From an uncultured Gemmatimonadales bacterium (GTDB lineage Bacteria; Gemmatimonadota; Gemmatimonadetes; Gemmatimonadales; Gemmatimonadaceae), in assembly GCA_963707505.1 (NCBI GenBank), contig CAVPQB010000006.1, positions 576,001-640,000 on the forward strand: 64,000 nucleotides of DNA. The letters run 5' to 3'. Shown piece after piece: positions 1 to 64,000 of the stretch. How positions within the stretch are numbered: position 1 is the first letter of the stretch; the number at the start of each line of letters is the position of its first letter. The position numbers were made by a program, and so were the translations under genes. Under the pieces are notes generated by a model. It was not told the origin of the DNA and searched no databases. It saw only the letters and a list, made by a program, of their open reading frames with translations.

Positions 1-50
1 GTGGCTGGATAGTCTTATGTACGCTATAGTACATAAGACTATCCAGCCAC
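1..50. repeat. Perfect 22-bp inverted repeat (hairpin), possibly truncated by the window edge
   Basis: gtggctggatagtcttatgtac (1-22), loop gctata, gtacataagactatccagccac (29-50). Confidence 0.9.
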
Positions 51-151
51 GGTAAATAGAATGCACAAGCGAGCGCCTGGGGCAGGATAATTTGACGAAT
101 TCTGAGCGAGCTTGTGAGGTGATAGCGGTGCGTGCTGGTTGAGCAGGGTCC

Positions 152-874
152 ATGTCTGGCACACTACTTACAGCTTACCCGGGCGTGAACAGCCGACTTC
201 GACATGCAACGGTGACCATTGTTGCGTTGCTTTCCTTCACCGCTTGCCACGGCCACTCGCCCGACTCCGGTGGTGACGTCGCGCTCGCGCGTGACCTCGC
301 CGAGGCTCAGCTGGCCGGCTCGTCTGCGAGCGCGGGCGGCCGCGTCGCGTCGGACTCGGGAGATGGCGCCAGCAACTCGGACGCAGGCGATCCGCCAGCC
401 GTTGCAGCTCCCCGTACAGGCGCGGTTACAGCGTCGGTTGCGGCCCGTGGTGCCGTCGGAAACGCCGTGACACATGCTGCATCGTCGCGCAAAGCTCCAG
501 ATCGCGCACGCAAACCAGCGAAACGACCACCAGCCGATCCTTGCGCATCATCCGAGTCGCAGGATCAGAACAGCTGCCTCTCGCTAAGCGCTCATCGCTC
601 CACTGCGCGACTCGACTCGATCTATCGGCTGATTGTGAAAGCAGTGCGCAAGCAGCAGCGTGTTCCTGCTGGTGCGGCAGATCCCCCGTATGCCGCCACG
701 CTCGGTCAGGCAGAGAAGACGTGGATGGCGTGGCGCGACTCGGAATGTGAGCGAGTCACCCGCGGCAAGGGCGGTGATCAGTGGGCCGTGCCGCGCGCCA
801 GGTGTCTTGCGACTCTGACTGATGAGCGCGCGGCCGAGTTGGCTCAGATACTGGGGAAGGCACGGAAGCACTGA
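152..874 (+). CDS. Lipoprotein with C-terminal LprI/DUF1311-like (lysozyme inhibitor family) domain
   Basis: Lipobox-like FTAC; low-complexity linker; C-terminal C...C...L..AEKTWMAWRDSEC...RCLA.LT.ERA pattern typical of DUF1311; start could be GTG 185. Confidence 0.7.
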   Translation: MSGTLLTAYPGVNSRLRHATVTIVALLSFTACHGHSPDSGGDVALARDLAEAQLAGSSASAGGRVASDSGDGASNSDAGDPPAVAAPRTGAVTASVAARGAVGNAVTHAASSRKAPDRARKPAKRPPADPCASSESQDQNSCLSLSAHRSTARLDSIYRLIVKAVRKQQRVPAGAADPPYAATLGQAEKTWMAWRDSECERVTRGKGGDQWAVPRARCLATLTDERAAELAQILGKARKH

Positions 875-889
875 TGCAACGTGCTCACC

Positions 890-1475
890 CTACTTTGTCC
901 CGTCCTTGACAGCTTGCGCCACGGCTGCGGCCAGCTGATTTCCGATACCAGCGTTGACGGTGCACGGTGCCGGGTCACCGGACGTGCCGCCGGCTTTTGC
1001 TGACGCACTCGCAACGCTCGCGACTGCGCTACCCTTGTCCGTTCCGCGCAGTGCGGTCGTCACCTGTATCGTCACGTCGTATCGCGAGGCGTTCGGAATC
1101 CCGGCAATATCGCCGCACTCGATCAGTGACGTGAGCGGCTTGCCACCGAAGTCGCTGTGCGAGCGATCACGCTCTCCAGCGATGACGTGCGTCGTGGAAT
1201 CGTACTTAGTGATTCGCAAACCCAGCTTGCTGTACGCGATTGGTAGATATTGCCATGTACTTGTGGCTGGTGCCTCGATATCATGCCACGCAAGCGGGGT
1301 CGGAGAGTTCGGAATGAAATCGACGCTCGTTCCGCCCATCTGAACCTGTTTGACGTCGGTCGTCTGCCCAAGGTTGCTCGATGTGCCAGCGCCGCCACTT
1401 GCGCAGGCTACACAGGCTAGCACAGGCTACACACGCTGCCAGGGTGAGCGCACCCATTGTCGCAGACGATTTCAT
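890..1475 (-). pseudogene. Hypothetical lipoprotein; RBS+ATG signal peptide (1475) is out of frame with the body ORF (890-1423)
   Basis: GGAGGT precedes ATG 1475 (MKSSATMGALTLAACVAC); an imperfect 19-nt tandem duplication at 1399-1436 shifts the frame. Confidence 0.55.
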
Positions 1476-1655
1476 GCTTACCTCCGATAGGCGATTTTCT
1501 CGAGGGCGGCTGCACGCGCGGCCGCTCATCCCAGAGAAGCTATAGCGCACAGGCTAGCGGCGACAGTTGTTCCTGGCGGATACCTTTACAGGCGGGTACC
1601 AGACGGTGCCCCTGAGAATTGCCAACATCCGCCATGGACAAACCGTAAGCTTGCT

Positions 1656-2597
1656 ATGTTGACCCCATATGCTCTTCTGCAGGCCGCCGAGACTCATATA
1701 ACGGCCTCGGATCTCGCCACTGAATACGCCGGCTTTCTGGCGTACTTCGGCATATTCGGAGCCCTCGGCTTCCGATGGCTCGTGCTGCATCGAACCAAGG
1801 CACGCCAGCCGGAGATCGGCGCAACCGGGGGTCCCGTTGCGCTGTCGCTGCAGTCGGCGGAGATCGGCGCGGCGCGCATCGGGATGATCGGTGCGTTTTT
1901 CATGTTGCTCAATCTGTTGATGGCCCTTTCGGCCCGAGCCTCCGACAAGGGAATATCCTTCGGGAGCGCAATTGCGGCCGGCGGCGGACGGACGGTCGCT
2001 GCCTTCCTGTTCTTTGTTGTATTTCTCCTGTCGTTCGCAGCTGCGATCAAGCGTGTGCGTGCAGCGTGGATCATTGCAGCGCTAGCCGGCATCATATACG
2101 CGTTGCAGAACATCAGGTCGGGCAAGTGGACGTCACTCGTCAATCCGCTGCACGAAGTGGCGGCATCGCTGTGGATCGGCACACTGTTCGTGGTAGTGGT
2201 TGCGGGACTCCCCGCGATTCTTCGCAGCACGCTCTCGTCCGAGCGGCGCGGCGCGCTGGTCGCGGATCTCATCGGCGACTTCTCGCCAGTCGCGATCGGT
2301 GCCTCGTTGCTGCTTGTGATCACAGGTGTCACCACAGCGTGGCGCCATCTCAAATTCGTAGCCGCGTTGTGGACCACACCGTACGGCTACGCGCTCGACG
2401 TCAAGCTCGTGCTGGTTGCAACGGTCGTCGCGCTCGGTGCGTGGAACTGGCGACGCATGCGTCCGCGTCTCGGTGCGGAAGACGCCGCGCATGAGATACG
2501 ACGCAGCGCAAAGGCGGAATTGTTCTTTGCGTCGCTCGTGCTGGTCGTGACGGGCATACTCGTAAGTCTGCCGGCACCACGTCTTCCGCACCCGTAG
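1656..2597 (+). CDS. CopD family copper resistance membrane protein
   Basis: Multi-TM; LHEVAASLWIG, FS..A, LWTTPYGYALDVKL motifs of CopD. Confidence 0.75.
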   Translation: MLTPYALLQAAETHITASDLATEYAGFLAYFGIFGALGFRWLVLHRTKARQPEIGATGGPVALSLQSAEIGAARIGMIGAFFMLLNLLMALSARASDKGISFGSAIAAGGGRTVAAFLFFVVFLLSFAAAIKRVRAAWIIAALAGIIYALQNIRSGKWTSLVNPLHEVAASLWIGTLFVVVVAGLPAILRSTLSSERRGALVADLIGDFSPVAIGASLLLVITGVTTAWRHLKFVAALWTTPYGYALDVKLVLVATVVALGAWNWRRMRPRLGAEDAAHEIRRSAKAELFFASLVLVVTGILVSLPAPRLPHP

Positions 2598-2614
2598 CTA
2601 CAGTTCGGCATAAC

Positions 2615-3958
2615 TCACGACGAAATCGTTTCGCTCGGCGCTGCAGGCTTTTGGCTCAGCGGTGACGTGAGTATACCGCGCCTCTCGTAGATCGGGTGCA
2701 TCACCGCGCGCAGCTTGGGGAGGCGCGACGCGAACCATATTCCGGCCGCGACCGAGGCTGCGCCGCCGAACAGGATCGTGTACTCAGATCCGATCCGCGC
2801 GGCGACCGCTCCGGCCAGGAGACTGCCGATCGGCGCCGTGCCCAGGAATGCCATGACGTAGAACGCCATGACGCGCCCGCGTAGACGCTCCTCGACGATC
2901 GTCTGGATGATGGTGTTGATCGATGCCATCTGCACCATGAACCCTGCTCCCACGATCGGCAGTATCGCGAGCGACAGCCACAGTTGACGCGATAGCGCGA
3001 ACCCGATGAGTCCGAGTCCGAACGTGACGGTTGCCATGGCGCTCACGTCCTCGAGTCCTATTACCGACAGTCTCGATGCGAGATACAGCGCGCCGATGAG
3101 CGCGCCAACACCGGACGCGGTCATGAGGAAGCCCAGCGTGTGCGCGCCGCCATGCAGGGTTTGCGTTGCGATTGCTGGCATGAGCACGGTGTACGGCATG
3201 CTCATCGTGCTCACGATCGCGAGCAGTATCAGCGCGGTGCGGATTGGCAGCGAGCCCCTGATGTATTGCAGTCCTGTACGAAACTCCTCCGTCACGCGCG
3301 TGGTTATCGGCTCACGCTCCGCGCGCGTGACGTGCATCGCCAGCAGTGAAGCGATCACCGCGATGTAGGAGATCGCATCGAGCATGAAGCACCAGCCCTC
3401 GCCAGCCAGCGCGATGATCATTCCACCGATCGACGGCCCCACGATGCGACTTGCGTTCACCATCGTCGAATTGAGCGCGATCGCGTTCGATAGATAGTTT
3501 CTGTCTTCCACCATCTCGACGACGAACGCCTGGCGCGCGGGAGTGTCGAACGCGTTGATGCTTCCCTGTACCAGCTGAAGAATCAGGATCTCGGTGACCG
3601 TGATCACTCCGGCGAATGCAAGCACAGCGAGCGCGAGTGATTGCAGCATCGACAGAACCTGCGTCACTACCAGCACCGTATGACGGTTCCATCTGTCGAT
3701 CAGCACACCGCTGAACGGCGTGAGAATCAGCGTCGGTATCTGACTGCAGAAGCCAACGACGCCGAGCAGGAATGCGGAGCCGGTGAGACGATATACCAGC
3801 CAGCTCGTCGCGATTCGTGTTATCCATGTTCCGACGAGCGACACGCTCTGGCCGCCGAAGAACAGGCGGTAATTGCGGCTGCTGAGTGCGCGGCCGATGC
3901 TGGGTCGGCGGGAAGTCGGTGTTGGTGCGGGGATGGGTGCGGGGATGGGTGCGGTCAT
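2615..3958 (-). CDS. MFS transporter (MFS_3/DHA3-like)
   Basis: RNYRLFFGGQSVSLVGTW N-terminus, GVLIDRWNRH motif A, about 12 TM segments. Confidence 0.9.
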   Translation of the reverse strand: MTAPIPAPIPAPTPTSRRPSIGRALSSRNYRLFFGGQSVSLVGTWITRIATSWLVYRLTGSAFLLGVVGFCSQIPTLILTPFSGVLIDRWNRHTVLVVTQVLSMLQSLALAVLAFAGVITVTEILILQLVQGSINAFDTPARQAFVVEMVEDRNYLSNAIALNSTMVNASRIVGPSIGGMIIALAGEGWCFMLDAISYIAVIASLLAMHVTRAEREPITTRVTEEFRTGLQYIRGSLPIRTALILLAIVSTMSMPYTVLMPAIATQTLHGGAHTLGFLMTASGVGALIGALYLASRLSVIGLEDVSAMATVTFGLGLIGFALSRQLWLSLAILPIVGAGFMVQMASINTIIQTIVEERLRGRVMAFYVMAFLGTAPIGSLLAGAVAARIGSEYTILFGGAASVAAGIWFASRLPKLRAVMHPIYERRGILTSPLSQKPAAPSETISS

Positions 3959-4035
3959 CTTTTCATGCCGCAGGTCGGTAATTCAAGGAGCACGCCGCGC
4001 CGGCTTTCCGCAGCCTGTGTCAGATGTGACCCGAA

Positions 4036-4392
4036 TCAGTGTTCGTCGGCGCCGGCAGGTACGTTGGCTGCCATGTCGGCCGGCTGGATCCATTCATTGG
4101 CCCAGTTGCCGATCGCGACGATCGCCGTTTCGAGTGCGCGGCCCTTATCCGTCAGCTCGTATTCGATGCGCACCGGCGTTGTGGGGAACACGTTCCGTTT
4201 CACCACACCCTCCGTTTCGAGTTCCCGTAATCGTTCGGCGAGCATGCGATCGCTGATGTCGGGGACGTTCTCCCGGATTTCGTGATATCTGGCCTTGCCG
4301 GCGAGCATCGCGCTGATGATCGCGCCCGTCCAGCGGCGACCAATCAGCTCGACCGCCTTGTGATACCTGGGGCAAACCGATTCCTGGCTCAT
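4036..4392 (-). CDS. HxlR family winged-helix transcriptional regulator
   Basis: N-terminal CP, ELIGRRW, ISDRMLAERLRELE, PVRIEYELTDKG. Confidence 0.92.
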   Translation of the reverse strand: MSQESVCPRYHKAVELIGRRWTGAIISAMLAGKARYHEIRENVPDISDRMLAERLRELETEGVVKRNVFPTTPVRIEYELTDKGRALETAIVAIGNWANEWIQPADMAANVPAGADEH

Positions 4393-4420
4393 ATACTGTA
4401 TGTAAGGATGGATACGGGCA

Positions 4421-4459
4421 TTGACAATAGTTACTTATCTAAATATAGTGACTTATCTA
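4421..4459 (+). promoter_or_regulatory. sigma70 promoter for yceI overlapped by a direct repeat (candidate HxlR operator)
   Basis: TTGACA (4421-4426)-17 nt-TATAGT (4444-4449); atagttacttatcta (4427-4441) and atagtgacttatcta (4445-4459). Confidence 0.7.
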
Positions 4460-4517
4460 GAGTTACCTACCTGACTCTATGACCGGACTGTTCTAACCCC
4501 CTTGTCGGAGACTTTTG

Positions 4518-5093
4518 ATGTTTGCAACTACAAAAGATGACGCCGGATCTACTGCGGCCAAGCTGGCCGGTACGTGGAAGATCGATCCTGCGCATTCGGG
4601 AGTCGAGTTCGTCGTCACTCACCTCATGATATCGAAGGTCCGGGGTCGGTTTTCGGACATTTCCGGGTCTGTCGTGACCGACGGCACGCCGGAGGGATCG
4701 CGGATCGAGGCGGAGATCGGCACGGCCAGCATCACGACCAATGATGCGGGGCGAGACACGCATCTTCGGTCGGGGGACTTCTTTGATGTGGAGAAATTTC
4801 CGAAGATCCGGTTCGTAAGCACCGCCGTGAAGCCGACCGGGGACAACGAGTTCGTGGTAACGGGGGATCTGACGATCCGCGGCGTTACGCGCCAGGTCGA
4901 GATGAAGGTTACCAGCGAGGGGTCCACGAAGGACCCGTGGGGTAACGACAGGGCCGGATTCAGCGGGTCGCTCAAGATAGACAGGCGCGACTTTGGCCTC
5001 ATCTGGAATCAGGCGCTGGAGGCTGGCGGGGTCATGGTATCGAACGACGTGAGGCTGACGATAGACGTCGAGCTCACGCATGCGCCGCAATAG
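4518..5093 (+). CDS. YceI family polyisoprenoid-binding protein
   Basis: WKIDPAHS, RDTHLRSGDFFD, GDLTIRGVT, DPWGNDRAGF, IDRRDFG. Confidence 0.93.
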   Translation: MFATTKDDAGSTAAKLAGTWKIDPAHSGVEFVVTHLMISKVRGRFSDISGSVVTDGTPEGSRIEAEIGTASITTNDAGRDTHLRSGDFFDVEKFPKIRFVSTAVKPTGDNEFVVTGDLTIRGVTRQVEMKVTSEGSTKDPWGNDRAGFSGSLKIDRRDFGLIWNQALEAGGVMVSNDVRLTIDVELTHAPQ

Positions 5094-5175
5094 AGTCGCT
5101 ATGTAGCACGGATTTTGCCCCCTTTCTGGTTCGCGAGGCCAATACGGCAGACAGCGAACCAGAGAGGTGGTAATC

Positions 5176-5799
5176 ATGGTACGTGGGACCAGAAGCAGCG
5201 CATTTGCGGTCGCGCTCTGCGCGGTGACGATGCTCGGAGCCTGCAAGAAGGGGAATGAGGCGACCGATACGACCATGGCCGGCGCCGGCACCACAGACAC
5301 GTCGATGGCTGCCGGCACGGGATCGAGCACGTCGATGAAAGCGCCAGCCGCGACCATGACGGACGCGCAGATCTTCGCGATGTTGGCGGCAGCCAACCGG
5401 GGCGAGATCGACGCCGGCAAGATGGCGTCGACCAAGGCGACCAATGCATCGGTCAGGTCGTTCGCGCGCGATATGGTGACGGCGCATACCAAGATGCTGA
5501 ACGATGGCAACGCGCTGGCCAAGAAACTCAACATCACGCCTGACACGACGGCGGCCGATTCCATCAACGCGATGAATCAGTCCACTGCGGCGACGCTGTC
5601 GTCAACGGCGAAGGGTGCGGCGTTCGATTCGGCGTACGTGAACGCGCAGGTAGCGGGGCACGAGTACGTGCTCGACATGATCAAGCGCGCGGAAGGGCAG
5701 GCGCAGAACGCGGACCTCAAATCAGCTCTGACGTCGGCGGAGCCCCAGGTTCAGCAGCACCTGGACCGAATCAAGGACATTCAGAGCAAGCTGAAATAG
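5176..5799 (+). CDS. DUF4142 domain lipoprotein
   Basis: Lipobox LGAC; EIDAGKMA...VRSFARDMVTAH; FDSAYVNAQVAGH. Confidence 0.85.
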   Translation: MVRGTRSSAFAVALCAVTMLGACKKGNEATDTTMAGAGTTDTSMAAGTGSSTSMKAPAATMTDAQIFAMLAAANRGEIDAGKMASTKATNASVRSFARDMVTAHTKMLNDGNALAKKLNITPDTTAADSINAMNQSTAATLSSTAKGAAFDSAYVNAQVAGHEYVLDMIKRAEGQAQNADLKSALTSAEPQVQQHLDRIKDIQSKLK

Positions 5800-5839
5800 C
5801 ACCTCGCGGGCGCGACATCGATCGCGTATTTCTGGACGG

Positions 5840-5871
5840 AGTGGAGCGTCGCTCGAGAGCGACGCTCCACT
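5840..5871. repeat. Perfect hairpin downstream of the DUF4142 gene (terminator-like or REP-like)
   Basis: agtggagcgtcgctc-ga-gagcgacgctccact. Confidence 0.7.
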
Positions 5872-5998
5872 ATCTGGTCGCCGCGATGCGGGCGACGCAG
5901 ACGACGGAGTTGCAGTATCTGATCCAGCGAACGGCGCCGGTGTTTCTGAACGACATGGACCGCGCACAGGTGCTCAGGGGAAAACTCTGAGAGTTTAG

Positions 5999-7002
5999 GG
6001 GGTCAGGTCTTGCCCCGTGCGCCGCACCCAGTCGTTGCAGGTTTTCGCTACACGTGGCGTGGATATCACCGCGCACGCAATGGGCCATCGGCGACATCGT
6101 GATGGTCATGTCCAGACCATTGCGTCTTCAATTTCCCGGCGCTCTCTATCACATCACATCGCGTGGAGACGGCCGGGAGCCGATATACCTCGACGACAGC
6201 GATCGAACCGAGTTCCTCGCGATCCTGTCGCGCGTCAGCGAGCGGTACGGTTGGTCATGCCACAGTTACTGTCTCATGACCAACCACTATCACCTACTGA
6301 TGGAAACGCACGCGGCCACTCTTGCGCGCGGCATGCGGGACCTGAACGGTGTGTATACGCAGCGCTTCAACCGTGCACATGGGCGCGTCGGCCACGTGTA
6401 CCAGGGGCGCTACTCAGCCGTCCTCGTGCAGAAGGAGCGGCATCTTCTCGAGGTACTGCGATACATCGTGTTGAATCCGGTGCGTGCGCAGATGGTGTCC
6501 GATGCCGCGGACTGGCCCTGGAGCAGCTATCGCGCGGCGCTTGGCCTGGTATCGTCGCCGCCATGGCTACTGACGGATCGACTTGCTGCGATCTTCGGCA
6601 ACGGTGCAGAGGGAAGGCGCCAGTTCACACGTTTTGTGGAGGATGGTGTGGGCGGCCCATCCTGCTGGCGGAATCTCAAAGGTCAGATCTATCTCGGAGA
6701 TCCGGGCTTCGTCTCGGAAGCGCAGGGGCGTATCGCTGCCGACGCACCCGGCATGAGCGAAGTACCTGAGGTGCAGCGACGTCGTCGCCATGCGCCGAGC
6801 GAGCGATGGGAAGAGCATTACCCCGTGTACCGCAACCGGGCAGACCGGGACCGGGCGATCGTTGATGCGTTCACGGATGTGTCGATGAGTGGCGGCAACA
6901 CCATGCGCGCAATTGCGGAACACTTTGGTATCCATTACTCGCGCGTGAGCCGGATCATAAGCAACGCAGAGCGAGCGCGCGCACGGGGCAAGACCTGACC
7001 CC
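5999..7002 (+). mobile_element. RAYT element bounded by perfect 24-bp terminal inverted repeats
   Basis: ggggtcaggtcttgccccgtgcgc (5999-6022) and gcgcacggggcaagacctgacccc (6979-7002) enclose the transposase; its stop codon lies inside the right repeat. Confidence 0.85.
6108..6998 (+). CDS. REP-associated tyrosine transposase (RAYT/TnpA-REP, HUH Y1) with C-terminal HTH
   Basis: MSRPLR..PGALYHITSRG, CLMTNHYHLL (HUH), YIVLNPVRA, WPWSSY; C-terminal MRAIAEHFGIHYSRVSRII. Confidence 0.92.
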   Translation: MSRPLRLQFPGALYHITSRGDGREPIYLDDSDRTEFLAILSRVSERYGWSCHSYCLMTNHYHLLMETHAATLARGMRDLNGVYTQRFNRAHGRVGHVYQGRYSAVLVQKERHLLEVLRYIVLNPVRAQMVSDAADWPWSSYRAALGLVSSPPWLLTDRLAAIFGNGAEGRRQFTRFVEDGVGGPSCWRNLKGQIYLGDPGFVSEAQGRIAADAPGMSEVPEVQRRRRHAPSERWEEHYPVYRNRADRDRAIVDAFTDVSMSGGNTMRAIAEHFGIHYSRVSRIISNAERARARGKT

Positions 7003-7037
7003 GCTACTCTATGCACCCCGCCAGGGACTCCATATGA

Positions 7038-9962
7038 TCATCGTCGTTCGCCCTTCCCGTCAGCTTCAACCGCTCCCGCTGCTCCCGCCCTCCTCGGATC
7101 GGCACCCGCGGTTACAGTCCTGTCACTGAACGTGATCGCAGCGGCGTAGCCCATCCGGAGCTCGCCCGGTAGCGAGATGAAGCGGAGATGGTGACCGAAT
7201 CGTTCTAGACCACGATCGACACTCGGCGCAAATCCATCCTCCAGCTCCACCACGAAGTCGCTGCGATTGCCAACGCGCTCGCGCGAAAGAAGGAAACGGG
7301 GAAGCTCGATGGCGCGTTGAACGTCAAGCTTCTGATCCAGCACTCCCTCGACGATGCTGTATACAGCGGACGTGATCCACGAGTTGCCTGCGGCGCCAGC
7401 CGCAAGCACCGGACGAAGCTTAGCGCCGGATCCCTTGAAGACGATCGTAGGCGCAAGCGTGCTGCCGTTGCGAGCATACGGTGCGCGACCTCCGAACGCG
7501 GCGCTGTCGCTGCCGTACGACGTGACCTTGTCGTTGTAGAGGAAGCCGAGTCCCGGTGACACGTAGAAGTTCCCGCCCCAGGTGCCGAGCGTCTGCGTCA
7601 CAGCAACGACATTGCCATCTGCATCACCGACCGTGAATGCGGTGGTGCCTGTGCGGTGACAGTCTCGCTCGCCATCTTCGGCGTCCGTGCCGCCACATTC
7701 CGCTGCAACCGTGCTACCCACATCCGCTCCACTTTGCTTACCGCCACTGTCGCTCGCTGCACTGCCTGAACTATCACTCGCAGCCGCACCAGTGCGTGCC
7801 TTTGCGCACTTCGGCGTGTCACCGCTCAGCTCGTTGCTCGTGAGCGCGCGCTGCGCATCGAAGCAATTCCATCGTGCACGCGCACTGTCCTTGCTCGTGA
7901 ACGCGCTGATGTTGACCGGCCAGAGGCCGGGATCTGCGATGCGGTTGCGCGCCGATGGAACGAGCTTCCACGCTTCGATCATCGCGTGCACGGTGGCCGC
8001 ATCTTCAGTATATGACGGGAGCCGCGGCAAACGCTCGAGCATGTTGAGTTGCGCAACGAGTGTCGCGCCGCCCGAAACTGGAGGCGCGCTCGAGTAAACA
8101 GTAAAGCCGCGGTAACTCCCCGCAACCGGCTCGCGCTCGGCTGCATAATAGCGCATGAGATCACTCATGCGCATCGCATTTCCGTGTCCGCGCAGATCGG
8201 CAACCATCCGCTGGCCGACGGCCCCGCGGTACACTGCATTGGCGCCGCTGTCGGCAATCTGCTTGAGTGACCATGCGAGATCGGGATTGCGGAGCGTATC
8301 GCCGGCGTGGAGTGGCTCGCCATTACGGAAGAAAAGCTTGCGGCTTCCCTCGTACTTGAGGAAGTGCTCTCGCTCCGTCGCGAGCGTGGTGGCAAGACCA
8401 TCGCTCACGACGTATCCGTTCGTAGCGGCACGAATCGCGGGCGCGACGAGATCGGCCCAGGTCACCTTGTGACTTCCGTATTCCTTCCACGCCTTGTGCA
8501 TCCCCGCGATCGTGCCCGGTACATTCGGGAGCACCGGGCCATCATCGGGATATCCGCCATCGGAGAGTATCGCGTGCTCGTTGGTGAGGACGTCCTGCGG
8601 CAGCCGCGTCATGAACTCGATGACGACCGGGCGCGGCATCGAGTCGAGCCGGATGAGCATCTCGCCGTATCCGCCGATCCCGCTCGCATCGGGCTCTACG
8701 ACGCCGAGTGCAAACGACACCGCTACGGCGGCGTCGACAACATTTCCACCCTTTCGCAGGATCTCGAGACCAGCCTCCGTGGCAACCGGATTGGCGCTCG
8801 AGACAGCAGCGTGTCCGGTGGCTGGTTCGCGCAGCGGCGGACGGCGCAACAACATCTCGTGCACGACCTTCGCGAGATCATCGTCGGACTTCGCCGCGAG
8901 CGCGTGCGGACGAAAAGTATCGCGGAGTGTCTCCCACTGCGCGTGACGCGATGCCGCATCCGGAGTCGAGTAATACAATCGTGCCGTGCGCTGCCACGCC
9001 GCATCGAATTGGGCAGCATTGCGATCGCGACGATCCACCGCGATCGTCAGCTTGGCGGAGTTTCCACTGTCGGGCGCGGGCGGTGCAGACACGTACCACA
9101 GCGCACCCGCGTCCTTCGGCACCGAGCCAGCCGCGCGATCACCCAGACGGTCGGGATCGCCGTTGTAGCCAGGCGGTGGTGGTGGGAGCTCGACGAGGGC
9201 GAGAGTGCTTCCGTTGGGCGACCACGATGGCGCAGCGCGTCGCGCGCTGACGAGATTCACGTAATCATTTTCCGGCGTGGTGACCCAGACACCGGCCGGC
9301 CCGCTCCTCGTGCCGAATGCGAGTCTGCGTCCGTCCGGTGACCATGCTGGATGCTCGACGTCGCGGTTGCTCACGACAGTGTAGGTGGAATCGCCATGCA
9401 GCAGGGAAATGCGAAGTGTTCGGCCTTTCTCCGTGATCGCCACGAACGCGAGCTGCTTGCCGTCCGGCGCGAACGCTGGCCAGCCCTCGGCGCCTGTCTT
9501 CGACTTGGTGAGGCGTCGCTCGTGTCCATCTGGCGAGCGAAGGTAGATTCGCGCTGTGGGGCCACTGCCGCGGACAAAGGCCAGCGTGCCGTCCGCCGCG
9601 AGTGCGGGGCTGCTCTCCCAGGTGTCGGAATCGGTCACGCGCTGCGGAGCACTCGCTGCCCCGTTTCCTGCGGCGCCGAGCCGCACCCTGTAGAGTCGGG
9701 AGCCGCCATCACGATTGGATGCGAATATCAGGGAGTTGCCGTCCGCGCTCCACGCGGGATCGCGATCCCATGCCGCTCCCGAAGTGATCTGGATCCAGCT
9801 CGTGGTGTCACGCGGAGAGCGCTGCACCCAGATGTCACCGTCGATAGCCAGTGCGAGCCGGCCGTCCGGCCCATACGCCGCGTCCTGTACGCCGCTGGTC
9901 GGCGAGCCGGTACTGACCACGGTCTGGAGGACGAGCAACATGGCTGCGAGCGGAAACATCAC
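7038..9962 (-). CDS. Exported PD40/TolB-like beta-propeller fused to a gamma-glutamyltransferase (Ntn-hydrolase) domain
   Basis: Signal peptide; PAWSADG/PAFAPDG/PAWSPDG repeats; GGNVVDAAVAVSFALGVVEPDASGIGG; GTTAFTVGDADGN; GADPRR. Confidence 0.85.
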   Translation of the reverse strand: MMFPLAAMLLVLQTVVSTGSPTSGVQDAAYGPDGRLALAIDGDIWVQRSPRDTTSWIQITSGAAWDRDPAWSADGNSLIFASNRDGGSRLYRVRLGAAGNGAASAPQRVTDSDTWESSPALAADGTLAFVRGSGPTARIYLRSPDGHERRLTKSKTGAEGWPAFAPDGKQLAFVAITEKGRTLRISLLHGDSTYTVVSNRDVEHPAWSPDGRRLAFGTRSGPAGVWVTTPENDYVNLVSARRAAPSWSPNGSTLALVELPPPPPGYNGDPDRLGDRAAGSVPKDAGALWYVSAPPAPDSGNSAKLTIAVDRRDRNAAQFDAAWQRTARLYYSTPDAASRHAQWETLRDTFRPHALAAKSDDDLAKVVHEMLLRRPPLREPATGHAAVSSANPVATEAGLEILRKGGNVVDAAVAVSFALGVVEPDASGIGGYGEMLIRLDSMPRPVVIEFMTRLPQDVLTNEHAILSDGGYPDDGPVLPNVPGTIAGMHKAWKEYGSHKVTWADLVAPAIRAATNGYVVSDGLATTLATEREHFLKYEGSRKLFFRNGEPLHAGDTLRNPDLAWSLKQIADSGANAVYRGAVGQRMVADLRGHGNAMRMSDLMRYYAAEREPVAGSYRGFTVYSSAPPVSGGATLVAQLNMLERLPRLPSYTEDAATVHAMIEAWKLVPSARNRIADPGLWPVNISAFTSKDSARARWNCFDAQRALTSNELSGDTPKCAKARTGAAASDSSGSAASDSGGKQSGADVGSTVAAECGGTDAEDGERDCHRTGTTAFTVGDADGNVVAVTQTLGTWGGNFYVSPGLGFLYNDKVTSYGSDSAAFGGRAPYARNGSTLAPTIVFKGSGAKLRPVLAAGAAGNSWITSAVYSIVEGVLDQKLDVQRAIELPRFLLSRERVGNRSDFVVELEDGFAPSVDRGLERFGHHLRFISLPGELRMGYAAAITFSDRTVTAGADPRRAGAAGAVEADGKGERR

Positions 9963-9985
9963 TGGGTGATCTCCTTGAGTGTTCG

Positions 9986-10081
9986 GGGGTCAGGTCTTGC
10001 GCCGTGCGCGGTCAAACGCGCGCGCGGTTTAGCGAAACACTGCAATGGCCGGGAGCGGCGCACGGCGCAAGACCTGACCCC
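9986..10081. mobile_element. 96-bp non-autonomous (MITE/REPIN-like) derivative of the RAYT element
   Basis: 24-bp arms at 9986-10009 and 10058-10081, one base different from the RAYT TIR; reverse complement of 10030-10081 matches 5999-6050 at 45/52 nt. Confidence 0.85.
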
Positions 10082-10089
10082 CCGAATGC

Positions 10090-10479
10090 TTATGGTATAT
10101 ACGCGATGCAGTCGATCTCTACTCGCAGTCCGTCGCCCGGCAGGGCCGCCGCCTGTACAGTTGTGCGAGCGGGGCGGTGATCGCCGAACACGCGACCATA
10201 CACAGCGTTCATCCGGCTGAATTCATTCATGTCGATGAGAAACACGCCGCAGCGCAGCACATGCTGCAAGCTTGATCCCGCCGCCTCGAGTATGGTCTGC
10301 AGGTTCCTGAGGCACTGCTCCGTCTGACTCTCGACATCTGCGCCCGCCATGTGATTCGTTGCCGGATCGAGCGCGCCCTGTCCCGAGACGAACACCAGTC
10401 GCTCGAATCCCATCGCGGGGGAGTAGGGGCCAAGCGGCTTGGGTGAGCCGCTGGGTGTGATGGGAAAGTGGTCAGTCAC
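10090..10479 (-). CDS. RidA/YjgF/UK114 family protein
   Basis: PLGPYSPA, FVSGQ, MNAVYG, PARTTVQ, VEIDCIA. Confidence 0.92.
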   Translation of the reverse strand: MTDHFPITPSGSPKPLGPYSPAMGFERLVFVSGQGALDPATNHMAGADVESQTEQCLRNLQTILEAAGSSLQHVLRCGVFLIDMNEFSRMNAVYGRVFGDHRPARTTVQAAALPGDGLRVEIDCIAYIP

Positions 10480-10746
10480 GATGCGTGGGTTGTGAGTGAA
10501 GTTGGTACTTGAGCCTACTGCGTTGGCTTGCGCGCCGGTAGTCGTAATGTTGCTGATGTGAATTACGCGTTCACTGATGCAGATGCAGTACGATCCCCGC
10601 CACGCCGGGCGGTTGCGGAAACGGCTACGGGTCCGGAAGCTCGCGGCCGCGCAGGGCCGCGGAAAGTTCTTCTTGCGGTTGCGCGGAACCCCCGTATCTT
10701 CTGCTCACAGTAAGGACGTTCGCACCTGCGCAATCTGTCGCTCTCC

Positions 10747-12234
10747 ATGCACAACGAGGCATCGTTGGGTCCTTCTGCTGGGCGTCTCGCGAACTTCTGC
10801 TCCGTTGCTCAGAGTCTGATCGCGGCATCGCTTGCGATGCCCATAGTACCAGTGGCCGCGCTGCATGCGCAAGCCGTGGTGGTTCAACAGGTTGGCTCTC
10901 TACCGACGCCAGACACGCTGAAGAACCCGCCGGTGTTGCGCAACATCTCCTCCAAGGCGCACACGGTCGAGGTAAACATCGTTGCAGCGCCCGCCCGAAT
11001 CTCTGTCCTGCCGGGCCGTCTGACCGATGTGTATGCGTATAATGGATCCATTCCTGGTCCAACGCTGGAAGCGCGCGAAGGCGACCGAGTCATCATCCAC
11101 TTTCGCAACGATCTTCCGGAAGCGACGACCGTACACTGGCACGGTGTGCATCTGCCTGCGAACATGGATGGCAGTCCGTTCGATCCCGTGCCGCCGGGTG
11201 GACACTACGATTACATCTTCAACATCCCGCGGGGGACCGCCGGAACGTACTGGTATCACCCACATCCCGATGGGCGAAGTGAGTACCAGGCTGCAATGGG
11301 ATTGTTCGGCGCATTCATAGTGCGCGCAGCTGATGATCCAATAGCTACGCTTCCGGAAAAGTTGCTCATACTGTCGGATAACCGCTTCCGACCCGACGGA
11401 TCGATCGAGTTCGCCGATTCGAACTCCACCCAGGCAGACGTTGACATGGAGAACGGGCGCGAAGGAAACGTGCTGTTCGTCAACGGCCAGATCCGGCCTT
11501 CCATTGTGATCCGAAACGGTGAGGTGCAACGATGGCGCGTGGTCAATGCATCGGCTGCGCGCGTGTACCAGCTCGCCATCCCTGGTCAGGTGCTGCTTCA
11601 CGTCGGGAGTGATGACGGTCTGTTCGAACATGCGGTGGAGAGGAAGGAGATCGTGGTTGCAAACTCCGAGCGAGTGGAGCTGCTCGTTCGTGGAACGGGG
11701 AAACCCGGGAGCAACGCGGAGCTCATGGATCTGCCCTATGATCGCTACATGCCGCAGACCAGGCCGACGGACTGGAATACGTCGCGTGTCGTGCTCGACC
11801 TGCACTACAGCGATGGCGTTGTGCCGGTTCGTGTCACACTGCCTAAAACGTTTCGAATCGTTCCAGCACTCGATACGGCCACAGCTACCGTTACGCGTAC
11901 TGTTGTGCTGAGCCAGGGGATGATCAACGGACACACGATGGACATGTCACGCGTTGACATGCAGGCATCGGTTGGCGCTACTGAGATATGGGATGTAGAG
12001 AACGTCGTTGGTATGGATCATCCATTTCACCTTCACGGATTTCAGTTTCAGGTGATCGACCGGAACGGTGTGCCGGAGCCGTTCCGCAGCTGGAAGGACG
12101 TCGTCAACATCCCCAAACACGAAGCCGTGCGATTCATTGTCCGCTACGCCGACTTTCCTGGGAAGTGGATGTTTCACTGTCACATCCTCGCGCACGAGGA
12201 TCACGGCATGATGGCGGTTCTGCAAGTGCGATAA
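10747..12234 (+). CDS. Multicopper oxidase (three cupredoxin domains)
   Basis: HWHG, WYHPH, HPFHLHG and HCHILAHEDHGMM copper motifs. Confidence 0.95.
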   Translation: MHNEASLGPSAGRLANFCSVAQSLIAASLAMPIVPVAALHAQAVVVQQVGSLPTPDTLKNPPVLRNISSKAHTVEVNIVAAPARISVLPGRLTDVYAYNGSIPGPTLEAREGDRVIIHFRNDLPEATTVHWHGVHLPANMDGSPFDPVPPGGHYDYIFNIPRGTAGTYWYHPHPDGRSEYQAAMGLFGAFIVRAADDPIATLPEKLLILSDNRFRPDGSIEFADSNSTQADVDMENGREGNVLFVNGQIRPSIVIRNGEVQRWRVVNASAARVYQLAIPGQVLLHVGSDDGLFEHAVERKEIVVANSERVELLVRGTGKPGSNAELMDLPYDRYMPQTRPTDWNTSRVVLDLHYSDGVVPVRVTLPKTFRIVPALDTATATVTRTVVLSQGMINGHTMDMSRVDMQASVGATEIWDVENVVGMDHPFHLHGFQFQVIDRNGVPEPFRSWKDVVNIPKHEAVRFIVRYADFPGKWMFHCHILAHEDHGMMAVLQVR

Positions 12235-12253
12235 CCCCTACAAGGAGGTCAAA

Positions 12254-12946
12254 GTGACGCGAACCTTCCTTACGCGACTGCTTGCTTTCAGTTCATTAAT
12301 ATCTGCCGTCGCAATAGTGGGATGGGTGCACCAGAGCCCGGACGGAGTCGGTCGCGTCGCCTTGAAGTCGAGCCACCTCACGCCCTCTCCCGACGACGAG
12401 ATTCAACTGGGAAGATCTCTCGTATTGAATCACGACTGCTCGGGGTGTCACGGCGGTGTCAGCCCGGCTTCAAAGGAGTGGCTCGCCGGCATGACGCGTC
12501 CCGACCAGGAATTTCTGATCGGGCCCTGCGCGCTCAAGCTGGACGCGAAGCCGTGCTGGCGCACGCGTCCGCGCAATCTCACACCGGACAACGCAACAGG
12601 CCTCGGGCGGTTCACCGAACGGCAGATATTCAACGCCTTGCGTTATGGCCTTCGTCCTGAAGACACGCCTGACATCGACATCACATCGGGTACTCCAGGC
12701 GTCGGCAACTTTCCTCAGCATCCGCACTATCTCGCTCCACCGATGCCATGGCCAGGGTGGCGCTACATGTCCGACAGGGAGCTGCAGGCGATCGCCGCAT
12801 ATCTCAAGCGCGCAGTCAAGCCGGTCAGCAACAAGGTTCCGGAGAGCGAAGGACCGCCCGACTTCTGGGCGAGCGTTTACACCGTCGATCTGATCGGTCC
12901 CTATCCGCCGCCGCCATTCCCCGCTGCCAACGAACGAGTTCCGTGA
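12254..12946 (+). CDS. Monoheme c-type cytochrome
   Basis: N-terminal TM/signal, CSGCH, NLTPD..TGLG, PPMPW, IAAYL. Confidence 0.85.
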   Translation: MTRTFLTRLLAFSSLISAVAIVGWVHQSPDGVGRVALKSSHLTPSPDDEIQLGRSLVLNHDCSGCHGGVSPASKEWLAGMTRPDQEFLIGPCALKLDAKPCWRTRPRNLTPDNATGLGRFTERQIFNALRYGLRPEDTPDIDITSGTPGVGNFPQHPHYLAPPMPWPGWRYMSDRELQAIAAYLKRAVKPVSNKVPESEGPPDFWASVYTVDLIGPYPPPPFPAANERVP

Positions 12947-12954
12947 TCGAGAGG

Positions 12955-13006
12955 GAAACACTGGGCGGCATCCGCGGCTCCAGCCGCAGATGCCGCCCAG
13001 TGTTTC
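12955..13006. terminator. Long hairpin between convergent genes (bidirectional terminator candidate)
   Basis: gaaacactgggcggcatc / gatgccgcccagtgtttc (18 bp perfect) plus inner gcggct/agccgc. Confidence 0.7.
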
Positions 13007-13007
13007 G

Positions 13008-13547
13008 TTATTGCGCTGGTTGGCTCGACGGCGGGACGAGTCCGAGCATGCGCATGTAGGTAACCATGTTTCCGTAATGCTCGTTGTCGTGCGTCGCGTT
13101 TATCAGGAGCACACCGCCCTGCGTGAAATGTTGTCCGAACATTTCCACGGCTCCGCCAAGATTCGAGGACGGCACCGCATACGCGCGCGCGCAGTACGTA
13201 TTTGACTCATCCAGTGCTTTCACAAGCTCTGCCTTGGACATGGTCCGCTTCTCGAAGTCATCTTCGGCTGGCACCTTTTCACCGAGCGCCGCGGCGCAGA
13301 ACATCATCTGAGAGCCTGCGACGTGCGCGACGAGCTGACCGAAGCTTCGAACGGTCGCGACCGGCTTGTACGCGTAGGAGGCCTCCGGTACCGCGGACGC
13401 CGAGCGAGCGAGGTACTTGCTGACGGTGGCCCACTGGTCACGCACTTCAGAATCCGGGGAGCGTGGCGACGAGCCAGGGGCAGGGGCCTGAGCGAGCAGG
13501 GGAGGCGCAACAAGGAACGCCAACACGATCGCAGGGCGAATGAACAT
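13008..13547 (-). CDS. Exported DinB family protein
   Basis: Signal peptide; YKPVATVRSFGQLVAHVA; HDNEHYGNMVTYMRMLGLVPPSS. Confidence 0.88.
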   Translation of the reverse strand: MFIRPAIVLAFLVAPPLLAQAPAPGSSPRSPDSEVRDQWATVSKYLARSASAVPEASYAYKPVATVRSFGQLVAHVAGSQMMFCAAALGEKVPAEDDFEKRTMSKAELVKALDESNTYCARAYAVPSSNLGGAVEMFGQHFTQGGVLLINATHDNEHYGNMVTYMRMLGLVPPSSQPAQ

Positions 13548-13661
13548 GGCGAAGCTCCTAAGCGAGAGGGGGTCGACGATACTCGAATGTCGCGCCCGTT
13601 GGGATTGGGCGCAAGGAGCAAGATGGCATGTCCCGCTCCCTGTGTCTCTCACTGAATAATC

Positions 13662-13696
13662 TCGTGCGACGGGACCAGATTGGTCCCGTCGCACGA
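13662..13696. terminator. Perfect 16-bp hairpin downstream of the PepSY gene
   Basis: tcgtgcgacgggacca-gat-tggtcccgtcgcacga. Confidence 0.6.
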
Positions 13697-13709
13697 CGCG
13701 CAATCCTCC

Positions 13710-14075
13710 CTACGGCTTCTTCTTCTCGCTCTTCGCCTCATTCTGCTCGGCCTTCGGCGTCTCGTGGCCAACTTCCACTATCGCGCCGGTCCTGGCGTTG
13801 ACGTTCACTTCGTCGATGCCAGTCTTGCCCGCCGTCTTCATGTCGAACGAGTAGATCAGGCGTCCCTTTTCCTGTTCCAACTCCTGCGACTGAATCGACG
13901 CTTTCGGCAGGCGCTTCATCGCGATGGCGCGCGCAGAGTCGAGCGAGATCTTGGCCTGCTTCGCCAGTGCGGGTGGTACGTCGGTCTTCGGTGCCGTCCC
14001 CTGCGCGAATAGTGGGGCGGCAATCAGAGTAGCGGCGGCTGCCGCGATTGGTGCAAACTTCATGGTCATCTCCAT
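13710..14075 (-). CDS. PepSY domain exported protein
   Basis: AKISLDSARAIA, ELEQEKGRLIYSFD, EVNVNARTGAIV. Confidence 0.88.
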   Translation of the reverse strand: MEMTMKFAPIAAAAATLIAAPLFAQGTAPKTDVPPALAKQAKISLDSARAIAMKRLPKASIQSQELEQEKGRLIYSFDMKTAGKTGIDEVNVNARTGAIVEVGHETPKAEQNEAKSEKKKP

Positions 14076-14196
14076 ATGATGGTTGAGCGCGGCGCGCGCT
14101 TCACGCCGATCGATTAACGATATGGATGCAACCTGTCGGGGTAGTTACAGCAGGAGCCCGATCGTCGAATGCTCGACCGGGCTCCCACTGGGATTC

Positions 14197-15225
14197 CTAC
14201 CGGCTCATCTCGATCAGTACGAACGATCCCGGCAATACGGGCGGACGCCGGCGCGGTGCGCCAGCTGCCTGTGCCGGTGCAGGACCGAACTCTGCGGACA
14301 CTGTGTACAGCTTGTGAGTCTTGGGATCGACCGTCATCGTGCGCGCCGCTGGCATCGTCTTGATAGTCTGCAATACGGCAAACGTGCCAGGCTTCGTCTC
14401 ATGCGCCACTGTGATCGTGCCATCACCGTTGGAGCTGAAAGCGAGACCGGTACCCGGATCGAACTTGTTTGCATCCACGCCAGATCCGATCGGAACTGTA
14501 CCAACGACTGCGCCGCGCTTGATGTCGGAGATCGCCATCACCTTGCTATGGCATCCGCTGAACAACCGCAAATGCGTGCGATCGATCGCCAATCCACTCG
14601 GTGACTCGCACGGCGCCAGCGGCCAGCGACGTACCACCTTCATGGTGCGCGTGTCGATCTCGACAACCTGACTCTTGTCCTCGATGTTGGCGTACACCTT
14701 GCCGTTGCCGGCACTGACGCCGAACTCCGGCTTGCCGCCCAGTGGAATGTTGGCGATGAGCTTGCCACTCACCGGGTCGATCACCGACGACGAGCCAGCA
14801 TCACCATTCATCGTGAAGATCCTGTTCGATGCATCATCGTACAGAATTGCATCATCGTCCACGGCAGCAACCGTCTTGCCGAGCACGCGAAGCGTCTTGA
14901 GATCGAACATGTACACGGTGCTGTCTTCGCCTGACGTTACGAATCCATGTCCTGCACGGTATGCGAAGGCGACACCGTGCGCACGGTTGAGTCCCTTGAT
15001 CTCGCCGATGAGCTTTCCGTTGGACGGATCTACCACCATTACGCGATTTTCGCGTGCGATGAAGATGCGGTTCCCGACAGTGTCGAAGGCGAGGTAGTCC
15101 CAGCTTCCATCGCCACCGAGCTTGAAGTGGTTGGTGATATGGTACTGGCCGTTCTGCGCGGCAAGCGCGAGCGGAGCCGCAAGCGTCGCGACCAAGGCGA
15201 GCTTACCCATGGTACGTAATTTCAT
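14197..15225 (-). CDS. YncE/YVTN-type beta-propeller exported protein
   Basis: Signal peptide; GDGSWDYL, HGVAF, LGGKPEF, PCESPSGLAID, ARTMTVD. Confidence 0.85.
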   Translation of the reverse strand: MKLRTMGKLALVATLAAPLALAAQNGQYHITNHFKLGGDGSWDYLAFDTVGNRIFIARENRVMVVDPSNGKLIGEIKGLNRAHGVAFAYRAGHGFVTSGEDSTVYMFDLKTLRVLGKTVAAVDDDAILYDDASNRIFTMNGDAGSSSVIDPVSGKLIANIPLGGKPEFGVSAGNGKVYANIEDKSQVVEIDTRTMKVVRRWPLAPCESPSGLAIDRTHLRLFSGCHSKVMAISDIKRGAVVGTVPIGSGVDANKFDPGTGLAFSSNGDGTITVAHETKPGTFAVLQTIKTMPAARTMTVDPKTHKLYTVSAEFGPAPAQAAGAPRRRPPVLPGSFVLIEMSR

Positions 15226-15339
15226 TTACGATTCTCGAATAGGCGCGGCAGCGTGGCTGCCATCAGGTGGAAGCCATGCTCCCGCATGTGGGCTGCATTT
15301 GGGGTGAAATCTTACAGTACCAACCTGTCAGCGGGCTTA

Positions 15340-15375
15340 CGTGAGCCTCATCGTGAGCCTCATCGTGAGCCTCAT
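15340..15375. repeat. 12-nt tandem repeat x3 (cgtgagcctcat) overlapping the dcp stop codon
   Basis: Three exact copies read directly. Confidence 0.9.
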
Positions 15376-17510
15376 TTCACAGATGGCTTCTCGCTCAACC
15401 CTCTCTGCTGCAATAACGGCTCGATCCGCGGATCTCTTCCTCGGAATGCGCGATACATCGCGCCGACATCTTCGGTGTTTCCTCGCGACAGTATCATGTC
15501 GCGAAATTTCTGCCCGTTCGCGCGCGTCATACCGCCGTGCTCCGTGAACCATGCGTACGCGTCATCATCCAGCACCTCGCTCCACAGGTACGCGTAGTAT
15601 CCCGCCGCGTAGCCGTTGTCCCATATGTGCGAGAAGTACGTCGAGCGGTAGCGCGGCGGAACCTCCGGCATGTCGACCTTGAAGCGCTCGAGCGATGCTG
15701 TCTCGAACGAGTCGACGTTCTGCAGTGGTGCGTCCGGTGGAAGCGTATGCCACGCGAGATCGAGCAGCGATGCAGCGAGATATTCCGTGGTGGCAAAGCC
15801 CTGATTGAAGGTGCTTGCGCGCCGGATCTTCTGTACCAGCGCTTGCGGCATCGGCGCGCCGGTCTGGTAATGTTTGGCGTAGTTCGCGAACACTGTCGGC
15901 TCGAGCGCCCAGTGCTCGTTGAACTGAGATGGAAACTCGACGAAGTCGCGCGGCACGCTGGTTCCTGCAAGCGTTGGGTATTCAACGTTCGAGAACATCC
16001 CGTGCAGTGCGTGGCCGAACTCGTGGAACATCGTCGTCACTTCGCCGAAGGTAAGCAGCGCTGGCTGGCCCGGCGCGGGCTTGGTGAAGTTCTCCACGTT
16101 GTACACGACGGGCTTGGCGCCGAGCAGCCCTGACTGGCCCACGAAGCTGGATGTCCATGCGCCACCAGCCTTGTTGTCACGCTTGAAGGGATCGTAATAG
16201 AAGAGCGCCAGCGGCTTGCCGTTGGCATCCCGCACCTCGAACACGCGCACGTCGGACTGATATACCGGTATATCCTTTCGCTCGGTGAACGTAATTCCGT
16301 ACAGCTTGTTCGCCGCGAAGAACACTCCATCCTTCAATACACGGTTCAACTCGAAGTATGGCTTGAGCTGCGTTTCGTCCAGATCGTATGATTTCTTGCG
16401 TACCTGCTCGGAGTAATACTGCCAGTCCCACGGCGCGAGCTTGAATCCGCCATTCTCCTGATCGATCAGCTTCTGCATGTCCCGAGCCTCGCCGCGCGCC
16501 TTGGCCGTTGCCGCGGGTACGAGATCCGTCAACAGCTTGAGAGCTGCGGCAGGAGTCTTCGCCATCTGATTGTCGAGCACGTACGCAGCGTAGTCGGGAT
16601 AGCCAAGCAACCTGGCACGCTCCGCGCGGATCTGTGCGATGCGCGCGATGGTTGTGCGCGTGTCGTTGGAGTCACTGTGCTCGGCGCGCAGTATCGATGC
16701 GTTGAATAGTTGTTCGCGCACGCCCCGGTTGGTGAGCGATGCCTGCGCCGGCTGCTGCGTGGTGTTCTGCAACGGCAGAACCCACTTCCCGCGCAGTCCG
16801 CGTTCACTCGCCGCCTGTGCTGCCGCGGCGAGATCGGCCGGACTCAGGCCAGCCAGTTTGACGGTGTCATCGAGCACCAGAGCGCCAGCCTTGGTCGCTG
16901 CGAGCAGTTTGCTCGAGAACTCGTTGCGCAGCTTCGATTCTTCCTGATTGAGAGCGCGGAGCCTGACCTTGTCCGCTTCCGGCAGATTTGCGCCGGCGCG
17001 CACGAATCTTATGTAATACCGTTCAACGAGATACTGCTGCTCGGCGTTCAGCCCACCGCTCTTGCGATGATCGTAAATCGCTTTGACGCGCGCGAAGAGC
17101 TTGGGGTTCAGGTTGATCGCGTCGCTATGTGCGGCGAGCTTGGGTGCTTCCTCACGTCGCACGCGCTGCAGCGTCGGATTCGTGTTCGATTGAGTGAGAC
17201 CGCCGAACACTCGCTGTACGCGACTCAGCAACTGGCCCGATCGCTCCAGCGCAACAATGGTGTTGTCGAATGTCGGCGCCGCGCTCTGGTCGGCAATCTT
17301 CGTGACGTCGGCGAGACTCTGCCGCATTCCTTCCTCGATCGCCGGCTGAAAATCAGAATCCTTTATCCTGTCGAACGGCGGCGCCTCGAATGGAAGCGTG
17401 CTCGCCGTGAGAAGTGGATTCTGTGCCGTTGCCGCAGTCTGGGCGGCCAGAGGTGAAACGGATATCACCGTGAGGCCAACGGTGATCACCAGCGAACGGA
17501 AGCCCGACAT
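15372..17510 (-). CDS. dcp: M3 family peptidyl-dipeptidase Dcp
   Basis: NPLL..STLPFEAPPFD, K.GGAW, TMFHEFGHALH, RDFVEFPSQFNEHW, GYAAGYYAYLW. Confidence 0.93.
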   Translation of the reverse strand: MSGFRSLVITVGLTVISVSPLAAQTAATAQNPLLTASTLPFEAPPFDRIKDSDFQPAIEEGMRQSLADVTKIADQSAAPTFDNTIVALERSGQLLSRVQRVFGGLTQSNTNPTLQRVRREEAPKLAAHSDAINLNPKLFARVKAIYDHRKSGGLNAEQQYLVERYYIRFVRAGANLPEADKVRLRALNQEESKLRNEFSSKLLAATKAGALVLDDTVKLAGLSPADLAAAAQAASERGLRGKWVLPLQNTTQQPAQASLTNRGVREQLFNASILRAEHSDSNDTRTTIARIAQIRAERARLLGYPDYAAYVLDNQMAKTPAAALKLLTDLVPAATAKARGEARDMQKLIDQENGGFKLAPWDWQYYSEQVRKKSYDLDETQLKPYFELNRVLKDGVFFAANKLYGITFTERKDIPVYQSDVRVFEVRDANGKPLALFYYDPFKRDNKAGGAWTSSFVGQSGLLGAKPVVYNVENFTKPAPGQPALLTFGEVTTMFHEFGHALHGMFSNVEYPTLAGTSVPRDFVEFPSQFNEHWALEPTVFANYAKHYQTGAPMPQALVQKIRRASTFNQGFATTEYLAASLLDLAWHTLPPDAPLQNVDSFETASLERFKVDMPEVPPRYRSTYFSHIWDNGYAAGYYAYLWSEVLDDDAYAWFTEHGGMTRANGQKFRDMILSRGNTEDVGAMYRAFRGRDPRIEPLLQQRGLSEKPSVK

Positions 17511-17640
17511 CGTGCTCTCTCCTTGGATTTACGCTACAAGGCGCCTCCAAGCATACGGCGCGGAGAGAAATATCGGGAGATGCGTGCGGGGCGCCGTTCG
17601 GGTGCGGGACGACGAGACTATACGTCCCGCGCCATCCCCC

Positions 17641-18102
17641 TTACGGTTGGATCGGGAACGGTGCGTCGCGGAAGACTTCGGCTTCTGTCTTGTATCCACC
17701 GCGTGGCGCCTGTTGCACCGGTGTTGGGCGACGCGTCGCCTCTCCGGTTGCAGGCGTTGGTGTCACCGCAGTTGGTGCGGCCGCTACTGCTTGCGGTGGC
17801 GTCACAGGCTGCGGCGCAGCTGCGACCGGCTGGACAACTGCAGGCGGCGGCGCTCTGTGCTCGGCAACCTGTTTCTGGGCTGGCGCTGGTGCGCGTGGCG
17901 CATCGGGGGCCCGCTCGACCGCCGAAACCACATCGCGGCTTCCGGACGTGGGCGCGAGCGTCAGCGAGGACGACGTCGACGACGCTGCGTCGAGATCGCG
18001 ACTCAGATCGGAAGACGGCTTGGCCGGTGCGTTGCACGCCGCGAGCCCAGTGACAGCGACCAGCGTCAATCCGGATAGCCATGTCGAGCGTCGTGTCTTC
18101 AC
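17641..18102 (-). CDS. Pro/Ala-rich hypothetical lipoprotein
   Basis: GGAGGA before GTG 18102; lipobox LAAC; C-terminus GGYKTEAEVFRDAPFPIQP. Confidence 0.7.
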   Translation of the reverse strand: MKTRRSTWLSGLTLVAVTGLAACNAPAKPSSDLSRDLDAASSTSSSLTLAPTSGSRDVVSAVERAPDAPRAPAPAQKQVAEHRAPPPAVVQPVAAAPQPVTPPQAVAAAPTAVTPTPATGEATRRPTPVQQAPRGGYKTEAEVFRDAPFPIQP

Positions 18103-18300
18103 CGCATCCTCCACAGGATCATCAGTTAAACCTATTCTATAGTACTCCACACCGGTTTCTCCGAGCCATTAAATACATCGAAATCCCAAGTCGAACGGGC
18201 GTTCGGAAAATTTACCCGCCAGACTTGAGCGAATCACCCGTATGTGCCCGTTTCGTGCAAGGGCAGGGTGATTTGGCAGTGTATCAGGGGGCATCGAAGG

Positions 18301-18792
18301 GTGGACACGTTTCTTGGGAGAGCACTTACTGACGCCGCGACAGGCCTGCCGAATATCCCCTATTTCCGGATAATTCAGAACTGGGAGGAGCGGCGGGCCA
18401 AGCGCAGAAACACCCTGGTGAGGGTGATACGGGTCGCCGCCGAGGGAGGCGCCGAGAGCATGCGGCGCGCCCTGTTGTGGCGACTCTGCCAGGAGCTCCG
18501 GACTTCGGACCTGATCGCGTCGGAGGGCAGAGACACCTTCCACATTCTGCTAACCACACCCGATGCCGAGAATGCTGCTGCGATCGCTGAGCGAGTTCAG
18601 CGCCTCGGCGCCACGCTGGGGGAGTGCGACAGCGCCGAATGCTCGCCGCTCGTGCTGCGGACGGCGATCGAGCCGCCGGCGGGATATGTCGCCGACAAGG
18701 GACCGTGCGACCCCTGTGAGGAGCACGAGCTGATCAAGCCGCCACCGGCCGCGACGCGTGGTGAGGAGCCCGATCCTGACAATCCGGCCTGA
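18301..18792 (+). CDS. Small protein with a degenerate GGDEF-like domain
   Basis: LTDAATGLPN; LRTSDLIASEGRDTFHILL aligns to LRxxDxxARxGGDEFxILL. Confidence 0.6.
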   Translation: MDTFLGRALTDAATGLPNIPYFRIIQNWEERRAKRRNTLVRVIRVAAEGGAESMRRALLWRLCQELRTSDLIASEGRDTFHILLTTPDAENAAAIAERVQRLGATLGECDSAECSPLVLRTAIEPPAGYVADKGPCDPCEEHELIKPPPAATRGEEPDPDNPA

Positions 18793-18905
18793 TCCCACCG
18801 CGCGCGCAACGTAATAACGCTGGCCCAGCCCCGGGCCGCAGAGCATTTTCAATGCTCACCCATGACCTGGAAGTTTCGTTTGACTGACGAACTCGGATCG
18901 CGCGC

Positions 18906-20582
18906 ATGCACGGCCATTCGGCGTGCGCGTCCCATGCACGCTATCGCTGGAGATTGTTTCGTTTCGCTGGTCGCACTCTGTCTGTGCACCGGGACGAGCG
19001 CGCTCGCACAATCCACAAGATCTGCACCGGGCAAATCGTCGACAAATCTACGCCCGCCAAATCTGCGCCCGCCAAATCTGCGTCGATAAGGAGTGCTGAG
19101 ACGTTCGTGTTGAAGAGCGGCAACGACACAATCGCTGTCGAGACGATGCAACAGGACGGCAACGACATCACCGCGGCGATGGATGCGCGCGGCAGCAGTC
19201 GTTACACGCTGGATGTGAAAGTCGATTCGCAGAGTCTCGTGTCGCGTCTCGAGATCAAGGCGTACGGTGAAGCGGGCACGACACCCACGGCGCACGCAAT
19301 AGTCGCGATCGTCGATGACAGTGTATTCGCGCAGGTCGGCACGGGAATACAACGCGCCGCCACCAAGGTCGGCGCAATTCCATGGGTCAATCCGTCGTTT
19401 GCGTTGCTGCAGGTGCTCGTGCAGCGCGCACGCCGACTCGGAGCGGGGCCTGTCACGATCCCTCTCTTTCTCATCGAGGGTGGCAGCACGGTATCGGCGA
19501 CTGTCACGCGGCTCGGCGCGGATTCCACGATCGTCGACGTGGGTGGCGCGGAGCTCCGGTTGCACACGTCACCGAACGGAGAGGTGTTGGGCGGCGCGGT
19601 TCCCGCACAGCATTCGGAGATCGTACGCCACACGATTCCGTACTCCGCGAGCGGTGTCGCGCTCGCCAAACCTGATTACTCCGCGCCGGCGAACGCGCCG
19701 TACACGAGTGAAGACGTGAGAGTGAATACTCCCGGATCGTTCGTACTGGCTGGAACCCTCACGATGCCCAAGCGGCGCAACGCGCGCGTTCCCGCGGTGG
19801 TCATGATAACCGGCTCAGGACTCGAGGATCGCGACGAAACGGTCCCCGGTGTGAATGGTTATCGCCCGTTTCGCCAGATCGCCGACACGCTCAGCGCGCG
19901 CGGTATTGCGGTCCTGCGCATGGACGACCGGAGCTTCGGCGCATCTGGCGGCGATGCTGCTTCGGCCACCACGGCTGATTTTGCGAATGACATCCGCGCT
20001 GCGCTTGCATATCTCAAGTCGCGTCCCGACATAGATGACAGGCACCTCTTCCTGATCGGACACAGCGAGGGTGGCGAGATCGCGCCGATGATCGCTGCAA
20101 CCGATCCGTCGCTCGCGGGAATCGTGACACTTGCTGGTCCGGCGTCGACCGGCCGTGAGATCAGCCACGCGCAGCTCGAGTACGCTGTCACGCGTGACAC
20201 TGCGCTCAGCGCCGCGCGACGCGACTCCATACTGAAGGGCCAGGACGCGATCCTGGATTCGGCGGCGGCGCATCAACCGTGGGTGAAGTACTATCTGTCG
20301 TACGATCCGATCGCCACGGCGAAGAACGTGCGCGTTCCTGCGCTGGTGCTTCAGGGTGGCAACGATCGACAGATCAGCCCGGATCAGGCGGAGAAGCTCG
20401 CGGCAGCGCTCCGGGCCGGTGGCGACAAGGATGTAACAGTGCACGTCTTTCCAGAGCTCGACCATCTATTTCTGGTGGACCCGACCGGCGACCCGAGCGG
20501 TTATCCGCGGTTACCGTCCAAGCTTATCGGCGCTGACGTTTTGGGGACGATCGCCGATTGGGTGAGCGAGCACGCGAAGTAG
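18906..20582 (+). CDS. Alpha/beta fold hydrolase (S9/S33-like); 5' end possibly frameshifted
   Basis: LAGTLTMP, ITGSG.EDRDE, LIGHSEGG nucleophile, QGGND, FPELDHLF. Confidence 0.88.
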   Translation: MHGHSACASHARYRWRLFRFAGRTLSVHRDERARTIHKICTGQIVDKSTPAKSAPAKSASIRSAETFVLKSGNDTIAVETMQQDGNDITAAMDARGSSRYTLDVKVDSQSLVSRLEIKAYGEAGTTPTAHAIVAIVDDSVFAQVGTGIQRAATKVGAIPWVNPSFALLQVLVQRARRLGAGPVTIPLFLIEGGSTVSATVTRLGADSTIVDVGGAELRLHTSPNGEVLGGAVPAQHSEIVRHTIPYSASGVALAKPDYSAPANAPYTSEDVRVNTPGSFVLAGTLTMPKRRNARVPAVVMITGSGLEDRDETVPGVNGYRPFRQIADTLSARGIAVLRMDDRSFGASGGDAASATTADFANDIRAALAYLKSRPDIDDRHLFLIGHSEGGEIAPMIAATDPSLAGIVTLAGPASTGREISHAQLEYAVTRDTALSAARRDSILKGQDAILDSAAAHQPWVKYYLSYDPIATAKNVRVPALVLQGGNDRQISPDQAEKLAAALRAGGDKDVTVHVFPELDHLFLVDPTGDPSGYPRLPSKLIGADVLGTIADWVSEHAK

Positions 20583-20696
20583 AGCGACCACCTTCGACTC
20601 CGGACCGCGTCCCCGTGACGCGGAATGTCAGATGGGGTTGATCTGCGGCGAGTGCAGCGGCTGCAAGACCAACCCCATCCTCCATCCCAAGTTCAA

Positions 20697-21116
20697 CTAC
20701 GGACCGTAGCCCGGAGGCGGCGCCGGGTTGTTCGTCGTGGACGATGCGGCGACGACGATGGTGCCAGTCATCTGCGGATGGATCGTACAGTGGAATGCGA
20801 AGGTTCCTGCTGTGGCGAATGTCCGTGATACCGAAGTGTCCGCATTGACACCGGGTATGTCGCCGGGCGGATTGGTTCCGGTATCGAACTTCACCGCATG
20901 TCCCACCGCTCCGAAGGCGAAGGTAACCGTGCCGCCGGGCGCGATGGTGACGGCGTTGGGCGAGAAGGCCAGTTGTGGTGTCGCGGCTACCGTTGCGGAT
21001 TGCGGAGACGGCGCCGGCGGTCCCATGGTTCCACCTCCGCCCGAGCCTGACGATCCGCACGCGACAAGCCCCGCGGAGAGCACTACGGTAGCCACTGTCA
21101 GGTGTCCAAGGTGCAT
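20697..21116 (-). CDS. Plastocyanin/azurin-like cupredoxin lipoprotein
   Basis: Lipobox LVAC; GH...FHCTIHPQMTGTIVV type-1 Cu ligands. Confidence 0.88.
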   Translation of the reverse strand: MHLGHLTVATVVLSAGLVACGSSGSGGGGTMGPPAPSPQSATVAATPQLAFSPNAVTIAPGGTVTFAFGAVGHAVKFDTGTNPPGDIPGVNADTSVSRTFATAGTFAFHCTIHPQMTGTIVVAASSTTNNPAPPPGYGP

Positions 21117-21447
21117 TTCAGGTACCTCGATTGTAAAGATGAAGTGTTACCTGATGGATATCTGACTGGCGTACATGTACGTAACAACCACATTGCGAGA
21201 GAGCGCACGTGTAGCACGGTGAATCGCATGTGGTTGTCGGTCAACGATCCACGATGCGCGATGCGGTTGCTGTGTGGATTTCGTTGTAATTTGCGATGAT
21301 GATCGCGATGCGAGTTGACTGATGTCACGAGCATTTGCCGTGTCAGATGCACGCGAAATTTGCGACTCGCCGTTTGCAGGCTCAAACACGCCGTCCGAAT
21401 GCGGATATACGCCGTTCACCGTATCGCGATTCAGATGCTATTATTCC

Positions 21448-22692
21448 ATGATGTCAAGTGGCACCCGAGCGATGGGGAGAACCATTACGCCGGCCTCCGG
21501 CGCCGTGTCTGATACTGGGATGCGGGGCGTCCGCTGGTGGACGATCATTGCGATCTGGTCGCTGCCCGCCTTCGTCGCATCGTACTCTTCATACGTCGCC
21601 GCGGGCGCCCAGGGGCACCCGATAGCGTTCTGGCGAGCGCTCGCGATGCAGTGCCCTGGATGGTACGTGTGGGTGCCGCTCACGCCAGTCGTGTTTGCAC
21701 TCGCGCGAAGATTCCCGGTCGAGCGGCGTCCGGATCTTCGCACGGTCGGCGTGCACCTGGCATTTCTGATTCTCGCGCTCGTCATATACACCACGATATA
21801 CGTCTGGTCCAACATCGAGTTCAGACCGTCGCCGCTCGCGCTCACACCCGCGTTGGTCAAGTCGGTGCTCATCGGCTCGATCGTCATGACGCTGGTTCTG
21901 TACGCCGCGACGCATGCGACGTGTCTCGCTCTGGATTATGCGACGCGAGATCGCGAGCGCGAGCGCCGGACATTCGAGTTGGAAGCGCAGCTTGCACGCG
22001 CGGAACTGCATACACTTCGCGCACAGCTGCATCCGCACGTTCTGTTCAACGCGCTTCACACAATCGCGTTGCTCGCGCGTCGCGATTCCAACGAAGCGAT
22101 TCGCGTTACCGTGCTGCTCGGCAACGTGCTACGAAGCGTGCTGGACAGCGGTGGCACCGATGAGCGGCCGCTGCGCGAGGAGATATCGCTGATCGAGCAA
22201 TATCTGGCGATCGAGCTGGTGCGCTTCGCTGACAGGCTTCAGGTGGTGTGGGAAGTCGAGGACGAGACGCAGGACGCGATGGTTCCCACCCTGCTGTTGC
22301 AGCCTCTGGTGGAAAACGCGCTCCGCCACGGCATCGCGCGCAGTGTGAATGGTGGCACCGTGGTCGTCTCCGCAAAACGGTCGGAGCAGAGCGTGTGCGT
22401 CACGGTCTGGAATGACGGACCGTCGCTACCCGGTGGCAGAATCGGGCGCCGCGGTGTGGGCTTGCAGAACACGGAAGAGCGGCTGCACAGGCTCTACGGT
22501 GATGCTGGACGGCTTACGATCGCCAATGATCCGCGCGGAGGCGTGAGCGTCCGCGTCTGCGCGCCGTGGCGTACCGCCGACGTCGCGGCACCTGGCGATG
22601 AGGCGGAGCTAGTGGTCGGTCCCTACACCAGGTACAGCGTGACTCGCGAGACGAACCCGGATCTCGTCGTAGCGTCGACGCCCAACAGGTAG
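21448..22692 (+). CDS. LytS/YehU-type sensor histidine kinase
   Basis: TM region; LRAQLHPHVLFNAL, RFADRL, LQPLVENALRHG, GVGLQNTEERL; start uncertain. Confidence 0.9.
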   Translation: MMSSGTRAMGRTITPASGAVSDTGMRGVRWWTIIAIWSLPAFVASYSSYVAAGAQGHPIAFWRALAMQCPGWYVWVPLTPVVFALARRFPVERRPDLRTVGVHLAFLILALVIYTTIYVWSNIEFRPSPLALTPALVKSVLIGSIVMTLVLYAATHATCLALDYATRDRERERRTFELEAQLARAELHTLRAQLHPHVLFNALHTIALLARRDSNEAIRVTVLLGNVLRSVLDSGGTDERPLREEISLIEQYLAIELVRFADRLQVVWEVEDETQDAMVPTLLLQPLVENALRHGIARSVNGGTVVVSAKRSEQSVCVTVWNDGPSLPGGRIGRRGVGLQNTEERLHRLYGDAGRLTIANDPRGGVSVRVCAPWRTADVAAPGDEAELVVGPYTRYSVTRETNPDLVVASTPNR

Positions 22693-23472
22693 CCGCGTTC
22701 CGTCACGCAGTACCATCGCGGCTGATCCGTCACGTTCGCGTCTCAGCTCCGCGATCTGATCGACGTTCACCAGAATCGATCGGTGCGCGCGCGCGAAGTT
22801 GTTCGGATCGAGATCCTGTTCGATCGCGCCGAGTGTGCCGCGCAGGAGATGCGCCTTTCCCTGTGAATGGACGACGATGTAGTCGTTGTCGGCGCCGATC
22901 CATTCGACGGTATTCACGGGCACGATGATCGTACGCACTCCATGCGGAATCAGGATCCGCTGCACGTACGCCCTTGACGTGGCTGCTGGCGCAGGCGCCG
23001 CGAAATCATTTCGCGCCAGCGACAACACCGCCTGGCTCAGTCGCTCCGCACGTATGCGCGCATGCAACCGTCGCACCCGATCCATGCAGCGAGCGATTCT
23101 CGCATCGGTGAACGGCTTGACGAGGTAATCCGACGCAGCGAGGTTGAACGCTTCGATCGCGTAGCTGGAATAAGCGGTGACGAAGACGAAGATCGGCAGC
23201 TCGTCGGGCGTCGCTTCTTCCTGTAAGGTACGGACGACGTCGATTCCGTTGACGTCCGGCATCTCGACATCCAGAAAAACGACGTCCGGCCGGTGCGCGC
23301 GGATCATTTTGATCGCCTCTCTGCCGTTTCTGGCGCCCGGAAGAACTTCGATCCCATCCAGTGCGGCCAGAATGTGGCCGAGTCCGTCGCGCGCGATGGC
23401 TTCATCGTCCGCTACCAGCGCGGTGAGTGTCGCCGTGGGCGCCGTGACCGAATTCGACTCGTCGGACATCAT
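22609..23472 (-). CDS. LytTR family response regulator
   Basis: VADDE, VFLDVEMP, FVTAY, DYLVKP; FARAHRSILVN LytTR domain. Confidence 0.92.
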   Translation of the reverse strand: MMSDESNSVTAPTATLTALVADDEAIARDGLGHILAALDGIEVLPGARNGREAIKMIRAHRPDVVFLDVEMPDVNGIDVVRTLQEEATPDELPIFVFVTAYSSYAIEAFNLAASDYLVKPFTDARIARCMDRVRRLHARIRAERLSQAVLSLARNDFAAPAPAATSRAYVQRILIPHGVRTIIVPVNTVEWIGADNDYIVVHSQGKAHLLRGTLGAIEQDLDPNNFARAHRSILVNVDQIAELRRERDGSAAMVLRDGTRLPVGRRRYDEIRVRLASHAVPGVGTDH

Positions 23473-23560
23473 GCCATGGAGAATACCATCCGGCGGCGTA
23501 AAGGGCGAACCCGCACGCCGAATGGTTGGTATCACGGGATGAGCGGCCGGCAGCGCGGGT

Positions 23561-24265
23561 TTAGCTGATCTGATGACCCGCGAACCGATAGCCACGTTTG
23601 CGGACTGTCATCAGATAGCGCGGCTCGGACGGCACCGGCTCCAGCTTGCGCCTCAGCTCAGCAATATGAATGTCGACTGTACGTGTGACTATTTCCGAGT
23701 GGTAGCCCCAGACCACCTTGAGCAGCGTTGCGCGCGAGGCGATGGCGCCGTGCATCCGCATGAGCGCGATCAGCAGGTCGAATTCCTTGGTTGTGAGCGC
23801 AACGGGTACGCCGTTCTTCTTGACGGCGCAGGCCGGAACATCGATCTCGACGTCGCCGAAGGCGAGTACGGTCGCAGCGTCATCGTCGCTCGGCGTTGAT
23901 TCCTGCACCAGCGTCTTGAGTCGCGCCAAAAATTCCGTAGGAGCGAACGGCTCGACAGTGCACCTGTTCCCCATCGATGCTCCCAGGGCGGAAGAGCCGG
24001 TCCCGGACGCCCAGGGAGCGAGTATCAGAATCGGTGTGTCGCGGCTCGCCGAGCGCGGGGTACTGATCATCGAAAGCGGCGGTGCACTGGGAGTGCACGA
24101 GGCAATGACGATCGCACCGGGCCGATTCACTAACGTGCTGCTCGCAATTCTGAGGTCGTCGGCTTTCTGAACGTCGTAGCCAGCGGCCGCCATCAGTCTG
24201 TCGATACCTAGCGCCACACCGTATTCCGCGCCGATCATGGTGATGCAGTGTGCGGGGTTTGTCAT
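23561..24265 (-). CDS. OmpR/PhoB-type wHTH regulator with a degenerate receiver domain
   Basis: LTTKEFDLL, VWGY, TRTVDIHIAELRRKLE, TVRKRGYRF; N-terminal domain lacks the conserved Asp/Lys residues. Confidence 0.8.
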   Translation of the reverse strand: MTNPAHCITMIGAEYGVALGIDRLMAAAGYDVQKADDLRIASSTLVNRPGAIVIASCTPSAPPLSMISTPRSASRDTPILILAPWASGTGSSALGASMGNRCTVEPFAPTEFLARLKTLVQESTPSDDDAATVLAFGDVEIDVPACAVKKNGVPVALTTKEFDLLIALMRMHGAIASRATLLKVVWGYHSEIVTRTVDIHIAELRRKLEPVPSEPRYLMTVRKRGYRFAGHQIS

Positions 24266-24569
24266 ACGTCAGCTCCGTTCAGTGGTGACGAAATACACGC
24301 AACGCTAACGTAATCCGTACAATGATGCCCTGATGCTGCCGTTGCGGCGAGGTGCACCAGCCGTGCGGCGAACGGTCCCATTCGCCGCATTCATGCACCT
24401 GTCGCAGCTATTGCCGCACCATGGTCTCCTGTCTACAGCCATTCACGAGTAGAAAGGCAGTCCGTCCCGGACAGGACCCGCTTGTCCCAGGGGTATGGAC
24501 AATCGACGTCGTAATCGACTAGTCATACGTCGAGCTTACGCATTTCGTCTTCAACCATAGCTTCATGCA

Positions 24570-25664
24570 ATGAGCGTCTTCTGGCGGCGGGCAGCGATCG
24601 TCGTGGTGGTAGCCACTGCGGTCGGCCTCTTGCTGTTCGGTTATCACTACCTCGACTTCGTGACTCGAGGAGTGTCCGCGCCGATATACGATCCTCTCAT
24701 AAGCGAGATGACCGGCGCCTGGGGTGCGGCTGTCCTGCTGATGGGTCCCGCGCTTCCCATTGTGCGCAGGATTCAGAAGCGTCGCGGAGCCATGGCGATA
24801 CCGTCGCACCTGGCCGTCCTCATTGTCTTTTCGCTGCTGCACACGTCGTGGAACGCAGCCACGCGCCAACTTCTATACACGATCTTCGGGCTCGGTCACT
24901 ACGATTACGGAATCATGCCGACGCGCTATTTCATGGAATTCCCCATGGATGTGATCGCGTACGCATTGTTCGTGTCGCTCGTGACGCTGGTCGATCACTA
25001 TGGCGCGTCTCGCGATCGCGATGTCCAGGTTGCGCGACTGGAAGGAGAGCTGAACAGCCTGCGTCTCGCGACGCTGGAGTCTCAGCTGCAACCGCATTTT
25101 CTTTTCAATGCGCTCAACACCGTATCGTCGGTGATGTACGAGGATCTCGCGGCGGCGGATAGCATGCTCGCCTCTCTCGCCGATCTGCTGCGTCGTACAC
25201 TGCGCCCAACGTCGGGGCCGGAAGTCTCTCTGCACGAGGAGCTGGAGACGTTGGATCTCTATCTCGAGATAATGCGTGCGAGATTCGCGGACAGACTCAC
25301 TGTCGACGTCGATATCTCCGATGACGTACGCTGTGCGGCAGTGCCGCCGCTGTTGTTGCAACCGCTTGTCGAAAATGCGCTCAAGCACGGCAATCCGGGC
25401 CCTTCCATTCCGGCACGCGTTACGTTGCGAGCCCGACAATCAGGCGACGATCTTCTGCTCGAGGTACAGGACAACGGTCCCGGAATCGCCGGATCTCCCG
25501 AAGCCGCGATCGGGAAGGGGATAGGACTCGGCAATACCAAGCGTCGCCTGGACCATCTTTACGGTGACGATCATCATCTCACGTTGCGCAACATGCCATC
25601 AGGCGGCCTCAGCGTCACGGTTCAGATCCCGTTTCACCGTGTTGCGCCGGAAGCAGACTCATGA
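24570..25664 (+). CDS. LytS/YehU-type sensor histidine kinase
   Basis: QLQPHFLFNALN, LQPLVENALKHG, DNGPG, GIGLGNT. Confidence 0.92.
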   Translation: MSVFWRRAAIVVVVATAVGLLLFGYHYLDFVTRGVSAPIYDPLISEMTGAWGAAVLLMGPALPIVRRIQKRRGAMAIPSHLAVLIVFSLLHTSWNAATRQLLYTIFGLGHYDYGIMPTRYFMEFPMDVIAYALFVSLVTLVDHYGASRDRDVQVARLEGELNSLRLATLESQLQPHFLFNALNTVSSVMYEDLAAADSMLASLADLLRRTLRPTSGPEVSLHEELETLDLYLEIMRARFADRLTVDVDISDDVRCAAVPPLLLQPLVENALKHGNPGPSIPARVTLRARQSGDDLLLEVQDNGPGIAGSPEAAIGKGIGLGNTKRRLDHLYGDDHHLTLRNMPSGGLSVTVQIPFHRVAPEADS

Positions 25665-26437
25665 CTGACGCGACCGGCCTCAAGGTGTTGATCGTGGACG
25701 ACGAGCGTCCCGCTCGACAGAAGCTGCGGAGATTGCTGAGCGGCGATACGGAGATCATTGCGATATATGAAGCGGCTGACGGCGTCGCGGCGATCGAGAC
25801 GATTCGTGCCGAAGCACCCGATATCGTATTCCTGGACGTCCAGATGCCGGGCGTGGATGGATTCGGTGTTGTCGATGCACTGCCGCCCGATGCGTTGCCA
25901 CATCTGGTATTCGTCACCGCTTTCGACATGTACGCGGTGCGTGCGTTCGACATGCACGCCGTGGATTATCTGCTCAAGCCGTATGACGCCGAACGGTTTG
26001 CGCGAGCGTGGGCGCGTGCGAAGGAGAATGTCGCGAGCAGGCGAGTGGGCGAGGAGCGCGACCGTTTGCGCCGGCTGCTCGATGACACCGAGAGTACGCG
26101 TCCGCAGCGTGCAGAACGCATACTCGTCGAGTCGGGCGAGCGCGTATTGTTGATCGCGGTGGACAGGATCGATCGCATCGAGTCGGTGCGAAATTACGTC
26201 CGGCTAAAGGTCGGACCGGACGTCTACCGCGTTCGCGGCACGCTCACGCGATTCGAACGGCGGCTCGATCCTGTGAAATTCGTGCGCATCAGCCGCTCCG
26301 AGATCGTGAATCTCGATCGCATCGCGGAGCTCCGGCCCTGGTCGCATGGCGATTACGTCGTCGTGATGCGCGACGGCTCGCAGACGCGCCTGAGTCGCCG
26401 CTATAGAGACGGGCTGGATCGGTTCGGGCTGTCCTGA
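25661..26437 (+). CDS. LytTR family response regulator
   Basis: IVDDE, FLDVQMP, DYLLKP, FVRISRSEIVN; ATGA coupling with the kinase. Confidence 0.93.
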   Translation: MTDATGLKVLIVDDERPARQKLRRLLSGDTEIIAIYEAADGVAAIETIRAEAPDIVFLDVQMPGVDGFGVVDALPPDALPHLVFVTAFDMYAVRAFDMHAVDYLLKPYDAERFARAWARAKENVASRRVGEERDRLRRLLDDTESTRPQRAERILVESGERVLLIAVDRIDRIESVRNYVRLKVGPDVYRVRGTLTRFERRLDPVKFVRISRSEIVNLDRIAELRPWSHGDYVVVMRDGSQTRLSRRYRDGLDRFGLS

Positions 26438-26612
26438 CCGACCTCCGGGCGGCGCTCTACGAGGACCGCCGTGGGCCGCCCAACCTGGCGCTTAACCATC
26501 TGTATCAGCCGCTCGCCGCGCGATAGCCGTCATCGGCGGGCGTTATGTCAGATACCGCGGTGCAGAGGCCATATTTATAGCTTGTGGTGTATCTTCGCAC
26601 CGTGGGCCTATC

Positions 26613-27149
26613 ATGATATCGCAACTTCCTTTTCCTACTCCTGCACGCAGGATATTTCACGGCATCCTTCACGCCGCCCTGGCCGCGACCCTGCTCGTTG
26701 TCGCCCGGCCGGTCGTGGCGCAGTCGGGAGAGGGAATCGCGATCGGGACGATGGCTCCGGCCGTAACTGTCGCTGACATATCGGGCAGGACCGTCCGTGT
26801 GACGCCGACCATCGGCCGGCCCATGTTGATCGAGTTCTGGGCAACATGGTGTGAATTCTGCGAGCGTCTCGAGCCGACGATGAAGGCGACGTACAGCAAG
26901 TACGGCGACAAGGTTCAGTTTGCAGCGATCGCCGTGAACGTGAATCAGTCACCCAGGCGTGTCGCAAAGCACGTGAAGGATCGGTCGCTCAAGTATCCCG
27001 TGTACTACGACGACAGCGGCAAGGCAACCGATGCATACGATGTCGCAGCTACTTCGTTCGTCGTGATCATCGACAGGAAGGGAAAGGTCGCATACACGGG
27101 CGTTGGCGACAAGCAGGACCTGGACGCGGCCATTCGCGGCGTTCTGTAG
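26613..27149 (+). CDS. TlpA family thiol:disulfide oxidoreductase (exported)
   Basis: FWATWCEFC; signal peptide. Confidence 0.9.
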   Translation: MISQLPFPTPARRIFHGILHAALAATLLVVARPVVAQSGEGIAIGTMAPAVTVADISGRTVRVTPTIGRPMLIEFWATWCEFCERLEPTMKATYSKYGDKVQFAAIAVNVNQSPRRVAKHVKDRSLKYPVYYDDSGKATDAYDVAATSFVVIIDRKGKVAYTGVGDKQDLDAAIRGVL

Positions 27150-27214
27150 TCAATTCGGCAATCAGTTCTTCAATTCATCCCGTAGTTCGTCCGTAACTCT
27201 CCAGCAGCGAGTCG

Positions 27215-27802
27215 ATGACAATGTTCAGGATCATGAGGTTCCCAGCAATCGCGATGTTGATCGCGGCACCCCTCTGTTTGCAGGCTCAGGGATCGATGGG
27301 CGGAATGGCAATGCCGGATGCACACGCCTCGTCTGCGCCAGAAGTTGGCATGATGGCGCCGGACTTCACGGCGCAGGGTGCGGACCAGTCCGGTGCGCAT
27401 CCGGTCTCTCTGAGCTCGCTGCGCGGCCACGTGGTAGTGCTTGCGTTCTATCCGGCCGATCGCTCGAGTGGCTGCACGCACGAGCTCAACAAGTTCCGCG
27501 ACGAGTACTCCCAGATCTTTGGATCGGATGTGACCGTGCTTCCGATCTCCCTCGACAGTCTCCAGTCGCACGTGAGCTGGGCGAAGGACTCGAAATTCCC
27601 GTTCACACTCGTTGCCGACGATGGCGGCAAGATCGCGAGCACCTACGGCTCGTTGATGACCGGCCGCCCGTACGCCAGCAGAACCGTGTTCGTCATCGGC
27701 AAGGACGGAAAGATCGTGAGCCGAAACTTGAAGTTCGGCGCTCTCGACCAGCACGCGTACGATGACCTGACCGCCGCCATCACAAAGGCGAAGGCGGAAT
27801 AG
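27215..27802 (+). CDS. Exported BCP/PrxQ-type peroxiredoxin
   Basis: Signal peptide; APDF, FYPADRSSGCTHE (PxxxSxxC), RTVFVI. Confidence 0.88.
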   Translation: MTMFRIMRFPAIAMLIAAPLCLQAQGSMGGMAMPDAHASSAPEVGMMAPDFTAQGADQSGAHPVSLSSLRGHVVVLAFYPADRSSGCTHELNKFRDEYSQIFGSDVTVLPISLDSLQSHVSWAKDSKFPFTLVADDGGKIASTYGSLMTGRPYASRTVFVIGKDGKIVSRNLKFGALDQHAYDDLTAAITKAKAE

Positions 27803-27834
27803 CGCCACGGCAGAGATTCAGTAGCTAGCACGTA

Positions 27835-28536
27835 GTGGATCTGTCGCAGATCGGAATGCGGCTGTCGCAGAGTCCTGCGACAGCCATTCCGATTCTGTTC
27901 TTCACCGGCGTCCTCACCAGCCTGACGCCGTGCATCTATCCAATGATTCCGATCACTGCGGCGATCGTCGGCGGTCAGTCGGTTGGCCGCAGTACTCGCC
28001 GCGGCGTCGCCTTGACGTTGATGTACGTCTTCGGCCTCTCGCTGGTTTACGCGCTGCTCGGATTGCTCGCCGGCCTCACGCAAACACTGTTCGGAACGGT
28101 GAGCGCGAGCCCGTGGGCAGCGCTCATTACCGGGAATCTGCTGCTTCTGTTCGGTCTCTGGATGCTCGACGCGATTCCGATCCGAATCCCATCTGCACTA
28201 CTCGGTGGCGGGCGCACCGAATCTGTCACATCGCTCGGCGGCGCATTCATAATGGGATGCGCATCGGGACTCGTCGCCGCACCATGTTCGGCGCCCGTGC
28301 TCGCGGCGGTCCTCACATGGGTCGCAGTAACGAAGAGCGCGGTACTCGGCTTCATCTATTTGTTCGTATTCTCGATCGGAATGTGCGCGCTGCTGGTGGT
28401 AGTCGGAATATTCGGCGCGACGTTCGCGCGACTGCCCAGGTCGGGGATGTGGATGGTCTGGGTCAAGCGAGTGCTTGCACTCGTGATGCTTGGCGCAGCG
28501 GAGTACTACTTCGTCCACGCCGGGCTGACGATGTAG
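27835..28536 (+). CDS. CcdA/DsbD transmembrane electron transporter
   Basis: SLTPCIYPMIP and APCSAPVL redox Cys motifs; LPRSG.WM. Confidence 0.9.
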   Translation: MDLSQIGMRLSQSPATAIPILFFTGVLTSLTPCIYPMIPITAAIVGGQSVGRSTRRGVALTLMYVFGLSLVYALLGLLAGLTQTLFGTVSASPWAALITGNLLLLFGLWMLDAIPIRIPSALLGGGRTESVTSLGGAFIMGCASGLVAAPCSAPVLAAVLTWVAVTKSAVLGFIYLFVFSIGMCALLVVVGIFGATFARLPRSGMWMVWVKRVLALVMLGAAEYYFVHAGLTM

Positions 28537-28558
28537 GCGTGTTGCGGAGGCGGCTTGC

Positions 28559-28596
28559 GGGTCAGGTCTTGCCCCGCAACGGGCAAGACCTGACCC
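28559..28596. repeat. Minimal hairpin made of the RAYT TIR core
   Basis: gggtcaggtcttgccc-cgcaac-gggcaagacctgaccc; 16-bp perfect stem identical to the TIR core. Confidence 0.88.
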
Positions 28597-28606
28597 CAAT
28601 CACTCG

Positions 28607-29068
28607 TCAGCTCGCGATCGCGCTCGGATCCATCCAGAATGCTTCCCAGTGGTATCCGTCGAGATCGTAGAAGCTCCATCCATACATGAAGCCATGATCC
28701 TGCGGCTCCGCCGCGTGTGTTCCGCCAGCGGCGATGGCCTTTGCCACAACGTCGTCCACTGCGGTGCGGCTTTCCATCGCGACGGTGAACAATGCCGATG
28801 TTTCCTTGCGTGGGTCACCAGCCGGCCGTTTGCTGAAACTTGCGAATTTATCGTGGTTCAGCAGCATGAAGTACGCGTCTGTTCCGACCAGCATGCAGGT
28901 TGCCGTCGAATCGGTGAACTGCGGATTGAAGGCGAAGCCGAGCGACTCGAAAAATCGAATCGAGCGCTGCAGATCGCTCACGGGAATGTTGACGAATAAC
29001 TTGCGTGGCCTGGCCACTTCGGCGCGTGCGTTCGTGATGACTGGCGCGCTGGTTGTTGTTTCAGGCAT
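28607..29068 (-). CDS. VOC/glyoxalase family protein
   Basis: LFVNIPVSDLQRS..FF..LGF.FNPQFTD; QDHGFMYGWSFYDLDGYHWE. Confidence 0.92.
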   Translation of the reverse strand: MPETTTSAPVITNARAEVARPRKLFVNIPVSDLQRSIRFFESLGFAFNPQFTDSTATCMLVGTDAYFMLLNHDKFASFSKRPAGDPRKETSALFTVAMESRTAVDDVVAKAIAAGGTHAAEPQDHGFMYGWSFYDLDGYHWEAFWMDPSAIAS

Positions 29069-29097
29069 GGTCGTCCCGGGGTTCGTTGTGAGTTTGT

Positions 29098-29526
29098 TCA
29101 GCGATTTCTGGCGAGTACTGCGCGCACCCGTGCATCGCGCAGGTAGAGCGCAGCCCACATGATGATGGCGAGGTATACTGGCGTGAGTGTGGCTGAAAAC
29201 AACGGCTGGTGCAGCCGGAAGTTCGTCTCGACGGCACCACCCAGGTAGCCGGTCCAGATCAGTGCGCCGAATGGTGCCGTGCGCGGAATTACATAGAGCA
29301 CGAGCGCCACGATGCAGATGACGCCGAGCGCGAAGACCTGGTCGGCGCGGAGGCCGAGCTGCGTCATGCCAGTCATGACGAAGGCCGGTTGGATCACCTT
29401 CACTACCGCGTCGAACGCGAGATAGAGAATGGCGAATGTGAACAGGATGCGCCCGGTCCAGCGCGTCCATGTGGAGGTGGCAACGGAAATCGACATGGGA
29501 GCGGACCTCAGAATGGCTGCGGACAT
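29098..29526 (-). CDS. DoxX family membrane protein
   Basis: FDAVVK, LYVIPRT..GAL..TGYLGGAV, LYLRD. Confidence 0.85.
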   Translation of the reverse strand: MSAAILRSAPMSISVATSTWTRWTGRILFTFAILYLAFDAVVKVIQPAFVMTGMTQLGLRADQVFALGVICIVALVLYVIPRTAPFGALIWTGYLGGAVETNFRLHQPLFSATLTPVYLAIIMWAALYLRDARVRAVLARNR

Positions 29527-29555
29527 GGTGCCCTCGGTGTGTGTAGGTTCACAGC

Positions 29556-29586
29556 CATAGACTCCAGCATGTCCTGAAACTCATCG
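29556..29586 (-). promoter_or_regulatory. SigG/ECF56-type promoter upstream of doxX-VOC
   Basis: Minus strand CGATGA-18 nt-GTCTATG resembles the mycobacterial SigG consensus CGATGA(N18)GTC as recalled; lies directly downstream of the cognate sigma gene. Confidence 0.65.
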
Positions 29587-29623
29587 GTCCCATCAAAAAT
29601 TCTTTTCGGGACCGAACCGCCTG

Positions 29624-30583
29624 TTACATGACCAGTTGCATCGGTAGGCCGAATCGCGGGAACAGCGTCTCGACGTCGAGGTACGATGTCATACTTGTGA
29701 TCCTACTATCGTCGAGCTCCAGCAGGATCAGCGCCCACGGCACCGCGCCGCCATCGCGGTACTGCGCGAAGGCCGGTGTACCGCCACATGCCTCCACGGG
29801 CACCAGTCTGGAGCCCTTGCACCCGATCCCGAAGCTGAGCAGCCAGCGGGCGATCGACTCATGGCCCTGAAGCCATAGATCATATGGAGGCATCGAGAGT
29901 GTTGCCTCCTCGTGCAGCAGTTGGGTCAGCGCGGAAACATCATAGGCCTCGAAAGCAGCCACGTAGCGCGATACGAGCTGAGTCTGTTCGCTCGACAGCG
30001 CCCGTGGCACGACCGCCGGGTTTCGCGTGTCGAGAGTGGCGCGCGCACGCTGCAGCGCACTGTTCACCGCAGCTACGCTCATATCCAGACTCTCGGCCAC
30101 TTCAGCCGCGGACCAGCTGAGAACCTGGGTGAGGAGCAGTACCGCACGTTGTCGCGGAGGCAGATATTGCAGCGCGGCAACGAATGCGAGACGGATGCTG
30201 TCGCGCAGAATCGCGTGCTCCTCTGGCGAACAGTCCTCCGGGGCCGGCAGCGCTTCGGCATCCGGGATCGGCTCGACCCAGTATTCACGCGAGCGCTGGT
30301 TCAGTATCAGGTCCTCGCTCACGACCCCTGCCTCTTCGGACAGGTCGAGTGGCCGGGCGCGCTGGCGATTCGTCGCCGAAAGTGTATCGAGGCATACGTT
30401 CGTGGCGATGCGGTAGAGCCACGTCTTGAGCGATGACTGCTCCTGAAAGCGTTCGATCCCTTTCCAGGCGCGAAGCATCGCCTCCTGCACTGCGTCTTCA
30501 GCGTCGACAACGGAGCCGAGCATGCGATAGCAGTGGCCCGTGAGGGCGGGACGGTACTGTTCGATAAGTGCTGCAGAGGCCAT
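29624..30583 (-). CDS. ECF sigma factor with C-terminal SnoaL-like domain (SigG/ECF56-like)
   Basis: [44 protein letters not shown]. Confidence 0.92.
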
Positions 30584-30709
30584 GGTTATTACGCTAGCAT
30601 CGTGGTTCGGCGCACACCATCCCTGCGTGTCACAAACCAGTCAGGAGTTTGTAGCTGCGCTGTCCAGAGGCTCGTCACCCCCCGAAAGCACGATCCCTGT
30701 TATCGGTCT

Positions 30710-31638
30710 CTAAAACGCCGCCGGCAACAGGCGTCCCGGCGGATCGAACGCCTTGTGGCCTCGTGTGTCATACGGGACGTCCCACGGTGCGCCCCCATTC
30801 GGCCAGTCCAGCGCCTTCCCGTGTGAATCGCGTCTCGTATGCGACAGAACAAACGCCGCTACATCATACGATTGCTGATCGCTCAATAAGCCAGCGGAAT
30901 CGAATGGCATATTGTGTCTGATGAATGATGCGGCACGCTCGACTCGCGCCAGCGACGCACCGATCGAGTACGACAGTGGTCCCCAGAGCGGAGTCGCGGG
31001 TGGGATTCCCTGTCCATCGGCGCCGTGGCAACGTGCACAATGCCCAGCAAATATCGATGCGCCACGTGAAGTGTCGCCGGAAAGCTGTGACATCCTCGGC
31101 AACCCTTCCCCGTTCACGTGCGTCCCCACCGCCACGCCGCGCGACACAAGCGCAAGATATGTGACGATGTCGTTCATATCTCTGCTGCCAAGCGGAATGT
31201 CTCTTCCCGCCATGCTGCGCCGCATGCAGTTGTTGACACGGTCCTGGATCGTGATCACGCGGCCGTCGCGCGTCGTGTAGTTGGGATAACGTGCATAGGC
31301 ACCGGTCAACGGAATCGCGTTCGCTCGCCGGCCGTCGTCGATGTGGCAACTGAAGCAGCGGAGTGAATTGCCGACATAGCTCGGCAGGCTGTCGCGTGTT
31401 GCCGCAAGAATCGCGAAACCACGGCGTGCGGACGCGCCTTCCGGGCCGGACGGATACGTCGCAGAATCGTACAGAGTTACCGCAGATTTGGATGCTACAG
31501 TAGCAGCGCTGCCCGTGCGTGTGCTGTCGCGCATGTTTGTAGAATCGTTCGCACGGGTGCCGCACGCAAGCACGCAACGCAATTCACGATTGCGCAGAGC
31601 GTTATGTCAAGCGCCGATCCTCTACCAACGTCTGCCAT
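30710..31638 (-). CDS. Diheme cytochrome c, TsdA (thiosulfate dehydrogenase)-like; 5' signal region frameshifted (body ORF 30710-31582)
   Basis: VGNSLRCFSCH, RVNNCMRRSMAG (TsdA-type Cys), CARCH, FIRHNMP; GGAGGT+ATG at 31638 joins the body if one gcacgcaa copy (31562-31577) is removed. Confidence 0.75.
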
Positions 31639-31734
31639 AAACCTCCGTGGAGCGCTACAACGTCCCAATCGATGGGAAAGTAACGCTCCGCAGAGTTCCT
31701 GCGCGACCGCCCGGTGGCCCTAGCTACGCGGGGA

Positions 31735-33768
31735 TCAATGTTCCGCCGGCAGCGCGAACGCCATCACGTAGTCACCCGCCCCGAATTCCTTGCCGCCGCC
31801 GGCCGTTATGACGACGTACTGCCTGCCATCCCGTCCACTCACGTAGGTCATTGGCGTCATGCGCGCACCTGCCGGAAGTTGGGCGTGCCAGAGTTCCGTA
31901 CCGTTCGCCGCGTCATACGCGCGCACCATGCGGTCCAGCGTGCCAGCCTGGAATATCACCCCGCCGGCGGTGACAATCGGCCCGCCGAGCGAGAGACTCC
32001 CCCATTTCTCGTGTCCCGGACCGCCAGTTGGCCACGCGCCGAGCGGTACCTCCCAACGTCGCGCTCCGGTGGACATGTCGATGGCGATGAGCGTGCCGAA
32101 CGGCGGCTTGACGCAGGGCACAGTGTCCGGGCCCACGAGGAGTCTGCGTCGCATGACGTACGGAGTACCGTGCATATGCGTGTATTCGTAGCCAAGTCTC
32201 GAGTCGGAGCTGCTGACACCATCGCGCATGTATTGACTCGAGTCGATGAGCTGCACCATCGACGGGACGCGATTCTCCGGCACGATGACAGTATTGGTGC
32301 GAGCGTCGAACGCAACACCGCCCCACGCTGCACCACCTACATTGGATGGACGCTGGATGGTTCCGCGCAGACTTGGCGGTGTGTACACGCCGTCGTTGCG
32401 CAACGTGCGCGTCATCGCGCGACAGGCGGCAAGACCTTCTGGCGTATCGCTCCAGATATCCGTCGAATCGATGCCCTGAGGCGTGAGTGGCGCGATGACT
32501 GTATTGAACGGCTGCGTCGGCCAGCTCTGCTCGCCCGGAACGTCGCTGCGTGGGACGGGGCGTTCTTCCACCGGGAATACCGGCTTTCCGGTAGCCCGGT
32601 CGAGTACGAACAACTGCCCCGTCTTGGTTGCCTCGACGACGACGTCGCGTTTGCGACCGTCCTTGGTGATCGTGATGAGTGCCGGCGGTGATGCGTTGTC
32701 GTAATCCCACAGATCGTGATGCACCGTCTGAAATTCCCACACCACTTTGCCTGTAGATCCGCGCAACGCGACCAGTGAATTTGCGTATCGGTTGTCACCC
32801 AACCGCTCGCCACCGTAGTAGTCGGGACTGGGACTCGTCGTTGGAAGAATGACGAGATCGCGCGCCGAGTCGACGCCGATCACCGACCATACATTCGCGG
32901 CGCCGGTGTTGTGTCCATTGGGTCCGCCCCAGCTGCTGTAGCGCGGATCGGACGGATCCTGCGGAACCGGATCGAATGCCCACCGCATGGCGCCTGTACG
33001 GGCATCAAACGCGCGTACCTCGCCACTCGGTTTGTTGGCACGTCCGTTGTCGCCGATGCTGGAGCCGACAACTACCAGACCGTCGATGATCGCTGGCGGC
33101 GACGTCTCGACGTACTCTCCCCATTCGGTGAGCGGCGGATTGCGCAAGCCTTTCTTGAGGTCGATAGTGCCGTGATCGCCGAAATCGTCACACACCTTTC
33201 CGGTGTGACTATCGATCGCTATGAGACGCGCATCGACTGTCGCCAGGAAAATGCGCATCGCGCATGGAGCATCGTGGTTGGCTGTTGCATCGATCCATGC
33301 CGTGACACCGCGACTGGCGAAGTCACCGGGATCGACCGCGCGATCCACATGCGCGTCGAATACCCATGACTCAGAGCCGCTCGTCGGATCGAGCGCGATC
33401 ACCCTGCCGAGCGGCGTGTTGAGATACATGACTCCGTCGATCACGATCGGAGTCGTCTCGAACTCCGCGCGATTCTTCGCCGCGAGCTCAGGGCGTGTTT
33501 CGCCCGTGCGATAGGTCCAGGCAAGCGCGAGGGAATGTGCGTTCGCGGGAGTGATCTGCGCCGCTGGCGAGAATCGTGTACCGGCAGGATCGTAACCGTA
33601 CGATGGCCAATCGATCGCGCGGGACGCGGTACCAGGATCGGTACCGAGCTCTGCGGTCGTGTGCGGTGTCGTCACGCACGCAGAGAGAGCGAGTGCGCCG
33701 CCAAATGTCGCCGATGCGATCAACCGACCTAGCACGCGCGTTCTGAGACGAGATGCGATCTGCATCAT
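31735..33768 (-). CDS. PQQ-dependent dehydrogenase (quinoprotein glucose dehydrogenase-like), lipoprotein
   Basis: WPSYG...RFSP..QITP.N, FETTPIVIDG, FQTVHHDLWDYD, PMTY...GRQYVV. Confidence 0.92.
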   Translation of the reverse strand: MMQIASRLRTRVLGRLIASATFGGALALSACVTTPHTTAELGTDPGTASRAIDWPSYGYDPAGTRFSPAAQITPANAHSLALAWTYRTGETRPELAAKNRAEFETTPIVIDGVMYLNTPLGRVIALDPTSGSESWVFDAHVDRAVDPGDFASRGVTAWIDATANHDAPCAMRIFLATVDARLIAIDSHTGKVCDDFGDHGTIDLKKGLRNPPLTEWGEYVETSPPAIIDGLVVVGSSIGDNGRANKPSGEVRAFDARTGAMRWAFDPVPQDPSDPRYSSWGGPNGHNTGAANVWSVIGVDSARDLVILPTTSPSPDYYGGERLGDNRYANSLVALRGSTGKVVWEFQTVHHDLWDYDNASPPALITITKDGRKRDVVVEATKTGQLFVLDRATGKPVFPVEERPVPRSDVPGEQSWPTQPFNTVIAPLTPQGIDSTDIWSDTPEGLAACRAMTRTLRNDGVYTPPSLRGTIQRPSNVGGAAWGGVAFDARTNTVIVPENRVPSMVQLIDSSQYMRDGVSSSDSRLGYEYTHMHGTPYVMRRRLLVGPDTVPCVKPPFGTLIAIDMSTGARRWEVPLGAWPTGGPGHEKWGSLSLGGPIVTAGGVIFQAGTLDRMVRAYDAANGTELWHAQLPAGARMTPMTYVSGRDGRQYVVITAGGGKEFGAGDYVMAFALPAEH

Positions 33769-33947
33769 GAGTCGTGTCTGGTTTGAGTTTTTCGGCACTC
33801 CTCGAGCGCCCGTTATGGGGAAGCTCGTTGGAGTGCGTTTCGGCAGCAACGGAAGTGGGACAGACGGGACTGGGATGGGAGGACGGGGACCCAGGTACCA
33901 CATGTCGTCACCCTCGCCTGGGGCGAAGATGACGAGCTCGCTGGCTC

Positions 33948-33994
33948 TTGACGACACTTAACCGTGGGTATAGACTAGAATTAACCAAGGTTAA
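33948..33994 (+). promoter_or_regulatory. sigma70 promoter and palindromic operator for mntR-mntH
   Basis: TTGACG (33948-33953)-17 nt-TAGACT (33971-33976); palindrome TTAACC-AA-GGTTAA (33981-33994). Confidence 0.7.
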
Positions 33995-34023
33995 AAGATC
34001 AAATCGGGTCAATACACACAAAA

Positions 34024-34710
34024 ATGCTCTCGCCGTCCGTCGAAGACTATATAAAGGCTATCTACAAGGCACGCAGCGATAAAGGCAGCATCAAAGGCAC
34101 CATCACAACGCAGAACCTGGCTGACCGCCTGGGCGTAAGTGCGCCTGCGGTGAGCAAGATGATGCGGCGCCTGACGGACCTCCGGCTCATCTCGCATGCG
34201 CCATATCAGGCGGTCGAGCTGACTGAAGCCGGCGAGAAGATGGCACTCGAGATCATCCGGCATCACCGGCTGCTGGAGCTCTATCTCGTACAGGCGATGG
34301 GCTTCACGTGGGACAACGTGCACGAAGAAGCCGAACGGCTGGAGCATCACATCAGCGAGGAGTTCGAGGACAGGATCGACGAGCTGCTGGGCCATCCGGC
34401 TGCCTGTCCTCACGGCGATCCGATTCCGACGCGCACAGGCTCCATCGCACGCAGCTCCAATCGCTCGCTTGCGGTGCAGCGTGAGCCTGAGCGTCTGGTG
34501 GTCCAGCGCGTGAGCGACGAGGACGCTGAGTTGTTGCGTCACTTCAAGTCACTCGGCGTCGTGCCCGGCACGGCGTTCGAGTTCGTTCGACAGGAACCAT
34601 TCGAGGGACCGCTCGTGCTGCGGATCGGCGGTAAGCTCGTGCGCATCACGCCGCAGGCGGCGCGCGAGGTATTCGTCGACCCTGAATTGAGTGCGGATTC
34701 ACGCTCGTGA
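34024..34710 (+). CDS. mntR: DtxR/MntR family metal-dependent regulator with FeoA domain
   Basis: EDYIKAIY, RHHRLLELYL, VHEEAERLEH, CPHGDPIP; adjacent to mntH. Confidence 0.9.
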   Translation: MLSPSVEDYIKAIYKARSDKGSIKGTITTQNLADRLGVSAPAVSKMMRRLTDLRLISHAPYQAVELTEAGEKMALEIIRHHRLLELYLVQAMGFTWDNVHEEAERLEHHISEEFEDRIDELLGHPAACPHGDPIPTRTGSIARSSNRSLAVQREPERLVVQRVSDEDAELLRHFKSLGVVPGTAFEFVRQEPFEGPLVLRIGGKLVRITPQAAREVFVDPELSADSRS

Positions 34711-36074
34711 CCCTCACCTCGACGGAGCCCGAGCTCGATCCCGAAGACACTGGCGTAAGGAAGCACGGATGGAAGCGGCTCAGCGTCATACCGAGCCTTC
34801 CCGAAGTCAATCGCTCGATCCATGTACCGGGCAAGCAGTACATCTGGCGGCGCGCACTCGCGTTTGCGGGCCCGGGTTATCTCATTGCCGTCGGATACAT
34901 GGATCCCGGCAACTGGGCCACCGACATCGCGGCGGGAAGTCTATACAACTATTCGCTGCTGTCTGTAGTTCTCATCGCGAACTTCATAGCGATCTTCCTG
35001 CAGGCGCTCTCCGCCAAGCTCGGTATTGTATCGGAGCGCGATCTGGCGCAGGCGTGCCGTGACGCATATCCGCGTCCGGTATCGATCGGCTTGTGGCTCT
35101 CCGCCGAGATCGGGATCATAGCGTGCGACATCGCCGAGGTGCTTGGGGCCGCGATCGCGCTGAACTTGTTATTTCATCTGCCACTGGTGTGGGGAGTGGC
35201 GCTGACCGCACTGGACGTGCTGATAGTCCTCGCGCTGCAGAACAAGGGATTCCGACTGATCGAAGCCTTTGTCGTAACGCTGATCATAACGATGATGGTG
35301 ATATTCGGATTCGAGATCGCGTACTCGAAACCAGACTGGGCTGCGACGATGCGTGGCTTCATACCGACGTCGCAGATCGTGACCGATCCCAAGATGCTGT
35401 ACATCGCGCTCGGCATACTTGGCGCGACGGTGATGCCGCACAATCTGTATCTGCACTCGTCCATCGTGCAGACGCGACGGCATGGACGGAGCGTCTCCGA
35501 TCTGCGCGACGCGCTCAAGTATTCCTATACCGATTCCACGGTCGCGCTGATGCTCGCGCTCTTCGTGAACGCGGCGATTCTCGTGGTGTCGGCGGCGACA
35601 TTCTACAGAACCGGCCACCACGAAGTCGGGGAGATTCAGGATGCGTACAAGCTGTTGTCGCCGTTGCTCGGCGTCGCGGTCGCCACGCCGTTGTTCGCGG
35701 TCGCGCTGCTCGCGTCGGGGCAGAATTCCACACTCACCGGAACGCTCGCGGGCCAGATCGTGCTCGAAGGCTTTACCGAGTTTCGCATTCCGGCGTGGCT
35801 GCGCCGGATGATCTCTCGGATGCTCGCGATCGTTCCGTCGATCTTCGTTGTCGCGTGGTATGGAGACCGTGGAATGGGGGCACTCCTCCTGTTCAGCCAG
35901 GTGATACTCTCGGCGCAGCTCTCCTTCGCGGTGATTCCACTGGTCCAGTTCACGAGCGACCGTACCAAGATGGGCGAGTTCGTGAACGGGACGGTGACCA
36001 GATGGATCGGATGGGGTCTGGCGGCGGTGATCGCGGGTCTCAACGCGTATCTGATCGTTACGGCGCTGAAGTAG
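34707..36074 (+). CDS. mntH: Nramp family divalent metal (Mn2+) transporter
   Basis: GYMDPGNW, GATVMPHNLYLHS, TGTLAGQIVLEG. Confidence 0.95.
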   Translation: MTLTSTEPELDPEDTGVRKHGWKRLSVIPSLPEVNRSIHVPGKQYIWRRALAFAGPGYLIAVGYMDPGNWATDIAAGSLYNYSLLSVVLIANFIAIFLQALSAKLGIVSERDLAQACRDAYPRPVSIGLWLSAEIGIIACDIAEVLGAAIALNLLFHLPLVWGVALTALDVLIVLALQNKGFRLIEAFVVTLIITMMVIFGFEIAYSKPDWAATMRGFIPTSQIVTDPKMLYIALGILGATVMPHNLYLHSSIVQTRRHGRSVSDLRDALKYSYTDSTVALMLALFVNAAILVVSAATFYRTGHHEVGEIQDAYKLLSPLLGVAVATPLFAVALLASGQNSTLTGTLAGQIVLEGFTEFRIPAWLRRMISRMLAIVPSIFVVAWYGDRGMGALLLFSQVILSAQLSFAVIPLVQFTSDRTKMGEFVNGTVTRWIGWGLAAVIAGLNAYLIVTALK

Positions 36075-36140
36075 GGGCGATGTATCGGGGTTCCATGGAA
36101 TCCTGATATCGCAATTTCCGACATCGAGCCGCCGGTACGC

Positions 36141-36194
36141 TTGACATAGGGGTAGGGGGTATATAACATTCAGGTAGATACCCGTCCAGGGTAT
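36141..36194 (+). promoter_or_regulatory. sigma70 promoter and CsoR-type operator for copZ-copA-csoR
   Basis: TTGACA (36141)-17 nt-TAACAT; G-tract spacer tagggggtat; palindrome ATACCC-N5-GGGTAT (36178-36194), typical TAC..GTA CsoR box. Confidence 0.75.
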
Positions 36195-36217
36195 GTCTCG
36201 TCAAACCTGGAGTTCCC

Positions 36218-36457
36218 ATGGCAGTAGCCGCTGCAAGCCACGATAATTCTCTCGTTCTCGACATCACGGGAATGAGCTGTGATCACTGTGTCGCCCGTGT
36301 CAAAAAGGCCGTCGACAGCATCGCCGGTGTTCAACATAGCGATGTCAAAATCGGAAGGGCCACCGTCGGCTTCGACCCATCCACCGTATCCGCGGATGAC
36401 ATAGCGGCGGCTGTCACACGCGCCGGTTATCCCGCTCGCGCCGAAGGCGCGGCGTAG
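36218..36457 (+). CDS. copZ: Heavy-metal-associated copper chaperone
   Basis: GMSCDHC HMA motif; upstream of a P1B ATPase. Confidence 0.88.
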   Translation: MAVAAASHDNSLVLDITGMSCDHCVARVKKAVDSIAGVQHSDVKIGRATVGFDPSTVSADDIAAAVTRAGYPARAEGAA

Positions 36458-36484
36458 AAAGGCGCGGTGTAGAGAGTTCTGGCC

Positions 36485-38908
36485 ATGACAAGCGCAACAC
36501 CTGTTGAGCCGATGCAGCGTGACCGTACCACCGCCGGCGCCGATCGTACCGCGATCCGAATACCCGTGTCGGGCATGACCTGCGCCGCGTGTCAGGCGCA
36601 CGTGCAGCGCGCGCTCGAGAGCGAGCCAGGTGTTCTCGACGCGTCCGTGAATCTCATGATGAACAGCGCCGATGTGCGATATGATCCGGCGGTCGTCACG
36701 CCCGACAGGCTCGTTGCCGCGATTGTCGACTCGGGATATGGCGCGGAGCTGGCCTCGCCGGATCAGACAGCGTTCGAGGAGCAGGAGGCGCGGGAGCTTG
36801 CGCAGGACGAGGAGTTTCGCGACCTGCGTCTCAAGGCGATAGTGAGCGGAGTCGTTGCCGTCATTGCGATGCTGCTGTCGATGCCGTTGATGCAGGCCAA
36901 CGCGATGATCGTACATGGTCCTGTCGCCGATCCGTTCATGCGCTGGGTGATGACGTCGCTCACTCCGGTGCTGCGGACGGTTGCGCCGTGGGCGTACGCG
37001 ATCGAGCCGCAGGTCCTGTCGTACACGCTGCTGCTCGTCACGCTCGTGATCATGATATGGGCGGGCCGCCGCTTCTACACGGGCGCATGGAACGGACTGC
37101 GTCATCGTACATCGGATATGAACACGCTGATCGCGGTTGGTACCGGCGCGGCATTCATTTATTCGACAATTGCAACGGTTACACCCGGATTCTTTATCAG
37201 TCATGGTGTCGCGCCCGACGTCTACTACGAAGCCGTCGTCTTCATCATTGCCTTGATTCTTACTGGCAACGCATTCGAGGCGCGCGCGAAACGGCAGACG
37301 GCGGGAGCGCTGCGCGCGCTCGTCGATCTCCAGCCAAAGAACGCCCGCGTTCTGCGGGGCGGCGAAGAGGTGGACGTTCCCGTCGATTCGATTCAGCATG
37401 GCGAGACGATAGTCGTACGCCCGGGCGAGCGCATCCCCGTCGACGGGCAGATAATCTCCGGCCACAGCGCGGTAGACGAATCGATGCTCACCGGTGAATC
37501 GTTGCCGGTCGAGAAGACGGCCGGAGATCGCGTGATCGGCGGTACCATCAACCGCACCGGCAGTTTCCGCTACGCCGCAACGTCACTGGGGCAGAACGGC
37601 GTCCTTGCGCAGATCGTGCGATTGATGCGCGATGCGCAGAGCTCGCGCGCGCCCATACAGCGTCTCGCGGATCGAGTCAGCGCAGTCTTCGTGCCGGTTG
37701 TGATAGCGCTTGCGATCGTGACGTTCATCACCTGGTTCGCGGTCGTGAGTGCACACGGCGGACCCGCGCCTCTGGTGCGCGCGTTCGCGGCATCCGTCGC
37801 GGTGCTGATCATTGCGTGTCCGTGTGCGATGGGACTCGCCGTCCCGACCGCTGTAATGGTCGCGAGCGGACGCGGCGCCGCGCTCGGAATTCTCATCAAG
37901 GGCGGTGAAGCATTGCAGCGCGCCGCGGATGTGACGACGGTCATCCTGGACAAGACGGGAACGGTGACCGAAGGGCGTCCATCCGTCACCGATGTAGTGC
38001 TGCGGCCGGCGAATGACCGTGGGGCAGCGATTGACGAAGCCGACTTTCTGAGGCTGGTGACGTCGATCGAAGCACAGTCGGAGCACCCGCTTGCGGAAGC
38101 GATAGTACGGCATGCGCGTGAGAAGACGATTCGCGGGACCACACCCGAGGCGTTCCAGTCCGTCACCGGACAGGGCGCGCTCGGCTCCGTAGGCGGCACA
38201 GCCGTGATTGTCGGTAACGAAACATTGATGCGCGAGTACGCGATAGACGTTTCGTCATTGCGTCCGGAAGCCCAGCGACTGTCGGGCGATGGCAAGACGT
38301 CGATCTATGTCGCTATCGATGGCAGATTGGCTGGTCTCATTGCAGTTGCAGATCGCGTCCGTGAAACATCACGCGAGGCGATCGCATCGCTCCGTCAAAT
38401 GGGACTGGAAGTGGCGATGTTGACGGGCGACGATCAACGCACGGCCGACGCAGTAGCTCGTGCAGCGGGGATATCGCGCGTCGTCGCAGGTGTTCTGCCT
38501 GATGGAAAGGTGGCGGAGATTAAACGGTTGCAGTCAGGCGGTGACGTCGTCGCGATGGTTGGCGACGGAATCAATGACGCGCCGGCGTTGAGCCAGGCCG
38601 ATATTTCGTTCGGCATCGGCACCGGTACTGACATCGCGATGGAAGCAGCCGACGTCGTGCTGATGCGCGGCGATCTGCGAAGCGTCGTCGATGCCATTCG
38701 TTTGTCGCGCCGTACACTTGCGACGATGAAGCAGAACCTGTTCTGGGCGTTCATCTACAATGTGGTCGGAATACCGATAGCTGCCGGAGTGCTCTATCCG
38801 AGCTTTGGAATTCTGCTCAGTCCCATTCTTGCGAGCGCCGCGATGGCGTTCAGCTCGGTGAGCGTGGTGAGCAACAGTCTCCGGTTGCGGCATGTGCGAA
38901 TCGCATGA
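36485..38908 (+). CDS. copA: Copper-translocating P1B-type ATPase
   Basis: GMTCAAC, TGES, CPC, DKTGT, SEHP, GDGIND, YN, MAFSS. Confidence 0.95.
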
Positions 38909-38947
38909 TACGAGTCGGTCAATAAATACATCAACAAAACTTGATCA

Positions 38948-39298
38948 ATGCCAACATCCACAAAAACATCCGGGAAGCCGCTGAAGGCCGCGGCCTCCCC
39001 GGCCCCTGAACGAAAGGCAGTCGGCGTGGACTCTGACACCAAAGCCAGAAATCTCCTGCGGCTGCGCAGAATCGAAGGCCAGGTACGCGGGCTGCAGAAG
39101 ATGGTCGAGGAAGATCGCTACTGCGCCGACATCATGACGCAGATCTCATCCACGCACGAGGCGTTGCGAGCTGTGGGCCGAGAATTGATGCGCAACCATC
39201 TCAAGCACTGCGCTACGGTGGCGATCAGGACAGGTGGCGAGGAAGCGTCAGAGATGTACGACGAATTGGTGGACATGATGTACAAGCACAGCCGGTGA
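38948..39298 (+). CDS. csoR: CsoR/RcnR family metal-sensitive repressor
   Basis: RLRRIEGQVRG, YCADI, HLKHC. Confidence 0.93.
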   Translation: MPTSTKTSGKPLKAAASPAPERKAVGVDSDTKARNLLRLRRIEGQVRGLQKMVEEDRYCADIMTQISSTHEALRAVGRELMRNHLKHCATVAIRTGGEEASEMYDELVDMMYKHSR

Positions 39299-39345
39299 CG
39301 ACGCCGGATACCTGTCACATCGGCGCGCCGAATTGGTGGTCCTGC

Positions 39346-39368
39346 GTGGGGCGCGGATTCATCCGCGC
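39346..39368 (+). repeat. GTRG-tagged REP-like palindrome
   Basis: GTGGG followed by gcgcggat-tc-atccgcgc, in the intergenic region after csoR. Confidence 0.5.
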
Positions 39369-39538
39369 GTGGCCCATCCAGGCGCAATCGGAATCGGATG
39401 CGCGCCGTGATTGTTGAACGCTGTGGTTGAAGCCTGGTTGAATGTCGTCGTCGCGTTGTAAATCGTCATCCCGCCGAAGGCTGGGATCGACAGACGTCGT
39501 CGTCTTCCGCCACCCCTACCGCGCGTTAGAATATCACG

Positions 39539-41572
39539 ATGACCAGACTCGATCTCATCGTCGTCACCGCCATCATGTGCGCCACCGCACCCGGCATCGC
39601 TCGTGCCCAGGCACCGACCACGCTCAACCTGATGCCGGTCCCGGCCAGCGTCACGGTTCGTGACGGATCAATAAATATTGATTCGACATTCCGCGTCGCC
39701 GTCGTGCACGGTGACGATGCGCGACTGACGCGCGCTATCGAGCGAATGATACCGCGCCTCGAGTACCGCACCGGCATAGCGATGTCGCACACCGTCGCGC
39801 ATGATTCCACCGGCGCGACGCTCATGATCGATTGCCAGAGTCCAGGCGAACGAGTGCAGGGTATCGACGAGGATGAATCGTACACGCTCACAGCCGGCAA
39901 CGGGTCGTTGACATTGCATGCAGCAACGACCGTCGGTGTGATCCGCGGACTCGAGACCGTGCTCCAGCTCGTCGATGGCGACGCGCAGCACTACTTCATC
40001 CCCAACGTCAGCATCACCGACACGCCGCGCTTCAAGTGGCGCGGACTGCTCGTCGACGTCAGCCGTCACTTCGAGCCTGTCTCCGAGATCGAGCACACGC
40101 TGGACGGCATGTCGGCCGTCAAGCTCAACGTTCTGCACTGGCACCTGTCCGACGATCAGGGAATCCGTGTCGAGAGCAAGCGTTATCCCAAGCTGCAAGG
40201 TGTGGGATCGGATAGTCTGTACTATACACAGGCGCAGATCCGCGAAGTCGTAGCATACGCGCGCGATCGTGGCATTCGCGTGGTTCCCGAGTTCGACATG
40301 CCGGGACATTCGAGTGCGTGGTTCGTCGGATATCCGCAGTACGCGAGCGGACCCGGGCCATACGCGATCGGTCGTCGCTGGACAGGCTACGCCGGTGTGT
40401 TCGATCCAACGCGCGAGAGCGTCTACAGATTCATCGACGGCTTCATCGGCGAGATGTCCACGCTGTTCCCCGATGCGTACTGGCACATCGGCGGCGATGA
40501 AGTGAACTCGACACAGTGGAAGCAGAGTGCGCGCATCCAGAAGTTCATGGTCGCGCACCATCTTGCGGATCACGCTGCGCTGCAGGCGTACTTCAATCAG
40601 CGTCTGTCGCGCATTCTCACCAGGCATCACAAGCACATGATCGGTTGGGATGAAATCCTGCATCCCGACTTGCCGCGCACTACCGTCGTTCAGTCATGGC
40701 GCGGCACACAGTACCTCGGTCAGGCGGTCTCGCAGGGTTTCAGTGGAATTCTCTCGGCGCCGTACTATCTCGACGCGATGAAGTCATCGGAGCAGATGTA
40801 TCTCGCCGATCCACTCGCTGGCGACAGCACGCTTACTCCGGACCAGGTCGCGCGTGTGCTTGGTGGTGAGGCCTGCATGTGGTCCGAGCTCATCGCTCCT
40901 GAGAGCATCGACTCGCGCATCTGGCCGCGGTTGGCTGCGATCGCCGAGCGTTTCTGGTCACCGAGGAGCGTGACCGATGTGGGAGATATGTATCGCAGAC
41001 TCGCCATTCAGGACGTGCGCCTCGAGCAGCTCGGGCTCGGCCAGGAATCACACACCGACAGATTCCTGCGACGCATCATGAACGGTCCTGACATCGCTCC
41101 GTTGGCAGATCTGCTCGGTTTCGCAGAGCCGGTGACATTGGGCCAGCGCGTGCGCGGCGGGCCGACCACGCAGATGACGCCGCTGGTTCAGGTTGTCGAC
41201 GCGGCGCGCCCAGATCCACCGAACAGGTGGCGCATCCAGCAGTTGGTTGCAGACATCATTGCGTCGCCGAAGACAAGCGTTGCTGCGCACGATACACTTG
41301 CGCGATTGTTCACTGAGTGGCGCGGGCTCGCGCCGAGCGTTCATGAGGCCGCGAACCGGTCACCGCTGGCGCAGGGAGCGGTTCCAGCTGCGGATGCGCT
41401 CGCGAATGTGGGAGCGATCGGACTCGCGGCGCTCGAGGCGCGCAAGAGTGGTATGCCGTTATCGCAGCCATGGGCCGACTCGGCGAAGGCGACGCTGACT
41501 GCGGCTGACAAGCCGCAGGGGTTGTTGCATCTGGTTGTGGTGCCGGCGGTGCGGCGGTTGTTGATGCAGTAG
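39539..41572 (+). CDS. GH20 beta-N-acetylhexosaminidase
   Basis: DTPRFKWRGLLVDVSRHF, HWHLSDDQG, EFDMPGH, HIGGDE, GGEACMWSE, WPR. Confidence 0.95.
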   Translation: MTRLDLIVVTAIMCATAPGIARAQAPTTLNLMPVPASVTVRDGSINIDSTFRVAVVHGDDARLTRAIERMIPRLEYRTGIAMSHTVAHDSTGATLMIDCQSPGERVQGIDEDESYTLTAGNGSLTLHAATTVGVIRGLETVLQLVDGDAQHYFIPNVSITDTPRFKWRGLLVDVSRHFEPVSEIEHTLDGMSAVKLNVLHWHLSDDQGIRVESKRYPKLQGVGSDSLYYTQAQIREVVAYARDRGIRVVPEFDMPGHSSAWFVGYPQYASGPGPYAIGRRWTGYAGVFDPTRESVYRFIDGFIGEMSTLFPDAYWHIGGDEVNSTQWKQSARIQKFMVAHHLADHAALQAYFNQRLSRILTRHHKHMIGWDEILHPDLPRTTVVQSWRGTQYLGQAVSQGFSGILSAPYYLDAMKSSEQMYLADPLAGDSTLTPDQVARVLGGEACMWSELIAPESIDSRIWPRLAAIAERFWSPRSVTDVGDMYRRLAIQDVRLEQLGLGQESHTDRFLRRIMNGPDIAPLADLLGFAEPVTLGQRVRGGPTTQMTPLVQVVDAARPDPPNRWRIQQLVADIIASPKTSVAAHDTLARLFTEWRGLAPSVHEAANRSPLAQGAVPAADALANVGAIGLAALEARKSGMPLSQPWADSAKATLTAADKPQGLLHLVVVPAVRRLLMQ

Positions 41573-41603
41573 GTTGGGCCACGTGTGGTAGGCAATCACC
41601 TAC

Positions 41604-41730
41604 TGTCCGAAAATGGGACGGACTATCCCAATTCCGGACAATGACCCGTTGAATCCAAGGCTGTCATAATCGGCTAACTCATTGCTCCACAATGAGATAC
41701 GCGTAGATGACCGTGTGGCACGCTTGTTCC
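41604..41730 (+). promoter_or_regulatory. Tandem enhancer-like boxes plus a sigma54-like promoter
   Basis: tgtccgaaaatgggacg (41604-41620) and tatcccaattccggaca (41624-41640); TGGCAC-N5-TTCC (41716-41730). Confidence 0.6.
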
Positions 41731-41759
41731 CTTAGGGTGGGCACCACAACGGGGGCAAA

Positions 41760-44261
41760 ATGGGTTTGGCTGACTCGCTGAAGCATGAGATCGGGCGTGC
41801 AATCCGCTCGCTCGCGCGTAGTCCCGGCTTCACGCTGATCGTGGTAATCACGCTCGCGTTGGGGATCGGAGCGACGACGGCGATCTTCACAATGCTGGAT
41901 CGGGTTGTGTTGCACGCGCTGCCGTATGCGCATGCGGACAGGCTCGTGTGGCTGGATTCGCCCACCCCAGGGATCAATCCGAATTCGAGATGGGGGCTTT
42001 CAGCGGCTGGTTTCTTGTACTTCCAGAAGAACGCCCACACCATCGAAAATGCCGCCGCGCTCATGCCAGTGCGGATGACGATCACTGGAAAGCGTGCGGC
42101 GGAGCGTGTTCCGGCTGCACTGGCAAGTGCGAGCATCTTCGACGTTCTTCGCCTCCGTCCGATGCTAGGGCGCGCACTCAGCCAGGCGGATAATCTGCCG
42201 AATGCGCAACCTGTAACAGTGATCAGCTACAACTACTGGAAGACACGCCTAAACAGCGACCCACGCGCCGTTGGCTCGATGATCACTGTGGATGCGATCC
42301 CGATGCAGATAGTCGGAGTGATGGGTCCGGATGCTACGGTCCCCGACGTTACTTCTCCGAACGTTGATCTGTGGCTACCGGCGGAGCTCGATCCCAATGC
42401 GACACCTCAGAATCATCACTATCTCCCCGTAGTCGCACGCCTGGCACCCGGTGCGACGGTGGCTTCGGCGCAAGCGGAGCTCGCGCAGATAACGAAACGC
42501 TTTCCAGTTCTGTTCCCCAGTGCCTACAGCGATGACTTCCTGAAGAGCACGGGCTTTACTACCGCTGCCGTACCGCTTCGAGCGCGTATCATCGGCGACG
42601 TATCGACGCGCCTCTGGATCCTGCTCGGTGCCGTAGTGCTCGTGTTGGTAATCGCATGTGGGAACGTCGCGAATCTATTCCTCGTGCGTGCAGAATCGCG
42701 TCAGCGCGAAGTCGCGATCCGCACAGCTCTGGGAGCGAAGCGGGCCGACCTTGCACGGCACTACTTCACAGAGACGATTCTGCTCGCGTTGATCGGCGGC
42801 GCCGCAGCGTTTGGACTTGCTGCTATCGGATTGCGTGTGATAGTTGCGCTCGCCCCACCCGATCTGCCCCGAATGAGCGAGGTTCATCTTGGATGGCTGA
42901 GCTTGCTGTTCACGATGGGCGTGTCGGTAGCCGCCGGGATCCTGTTCGGAGCGCTGGCGCTGATGGGCGCGGAGTCCGCCGACGATGCGATGATGTTGCG
43001 TGAAGGCGGACGCGGCATGACGTCATCTGCGAGGCAACACTTCACGCGCGGTATGCTCGTTGCCGCGCAAACCGCCCTCGCGCTGGTGCTGCTCGCAGCC
43101 GCCGGCCTCATGTTGCAGAGCTTTCGAAATCTCCGTGGTGTTTCACCCGGATTCGACCCTTCGAACGTACTGACTGCTGAGTTGAGCCTGCCTGCCGCTC
43201 GGTACTCTACCATGGAGCAGGTAGAGGGCTTCTATCACGATCTGCTGACACGCGCCGCCGCGATCCCCGGAGTTCATGTCGCGGGTGCAGGCGAGGTGGT
43301 TCCGCTTGGTCCATCCAATGATGGTACCGCGATCGGCGGATTCAGCGGCTGCTCTGGAATGGCGATCGAAAATCCCGGTGAGGATAGGGGACGGTCGGTC
43401 GGTTGCATCGGTGCCAAGACGATCTCGCCGGGATATTTCGGTGCACTCGGAATCAAGCTGCGTGGCTCGGAGCCAGGCTGGAGCGACGTACAGGCGCACA
43501 CTGCTGGAGTCGTCGTCACCAAGGCGCTGGCTGCACGCCTGTGGCCCGGTCAGGACGCGATCGGCAAGGGGATCAAACTCGGTGGACGTAAGCCGCCGTT
43601 CTATCGCGTCGTAGGAATCAGTGACGACATCCACGGCTCGGCGTTGAGCGATCCACCCGCCGAGGCAGTCTTTTATCCGCTGCTCCCTATTGCAAATACG
43701 TACCTGGAAGGGCCGGTGAGAACGATGACCATCGTGCTTCGGTCCACTGGCGTTCCACCAACTGCACTGGCCGGATCGCTCCGACGCATCGTCCAGGACA
43801 TGGATCCCGATGTTCCACTCGGTAACGTCAGACCGATGGAAGACATAGTGGCGCGGTCGATGATCCGGCTCTCGTTCACGATGACGCTGCTCGCGATCGC
43901 AGCTTCGATGGCGTTGATCCTGAGCGCGATCGGTATCTACGGCGTGATCTCATACATCGTCGGCAGGCGTCGTGGCGAGATCGGAATTCGCATGGCACTC
44001 GGCGCACATGCGTCACGTGTTGGTACGATGGTGGTAAGACAGTCCGTACAGTTTGCCGTGGTTGGAATAATCATCGGGATTCTGGCGACGGTTGCGATCA
44101 CGCGCGTGCTCGGTTCGGTTCTGTACGGCGTGAGTCCGACCGATCCAACGACGTTGATCGTAGTCTCCATCATCATGCTGCTCATTGCAGTGCTCGCGAG
44201 CTACGTGCCAGCGCAGCGTGCAATGAGCGTCGATCCGGTCGAAGCACTTCGAGCGGATTAG
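41760..44261 (+). CDS. ABC transporter permease (duplicated MacB/FtsX, ADOP-like)
   Basis: LARSPGFT..TLALGIGATTAIF, IACGNVANL, REVAIRTALGA, EIGIRMALGA, DPVEALRAD. Confidence 0.93.
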   Translation: MGLADSLKHEIGRAIRSLARSPGFTLIVVITLALGIGATTAIFTMLDRVVLHALPYAHADRLVWLDSPTPGINPNSRWGLSAAGFLYFQKNAHTIENAAALMPVRMTITGKRAAERVPAALASASIFDVLRLRPMLGRALSQADNLPNAQPVTVISYNYWKTRLNSDPRAVGSMITVDAIPMQIVGVMGPDATVPDVTSPNVDLWLPAELDPNATPQNHHYLPVVARLAPGATVASAQAELAQITKRFPVLFPSAYSDDFLKSTGFTTAAVPLRARIIGDVSTRLWILLGAVVLVLVIACGNVANLFLVRAESRQREVAIRTALGAKRADLARHYFTETILLALIGGAAAFGLAAIGLRVIVALAPPDLPRMSEVHLGWLSLLFTMGVSVAAGILFGALALMGAESADDAMMLREGGRGMTSSARQHFTRGMLVAAQTALALVLLAAAGLMLQSFRNLRGVSPGFDPSNVLTAELSLPAARYSTMEQVEGFYHDLLTRAAAIPGVHVAGAGEVVPLGPSNDGTAIGGFSGCSGMAIENPGEDRGRSVGCIGAKTISPGYFGALGIKLRGSEPGWSDVQAHTAGVVVTKALAARLWPGQDAIGKGIKLGGRKPPFYRVVGISDDIHGSALSDPPAEAVFYPLLPIANTYLEGPVRTMTIVLRSTGVPPTALAGSLRRIVQDMDPDVPLGNVRPMEDIVARSMIRLSFTMTLLAIAASMALILSAIGIYGVISYIVGRRRGEIGIRMALGAHASRVGTMVVRQSVQFAVVGIIIGILATVAITRVLGSVLYGVSPTDPTTLIVVSIIMLLIAVLASYVPAQRAMSVDPVEALRAD

Positions 44262-44298
44262 TGGCTGTTCAAACAATATGACAGAGCAAAGAATCTAA

Positions 44299-45558
44299 GT
44301 GGACATTCCGCGTGAACGGGCGCCGAACAGGCGGCGCTACATATATGGAGGCCTCGGGCTGCTCGCGATAATCGCGGTGATCGTCGGTGTCGCGAGTCTC
44401 AAGCCTGCTGCACCAGGCGTCGATAGGTCATCCGTCGTTATCGACTCGGTGCGTCGCGGCGACATGGTGATCGATGTGCGCGGTCCTGGCTCGTTGGTGC
44501 CGGAGCAGATTCGCTGGGTGTCGGCGATAACCGCCGGACGCGTGGATCGCATCGACGTGCGGCCAGGCGCAACGGTCACCGACACGACGACGCTGCTCGA
44601 GCTGAGCAATCCCGACGTGCAGCTCGAAGCGTTGAGCGCGCAACAGCAGCTGAATGCCGCCGAGGCTGCGCTCGTCACGCTCAGGATCAGCCTGTCGACG
44701 CAGAAGCTCGCGCAGGAAGGAGTCGTCGCAACGACGACGTCCGATTACAACGACGCGATGCGAAACGCAACCGCGTTCGATGAGCTGGAGAAGAAAGGAT
44801 TTCTTGCGAAGGGTCTTCTTGCCCCGATGGATGTCAGCAAGGCACGGGACAAGGCCGTCGAGCTCAAGGCGAGGATGGCAATCGAGCAGCAGCGGCTCGA
44901 GGTGATGTCACAATCAATTGCGCAGCAGATGGAGCTTCAGAAATCGCAGGTCGACAAGCTGCGCGACATCGCGCAGTTCCAGCAGAGTCGCATAGCGTCG
45001 ATGCAGGTTCGCGCCGGTGCCGCGGGCCAGGTGACTGAATTGTCACTCGAGCCCGGTCAGTACGTGCTCCCCGGAACCAATCTCGCGAAAGTCGCGCAGC
45101 CCGGCCGGTTGAAGGCGGTGCTCCACATCCCCGAGACGCAGGCGAAGGACATCCAGATCGGGCAGGTCGCTTCGATCGATACGCGTAACGGAATAATTCC
45201 CGGTCATGTCATACGCATCGATCCGGGTGCGGTGAATGGAACTGTCGAGGTGGACGTCGGGCTCGATGGCGCGCTGCCCAAGGGCGCCCGGCCCGATCTC
45301 AGCGTCGATGGCACGATCGAACTGGATCGTTTGCGCAATGTTCTCTATGTAGGACGTCCGGCGTACGGTGAGCCGGAGAGCACGGTGGGAATCTTCAAGC
45401 TGACTAACGGCGGCAAGGAAGCGCAGCGCGTGAACGTGAAGTTGGGACGCGCATCGGTCAACATGGTCGAGATCGTTCAGGGCCTGAATGCAGGAGACAG
45501 GATCATCACATCCGACATGTCCGGCTCGGATACACAGAGTCGGGTGAGGTTGCAATGA
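44299..45558 (+). CDS. Efflux periplasmic adaptor (MacA/HlyD-like)
   Basis: N-terminal TM, GRVDRI...PGA.V, coiled-coil region, LGRAS..VEI..GL..GD.II. Confidence 0.9.
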   Translation: MDIPRERAPNRRRYIYGGLGLLAIIAVIVGVASLKPAAPGVDRSSVVIDSVRRGDMVIDVRGPGSLVPEQIRWVSAITAGRVDRIDVRPGATVTDTTTLLELSNPDVQLEALSAQQQLNAAEAALVTLRISLSTQKLAQEGVVATTTSDYNDAMRNATAFDELEKKGFLAKGLLAPMDVSKARDKAVELKARMAIEQQRLEVMSQSIAQQMELQKSQVDKLRDIAQFQQSRIASMQVRAGAAGQVTELSLEPGQYVLPGTNLAKVAQPGRLKAVLHIPETQAKDIQIGQVASIDTRNGIIPGHVIRIDPGAVNGTVEVDVGLDGALPKGARPDLSVDGTIELDRLRNVLYVGRPAYGEPESTVGIFKLTNGGKEAQRVNVKLGRASVNMVEIVQGLNAGDRIITSDMSGSDTQSRVRLQ

Positions 45559-47987
45559 CATCACATCCGGTAAACAGCGGTCACGATGGTTTGCTCGAAT
45601 CATTCGTGCGGGACCTGCGCTACGCCGCCCGCAGGTTGCGCAACAATTGGGGATTCACGTTACTCGCGGTGCTCACGCTCGCACTCGGCATCGGTGCCAC
45701 GACCGCAGTGTTCAGCGTCGTCAACGGCGTGCTGCTGAGACCGTTGCCATATCCCGAATCCGATCGGATAGTGACGCTTGCAGAGCGTACGAAGTCCGGT
45801 GGCCACATGCGCGTCGCTAATCCCAACTTTGCTGATCTAAGAGACCAGAGTCGAAGCTTCAACGGGTTCGCATTTTTCCGAAATGGTTCGGCGACGGTGG
45901 TTGGGGGAAGCGAGCCCGTGCTCGCCGATGTCGCGAATGTATCGACGGACTTCTTCCCTGTAATGCGTGTGCGGCCAGTGATGGGCCGTCCCTTCACGCG
46001 TGAGGAAACATCACCCGGCGGGCCGGCGACGGCGCTGGTGAGCTTCGATTACTGGCGCGACCATCTTGGCAGTGCGGCCAACCTCGGTGACCACACTCTC
46101 AAAATCGACGGTACGAGCTATCAGGTTGTCGGCGTGCTGCCTGGCGGCTTTCACTTCCCCGATGCAACCGATGTGTGGGTTCCTGAGGCGCTGGACGTGG
46201 GGCCGACAAGAACCGCTCACAATCTTCAGCTTGTCGCCCGACTTAAGGATGGTGTGACGGTCGCGCAGGCGCAGACCGACGTGAATCTCATCTACAAGCG
46301 CCTCAAGGACGCCTACGGCACCGGGATGGACGCGTATGGCTTCGATCTGACGACGTTGCACGATGATCTGGTTGGATCCGTGCGGAACCCGTTGCTGCTG
46401 CTGCTCGGCGCGGCTGCGCTCGTGCTGCTCGTCGCATGCACGAACGTCGCGAGCACGCTGCTGGCCGCCGGTGCCGCGCGACGCGGTGAGATAGCAATCC
46501 GCTCCGCGCTCGGTGCGAAGCGTGCGCGGATGTTGCGACAGCTCACCACCGAAGGATTGTTGCTGGCGATGCTCGGGGCCGCAGCTGGCCTCGCACTGGC
46601 GGCACTCGTGCTGAAGATGATGCAGCTGCTCGCACCGCCTGGTGCTCTACCGCAAACCGGTGATTTCACTCTGGACGGACGAGTAGTGGCGTTCGCGCTT
46701 GTGGTTGGAATCTTTTCCGCGGTCGTATCCAGTCTGTTTCCCGCATTTCGCACATCGCGCGCCAGTATCACGCATGATCTCGCCACACGTGGCGACGTCG
46801 GCGGTCACGGCAGAATCTGGGGCCTGCTCGTCGCGACAGAGGTGGCGATGGCGCTGCTGCTACTCGTCGGTTGCGGGTTGCTCGTGCGCAGCTTCGCCAA
46901 GGTGGCGAGCATCGATCCCGGCTTTCACTCCGACCACGTTCTGACGGCGGATATCGCGCTACCGGAAGCGAACTATCCGGATACGAACTCGGTCGCAACG
47001 TTCTACAGTCAGATCCTGCCGCAGCTGGCCCGGCTACCCGGCGTACAGCAGGCAGGCATGACGCACCACATTCCGCTCACCGGCGCGGCCGAGAACGGCG
47101 GCTTCGAGATAGAAGGCGTCGGCAAGCTCAAGGACTACACCGATTACGGCATAGCAACGAGCGGATATTTTCAGGCACTCAAGATTCCACTCAAGAGCGG
47201 CCGGCTGTTCGATGATCGAGACCGCGCTGGAACGGGCGATGTAGCGGTCGTGAATCAGACGTTCGCGAAGGAATTCTTCCCGGGTGTGAATCCAGTCGGA
47301 AAGCGAGTTCGCAATCTCGCCAACGACGATTGGATTTACGGCGCGAATCGTTGGGTCACCATCATCGGAGTCGTCGGCGACATCCACGAAGCGAGCCTTA
47401 CCGCGCCGCCGACGCCGGCCATCTTTGTGAATCCGCTCCAGCGTCCGTTCAAGGCGCGGTATGCGTCGCTCGTATTGCGAAGCACAGTCCCGCCGGAATC
47501 GCTCGTGCCGGCCATGCACGCAATCCTCAAGCAACGTGGTGTCCCTGCGATGTTCCTGACCATGGACGCGCGCATGTCGGACTCTGTTGCCGGCCGCAAG
47601 TTCAGCACGTCGGTGCTCAGCTTCTTTGCTGTCGTCGCACTGGTGCTCGCGGCGATCGGTATATACGGCGTGGTGTCGTACCAGGTTGTTCAGCGTACCC
47701 GTGAGATGGGTATCCGCATGGCACTCGGCGCACAGCCAGCGCAGGTGCGAGGGCTGATAGTCCGTAACTCGATGCGCGTCGTGGGGCTTGGCCTCGTCGT
47801 AGGTGTGCTCGCAACACCGCTGCTGACCCACGCGCTGCAGACCCTGTTGTTCGGAATCAGTACGACCGATCCCGACACGTTCGTGATTGTGTTGCTGATC
47901 TTCTCCGCAGTTGCGATGCTGGCGAGTCTCATACCGGCTCACCGCGCTACGCGTATAGATCCGGTATTGGCACTGAGAAGCGAATGA
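45555..47987 (+). CDS. ABC transporter permease (duplicated MacB/FtsX, ADOP-like)
   Basis: DLRYAARRL, TLALGIGATTAVFSVV, REMGIRMALGA, DPVLALRSE. Confidence 0.93.
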   Translation: MTSHPVNSGHDGLLESFVRDLRYAARRLRNNWGFTLLAVLTLALGIGATTAVFSVVNGVLLRPLPYPESDRIVTLAERTKSGGHMRVANPNFADLRDQSRSFNGFAFFRNGSATVVGGSEPVLADVANVSTDFFPVMRVRPVMGRPFTREETSPGGPATALVSFDYWRDHLGSAANLGDHTLKIDGTSYQVVGVLPGGFHFPDATDVWVPEALDVGPTRTAHNLQLVARLKDGVTVAQAQTDVNLIYKRLKDAYGTGMDAYGFDLTTLHDDLVGSVRNPLLLLLGAAALVLLVACTNVASTLLAAGAARRGEIAIRSALGAKRARMLRQLTTEGLLLAMLGAAAGLALAALVLKMMQLLAPPGALPQTGDFTLDGRVVAFALVVGIFSAVVSSLFPAFRTSRASITHDLATRGDVGGHGRIWGLLVATEVAMALLLLVGCGLLVRSFAKVASIDPGFHSDHVLTADIALPEANYPDTNSVATFYSQILPQLARLPGVQQAGMTHHIPLTGAAENGGFEIEGVGKLKDYTDYGIATSGYFQALKIPLKSGRLFDDRDRAGTGDVAVVNQTFAKEFFPGVNPVGKRVRNLANDDWIYGANRWVTIIGVVGDIHEASLTAPPTPAIFVNPLQRPFKARYASLVLRSTVPPESLVPAMHAILKQRGVPAMFLTMDARMSDSVAGRKFSTSVLSFFAVVALVLAAIGIYGVVSYQVVQRTREMGIRMALGAQPAQVRGLIVRNSMRVVGLGLVVGVLATPLLTHALQTLLFGISTTDPDTFVIVLLIFSAVAMLASLIPAHRATRIDPVLALRSE

Positions 47988-48814
47988 GTCAAAACTACCC
48001 ACGACCCGAGAGCACCATGACAGACAAGGCCACCGCAGATTCGACGTCATCTTCCGCGACTACGAACGCACAATCGACGCAGTCGCTTATCAAGCTCGAC
48101 GGTGTCACGAAGGTCTACTACACCGACGAGCTCGAGACGCACGCGCTCTCCGGTATTCAGCTGGATATTCTGGAAGGCGAATATGTGGCAATCGCCGGTC
48201 CATCCGGCGGTGGCAAAACGACGCTCCTATCGATACTCGGATTGCTCGACTCGCCTACCAATGGCGTGTACCTGCTCGGTGGCCAGCCCGTGGAATCCCT
48301 GAGCCGATCCCAGCGCGCGGACGTTCGCAATCAGAGAATCGGTTTCATCTTCCAGGCGTTCAACCTGATCGGTGACCTCACCGTTTACGAGAACGTGGAG
48401 CTGCCACTCACGTATCGCGGAATGCCGTCCGACGAGCGCAGGCAGAGAGTGAATGCGGCGCTCGAACGAGTCGGGATGTCGCATCGCACCAATCACTATC
48501 CGGCGCAGCTGTCAGGTGGTCAGCAACAACGTGTCGCGGTTGCGCGCGCTGTGTCGGGAGATCCACTCATTCTTCTCGCCGATGAGCCGACGGGAAATCT
48601 CGACTCGGCGAACGGCGAAGCAATCATGGACCTGCTCGGCGAACTGCACGCCAACGGCGCCACGATCTGCATGGTGACGCACGATCCGCGCTTCGCACGA
48701 CATGCAGATCGCTCGGTGCATCTGTTCGACGGACGAATCGTGGAAGAGGAGCGCGGTGAGCGTGCGGCTACGGACCAGCGCGAGCTGCGTGAGAGTGGGT
48801 TCGGCGTTGCGTAA
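47984..48814 (+). CDS. ABC transporter ATP-binding protein (MacB/LolD-like)
   Basis: GPSGGGKT, LSGGQQQRV, LLADEPTGNLD, MVTHD. Confidence 0.95.
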   Translation: MSQNYPRPESTMTDKATADSTSSSATTNAQSTQSLIKLDGVTKVYYTDELETHALSGIQLDILEGEYVAIAGPSGGGKTTLLSILGLLDSPTNGVYLLGGQPVESLSRSQRADVRNQRIGFIFQAFNLIGDLTVYENVELPLTYRGMPSDERRQRVNAALERVGMSHRTNHYPAQLSGGQQQRVAVARAVSGDPLILLADEPTGNLDSANGEAIMDLLGELHANGATICMVTHDPRFARHADRSVHLFDGRIVEEERGERAATDQRELRESGFGVA

Positions 48815-48853
48815 TGAGCGCGTTGTTACAGGACATCGGGCTCCCCCTCCGCA

Positions 48854-50386
48854 ATGAATAGCTCCAACTCTCACCTACGCATCGTAATCGCACTTGGCGC
48901 GACGCTCCTTTACGGCGTCGTCATGCCATGCGCCGCTCACGCACAGATCCCCACCACGGGTCGCACCCAGCTCCCCGATGCGTCACCAACAACGTTGACG
49001 ATGGATCAGGCAGTTACTCTGGCCCACAAGAGCAATCCGGATTTCCTCACGACGCGCAACAACCGGCGCAATGCATCGGCGGAATTACGGACCGCGTATG
49101 GAGCGCTGCTTCCTCGATTCAGCGCATCGCTCTCGGGTCAGTACCAGCAGGGCGGACAGCAGTTCTTCAACGGCGTATCGCTGAGCTCCAGCAGCGACGT
49201 CATGCAATCACAGTACGACATCGGCCTCAACTACAGCATCAACGCGGCGACGTTCATCACGCCCCGGGTTCAGCGTGCGAACAGTGCCGCGGTGAATGCC
49301 GATATCGTCGGCGCATCTGAGAGCCTTACCGCGACTGTCAAGCAGGATTACCTGACCGCGCTTCAGAGCCTGGCTCAGGCGGAGCTGCAGGACTCACTCG
49401 TCGCAAATGCCAGGGCGCAACTGGAGCTGGCGCAGGCGCGATCGCAGGTCGGCACTGGCACACTGCTCGACGTGCGGCGGGCGGAAGTGGCGCTCAGCCA
49501 GCAGCAGGTAGCGCTGCTCAACGCACGCAATCAGAACGAGATCGACAAGCTGCGACTTTTCCAGCAGATGGGAGTGCCACAGCCGCAGAACGTTCAACTC
49601 GTCAGCAATCTGAAAGTGGGTGATCCATTGCCGCCACTGGATACCATCCTCGCGCTTGCGCACCGCCAGAATCCGGGCGTCGTCGCATTGAGAGCGCGCG
49701 AGCATGTTGCAGACCTGACCGTGGATCGCGAACGAACCGAATACACTCCCACACTCACGCTCAGTACCGGTATTGGCGGATACACGTATCAGTATCGTGA
49801 TCCAAACTTTCTCGTGAATCAGGCACAGGCGAGCACGGCCAACGCAAGGTCGAGCTGTATCGCAACCCAGGAGGTACGGCAGGCCGTCGGGCTTCCAAAC
49901 ACACTGGCTCAGTGCAGCACGATCCAGTTCACCGATGCCCAGGCCGCGCAGCTGCGAGCGCAGAATTCGCAGTTCCCCTTCTCGTTCACACCCGCACCGC
50001 GCAGCGTAACGGCGCAGATCTCGCTTCCCATCTTCGACGGCTTTGCCCGGGAACAGCGCCTGCAGGAGTCGGAGGTCGCGCGTGAGAACGCCCGCTACAA
50101 GGTCAAGTCGAGCGAGCTGGCGCTCAATGCCGACATCACAGCCGCGTATCTGTCGCTCCAGACTGCGCAGCAGACCGTCGCTCTTCAGGAGGCAAACGCC
50201 GCCAAGGCACGCCAGGAGCTGGACTTCGTGCAGAACGAATACGCGGTCGGTCTCTCCACCTTCATCGATCTGTCGACGTCGCGAACGGCGTATGCTCAAG
50301 CGCAGACCGATCGCATCAACGCGATCTACAGCTATCACAAGGCATTCGCGGTGCTGGAAAGCGCGGTGGGACGGCCGTTGCGATGA
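48854..50386 (+). CDS. TolC family outer membrane efflux protein
   Basis: Signal peptide; A...NPD..., LLP, SLPIFDG, duplicated OEP halves. Confidence 0.9.
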   Translation: MNSSNSHLRIVIALGATLLYGVVMPCAAHAQIPTTGRTQLPDASPTTLTMDQAVTLAHKSNPDFLTTRNNRRNASAELRTAYGALLPRFSASLSGQYQQGGQQFFNGVSLSSSSDVMQSQYDIGLNYSINAATFITPRVQRANSAAVNADIVGASESLTATVKQDYLTALQSLAQAELQDSLVANARAQLELAQARSQVGTGTLLDVRRAEVALSQQQVALLNARNQNEIDKLRLFQQMGVPQPQNVQLVSNLKVGDPLPPLDTILALAHRQNPGVVALRAREHVADLTVDRERTEYTPTLTLSTGIGGYTYQYRDPNFLVNQAQASTANARSSCIATQEVRQAVGLPNTLAQCSTIQFTDAQAAQLRAQNSQFPFSFTPAPRSVTAQISLPIFDGFAREQRLQESEVARENARYKVKSSELALNADITAAYLSLQTAQQTVALQEANAAKARQELDFVQNEYAVGLSTFIDLSTSRTAYAQAQTDRINAIYSYHKAFAVLESAVGRPLR

Positions 50387-50472
50387 CTGCGCAAAAGTCC
50401 GCTGCGTAAATTTACGCAACAGGCATATACGGTATATTGCGAGAGCGAACTGTCGCCACCGCCGAATCCCCG

Positions 50473-51825
50473 ATGCCAACGATCCTCGTAGCCGACGACC
50501 AGCCGGACATCATCGAGGCCCTGCGCCTTCTGCTCAAGGGCGCCGGCTACAGCATCGAGACCGCGCGCTCCGTCGCTGGCATAATCGCGGCCGTGGAGAC
50601 CAAACCGCTCGACGTGGTTCTCATGGACCTGAACTACACGCGCGATACGACATCCGGGCGCGAAGGCCTGAGCGTCCTCGCCCACATAAAAGAGCTCGAT
50701 GACTCGCTCCCCATCATCGTCATGACTGCGTGGGGGAGTGTCAACGGCGCTGTGGACGCGATCCGCCATGGTGCATCGGATTACATCGAAAAGCCATGGG
50801 ACAACACCCGCCTCCTCACCACCATCAACACCCAGCTCGAGCTCAGCCGGGCCGTGCGTGCCGGCCGCCAACTCGAGCGTGAGAACCGCGCGCTCAAGCG
50901 GACCGGCATGCCTGAATTGATCGCCATGTCACCGCGCATGCGGCCGATCCTCGATCTCATGGAGCGCGTTGCTCCGTCGGACGCGAACGTGCTGATCACG
51001 GGCGAGCACGGGACCGGCAAGGAAGTGGTCGCACGTTGGCTGCACGCCGCATCACCACGCACACGCTCTGCGTTCGTCGCTGTCAACTTGGGAGGCCTGT
51101 CCGACGGAGTCTTCGAGAGCGAGCTGTTCGGTCACGTCAAGGGATCGTTCACTGACGCGAGGGCTGATCGCGCTGGGCGCTTCGAGCTTGCCGACGGCGG
51201 GACGTTGTTCCTCGATGAGGTGGCGAACGTCCCGCTTAATCTCCAGTCGAAGTTGTTGCGCGTGTTACAGACACGCGAAGTAGAGCGCGTGGGATCGTCG
51301 CGCCCGAAAGTCGTCAACGTGCGTGTGTTGTCTGCAACCAACGTCGATCCGCACAAGGAAGTATCGGCGGGCCGCTTTCGTGAAGACCTGCTGTTTCGTC
51401 TCAATACCATCGAGCTCAAGCTGCCTCCGCTGCGCGAGCGACGTGAAGACATCCCAGCGCTTGCCTCGCACTTTCTGAAACGGCAGTCCGTGCGTTACAG
51501 CAAACAGCTAGCCGGCTTCGACCAGGCGGCGATGCAGGCGCTCATGGATCATCTCTGGCCCGGCAACATCCGGGAATTGGAACATACCATCGAGCGTGCA
51601 GTGCTTCTCGCTACTGGCGAATTTGTGCGCACGTCCGATCTTGCGTTGAACGAGCGCGGTTCGGGCAACGCACAACGACTCGAAGAGCTGACCCTGAGCG
51701 AAGCGGAGCGCACACTCATAGAGAAGGCGCTCGCTCGCTTCGATGGGAATGTGAGCCACGCGGCGAAAGCGCTGGGCATCAGTCGCAGTGCGCTCTACCG
51801 GCGCATGTCGGCGCATGGCCTCTGA
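50473..51825 (+). CDS. sigma54-dependent (NtrC-family) response regulator
   Basis: VADDQ, LMDLN, GEHGTGKE, ESELFGH..GSFTDA, LFLDE, WPGNIRELE, Fis HTH. Confidence 0.95.
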   Translation: MPTILVADDQPDIIEALRLLLKGAGYSIETARSVAGIIAAVETKPLDVVLMDLNYTRDTTSGREGLSVLAHIKELDDSLPIIVMTAWGSVNGAVDAIRHGASDYIEKPWDNTRLLTTINTQLELSRAVRAGRQLERENRALKRTGMPELIAMSPRMRPILDLMERVAPSDANVLITGEHGTGKEVVARWLHAASPRTRSAFVAVNLGGLSDGVFESELFGHVKGSFTDARADRAGRFELADGGTLFLDEVANVPLNLQSKLLRVLQTREVERVGSSRPKVVNVRVLSATNVDPHKEVSAGRFREDLLFRLNTIELKLPPLRERREDIPALASHFLKRQSVRYSKQLAGFDQAAMQALMDHLWPGNIRELEHTIERAVLLATGEFVRTSDLALNERGSGNAQRLEELTLSEAERTLIEKALARFDGNVSHAAKALGISRSALYRRMSAHGL

Positions 51826-53164
51826 CGACAGACTGATCGGATCTGAACGCGGCGCCGTGCATTTCGAACGGCGCGTCTTGTTGCTGGCAATCGCTGTCGC
51901 GCTACCTGGCATGTTGCTCGCGCTCGTACTGCTCTGGATGAGCGGCTACTCACTGGGCGCACGTGTTGCACTCACCCTGCTGACCGCGCTCGTATCGCTC
52001 GCGATCGCTGCCGCGTTACGCGCTTACGTGATCCATCCGCTTCGAACGGTCTCCAATCTCGCCGCCGCGCTGCGCGAAGGTGACTTTTCAGTGCGCGCGC
52101 GCGGTGAGAGCACCAGCGACGCACTTGGGCTCGCACTGCTCGAGTTCAACAGACTGGGCGCCATACTCCACACTCAGCGACTCACCGCACTCGACGCGTC
52201 GGCCCTTGCGCGGACAGTGATGCGCGAGATCAACGTCGCGGTCTTCGCGTTCGACGATGAAGACATCCTCCGCCTCGTCAACCGTGCCGGTGAGCGACTC
52301 ATCAACCTTCCATCGGAGCGCGCCATCGGTCGCTCGGCGACTGCACTCGGACTCGCCGATTGTCTCGTCGGTGATCCCGACCGTGCCTTCGAGGGAGAGT
52401 TCGTTCCCGGTGAGAATCGGTGGCAACTGCGCAGGACGACTTTTCGGCAGGGCGGGCGACCGCATCGGCTCGTAGTTCTCGCCGATCTGAGCCGCGCGCT
52501 GCGCGATGAAGAGCGCAGCGCATGGCAGCGATTGCTGCGCGTGCTCGGCCACGAGATCAACAATTCACTCGCGCCCATCCAATCGCTCTCCGCAACACTT
52601 CGCGAGCACGTCAGACGAACGCCGCGCGCGAACGATTGGGAAGAAGATCTCGATCGCGGACTGGAAGTGATTGGTGGCAGATCGGCGGCGCTCGCGCGCT
52701 TCATGGCGTCGTACACGCTGCTCGCGCGAATGCCGGCGCCCACACGAGCGCCAGTCGACGTTTCGGCATGGATTGGCCGCATGGTCCAGATGGAAACCCG
52801 CGTTCACATCGACGTCGAGCCCGGTCCGGAGCTGATGATAGATGCCGATGCGGATCAGCTGGATCAGATGCTCATCAACCTCATCCGCAACGCAGCCGAT
52901 GCGTCGCTCGAGACCGGCGGCGGGGTCACCGTCGCGTGGAGCGTCGATGAGTCGTTCATCGACATCTCGATACACGATGAAGGATTCGGTCTTCCTGAAA
53001 CCGCCAATCTCTTCGTCCCGTTCTTTACGACAAAGCCCGGCGGATCCGGAATAGGGCTCGTCCTCAGCCGGCAGATCGCCGAAGCGCATGGTGGCAGCCT
53101 TGCACTGATCGACGGGCAGGGCTGCGAGGCGCGGGTGCGCCTTCCGATCGCCCCCCTCTCATAG
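51815..53164 (+). CDS. Sensor histidine kinase (NtrY-like)
   Basis: 2 TM, HAMP/PAS-like region, LGHEINNSLAPI, NLIRNA, DEG.G, FFTTK..GSGIGL. Confidence 0.92.
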   Translation: MASDDRLIGSERGAVHFERRVLLLAIAVALPGMLLALVLLWMSGYSLGARVALTLLTALVSLAIAAALRAYVIHPLRTVSNLAAALREGDFSVRARGESTSDALGLALLEFNRLGAILHTQRLTALDASALARTVMREINVAVFAFDDEDILRLVNRAGERLINLPSERAIGRSATALGLADCLVGDPDRAFEGEFVPGENRWQLRRTTFRQGGRPHRLVVLADLSRALRDEERSAWQRLLRVLGHEINNSLAPIQSLSATLREHVRRTPRANDWEEDLDRGLEVIGGRSAALARFMASYTLLARMPAPTRAPVDVSAWIGRMVQMETRVHIDVEPGPELMIDADADQLDQMLINLIRNAADASLETGGGVTVAWSVDESFIDISIHDEGFGLPETANLFVPFFTTKPGGSGIGLVLSRQIAEAHGGSLALIDGQGCEARVRLPIAPLS

Positions 53165-53222
53165 AGGAAGATCCGTTGTCGAACGATCGTTCGAATGACC
53201 ACCACGGCTTGTTCGAGCTCCG

Positions 53223-53249
53223 TGTCGATTCTCCCACACCTCGTTCGAC
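53223..53249 (+). promoter_or_regulatory. ECF42-type promoter upstream of yciI
   Basis: TGTCGA-17 nt-CGAC, similar to the ECF42 consensus as recalled; upstream of the yciI-ECF42 pair. Confidence 0.65.
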
Positions 53250-53329
53250 GTGTAGGTAGAGCCCGGATATTGCCGGGCGGACAACGGAGGCAGGCTCCTC
53301 CACACAAACGAACAATAGGAGATGGGACA

Positions 53330-53743
53330 ATGCGATTCATGATTATCGTAAAGGCGACGAAGGAGTCCGAAGCTGGCGTGATGCCGAACCGTGACCTGCT
53401 GGCAAGCATGGGCGCGTACAATGAAGAGCTTGTAAAGGCCGGCGTGATGCTGGCAGGTGACGGGCTCCTCTCCAGCGCGAAGGGCGCCCGTGTGAAGTTC
53501 GCGAACGGCAAGACTACCATCATCGACGGGCCGTTCACCGAGACCAAGGAGCTCGTTGCAGGCTTCTGGATATGGCAGGTCAAGTCGAGGGATGAAGCGA
53601 TAGCGTGGCTTCGGCGAGCGCCGTTCGACGACGCTGAGGTGGAGATCCGTCAGGTGGCCGAAGCCGAGGATTTCGGTGATGAATTCACACCGGAGCTGAG
53701 AGAGCAGGAAGACCAGCTGAGGGCACAGATCGCGCGCGGATAA
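53330..53743 (+). CDS. YciI/DGPF family protein
   Basis: DGPFTETKELVAGFW, EVEIRQV. Confidence 0.93.
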   Translation: MRFMIIVKATKESEAGVMPNRDLLASMGAYNEELVKAGVMLAGDGLLSSAKGARVKFANGKTTIIDGPFTETKELVAGFWIWQVKSRDEAIAWLRRAPFDDAEVEIRQVAEAEDFGDEFTPELREQEDQLRAQIARG

Positions 53744-53749
53744 GGGTAT

Positions 53750-53776
53750 CGTCATTCCAGCGAACGCGGGGATGAC
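53750..53776. repeat. CGTC-tagged REP-like palindrome
   Basis: cgtcattccagcgaacgcggggatgac, an imperfect version of CGTCATTCCCGCG..CGCGGGAATGAC. Confidence 0.6.
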
Positions 53777-53822
53777 AACTCCCAGCTTGAACAACTGGTC
53801 GCGCATGCACTGATTTGTATGC

Positions 53823-55172
53823 GTGACGGAATCCGCTACGCATCGCGCAATCGACGCGGTCTGGAGAATCGAATCCGCGAAGCTCATCGCTGGCCTGGCA
53901 CGCATGGTGCGCGACGTCGGCCTCGCCGAGGACCTCGCGCAGGATGCACTTGTCGCCGCGCTCGAGCAGTGGCCGGAATCGGGAGTTCCCGACAACCCTG
54001 GCGCATGGCTCATGGCGACCGCAAAACGCCGCGCGATCGACGCCATGCGTCATGGTAAAGTCGTCGAGCGGAAGCAGGAGGACATCGGGCACGAGATCGA
54101 GGCGCAGCGCGATGCTACCGCTGTCGATCTCGACGCGGCCATCGATGACGATGTCGGTGATGACCTGCTTCGTCTCGTCTTCATCTCCTGTCATCCTGTC
54201 CTTTCATCCGAAGCGCGCGTCTCGCTTACGCTGCGTCTCCTCGGCGGACTCACCACTGACGAGATAGCCCGGGCCTTCCTCGTTGCAGAGCCGACGATCG
54301 CGCAGCGGATTGTTCGCGCCAAGCGCACACTTCGTGACGCCGGAGTGCCGTTCGAGCTCCCGCGTGGAGATGCGCGCGCCGCGCGGCTGGCATCCGTGCT
54401 CGAAGTCATCTACCTCGTCTTCAACGAAGGTTACTCGGCGACCGCCGGTGACGACTGGATGCGGCCTGCGCTGTGCGAGGATGCGCTGAGGCTTGGGCGC
54501 GTTCTGGCGGAGCTCGCACCGGAAGAGCCGGAAGTTCACGGATTGGTCGCTTTGATGGAGATCCAGGCCTCGCGCGCGCACGCGCGCGTCGATCAGGCCG
54601 GCGATCCGGTGCTTCTCCTGGAACAGAATCGCGCGCGCTGGGATCAGCTTCTCATTCATCGCGGCCTCGCCGCACTCGAGCGCGCCGAGCGACTCGGCGG
54701 CAGTCCCGGATCGTATACGTTGCAGGCCGCGATCGCAGCGTGTCATGCGCGCGCACGAACGCCCGGAGAGACGGACTGGCACCGCATCGCGTCGCTGTAC
54801 GCAGTACTGGTGCAACTCGTTCCATCTCCCGTCATCGAGCTCAATCGCGCAGTTGCTGTATCGATGGCGTCCGGTCCCGCCGCGGGTCTGGAAGTAGTTG
54901 ACACACTCATGTCTGAGCCGTCACTACGGAACTATCACCTGTTACCCGCGGTGCGCGGCGATCTGCTCGCCAAGCTTGACCGTCGCGACGAAGCAAGATC
55001 CGAATTCGAGCGCGCCGCTTCGCTCACGCGCAACATACGAGAGCGCAATCTGCTCAACGGCCGCGCGGCTGCGATGACGCCTTACGACAAGACACCCACC
55101 AGTTCTATTTCCCGCCCGCCAGCGCGTGCGTCAGTCGATACAAAAACTCCTGACCATCATAGTACGACCTGA
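53823..55172 (+). CDS. ECF42 sigma factor with C-terminal TPR region
   Basis: LAEDLAQDAL, DDLLRLVF..CHP, IYLVFNEGY, YTLQAAIAACH; adjacent DGPF gene. Confidence 0.93.
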   Translation: MTESATHRAIDAVWRIESAKLIAGLARMVRDVGLAEDLAQDALVAALEQWPESGVPDNPGAWLMATAKRRAIDAMRHGKVVERKQEDIGHEIEAQRDATAVDLDAAIDDDVGDDLLRLVFISCHPVLSSEARVSLTLRLLGGLTTDEIARAFLVAEPTIAQRIVRAKRTLRDAGVPFELPRGDARAARLASVLEVIYLVFNEGYSATAGDDWMRPALCEDALRLGRVLAELAPEEPEVHGLVALMEIQASRAHARVDQAGDPVLLLEQNRARWDQLLIHRGLAALERAERLGGSPGSYTLQAAIAACHARARTPGETDWHRIASLYAVLVQLVPSPVIELNRAVAVSMASGPAAGLEVVDTLMSEPSLRNYHLLPAVRGDLLAKLDRRDEARSEFERAASLTRNIRERNLLNGRAAAMTPYDKTPTSSISRPPARASVDTKTPDHHSTT

Positions 55173-56547
55173 TCCACATCCGCTCATCTCTCCCGTGAGC
55201 GTGCGAGTCGCCGTTGCTGAGAATGCCGCTCACGCCATATGTGGGAATTCCCGCCGCACGGAGGAATCGGCCGTCGGTCGCGCCAGTCGACATCACTGGT
55301 ACCACGAGCACATTTGAGCCGAACATGTCGTGAGTAATCTTCGTCACGGCGTTCATCAGCTCCGGCGTCAGAGGACTCGGTGCAGCCTTGGCCTTCGGCA
55401 GCGGAAACAGTGGCTTGATCTTGACGCCGGTGTCGGAGAATACCCTGGCAAGTGTCGCCTCGACCTCTTCCGGATCCTGGGTCGGGACGATGCGGCAATT
55501 CACGTTTGCAGTGGCGGTCTGTGGAAGTGCATTGTACGCGTGCCCACCGGCGAGCCTGGTCGCGACACAGGTGGTGCGCAACATCGAGTTGTAGCGGGGC
55601 TCCGCCGAGAGTGTCGCCGCTGCCGCACTGTCGTTTGTATTCGCGACTATTGCACGCATTGCCGCACCCGCCGCGGAAGTGTCCGACGCGCCCGTCTGAC
55701 TCAGGTATGCGCGCGACACCTCGTTCAATTCGACCGGAAACTGGAAGTGCTCGAGCTTGAGAAGCGCGTGCGCCAGCTCGTAGATCGCGTTGTCTGGACG
55801 CGGTACCGACGAGTGACCGCCGCTGTTGACCGTCGAAACGGTGAAGTGGACCGAGACTTTCTCGGCCGCCTGAATGCTGTTGGAGAACGGCTTGCCATTG
55901 CGAATGGACCCGCCGCCGCCCTCGTTTATCGCATAGGCCGCGTCGATCAGATCCTTGTGGTTCGCGACCAGCCATTCAACGCCGTTCGCGTCGCCGCTTT
56001 CCTCGTCCGCGGTGAGCGCCAGGATCACGTCACGATCCGGCTTCCATCCTGCCGCCTTGTCACGCAGAAGATTCGCGACGAAGATCGACGCCATCGCCTT
56101 GTCATCACTGCTGCCACGCCCGTAGTAGTAGCCGTCCTTCTCAGTGAGAACGAACGGATCCATGCTCCAGTCGGAGCGCAGTGCTGCAACGACGTCGAGA
56201 TGCGCCAACAGAAGCAGCGGCTTCTTGTCGTGCCCGGTTCCGTGATAACGCACGACGAGATTGGCCTTGGTCGGATGGCCGTCCGGCGTCAGGATCTGGA
56301 CATCAGCGGCGGGAAAGCCGGCGGCGCGAAAGCGAGCTGCCATCGCGTCGACCGCCCTTGTCACCGAGCCCACGCTGTCCGCAGTGTTGATCTCGATCAG
56401 CTGCTTGTAGATGTCGTGCGCCTGGGCCTGAACCGGCGTGAGTGGAGTCTGTTGGGCGCGGACCGGGGTGGGGCTGAGTGCGGCCAGGACCGCTCCAGAT
56501 ACTGCCGCGGATACCATGGTCGTCGTACGAATGAAGAGAGAGCGCAT
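55105..56547 (-). CDS. M20/M25/M40 family metallohydrolase, exported
   Basis: LLAHLDVV, YGRGSSDDK, TADEE, GGHSS, GATDG, HAHGRDER. Confidence 0.93.
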   Translation of the reverse strand: MRSLFIRTTTMVSAAVSGAVLAALSPTPVRAQQTPLTPVQAQAHDIYKQLIEINTADSVGSVTRAVDAMAARFRAAGFPAADVQILTPDGHPTKANLVVRYHGTGHDKKPLLLLAHLDVVAALRSDWSMDPFVLTEKDGYYYGRGSSDDKAMASIFVANLLRDKAAGWKPDRDVILALTADEESGDANGVEWLVANHKDLIDAAYAINEGGGGSIRNGKPFSNSIQAAEKVSVHFTVSTVNSGGHSSVPRPDNAIYELAHALLKLEHFQFPVELNEVSRAYLSQTGASDTSAAGAAMRAIVANTNDSAAAATLSAEPRYNSMLRTTCVATRLAGGHAYNALPQTATANVNCRIVPTQDPEEVEATLARVFSDTGVKIKPLFPLPKAKAAPSPLTPELMNAVTKITHDMFGSNVLVVPVMSTGATDGRFLRAAGIPTYGVSGILSNGDSHAHGRDERMWIRSYYDGQEFLYRLTHALAGGK

Positions 56548-56677
56548 CGTGGTTTCCCTATGTGAGCCGCGGATGTAGCGAGAGAGGGTAATGTTGATCG
56601 TGCGGGTCGGGTTGTCAAACGACCGCCTAACGATCAGCTTGCGACAGGATACCAATTCGATCAAACCAGAGATTCCA

Positions 56678-57736
56678 ATGCCCGCAACTCGTGGCTACGC
56701 TGCAAAATCTGCAACTCTTCCGCTTGAACCGTTCTCATTCGATCGCCGCGAGCCTCGCGCACACGATGTGGTCATCGACATCGCATACTGTGGCGTCTGT
56801 CATAGCGACATCCATACAGCACGCAACGAGTGGGGCGGCACGAGCTATCCAGTCGTTCCAGGTCACGAGATAGTCGGCCGCATCGTACAGACTGGGTCAG
56901 AGGTCAAGCGATTCGCGGTCGGTGATCTTGCGGGCGTCGGGTGCTTTGTGGACTCGTGCAGGAAATGCGATAGCTGCCGCGATGGCGAGGAGCAATTCTG
57001 CGAGCGGCACCTCGTGATGACGTACAACAGCTTCGAGCATGACGGAAAGACTCCGACTTACGGCGGCTACTCGTCCCGAATCGTCGTCGACGAGAATTAC
57101 CTCCTCACGATTCCGGACAATCTTCCGCTTGAAGGAGTTGCACCGCTCTTGTGCGCGGGGATCACGACGTATTCGCCACTTCGTCGCTTCAACGTCGGGC
57201 CCGGCCAGAGGGTCGGCGTGGTTGGACTTGGTGGCCTCGGTCACATGGCTGTCAAGCTTGCCTCTGCGATGGGCGCGCACGTGACGGTGTTGAGCACGTC
57301 CAAATCAAAAGAAGAAGATGCGCGCCGGCTCGGCGCCGATGACTTCGTCGTGACCAAGGACTCGAAGAATCTGGCGCCGCTGGCCGCGACTTTCGATTTC
57401 ATAATCGACACGGTATCGGCGCCGCACGATCTGAACATGTACCTCGGCCTTCTCAAGCGCCGTGCGGTGATGGTACTGGTCGGTGCACCGCCAGAGCCAA
57501 CCGCGGTTGCGTCGTTCTCACTCATCATGAAAGGCCGGGTGCTGGCAGGCTCGCTCATAGGCGGAATTCGCGAGACGCAGGAGATGCTTGATTACTGTGC
57601 GCAACACAGAATCACGTCCGACGTCGAAGTGATTCCGATTCAGGAGATCGAGCGCGCGTACGAGCGCACTGTCAAGGGTGACGTCCGGTATCGATTCGTG
57701 ATCGACATGAAGTCGCTGGCGTCGCTACCGGCCTAG
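56678..57736 (+). CDS. Zn-dependent NAD(P) alcohol dehydrogenase (CAD-like)
   Basis: CGVCHSD, PGHE, C..C..C...C, GLGGLG, YRFVID. Confidence 0.95.
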   Translation: MPATRGYAAKSATLPLEPFSFDRREPRAHDVVIDIAYCGVCHSDIHTARNEWGGTSYPVVPGHEIVGRIVQTGSEVKRFAVGDLAGVGCFVDSCRKCDSCRDGEEQFCERHLVMTYNSFEHDGKTPTYGGYSSRIVVDENYLLTIPDNLPLEGVAPLLCAGITTYSPLRRFNVGPGQRVGVVGLGGLGHMAVKLASAMGAHVTVLSTSKSKEEDARRLGADDFVVTKDSKNLAPLAATFDFIIDTVSAPHDLNMYLGLLKRRAVMVLVGAPPEPTAVASFSLIMKGRVLAGSLIGGIRETQEMLDYCAQHRITSDVEVIPIQEIERAYERTVKGDVRYRFVIDMKSLASLPA

Positions 57737-57748
57737 CCGTCAGTGTAG

Positions 57749-58411
57749 TTATCGCTTGCAGTAACCAACAGATATTGCCTGAATCGTTTCCGGCTTTTTT
57801 GCCGGCTCTCGTGCCGGCTTTCGGGCGGTACTGTCGGGACTCAGCGCAATCGAATCGGTCGCGAACTCGACGCCACACAGGCGGCTGAGTGTTGCTACGC
57901 TTGCGGTGCCGCGCTTGACGACTGTTGCTCCCGAATCGGCAGCAACAGTCGAGAATGGCATCCCGACGGCTATGCCGCCGGTGGTGTGTGGCCCCGTGTG
58001 CGTGACGAATACCCTTCGCAGCGTATCGTTCTGGAACGTGAGCGTCACTGTATCCTTTCCCATTCCACGAACGACAATGATATCCTCACTGTCGCGACCG
58101 GCGCGCGCGCTGATCGCGTACACGAACGACATCACGGGCCGTCTCCACTCGCCGACGTGTAGCGGGCCAACGGCTTCCTGTCGGATGATCGAATGATCAC
58201 CTTCCATCAGAGGTCCTTCATCTGCCGGCTTCGCGGCTGCGGTCGTGTCCGTTGCGCGTTGCGCAACGGTCTGTCCCGGTGGAGTCGATGATGCGTCTTT
58301 TGTAACGTCTTTCGCCCCGCCGCCGCACGCCACAAATCCAAGCACGGCTGCCGATGCAATACCTATCGACGATAGCCTGGCGTGTACAACTGCGTGCATC
58401 ATTCCCGTCAT
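57749..58411 (-). CDS. Hypothetical lipoprotein
   Basis: Lipobox FVAC; ATGA coupling with the upstream gene. Confidence 0.65.
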   Translation of the reverse strand: MTGMMHAVVHARLSSIGIASAAVLGFVACGGGAKDVTKDASSTPPGQTVAQRATDTTAAAKPADEGPLMEGDHSIIRQEAVGPLHVGEWRRPVMSFVYAISARAGRDSEDIIVVRGMGKDTVTLTFQNDTLRRVFVTHTGPHTTGGIAVGMPFSTVAADSGATVVKRGTASVATLSRLCGVEFATDSIALSPDSTARKPAREPAKKPETIQAISVGYCKR

Positions 58412-58788
58412 GCTCGCTCGCGCGCCTTCTGTGCACGCTCGGCGCCATACTGGCGTCCATAATTCGACAGCGCCCAGATGATCAACAGGATCACGCCGAC
58501 CGTAACGTAGTAAGTCCTCGCGACTCCGCTCCACTTCACAATCCATGGCAGGACTATCAGCACGATTCCGACCACCAGCTCTATCAGCCCATGATATCGG
58601 AGCGATAGCGGCTTGTGCCCGGTATCAGGGAATTTCGTCGATAGCGTGACGATCAGGTGGATTGCCGCCAGAACATACGACACGATAGCCGGAGGCCCGC
58701 TCATGCCGAGCAGGATAGGAGCCGCGATCAGGCCGATCACGGAGACCATGTCGAGGGAACGGTGCACGGACGCCGGTATGACTTTCAT
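58408..58788 (-). CDS. Small membrane protein (SPW-repeat-like)
   Basis: HRSLD, AAPILLG, HGLIELVVG..LPW; 4 TM. Confidence 0.7.
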   Translation of the reverse strand: MKVIPASVHRSLDMVSVIGLIAAPILLGMSGPPAIVSYVLAAIHLIVTLSTKFPDTGHKPLSLRYHGLIELVVGIVLIVLPWIVKWSGVARTYYVTVGVILLIIWALSNYGRQYGAERAQKARERA

Positions 58789-58895
58789 CTGAAATCCTGG
58801 TGGAGACGCTTCCAACATACCAAATCTGCGCCGAGCTGGTGCGGCCGGCCGCCACACCGACTTGTGGCGGCTCATTCCGGCAGGCACGTTACGGC

Positions 58896-60365
58896 ATGTC
58901 AGAATCCTTCGACCTACGTGCCGCGGCGCATCAGGCAATGCTGGATAACGGCTTCATCCCCGACGTCCCCGCTCAGGTTACTGCCGAGGTTGCCGCCGCG
59001 ATCGAACCGAACGGCGCGGTGGCGGCTGGTGTGTGTGACCTTCGAGACCTCCCATGGTCCTCGATCGACAACGATGACTCCAGAGATCTGGACCAGCTGG
59101 AGATCGCGGAAAAACTTCCCGACGGAACGGTGCGCGTGCGTGTCGCTATCGCGGACGTCGATACGACTGTGCCGAAGGACTCCGCCACCGATCGCTTTGC
59201 GAGCGCCAACTCTACGTCTGTGTACACCGGCATCGTCACGTACCCGATGCTCCCGGAGCGGCTGTCGACCGATCTCACCTCGCTCGGTCAGGGCGACGAT
59301 CGCGCATCGGTGGTAATCGAATTCGTCGTTGCGGCGGATGGGAGCATCGTGTCGCACGACGTGTACATGGCGCGCGTCCGTAATCACGCCAAGCTCGCTT
59401 ACAACGACGTCGGTGCGTGGCTCGACGGCGGCGCGATCCTGCCGGCCAGCGGCACAGCAGTAATTCAGGATCAACTTCGCCTTCAGGACAAAGTTGCACA
59501 GGCGCTCCGGGCCGTTCGCGCGCGCAATGGCGCACTTGATCTCGAGACGATCGAAGCGCAGTCCGTGGTGCGTCCGGACAACTCGGTGGACATCGAGCTC
59601 GTGCAGAAGACTCGCGCCAGCCGCCTGATCGAGGATTTCATGATCGCCGCCAACGTGGCGATGGCGCAATTTCTGGATGAGCACAATTCGCCGACGATCC
59701 GACGCATTGTGCGATCGCCGGAACGATGGAATCGTATTGTAGCCCTCGCCGCCAAGCTTGGATCGACGCTTCCCGACCAGCCCGATTCCCTGGCGCTGTC
59801 AGCATTCCTCGCCGCGCAACGTAATGCCGATCCTGACCACTTCGCCGATCTGTCGCTCGCAGTCGTCAAGCTGATCGGTCCCGGTGAGTACGCCGCTCAT
59901 GAGCCGGGCGAGACGGACGTCGGTCATTTCGGGCTCGCAACCAATGACTACACCCACTCGACCGCACCCAACCGCCGCTTCGCCGACCTCGTTACGCAGC
60001 GACTTCTCAAGGCCGCCCTGGCCGGAAAGCCGTCGCCGTACACGCGGGATGAGCTCGTGGCGATTGCCGCGCACAGCACCGAGCGCGAGGATGCCGCGCG
60101 CAAGGTCGAGCGTCAGGTCCGAAAGTCCGCCGCCGCGGTATCGATGTCGTCCCACGTAGGCGAGGAATTCGATGCGATAGTAACAGGCGTCAATCCGAAT
60201 GGCACCTTCGTCCGCCTGATCCACCCGCCCGTGGAAGGACGGGTGCTTCGCGGTGAGAAGAATCTGGACGTCGGAGACAGGGTCCGGGTCCGCCTCCTGG
60301 CCACCGATCCGAAGCGTGGTTTCATCGACTTTTCGGCGGAATCCCGTAACGGCGCCGCTCACTGA
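58896..60365 (+). CDS. RNB domain ribonuclease (RNase II/R family) with C-terminal S1
   Basis: SIDNDDSRDLDQ, VAIADV, LIEDFMIAAN, HFGLA..YTHSTAPNRRFADL, GFIDF. Confidence 0.93.
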   Translation: MSESFDLRAAAHQAMLDNGFIPDVPAQVTAEVAAAIEPNGAVAAGVCDLRDLPWSSIDNDDSRDLDQLEIAEKLPDGTVRVRVAIADVDTTVPKDSATDRFASANSTSVYTGIVTYPMLPERLSTDLTSLGQGDDRASVVIEFVVAADGSIVSHDVYMARVRNHAKLAYNDVGAWLDGGAILPASGTAVIQDQLRLQDKVAQALRAVRARNGALDLETIEAQSVVRPDNSVDIELVQKTRASRLIEDFMIAANVAMAQFLDEHNSPTIRRIVRSPERWNRIVALAAKLGSTLPDQPDSLALSAFLAAQRNADPDHFADLSLAVVKLIGPGEYAAHEPGETDVGHFGLATNDYTHSTAPNRRFADLVTQRLLKAALAGKPSPYTRDELVAIAAHSTEREDAARKVERQVRKSAAAVSMSSHVGEEFDAIVTGVNPNGTFVRLIHPPVEGRVLRGEKNLDVGDRVRVRLLATDPKRGFIDFSAESRNGAAH

Positions 60366-60441
60366 TGGCTCCGGTCTGGTCACCCGACTGACCCGGAGTT
60401 ACGATATCCAGCTACTCCTCAGACCTCCGAACAACTCAGCG

Positions 60442-62562
60442 ATGCCAAACACACGCATCTCGGCCGTTGCCGCGCACTTTGCGAGCGCACGCACCGTAAC
60501 CGCGCTCACGCTTACCGTAATCGCGACTGGAGTCGGTGCGCCTTTACTGCGCGCACAAACGACGACCGCCGGTTCTGCGGTACCGATTCCGCCAGTACTC
60601 AAGGTCTTCGATCCGTCATACATCGATACGACCGCTCACGCGTGTCGTGACTTCTTCGCGTTCGCAAACGGCGCGTGGCTAAAGCGCGATACGATTCCTG
60701 CTGCATTCTCGACGTCGGGTGTCGGCAAGGAGATGACCGACGCGAACGAGCTGGTGGTGCGATCGGTTCTCGACGAGGCGATGGCCTCGCGCCACAGCGA
60801 GCCGGCGAACAGCACCCGCGCGAAGCTCGGAACTTTCTACGCGACATGCATGGACTCGACACTCGCCGAGAAACAGGGCGTGAGCCCTATCCGCGCACAG
60901 CTCGATGGCATCTCTGCGATCAAAACGCGCACCGAGCTCGTACGACAGATTGGCGCGCTGCAAAAATCAGGCGTCGGAGCTCTCTTCGAGTTTGGCCCCG
61001 GTGCGGATCCGAAAGACGCTGACCACTATATAGCGTGGATCGGCCAGGGCGGACTCGGCATGCCGGACCGCGACTACTACACCAAAACCGATCCCGCATC
61101 TGATTCACTCCGCAAGAAATACGTGGCGCACGTCGAGCGATCGCTGGTGCTCGCCGGTGAATCAGCAGCTGATGCAGCGACCGACGCGCAGCGTGTGATG
61201 ACACTGGAAACGGAGCTGGCCAGAGCATCGATGACGCGCGTGGCGATGCGCGATCCGAATGCGACATACCACAAGACGTCGCTCGCGGACCTCGAGCGTA
61301 CAGCGCCGGCTATCGGGTGGCCGAGTTATTTCCGTACGGTTGGACTCACCGTTCCGGTGCAGTTCGTCAACGTCGCGCAGCCGGAATTCATTCAGAAGGC
61401 GAGCGCCCTCGTACAGACCGCGCCGATGGAAGAATGGCGCGCGTATCTCAGGTACCATCTCGTCTCGAGTGCGTCGCCATGGCTCAGCTCGCCATTCGCG
61501 AACGAGAGCTTCGCCTACTCGTCGCTCTACAGCGGCGCGAAGCAGATGCTACCGCGCTGGAAGCGCTGCCTCCGTGCCACCGATCGCCAGATCGGCGAGG
61601 CGCTGGGCCAGGCGTACGTCGACAAAACGTTCCCTCCGGCGGCCAAGGCCGCAGCGAAGCAGGTCATCGATGACATCCGCTCGTCGTTCCACGATCGGCT
61701 TCTCGCGCTCACCTGGATGTCGGATTCCACGCGAAAGTATGCACTTGGCAAGCTCGCGAAGATGAACGAAAAGGTCGGATATCCGGACCACTGGCGCGAC
61801 TATACCACGCTGCACGTCTCCGACGGCGCATTCGTGCACAACGTGTTCAATGCGAACGCGTTCGAGTGGGACCGCGTCATCAATCGCCCCGGAAAGGCTG
61901 TCGACAAGACCGAGTGGGGAATGACGGTGCCGACGGTCAATGCGTACTACGATCCGTCAGTGAATGAAATGGTCTTCCCTGCGGGTGCACTTCTCCCGCA
62001 GACGTTCGACGCGAGCGGCGACATGGCCGCCAACTACGGCGCGCTTGGCGGAAGCTGGGCCGGTCACGAGCTCACGCATGGCTTCGACGACGAGGGTCGC
62101 CACTACGACGCCGATGGCAACCTGCGCGACTGGTGGGTTGCGAGCGACACGTCGCGGTTCGACGAACAGGCACAACGCATCGTCGATCAGTTCGACGGCT
62201 ACATCCAGGTCGATACGACGCACGTGAATGGCAAGCTCACGCTCGGCGAGAACATCGCTGATTACGGCGGGCTGCTCACTGCGTACGACGCGATGGAACG
62301 CGCGCTCAACCGTACCGGAAAGCGCGAAACGATCGACGGCTACACTCCGGAGCAGCGCTTCTTCATTGCCTACGCGCAGACCTGGCGCGAGCACTCTCGG
62401 CCCCAGACGATGCTAACGAGAGTAACAGTCGACCCGCACGCACCCGCGGAATGGCGCACCAACGGTCCGGTTTCGAACATGCCGGCCTTCGCAAAGGCGT
62501 TCAACTGCCAGCCGGGCGATCCCATGGTCCGCCCGAAGGACGTCGTGCCGCAAATCTGGTGA
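60442..62562 (+). CDS. M13 family metallopeptidase
   Basis: ACRDFF.FANG.W, LGMPDRDYY, VNAYY, GHELTHGFDD, GENIAD. Confidence 0.95.
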   Translation: MPNTRISAVAAHFASARTVTALTLTVIATGVGAPLLRAQTTTAGSAVPIPPVLKVFDPSYIDTTAHACRDFFAFANGAWLKRDTIPAAFSTSGVGKEMTDANELVVRSVLDEAMASRHSEPANSTRAKLGTFYATCMDSTLAEKQGVSPIRAQLDGISAIKTRTELVRQIGALQKSGVGALFEFGPGADPKDADHYIAWIGQGGLGMPDRDYYTKTDPASDSLRKKYVAHVERSLVLAGESAADAATDAQRVMTLETELARASMTRVAMRDPNATYHKTSLADLERTAPAIGWPSYFRTVGLTVPVQFVNVAQPEFIQKASALVQTAPMEEWRAYLRYHLVSSASPWLSSPFANESFAYSSLYSGAKQMLPRWKRCLRATDRQIGEALGQAYVDKTFPPAAKAAAKQVIDDIRSSFHDRLLALTWMSDSTRKYALGKLAKMNEKVGYPDHWRDYTTLHVSDGAFVHNVFNANAFEWDRVINRPGKAVDKTEWGMTVPTVNAYYDPSVNEMVFPAGALLPQTFDASGDMAANYGALGGSWAGHELTHGFDDEGRHYDADGNLRDWWVASDTSRFDEQAQRIVDQFDGYIQVDTTHVNGKLTLGENIADYGGLLTAYDAMERALNRTGKRETIDGYTPEQRFFIAYAQTWREHSRPQTMLTRVTVDPHAPAEWRTNGPVSNMPAFAKAFNCQPGDPMVRPKDVVPQIW

Positions 62563-62707
62563 TGACTGCCGGTGCTACTGGCGCCGGTAGGCCGCTCGCG
62601 CCACGTTATCCGTTCGCCCGGCGTATGTAGGGCAATGATCCGGGCGCGCCCATCGCGCCCACAGACCGCCCGCTCGAATGAGCGGGCTCACTCCAGCTCT
62701 GGTCAGC

Positions 62708-64000
62708 ATGCTTCGTAAGACACTGTTCTTTGGCGCCCTGCTACTCGCGCCGTACATCCCACTGCACGCACAATCGTTCCCGACCAACGACCCGATCATC
62801 AAGCGAATCTGGGCGCTCGGCATGGACAGCACTCACGTTTATGAGCTGTCCCAGGCGCTCTTCGATTCTGTAGGCCCGCGACTGCAGGGCGGCGACGAGC
62901 TTCGCGCTGGCAACGACTGGCTCCTGAGCACGTACAAGTCGTGGGGAATCGAAGCCCACAACGAGCAGTATGGCACCTGGCGCGGATGGCGTCGCGGCTA
63001 CTCCCACATCGACCTGATCTCACCACGCGTCCGCTCGCTCGAAGGACAGATGGTGGGCTACAGCCCCGGCACCGGCAAGAAGGACCTCACGGCGACCACG
63101 ATCATCCTGCCTCGCTTTGCCGACAGCACCGAGTTCGTCAAATGGCTCCCGAACGCGCGAGGGAAGTTCGTCCTTGTCTCCGCGCCACAGCCGACCTGCC
63201 GTCCCCGCGAGGACTGGGCAACCAATGCGACGCCCGAGTCCAGGGCGCGCATGGATAGTCTCCGTACGGCGATCAACGCCGAGTGGGGCGGACGTAACGT
63301 TCGCGGCACCGGCTACAGTCTGGCACTCGGCGGCGGTGAGCTCGGCAAGCGTCTTGAAGAAGGCGGAGTGGCCGGCCTCATCACCTCGCGCCCGAAGGAC
63401 GGCTGGGGGACGATCGAGGTCTTCGAGACCTACAACACCAAGGCGCCAACCGTCGCGCTGAGCTGCGAAGACTACGGCCTCGTCTTCCGTCTTACGGAGA
63501 ACAAGCAGAACCCGCAGGTTCGGATGAACCTCGACGCCGATCTGCTCGGCGAGCAGCCGGTGTTCAACACGATCGCCGAGATCAAGGGAACGGAGAAGCC
63601 GAACGAGTACGTGATGCTCTCCGCGCACTTCGATTCGTGGGACGGCTCGTCCGGCGCAACCGACAACGGCACCGGCACCATCACCATGCTGGAGGCGATG
63701 CGGATTCTCAAGCAGGTGTATCCGCACCCGAAGCGCACGATTCTCGTCGGGCACTGGAGCGGCGAGGAGGAGGGCGAAGTAGGCTCCAAGGCCTTCACCG
63801 AAGATCATCCTGAAGTCCTGAAGGGACTCCAGGCGCTGTTCAACCAGGACAACGGAACAGGTCGCATCGTTCGTATGGGCGGCGCTGGTCTTCCGAATGC
63901 CGCTGTCCACATCGAGCAGTGGCTGTCCAAGGTTCCGACGGTGTTCCAGGAGCAGGTCAAGTTCGGCGGACCTGGCTTCCCGGCAGGCGGCGGAAGCGAT
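62708..64000 (+). CDS. M28 family peptidase (carboxypeptidase Q-like), truncated by the window end
   Basis: Read manually: MLRKTLFF..., GPRL, LSAHFDSWDG..GATDNGTG, HWSGEEEG, FNQDNG; open to the window end, so absent from the ORF track. Confidence 0.9.
   Translation, partial: MLRKTLFFGALLLAPYIPLHAQSFPTNDPIIKRIWALGMDSTHVYELSQALFDSVGPRLQGGDELRAGNDWLLSTYKSWGIEAHNEQYGTWRGWRRGYSHIDLISPRVRSLEGQMVGYSPGTGKKDLTATTIILPRFADSTEFVKWLPNARGKFVLVSAPQPTCRPREDWATNATPESRARMDSLRTAINAEWGGRNVRGTGYSLALGGGELGKRLEEGGVAGLITSRPKDGWGTIEVFETYNTKAPTVALSCEDYGLVFRLTENKQNPQVRMNLDADLLGEQPVFNTIAEIKGTEKPNEYVMLSAHFDSWDGSSGATDNGTGTITMLEAMRILKQVYPHPKRTILVGHWSGEEEGEVGSKAFTEDHPEVLKGLQALFNQDNGTGRIVRMGGAGLPNAAVHIEQWLSKVPTVFQEQVKFGGPGFPAGGGSD

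Follow-up and report, generated by a model that had tools for sequence, protein, structure and literature searches.

A single-copy TIRtron in a Gemmatimonadaceae genome and a predicted cut site outside its terminal inverted repeats

The element and its surroundings

The window analyzed here is a 64,000-nt stretch of DNA from an uncultured Gemmatimonadales bacterium; plain coordinates are positions in this window, the focal genome is labelled G000, and contigs are labelled C1, C6 and so on. The window contains a 1004-bp unit framed by terminal inverted repeats (TIRs) whose two 24-nt arms (5999-6022 and 6979-7002) are 100% complementary. They form the longest of 38 inverted pairs in a scan of positions 4500-8500, which confirms the perfect TIRs described in the initial annotation. 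The sequence at the TIR tip, GGGGTCAG, fits the consensus GGGGWSAS, and a 14-mer of the TIR, allowing up to two mismatches, matches six times in the window against 0.35 matches expected from shuffles. The features of the element and of its nearby derivatives are as follows.

5989-5998 (+): predicted left nick zone on the top strand, 6-10 nt outside the tip, as suggested by scars and copy boundaries
5999-6022 (+): left TIR, 24 bp, with a GGGGWSAS tip and a core, TCAGGTCT, that recurs across phyla
6023-6077 (+): left subterminal segment, retained in the 96-bp and 168-bp derivatives (element nt 1-79 against derivatives, 77-84%)
6108-6998 (+): TIRYT ORF, encoding a RAYT-type HUH/Y1 transposase of 296 aa, with its stop in the right TIR
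6285-6293 (+): HUH motif H60-Y61-H62
6462-6464 (+): Y119, the predicted catalytic tyrosine, in an RYIVLNP motif 59 residues after H60
6888-6977 (+): C-terminal helix-turn-helix (HTH), predicted to bind the TIR
6979-7002 (-): right TIR, 24 bp, overlapping the end of the ORF
7003-7012 (-): predicted right nick zone on the bottom strand, placed by symmetry
9986-10081 (-): 96-bp non-autonomous derivative, consisting of the left end and a second TIR
28558-28597 (no strand assigned): 40-bp TIR-TIR hairpin derivative

The reading frame ends K-T-stop within the right TIR, as first annotated, and its M1 is invariant among 108 homologues; another in-frame ATG lies at 6102. N59-H60-Y61-H62 and R118-Y119 are likewise invariant in 108 of 108 aligned proteins, and the annotated HUH and tyrosine motifs are intact. 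The spacing of 59 residues between H60 and Y119 lies within the range of 58-67 given in the part of Quentin 2018 (10.1101/279083) available to us. The protein matches Pfam Y1_Tnp above the cut-off (E=7.9e-12) and NCBIfam NF047646, REP_Tyr_transpos, at 86.9 bits against a cut-off of 80; its Pfam matches are limited to Y1_Tnp and HTH, with no DDE domain. The extra C-terminal HTH is confirmed by matches to HTH_28 (E=3.8e-4) and HTH_23 (E=6e-4) at residues ~261-290, both under their curated cut-offs, together with an AlphaFold model (pLDDT 85) in which helices 266-273 and 277-294 make up a C-terminal two-helix unit. This region also gives weak LacI-headpiece matches (E 0.3-0.5). From the domain type and the conservation of the TIR core, we infer that the HTH binds the duplex TIR. 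The best PDB match of the model is E. coli TnpA-REP (4ER8), followed by the TnpA proteins of ISDra2 and IS608. The closest named homologue comes from a Gemmatimonadaceae MAG, and homologues are widespread, with 7898 of 8000 scored candidates matching at E 1e-30.

An unannotated ORF of 34 codons (5886-5990, +) ends 8 nt before the left TIR, is preceded by a perfect 15-bp hairpin (5840-5871), and has counterparts of 34-42 aa with a stop in register at 14 of 19 orthologous loci. The region of this ORF has no Rfam match, nor does a scan of 5700-7150, and a sigma-70 promoter scan found none. After the ORF comes a terminator-like hairpin (5961-5998) whose 3' arm has been lost from the three sequences with the full element (G000, its congener G014 and the metagenome contig L196) but not from the related genomes G015 and G016 or from most other congeners. 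To the right, the element is adjoined by a gene for a 974-aa fusion of PD40 repeats, Tricorn C1 and gamma-glutamyltranspeptidase (7038-9962, -).

Copies, derivatives and orthologous sites

The G000 assembly (3.66 Mb, 83% complete) holds one copy of the full-length element and 28 exact matches to the TIR 14-mer. These ends make up 13 paired gene-less elements of 40-169 bp, plus five broken or solo ends, and the derivatives fall into size classes of 40-46, 96-97 and 166-169 bp. The 96-bp class retains the left end, and the 168-bp class retains both ends, including the HTH-coding tail. The initial annotation saw in the focal element the autonomous member of a family that has seeded copies in this genome. 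What stands is that it carries the sole intact transposase of a TIR family with dispersed derivatives, as the genome-wide count attests; there is no second full copy in the 83% complete assembly, and the seeded copies, ~78-92% identical to the focal element ends, are all non-autonomous. Near-identical full copies of this class are present within other single genomes; a 995-bp unit at locus L175, considered as a full element, was rejected as a mis-pairing of derivatives.

The copies are regionally clustered: contigs C6 and C1 account for 28% of the bases and for 17 of 18 TIR sites (up to one mismatch). This may reflect local hopping or regional tolerance. The position of dnaA, at C6:301.6 kb, and a weak GC skew lend no support to clustering at the replication terminus. 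In the genome G003, all 12 pattern matches lie on one (C2) of ~30 contigs, the contig that bears that genome's full element.

The full element occupies the same site in G014 and in L196, a decayed remnant of the 168-bp type is found there in G015, and G016 has no recognisable TIR at the site. The picture of a mobile, IS-like full element is not supported in this genome, and the comparison with related genomes for empty sites found no clean empty allele. As originally noted, no target-site duplication (TSD) is visible: it amounts to 1 nt at the focal element and 0-2 nt in 79 of 82 family elements, and offset direct repeats at family ends are at null level, none above. The left junctions differ among all three full copies. 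In G000 the 7 nt at 5992-5998 are extra and unaligned with the G016 orthologue; they could possibly have originated by fold-back, as 5992-5996 complement 5983-5987, but this is a single case and a carried flank accounts for the extra nucleotides equally well. The left flank of G014 groups with that of G016. Between G014 and L196 the element is 88.0% identical and the flank 85.6%, whereas between G000 and G014 the element is 83.5% identical and the flank 91.7%. Because the relationships of element and flank disagree, the orthologous site has likely been reworked or re-occupied, although recombination within the genus could also explain the pattern.

The apparent stability of the gene raises the alternative of a domesticated RAYT/REPIN-like function, inherited vertically and kept for a host benefit, in which the protein nicks and maintains the miniature repeats and its gene seldom moves. 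The single copy in G000, the site common to G000, G014 and L196, the excess of synonymous over non-synonymous codon differences between G000 and G014 (63 against 48) and the near absence of the family from plasmids (1 of 72,556 records) and phages (0 of 50,697) all fit this idea. Low RAYT duplication, as given in the available part of Bertels 2017, fits as well, though duplication there is highest (6.2%) in group 1. Against this stand the patchy distribution (3 of 401 phylum genomes match at E 1e-40), the discordance of element and flank, the decay in G015 and absence in G016, and copies that are 95-99.9% identical within single genomes elsewhere. A 60%-identical transposase also sits at a second insertion site in G003, on which the second-site claim rests; the unpublished genome G017 has that site too. 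We regard domestication as quite unlikely, and it would in any case be compatible with the nick model set out below. The focal element itself resembles a self-copying IS less than it does a stationary, single-copy driver of miniature elements, and we infer that across this genus the gene moves little and maintains the 40-170 bp derivatives in trans.

Orthologous intergenic sites carry elements that differ in size and orientation from strain to strain, as at C6:503258, with elements of 46, 89, 96 and reversed 96 bp. At 10 sites with a TIR-less orthologue (flanks 70-99% identical), 8-117 nt of other DNA stands in the element's place, never a TSD, and some of these alleles bear scars of older repeats; none of the TIR-less orthologues compared is a clean naive site. 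In L198, with flanks 98-99% identical to G000, a fresh 50-bp element stands where G000 and G015 have a decayed TIR-like hairpin in common. Several orthologous sites have just 0-3 extra nt between the TIR and target-like DNA. Targeting of hairpins as a general rule was rejected, as 3 of 10 replaced segments fold with z < -2 against 13% of 60 random 80-mers. No joint skipping the element was found in the contigs of four runs, which contained at most 25% of the words.

A 52-nt hairpin between convergent genes (12955-13006) shows compensatory differences between G000 and G015/G016, and is replaced by a TIR-TIR hairpin of 60 or 62 bp in G014 (L099) and L206, possibly twice independently. At a G000 C1 site orthologous to L210, the TIR-less allele consists of short GGGAC-containing tandem repeats that look like scars left by a different TIR family. 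G000 also contains, outside the window (C6:766320-766790), a truncated remnant of a second TIRtron family, whose tips are AAACN-GGGGTCAGAG and which has full or miniature copies in congeners (L009, L010, L011, L018, L020).

Junction scars, carried flanks and a candidate mechanism

TIR ends of this class often carry a tandem scar, in which 6-10 nt of flank and a prefix of the TIR are followed by the same flank and the full TIR. In the focal family this inward duplication is found at 31 of 195 unique ends, a count in which ends within arrays and among kin are not independent samples, compared with 201 of 20000 positions taken at random and 38 of 3820 close by. The flank part of these scars spans 6-11 nt and is never 4-5 nt, and the TIR part is at most 8 nt in 30 of 31. 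Ends were de-duplicated by flank before counting, and those with less than 45-50 nt of flank were omitted. Loci of two unpublished genomes, G007 and G017, are included in the family denominators (84 elements, 195 ends); the full-element loci of these two, L003 and L005, account for none of the 31 scarred ends. Four scars lie in G000 (C6:776780, 786004, 786204 and 787461), and the focal element has no exact junction duplication.

The same footprint is found in other taxa, mostly Proteobacteria, where we collected 104 homologue loci, 85 of them with a countable TIR end. Scars are present at 61 of 181 ends and 45 of 85 loci (an initial subset gave 24 of 71), against 329 of 19706 nearby positions. 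Their flank range overlaps 6-10 nt in 50 of 61, and their prefix is at most 8 nt in 55 of 61, with a peak at 7 (GGGGTCA). A core of the TCAGGTCT type is present at both gene ends in 40 of 71 loci with room for it. Outward duplications are not enriched (5 of 195 ends, 3 of these within inward arrays, against 26 of 3820 control positions), so the polarity of the cut is fixed and a cut on the 3' side of the element was rejected. A survey of tip losses gave no clear inner cut position.

At locus L346, four TIR starts are arranged head to tail at spacings of 25, 838 and 56 nt, all behind the same flank, and L156 has a deletion of ~79 nt that ends 8-9 nt from the tip. Successive rounds whose outer edge shifts slightly could account for the arrays at L274, L223 and L240. 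A further array, L006 in G002, has five tandem TIR starts of an GGGGTCAGATCTTG variant, each behind the same 9-nt flank.

Scars of this kind might also be products of slippage during host replication, at TIR hairpins or G-runs, or of faulty assembly, and would then be uninformative about a cut site. TIR pairs can indeed form stable hairpins, and most loci come from metagenome assemblies and are known from contigs. However, GGGG runs outside TIRs in the other-taxa loci give duplications at just 28 of 2728, the flank part holds steady at 6-10 nt while the period runs from 7 to >40 nt, and microhomology at the junction is absent in 10 of 31 and 36 of 61 scars. Scars are also found in isolate genomes (e.g. 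L227, L244 and L255), and copy boundaries lie at the same distance from the tip, as described next. We judge slippage or misassembly to be very unlikely as the source of the footprint.

Where a genome contains full copies at least 95% identical to each other, their sequences agree for 6-8 nt past the tip at 5 of 6 comparable ends (7 nt in L309/L310, 8 in L248, 6 in L343, 7 in L341, and 8 with one mismatch in L349), the exception being L232/L235, with none in common; ends with a missing or degenerate tip in one copy (L260, L339/L340, L342) were omitted from this count. Among 12 same-genome comparisons, four lacked an alignment of 300 nt at 85%; two pairs ~91% identical and one pair 99% identical have no flank in common. 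In one genome a 3462-bp segment (L337:15319-18780 and L338) is duplicated at 99.94% identity, running from a second RAYT-like gene with another TIR type to 7 nt beyond a family TIR. Judging by such sequences, full elements of this class do get duplicated in some genomes, once inside this 3.46-kb segment. The segment is a composite unit with passenger DNA. Neighbouring miniature copies also have flank in common on their two sides (3 and 10 nt for C6:786004/787461 in G000, 6 and 8 nt in L179), whereas derivatives of different genomes with 92-98% internal identity have none. Carry-over of flank as a general rule was rejected, as it is seen only among neighbouring or very recent copies; given the flankless distant derivatives and the junctions with 0-3 extra nt, it is either not universal or later erased. 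The biochemical ends of the element probably lie ~7 nt outside the TIR tips.

In the family, the TIR pair of an element has common non-consensus bases at 17 positions and asymmetric ones at 29, and inverted-copy flanks of at least 5 nt are found in 6 of 82 elements against a null of 0.6%. These symmetric variants and inverted flanks suggest occasional copying of one end from the other, and they keep a panhandle model alive. At L208, L158, L113 and L188 the two flanks are inverted copies over 6 to at least 40 nt, possibly through end copying or, in the case of L208, as an artefact of assembly.

A panhandle would be the starting point for peel-and-paste transposition resembling that of IS200/IS605, in which same-strand TIRs anneal into a 24-bp stem, the enzyme cuts that strand to either side of the stem base, and an excised circle is reinserted. 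The fold similarity to TnpA-REP and to the IS608 and ISDra2 enzymes, the 40-62 bp derivatives that are pure hairpins, the hints that ends pair, and the flank in common on both sides of neighbouring copies are all consistent with it. We nevertheless consider it unlikely: no outward duplications mark a cut 3' of the element, orthologous sites show replacement and not precise insertion, and one-ended products exist. There is also no fixed cleavage dinucleotide or target motif, unlike the guide-directed cutting described in the accessible part of Corneloup 2021 (PMC8266576).

We lean instead, with modest confidence, towards a one-ended model drawn from these sequence comparisons, in which the HTH holds the TIR, the strand is nicked ~7-8 nt 5' of the GGGG tip, and the end is joined to an available 3'-OH. 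As stated in the same portion of Corneloup 2021 (PMC8266576), an HUH nick leaves a 5'-phosphotyrosine and a 3'-OH able to prime synthesis or attack the linkage. A constant outer and a variable inner scar edge are what such a nick predicts, since the 5' end stays on the tyrosine and the 3'-OH primes synthesis of variable length. No dinucleotide is fixed at the outer scar edge, so the cut is likely positioned by distance and not by a guide. The C-terminal HTH would likely bind the inverted repeat, and the GGGG-reading strand (top at the left end, bottom at the right) would likely be nicked ~7-8 nt (range 6-10) outside the tip. Each nicked end would then likely be joined separately, in a rolling-circle-like manner, to whatever DNA 3' end is available. 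Host polymerase might add a few bases to the 3'-OH and in most cases halt by TIR position 7-8, perhaps on meeting the bound protein; alternatively, the prefix peak at 7 could stem not from such a halt but from a second nick, made within the TIR. Short extension and re-joining would give the short tandem scar, long extension the larger head-to-tail duplications (as in L346), and joining to an upstream 3' end an adjacent deletion (as in L156). Joining at a distant site would relocate the element, or a miniature version of it, together with ~7 nt of donor flank, the second end likely being supplied by host repair or by copying from the first TIR.

Were this correct, copy-and-replace by TIRYTs would continually generate duplications and deletions nearby. 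Should no particular sequence be required at the cut, the enzyme would be a compact (<300 aa) nickase-ligase joining DNA that bears a TIR to free 3' ends. The scars predict the strand, polarity and distance of the nick concretely enough for an oligo assay to be designed, and because they place the cut in the flank, an assay on bare-TIR oligos could miss it. The main value of this work is this cut-site prediction; the seeding picture is valid for the miniature derivatives and not for the full element in G000.

Relation to known systems

The element is a TIRtron/TIRYT of Quentin's subclass 2.1, as assigned by its features, and its architecture is therefore already known; what our comparisons would add is the cut-site footprint, a testable mechanistic lead. 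Di Nocera, De Gregorio and Rocco 2013 (PMC3733652) coined TIRtron/TIRYT for such an arrangement, and in the part of their text available to us it comprises a RAYT-like gene between long TIRs with GGGGWSAS tips, a TIR overlapping the gene end, and a moderately abundant TIR family present as singles, dimers and clusters. The focal element likewise has a HUH and tyrosine transposase, long TIRs unrelated to GTAG REPs, the GGGGWSAS tip and a dispersed TIR family. That same part of the TIRtron text (PMC3733652) is without junction analysis, cut site, copy boundaries, derivative size classes or experiments. In the portion of Quentin 2018 (10.1101/279083) that we draw on, 20 of 26 TIRYTs fall in subclass 2.1, with a C-terminal HTH, and the role of the HTH and mobility are left open for this subclass. 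Subclass 2.1.2 is there described by a long protein with an HTH_23/HTH_28-like domain, an absence of REPs, GGGG[AT][CG]A[CG] repeats and a HUH-to-Tyr spacing of 59. The focal protein agrees, its C-terminal HTH (of the HTH_23, HTH_28 or Bac_DnaA_C-like kind) resting on the sub-cut-off matches and the model, so the subclass referred to in the initial annotation is borne out as TIRYT subclass 2.1, which corresponds to RAYT group 1 per Laurenceau. Our literature search, with most subscription papers outside its scope, found no experimental work on TIRYT enzymes, no cut-site footprint for TIRtrons and no relevant paper on a TIR 12-mer. How RAYT-type enzymes move DNA is described as an open question in the consulted part of Corneloup 2021 (PMC8266576).

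RAYT groups 2 and 3, with their REP/REPIN repeats, have the same HUH/Y1 core fold (PDB 4ER8), and the RAYT/REPIN system as characterized in the available portions of Bertels 2011, 2017 and 2022 resembles ours in its single-copy gene and dispersed paired repeats of ~100 bp. The focal protein differs in its extra HTH and in having 13 paired copies, not hundreds, and its gene is flanked by an untagged TIR pair; the GTAG-tagged palindromic REPs that flank REPtron genes of groups 2 and 3 are absent. Enzymes of these groups cut ssDNA at a guide-chosen C|T or C|A, according to the part of Corneloup 2021 at hand (PMC8266576), whereas the family scars point to a fixed distance and no fixed dinucleotide.

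IS200/IS605 elements such as IS608 and ISDra2 share the Y1 HUH fold and the lack of a TSD with the focal element. Their ends are dissimilar and have subterminal hairpins, their sites are selected by a guide, and their excision is precise. The focal TIRs, in contrast, are identical, no fixed target tetra- or pentanucleotide is found, and junctions are imprecise; the flank composition of the 195 ends is only weakly biased, with A rare at -1. The DDE transposase and TSD of a classical IS are both lacking at the focal element.

There are functional parallels with IS91/ISCR, Helitrons and Replitrons, which also give one-ended, 3'-OH-primed products with carried flank (the 'fuzzy ends' of Replitron-1) and differ in their Rep-class enzyme lineage, asymmetric ends and target specificity, as far as the available part of Craig 2022 (10.1101/2022.12.15.520654) describes them. 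This likeness to rolling-circle HUH transposons is one of function, not of membership. We tentatively propose, as a possibility that falls somewhat short of probable, that TIRYTs are a mechanistically distinct and very widespread HUH class, in which an HTH reads a double-stranded repeat, the nick is placed outside it by distance and without sequence, and transposition is a one-ended copy-and-replace. Such distance-measured, one-ended transposition would be unlike the hairpin-guided cutting of IS200/IS605 or RAYT enzymes.

Follow-up and report, generated by a model that had tools for sequence, protein, structure and literature searches.

The 96-bp unit and its setting

The window (the whole stretch of 64,000 nt that was analysed) contains a full TIRtron with its transposase gene and, between a RidA-family gene and a gamma-glutamyltranspeptidase-family (GGT) gene, a 96-bp gene-less miniature of the same family in the opposite orientation. 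The features are as follows.

5999..7002, plus strand: full TIRtron, 1004 bp, the only intact one in the assembly
5999..6022, plus strand: left TIR of the full element, beginning GGGGWSAS, with C at position 16
6070..6077, plus strand: left copy of an 8-bp direct repeat (element positions 72-79), a likely deletion end point
6108..6998, plus strand: Y1 (HUH) transposase gene, 296 aa, with His60-Tyr-His62 and Tyr119
6978..6985, plus strand: right copy of the 8-bp direct repeat (element positions 980-987), which overlaps the right TIR at its inner edge
6979..7002, minus strand: right TIR of the full element, with C at position 16
7038..9962, minus strand: PD40 and GGT-family gene, downstream neighbour of the miniature
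9979..9985, plus strand: right-arm flank, 6 nt of which are tandemly duplicated in one close-strain contig (run X2, depth 6.6)
9986..10081, minus strand: 96-bp gene-less TIRtron miniature (S class), its left end at 10081
9986..10009, plus strand: right arm of the miniature, 24-bp TIR, with G at TIR position 16 (window 10001)
10010..10057, minus strand: core of the miniature, 48 bp, homologous to left-end positions 25-72 of the full element (33/48)
10058..10081, minus strand: left arm of the miniature, 24-bp TIR, with G at TIR position 16 (window 10066)
10090..10479, minus strand: RidA-family gene (PF01042), upstream neighbour, its stop 8 nt from the left arm
28558..28597, no strand assigned: collapsed hairpin of the family, 40 bp; in L117 and G014 a 96-bp copy occupies this site

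The arms of the 96-mer were complementary at 24 of 24 positions (25 when one flank base was added), and each differed from the TIR of the 5999-7002 element solely at TIR position 16, in agreement with the original prediction of a perfect stem changed at one shared position in both arms. This perfect 24-bp stem lies between two co-oriented minus-strand genes, with a ribosome-binding-like site of the GGT-family gene 9 nt from the right arm, and the DNA hairpin fold of the unit was estimated at -39 to -43 kcal/mol. Neither a GTAG tag nor a conserved self-stem was found in the 24-bp arm. The reverse complement of 10030-10081 matched 5999-6050 at 45/52 positions, reproducing the left-end similarity described earlier, but the conserved tract proved longer than the 52 nt then proposed, extending over about 79 nt (63/80). 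The match of about 25 nt at the other end was likewise recovered (24/25), but it comprises merely the TIR and no right-subterminal sequence, with 31/52 beyond it. A genome search with the 96-mer retrieved six further copies of the same size class (83-88% match, E 1e-22 to 1e-28), indicating that its similarity is not due to chance.

The full element and its transposase

The full element is bounded by perfect 24-bp TIRs at 5999 and 7002, and the stop codon of its transposase gene sits within the right TIR, while a longer start is possible at 6054. The encoded protein scored 45.6 bits against PF01797 (Y1_Tnp, cut-off 23) and 86.8 against the NCBIfam model NF047646 (REP_Tyr_transpos, cut-off 80), and its Tyr119 aligned with Tyr115 of E. 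coli TnpA-REP (4ER8). Two HTH families expected of a TIRYT matched weakly at the expected C-terminal place, below their cut-offs (HTH_28, 20.8 bits against 25; HTH_23, 19.8 against 24.6). Gemmatimonadota MAGs were among the sources of the closest named homologues, and a plasmid search returned a single 47% match. A lectin match was rejected as a low-complexity artefact, as no stretch passed. No second active transposase paralogue was found in the assembly (G000, 83% complete), which holds just a broken distant gene at C6:766490-766690; the surrounding region (L203, C6:766300-766800) shows that this broken Y1-transposase gene carries its own GGGGTCAG-type ends.

The gene at 6108-6998 had been labelled a RAYT. 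Judged from its sequence, however, it is of the TIRYT type (with the anatomy of a TIRtron and of subclass 2.1.2), being a Y1 gene bounded by GGGGWSAS TIRs and not a REP-flanked RAYT. TIRtrons, TIRYTs and TIR repeat families were described by Di Nocera et al. 2013 (PMC3733652), and TnpA-REP subclass 2.1.2 by Quentin et al. 2018 (PMC6006769). By eye, the TIR seems to be the source of a -35-like box in many homologues (left ends of L122-L200), lying about 17 nt before a -10-like box that is followed by the start codon; such a TIR-borne box would permit autoregulation.

The family in the genome and the origin of the 96-mer

The family occupied 20 loci in G000, in four size classes (1004, 166-169, 96-97 and 40-47 bp) together with solo arms: 1 full element, 7 S copies (96-97 bp), 5 M copies (166-169 bp), 1 truncated copy, 3 hairpins and 3 solo arms. 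The M copies keep both real ends, one of the five with its tip lost. A metagenome scan added 9 S copies, all C/C at position 16.

Deletion between the two 8-bp repeats predicts a product of exactly 96 bp, consisting of element bases 1-79 and the last 17, and this product is identical to the 96-mer at 79/96 positions. The geometry bears out the original proposal of a deletion derivative of the element family in opposite orientation, and the 96-mer was likely formed long ago by deletion between these repeats. The 96-mer may also be a fold-back product, for which the same length is predicted, but the M class (166-173 bp) requires deletion and leaves the left end near position 72-74, about as in the 96-mer. 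By contrast, a direct copy of the neighbouring element, as first suggested, did not fit: the core differed from that element at 15/48 positions and from the other miniatures at 10-16, the nearest cores being those of other miniatures, and the 96-mer is therefore a long-standing member of the family and not a recent copy.

The dimorphism at position 16

The 13 two-armed S, M and full copies of G000 comprised 5 G/G, 6 C/C and 2 G/C at position 16, and the arms were concordant (Fisher p=0.021, or 0.028 if two sister copies count as one), with no significance in the 7 S copies alone (p=0.14) or in G014 (p=0.3). Within-genome tests were used here because Fisher tests pooled across genomes are confounded by genome. 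Across all genomes, the 47 two-armed elements included 16 G/G, 24 C/C and 7 others. Positions other than 16 showed 8 paired changes (at positions 1 and 3) and 17 single ones in these elements, and 4 of the 32 oriented elements were mismatched at position 16. In all 4 mismatched S and M copies the G was on the left arm and the C on the right, a number of cases too small for significance.

The expected arm covariation across copies was thus observed, and the same-site copies L120 and L114 agreed with it. Two further parts of the original prediction have to be revised. What had appeared as a private C-to-G change of the 96-mer is a family-wide dimorphism, with 2/13 copies here mismatched, and the supposed direction is probably reversed: the full elements of G003 and G017, other members of the genus, are G/G and G007 shows G in one of its arms, which suggests that G is probably the older state and C the newer (G007 and G017 are unpublished genomes, used for this polarity argument alone).

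The arms were far more constant than the cores, with 4 mismatches in 572 positions versus 50 in 336. The same was true between copies at one site, where G000 and G014 differed at 0/48 arm versus 5/48 core positions, and G000 and L120 at 2/48 (positions 16 and 81) versus 15/48. The core has conserved blocks; no helix-forming covariation was detected in it, the 3 best pairs being isolated, and these blocks are conserved as putative binding sites would be. Bare hairpins lacking the left-end tract made up 15 of the 47 two-armed elements.

The ridA-GGT site and other sites in relatives

L120 and L114, two metagenome records with 86% identity across the locus, each have an S copy in the same position and orientation, with C/C arms that differ from those of the 96-mer at positions 16 and 81 only, and the element is also present at this site in the run X2 contigs of a close strain. 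An empty ridA-GGT allele was looked for in relatives, and no clean one was found: G014, G015 and G016 lack the 96-mer and hold 67-73 other bases with a decayed C-type arm (TIR 1-18), joined to the same right junction as the 96-mer. The decayed arms scored 14, 14 and 15 of 18, a score of 14 having been reached in 13/5000 shuffles, and they may have arisen by collapse through CCCC runs.

At three other sites a hairpin in one genome corresponded to an S copy in another, and no clean empty allele was found among the bridged sites. Nor was a target-site duplication detected, the longest direct repeat being 0-3 nt both in 46 family elements, where it resembled shuffled pairs, and in 49 wider elements. 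G015 and G016 contained few, partly decayed family copies, and no close transposase was found there. At G000:C1:97300-97370, where L121 holds an S copy, there is a 12-bp tandem array of GGGGAC-like units, perhaps a ladder remaining after element loss.

Junction duplications at TIR ends

Many TIR ends had just before them a tandem repeat of the neighbouring flank together with a variable first part of the TIR, often in several rungs. Such junction-spanning duplications were found at 41 of 121 usable ends and 33 of 79 homologous loci, compared with 28 of 11,055 control positions (0.25%), the remaining ends of the 79 loci having no recognisable TIR, being cut off or containing N. They were present in cultured isolates as well (L127, L190 and L196). 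Within G000, duplications occurred at 5/34 family ends versus 3/312 ends of other stems of 14 bp or more (p=3e-4).

Parsing of 301 motif hits, some of them not true ends, with three duplicate loci and two window copies dropped, yielded 103 rungs at 69 ends, and 50 of the rungs had no microhomology; an outward-reading control (0/301) was not independent and was left unused. The outer edges lay 6-11 nt outside the TIR with their weight peaking at 6-10, a range whose lower limit is built in because the rung test requires 5 flank bases. The inner edges peaked at 1-2 and at 7 and trailed off to about 44; in the range 4-13 the A|G step was included in 32 of 43 cases (null mean 9.5, maximum 17), while one end in L067 had an inner edge at 7-10 without this step. 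An inner edge after base 7 corresponds to a C|T step on the outward strand. TnpA-REP has been reported to cut at C|T, which yields a 5'-phosphotyrosine as well as a 3'-OH that can serve in priming or in strand transfer (PMC8266576). The junction duplications likely map the nicks of the enzyme. The 96-mer has no rung at either end in G000; in the single contig of the close strain listed above, 6 flank bases are duplicated at its right junction.

Identity of at least 9 flank bases on both arms was seen in 2 of 46 elements (L038:1501-1724 in G016; L073:1536 in G018), in which a variant first or third TIR base was also identical on both arms, as would be left by arm-to-arm copying. Flank copying between arms was rare, with p=0.04 in the genus set and no excess at -9..-5 in the 49 wider elements.

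No description of such ladders was found in the openly accessible literature that was covered, and Figure 9 and Additional file 5 of PMC3733652 may bear on their novelty. A CGTC-tagged repeat doublet unrelated to the TIR (L202, C5:78168-78257) also has a junction ladder, of three rungs, and the ladders may therefore be a general effect of hairpins or HUH enzymes. This repeat class is reported to have no transposase of its own.

Proposed explanations of the matched arms

The reading we prefer, and to which we give an about even chance, is that the 96-mer is an old deletion miniature whose arms are kept matched by enzyme nicking and recopying, mostly from the partner arm. The predicted enzyme would sit on the TIR through its HTH and make nicks at one or both of two places: on the inward-reading strand, 6-11 nt beyond the TIR, and on the outward-reading strand, at the C|T step that separates TIR bases 8 and 7. 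The 3'-OH would prime a short re-synthesis and then attack the 5'-phosphotyrosine, leaving a tandem rung, and a longer re-synthesis with a template switch would overwrite one arm by another. Enzyme recognition would constrain all TIR bases but 16, a constraint that is needed because unbiased copying predicts paired changes widely, whereas in G000 these were found at position 16 only. At this position an older G family is likely being taken over by C. Copies would be reduced at their sites to hairpins and solo arms, and these remnants would then decay.

Generalised to the TIRYT enzymes, the proposal becomes distinctly more tentative. They may be TIR-recognising HUH nucleases that make a measured outside nick and an inside C|T nick and re-synthesise their own ends by self-priming, with the ladders recording abortive cycles, and the same reaction may refresh arms, swap copies at fixed sites and be able to move cargo between two miniatures. 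If true, this would represent a transposition chemistry unlike DDE cut-and-paste and IS200/IS605 peel-and-paste, with cut sites that can be read from genomes.

A rather unlikely alternative accepts the same deletion origin but attributes the matched arms to host template switching between imperfect inverted repeats (quasi-palindrome correction), and the rungs to slippage of the polymerase where it meets a hairpin or bound protein. Correction of imperfect inverted repeats by template switching has been reported in proteobacteria (PMC5941160), such switching can yield compensatory changes (PMC8794818), and the hairpin-forming capacity of the unit and the ladder of the CGTC-type repeat, a non-family sequence, agree with it. 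It accounts poorly, however, for the rarity of rungs at other stems of 14 bp or more and their frequency at 1-kb elements with widely separated arms, for the half of the rungs without microhomology and their sharply placed edges, and for the few and partly decayed copies of G015 and G016, two genomes in which the search gave no close transposase.

More doubtful still is simple inheritance, in which a G/G donor (the older state or a lost paralogue) gave rise to the 96-mer or replaced it entirely and the mismatched copies are recombinants of G/G and C/C units. The G/G full elements of G003 and G017 support this, although their left ends differ, and no G/G full element was found in the 83%-complete assembly. 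In the metagenome set, L120 has 1 core difference from a copy located elsewhere but 4 from L114 at its own site, which points to whole-unit replacement. On the core tree (49 columns) monophyly of the G/G copies was not rejected (p-AU 0.076), but a clade of left-arm-G copies was rejected (p-AU 0.018) and the position-16 state required 6 changes, an unclustered pattern (shuffled mean 5.9). Arm state and core kinship were discordant, the nearest pair (C6:725337/752402) being G/C versus C/C and near-sister M copies in G014 being G/G, G/C and C/C.

A very improbable reading is that compensatory mutations arose one after the other because a perfect stem was selected, whether for an RNA hairpin in the ridA-GGT interval or for the single strand on which the enzyme acts. 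Although the perfect stem between co-oriented genes, the decay of the collapsed solo arms at the site in G014-G016 (14-15/18) and the compensatory changes reported as common in REPINs (PMC3116915) fit it, mismatched copies persist (4/32), single-arm changes exceed paired ones 17 to 8 at other positions, relatives manage without the stem at the ridA-GGT site, the position-16 dimorphism is shared by elements of 1 kb and of 168 bp, and the core is without helix-forming covariation.

Comparison with known systems

The family to which the 96-mer belongs has been described, and the unit is unremarkable within it; TIR dimers of TIRtrons have been published before. As in the TIRtrons and TIRYTs of PMC3733652 and PMC6006769, a Y1 HUH gene with a putative C-terminal HTH-like tail lies within GGGGWSAS TIRs, and TIRs are dispersed singly and as dimers (PMC3733652), here over the 20 loci of G000. 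In contrast, the account in the accessible text of PMC3733652 counts the repeats without tracing them to deletion end points, and includes no cut site, junction duplication or arm dimorphism. What is new here is the junction duplications at TIR ends as a comparative signature of cut sites.

Similar to REPINs, the unit is about 100 bp long and extragenic, with conserved inverted arms and a variable spacer (PMC3116915; bioRxiv 2021.07.10.451892), and it shares with them, as reported, a single-copy enzyme, long residence at a site and compensatory changes (PMC3116915; bioRxiv 2021.07.10.451892; PMC8266576), conserved arms with such changes being known for REPINs (PMC3116915; bioRxiv 2021.07.10.451892; PMC5581495). 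Unlike REPINs as described in these sources, its arms are not GTAG-tagged palindromes, its spacer is the left end of the parent element, about 20 copies are present and not hundreds, and the enzyme has a C-terminal extension, a sequence feature that points elsewhere than a group 2 or 3 RAYT. RAYT group 1 is similar by description, being widespread, low in flanking-repeat counts and the most IS-like (Bertels et al. 2017, PMC5581495).

With the MITEs of DDE insertion sequences, the unit has in common that it is a gene-less, TIR-bounded deletion derivative with a full element in the same genome (bioRxiv 2021.07.10.451892), and the copies in G000 are short, gene-less, TIR-bounded and multicopy, with a cognate transposase present. 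However, the family differs in its HUH instead of DDE enzyme, the lack of a target-site duplication, its old divergent copies, the lack of clean empty sites among those bridged and its one-sided junction duplications.

The accessible text of PMC3733652 and PMC6006769 leaves open which substrate the TIRYTs, a large class of HUH transposases, act on and where they cut it. The 96-mer offers a minimal substrate, and the ladders predict cut positions that can be tested by an existing cleavage and strand-transfer assay (PMC8266576).

Genomic distribution and neighbouring observations

Other long hairpins in the window, at 1-50 and 12955-13006 (22-bp and 25-bp arms), are unrelated to the family. In the assembly, about 17% of the sequence (C6:265-790 kb and C1:24-54 kb) accounts for 19 of the 20 family loci, which fall mostly on one side of the likely origin, given that dnaA is located at C6:301.6-302.1 kb. 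Two near-identical M copies 1.3 kb apart (C6:786004/787461) have 10 right-flank bases in common, as if the flank travels with the unit. In addition, two inverted S copies bracket a 3.1-kb module (L201, C6:725337-728641) that encodes a PadR regulator and a MacB/FtsX-like permease, the latter split over two ORFs. Between the flanks of this module G015 carries another gene, suggesting possible cargo movement between miniatures.
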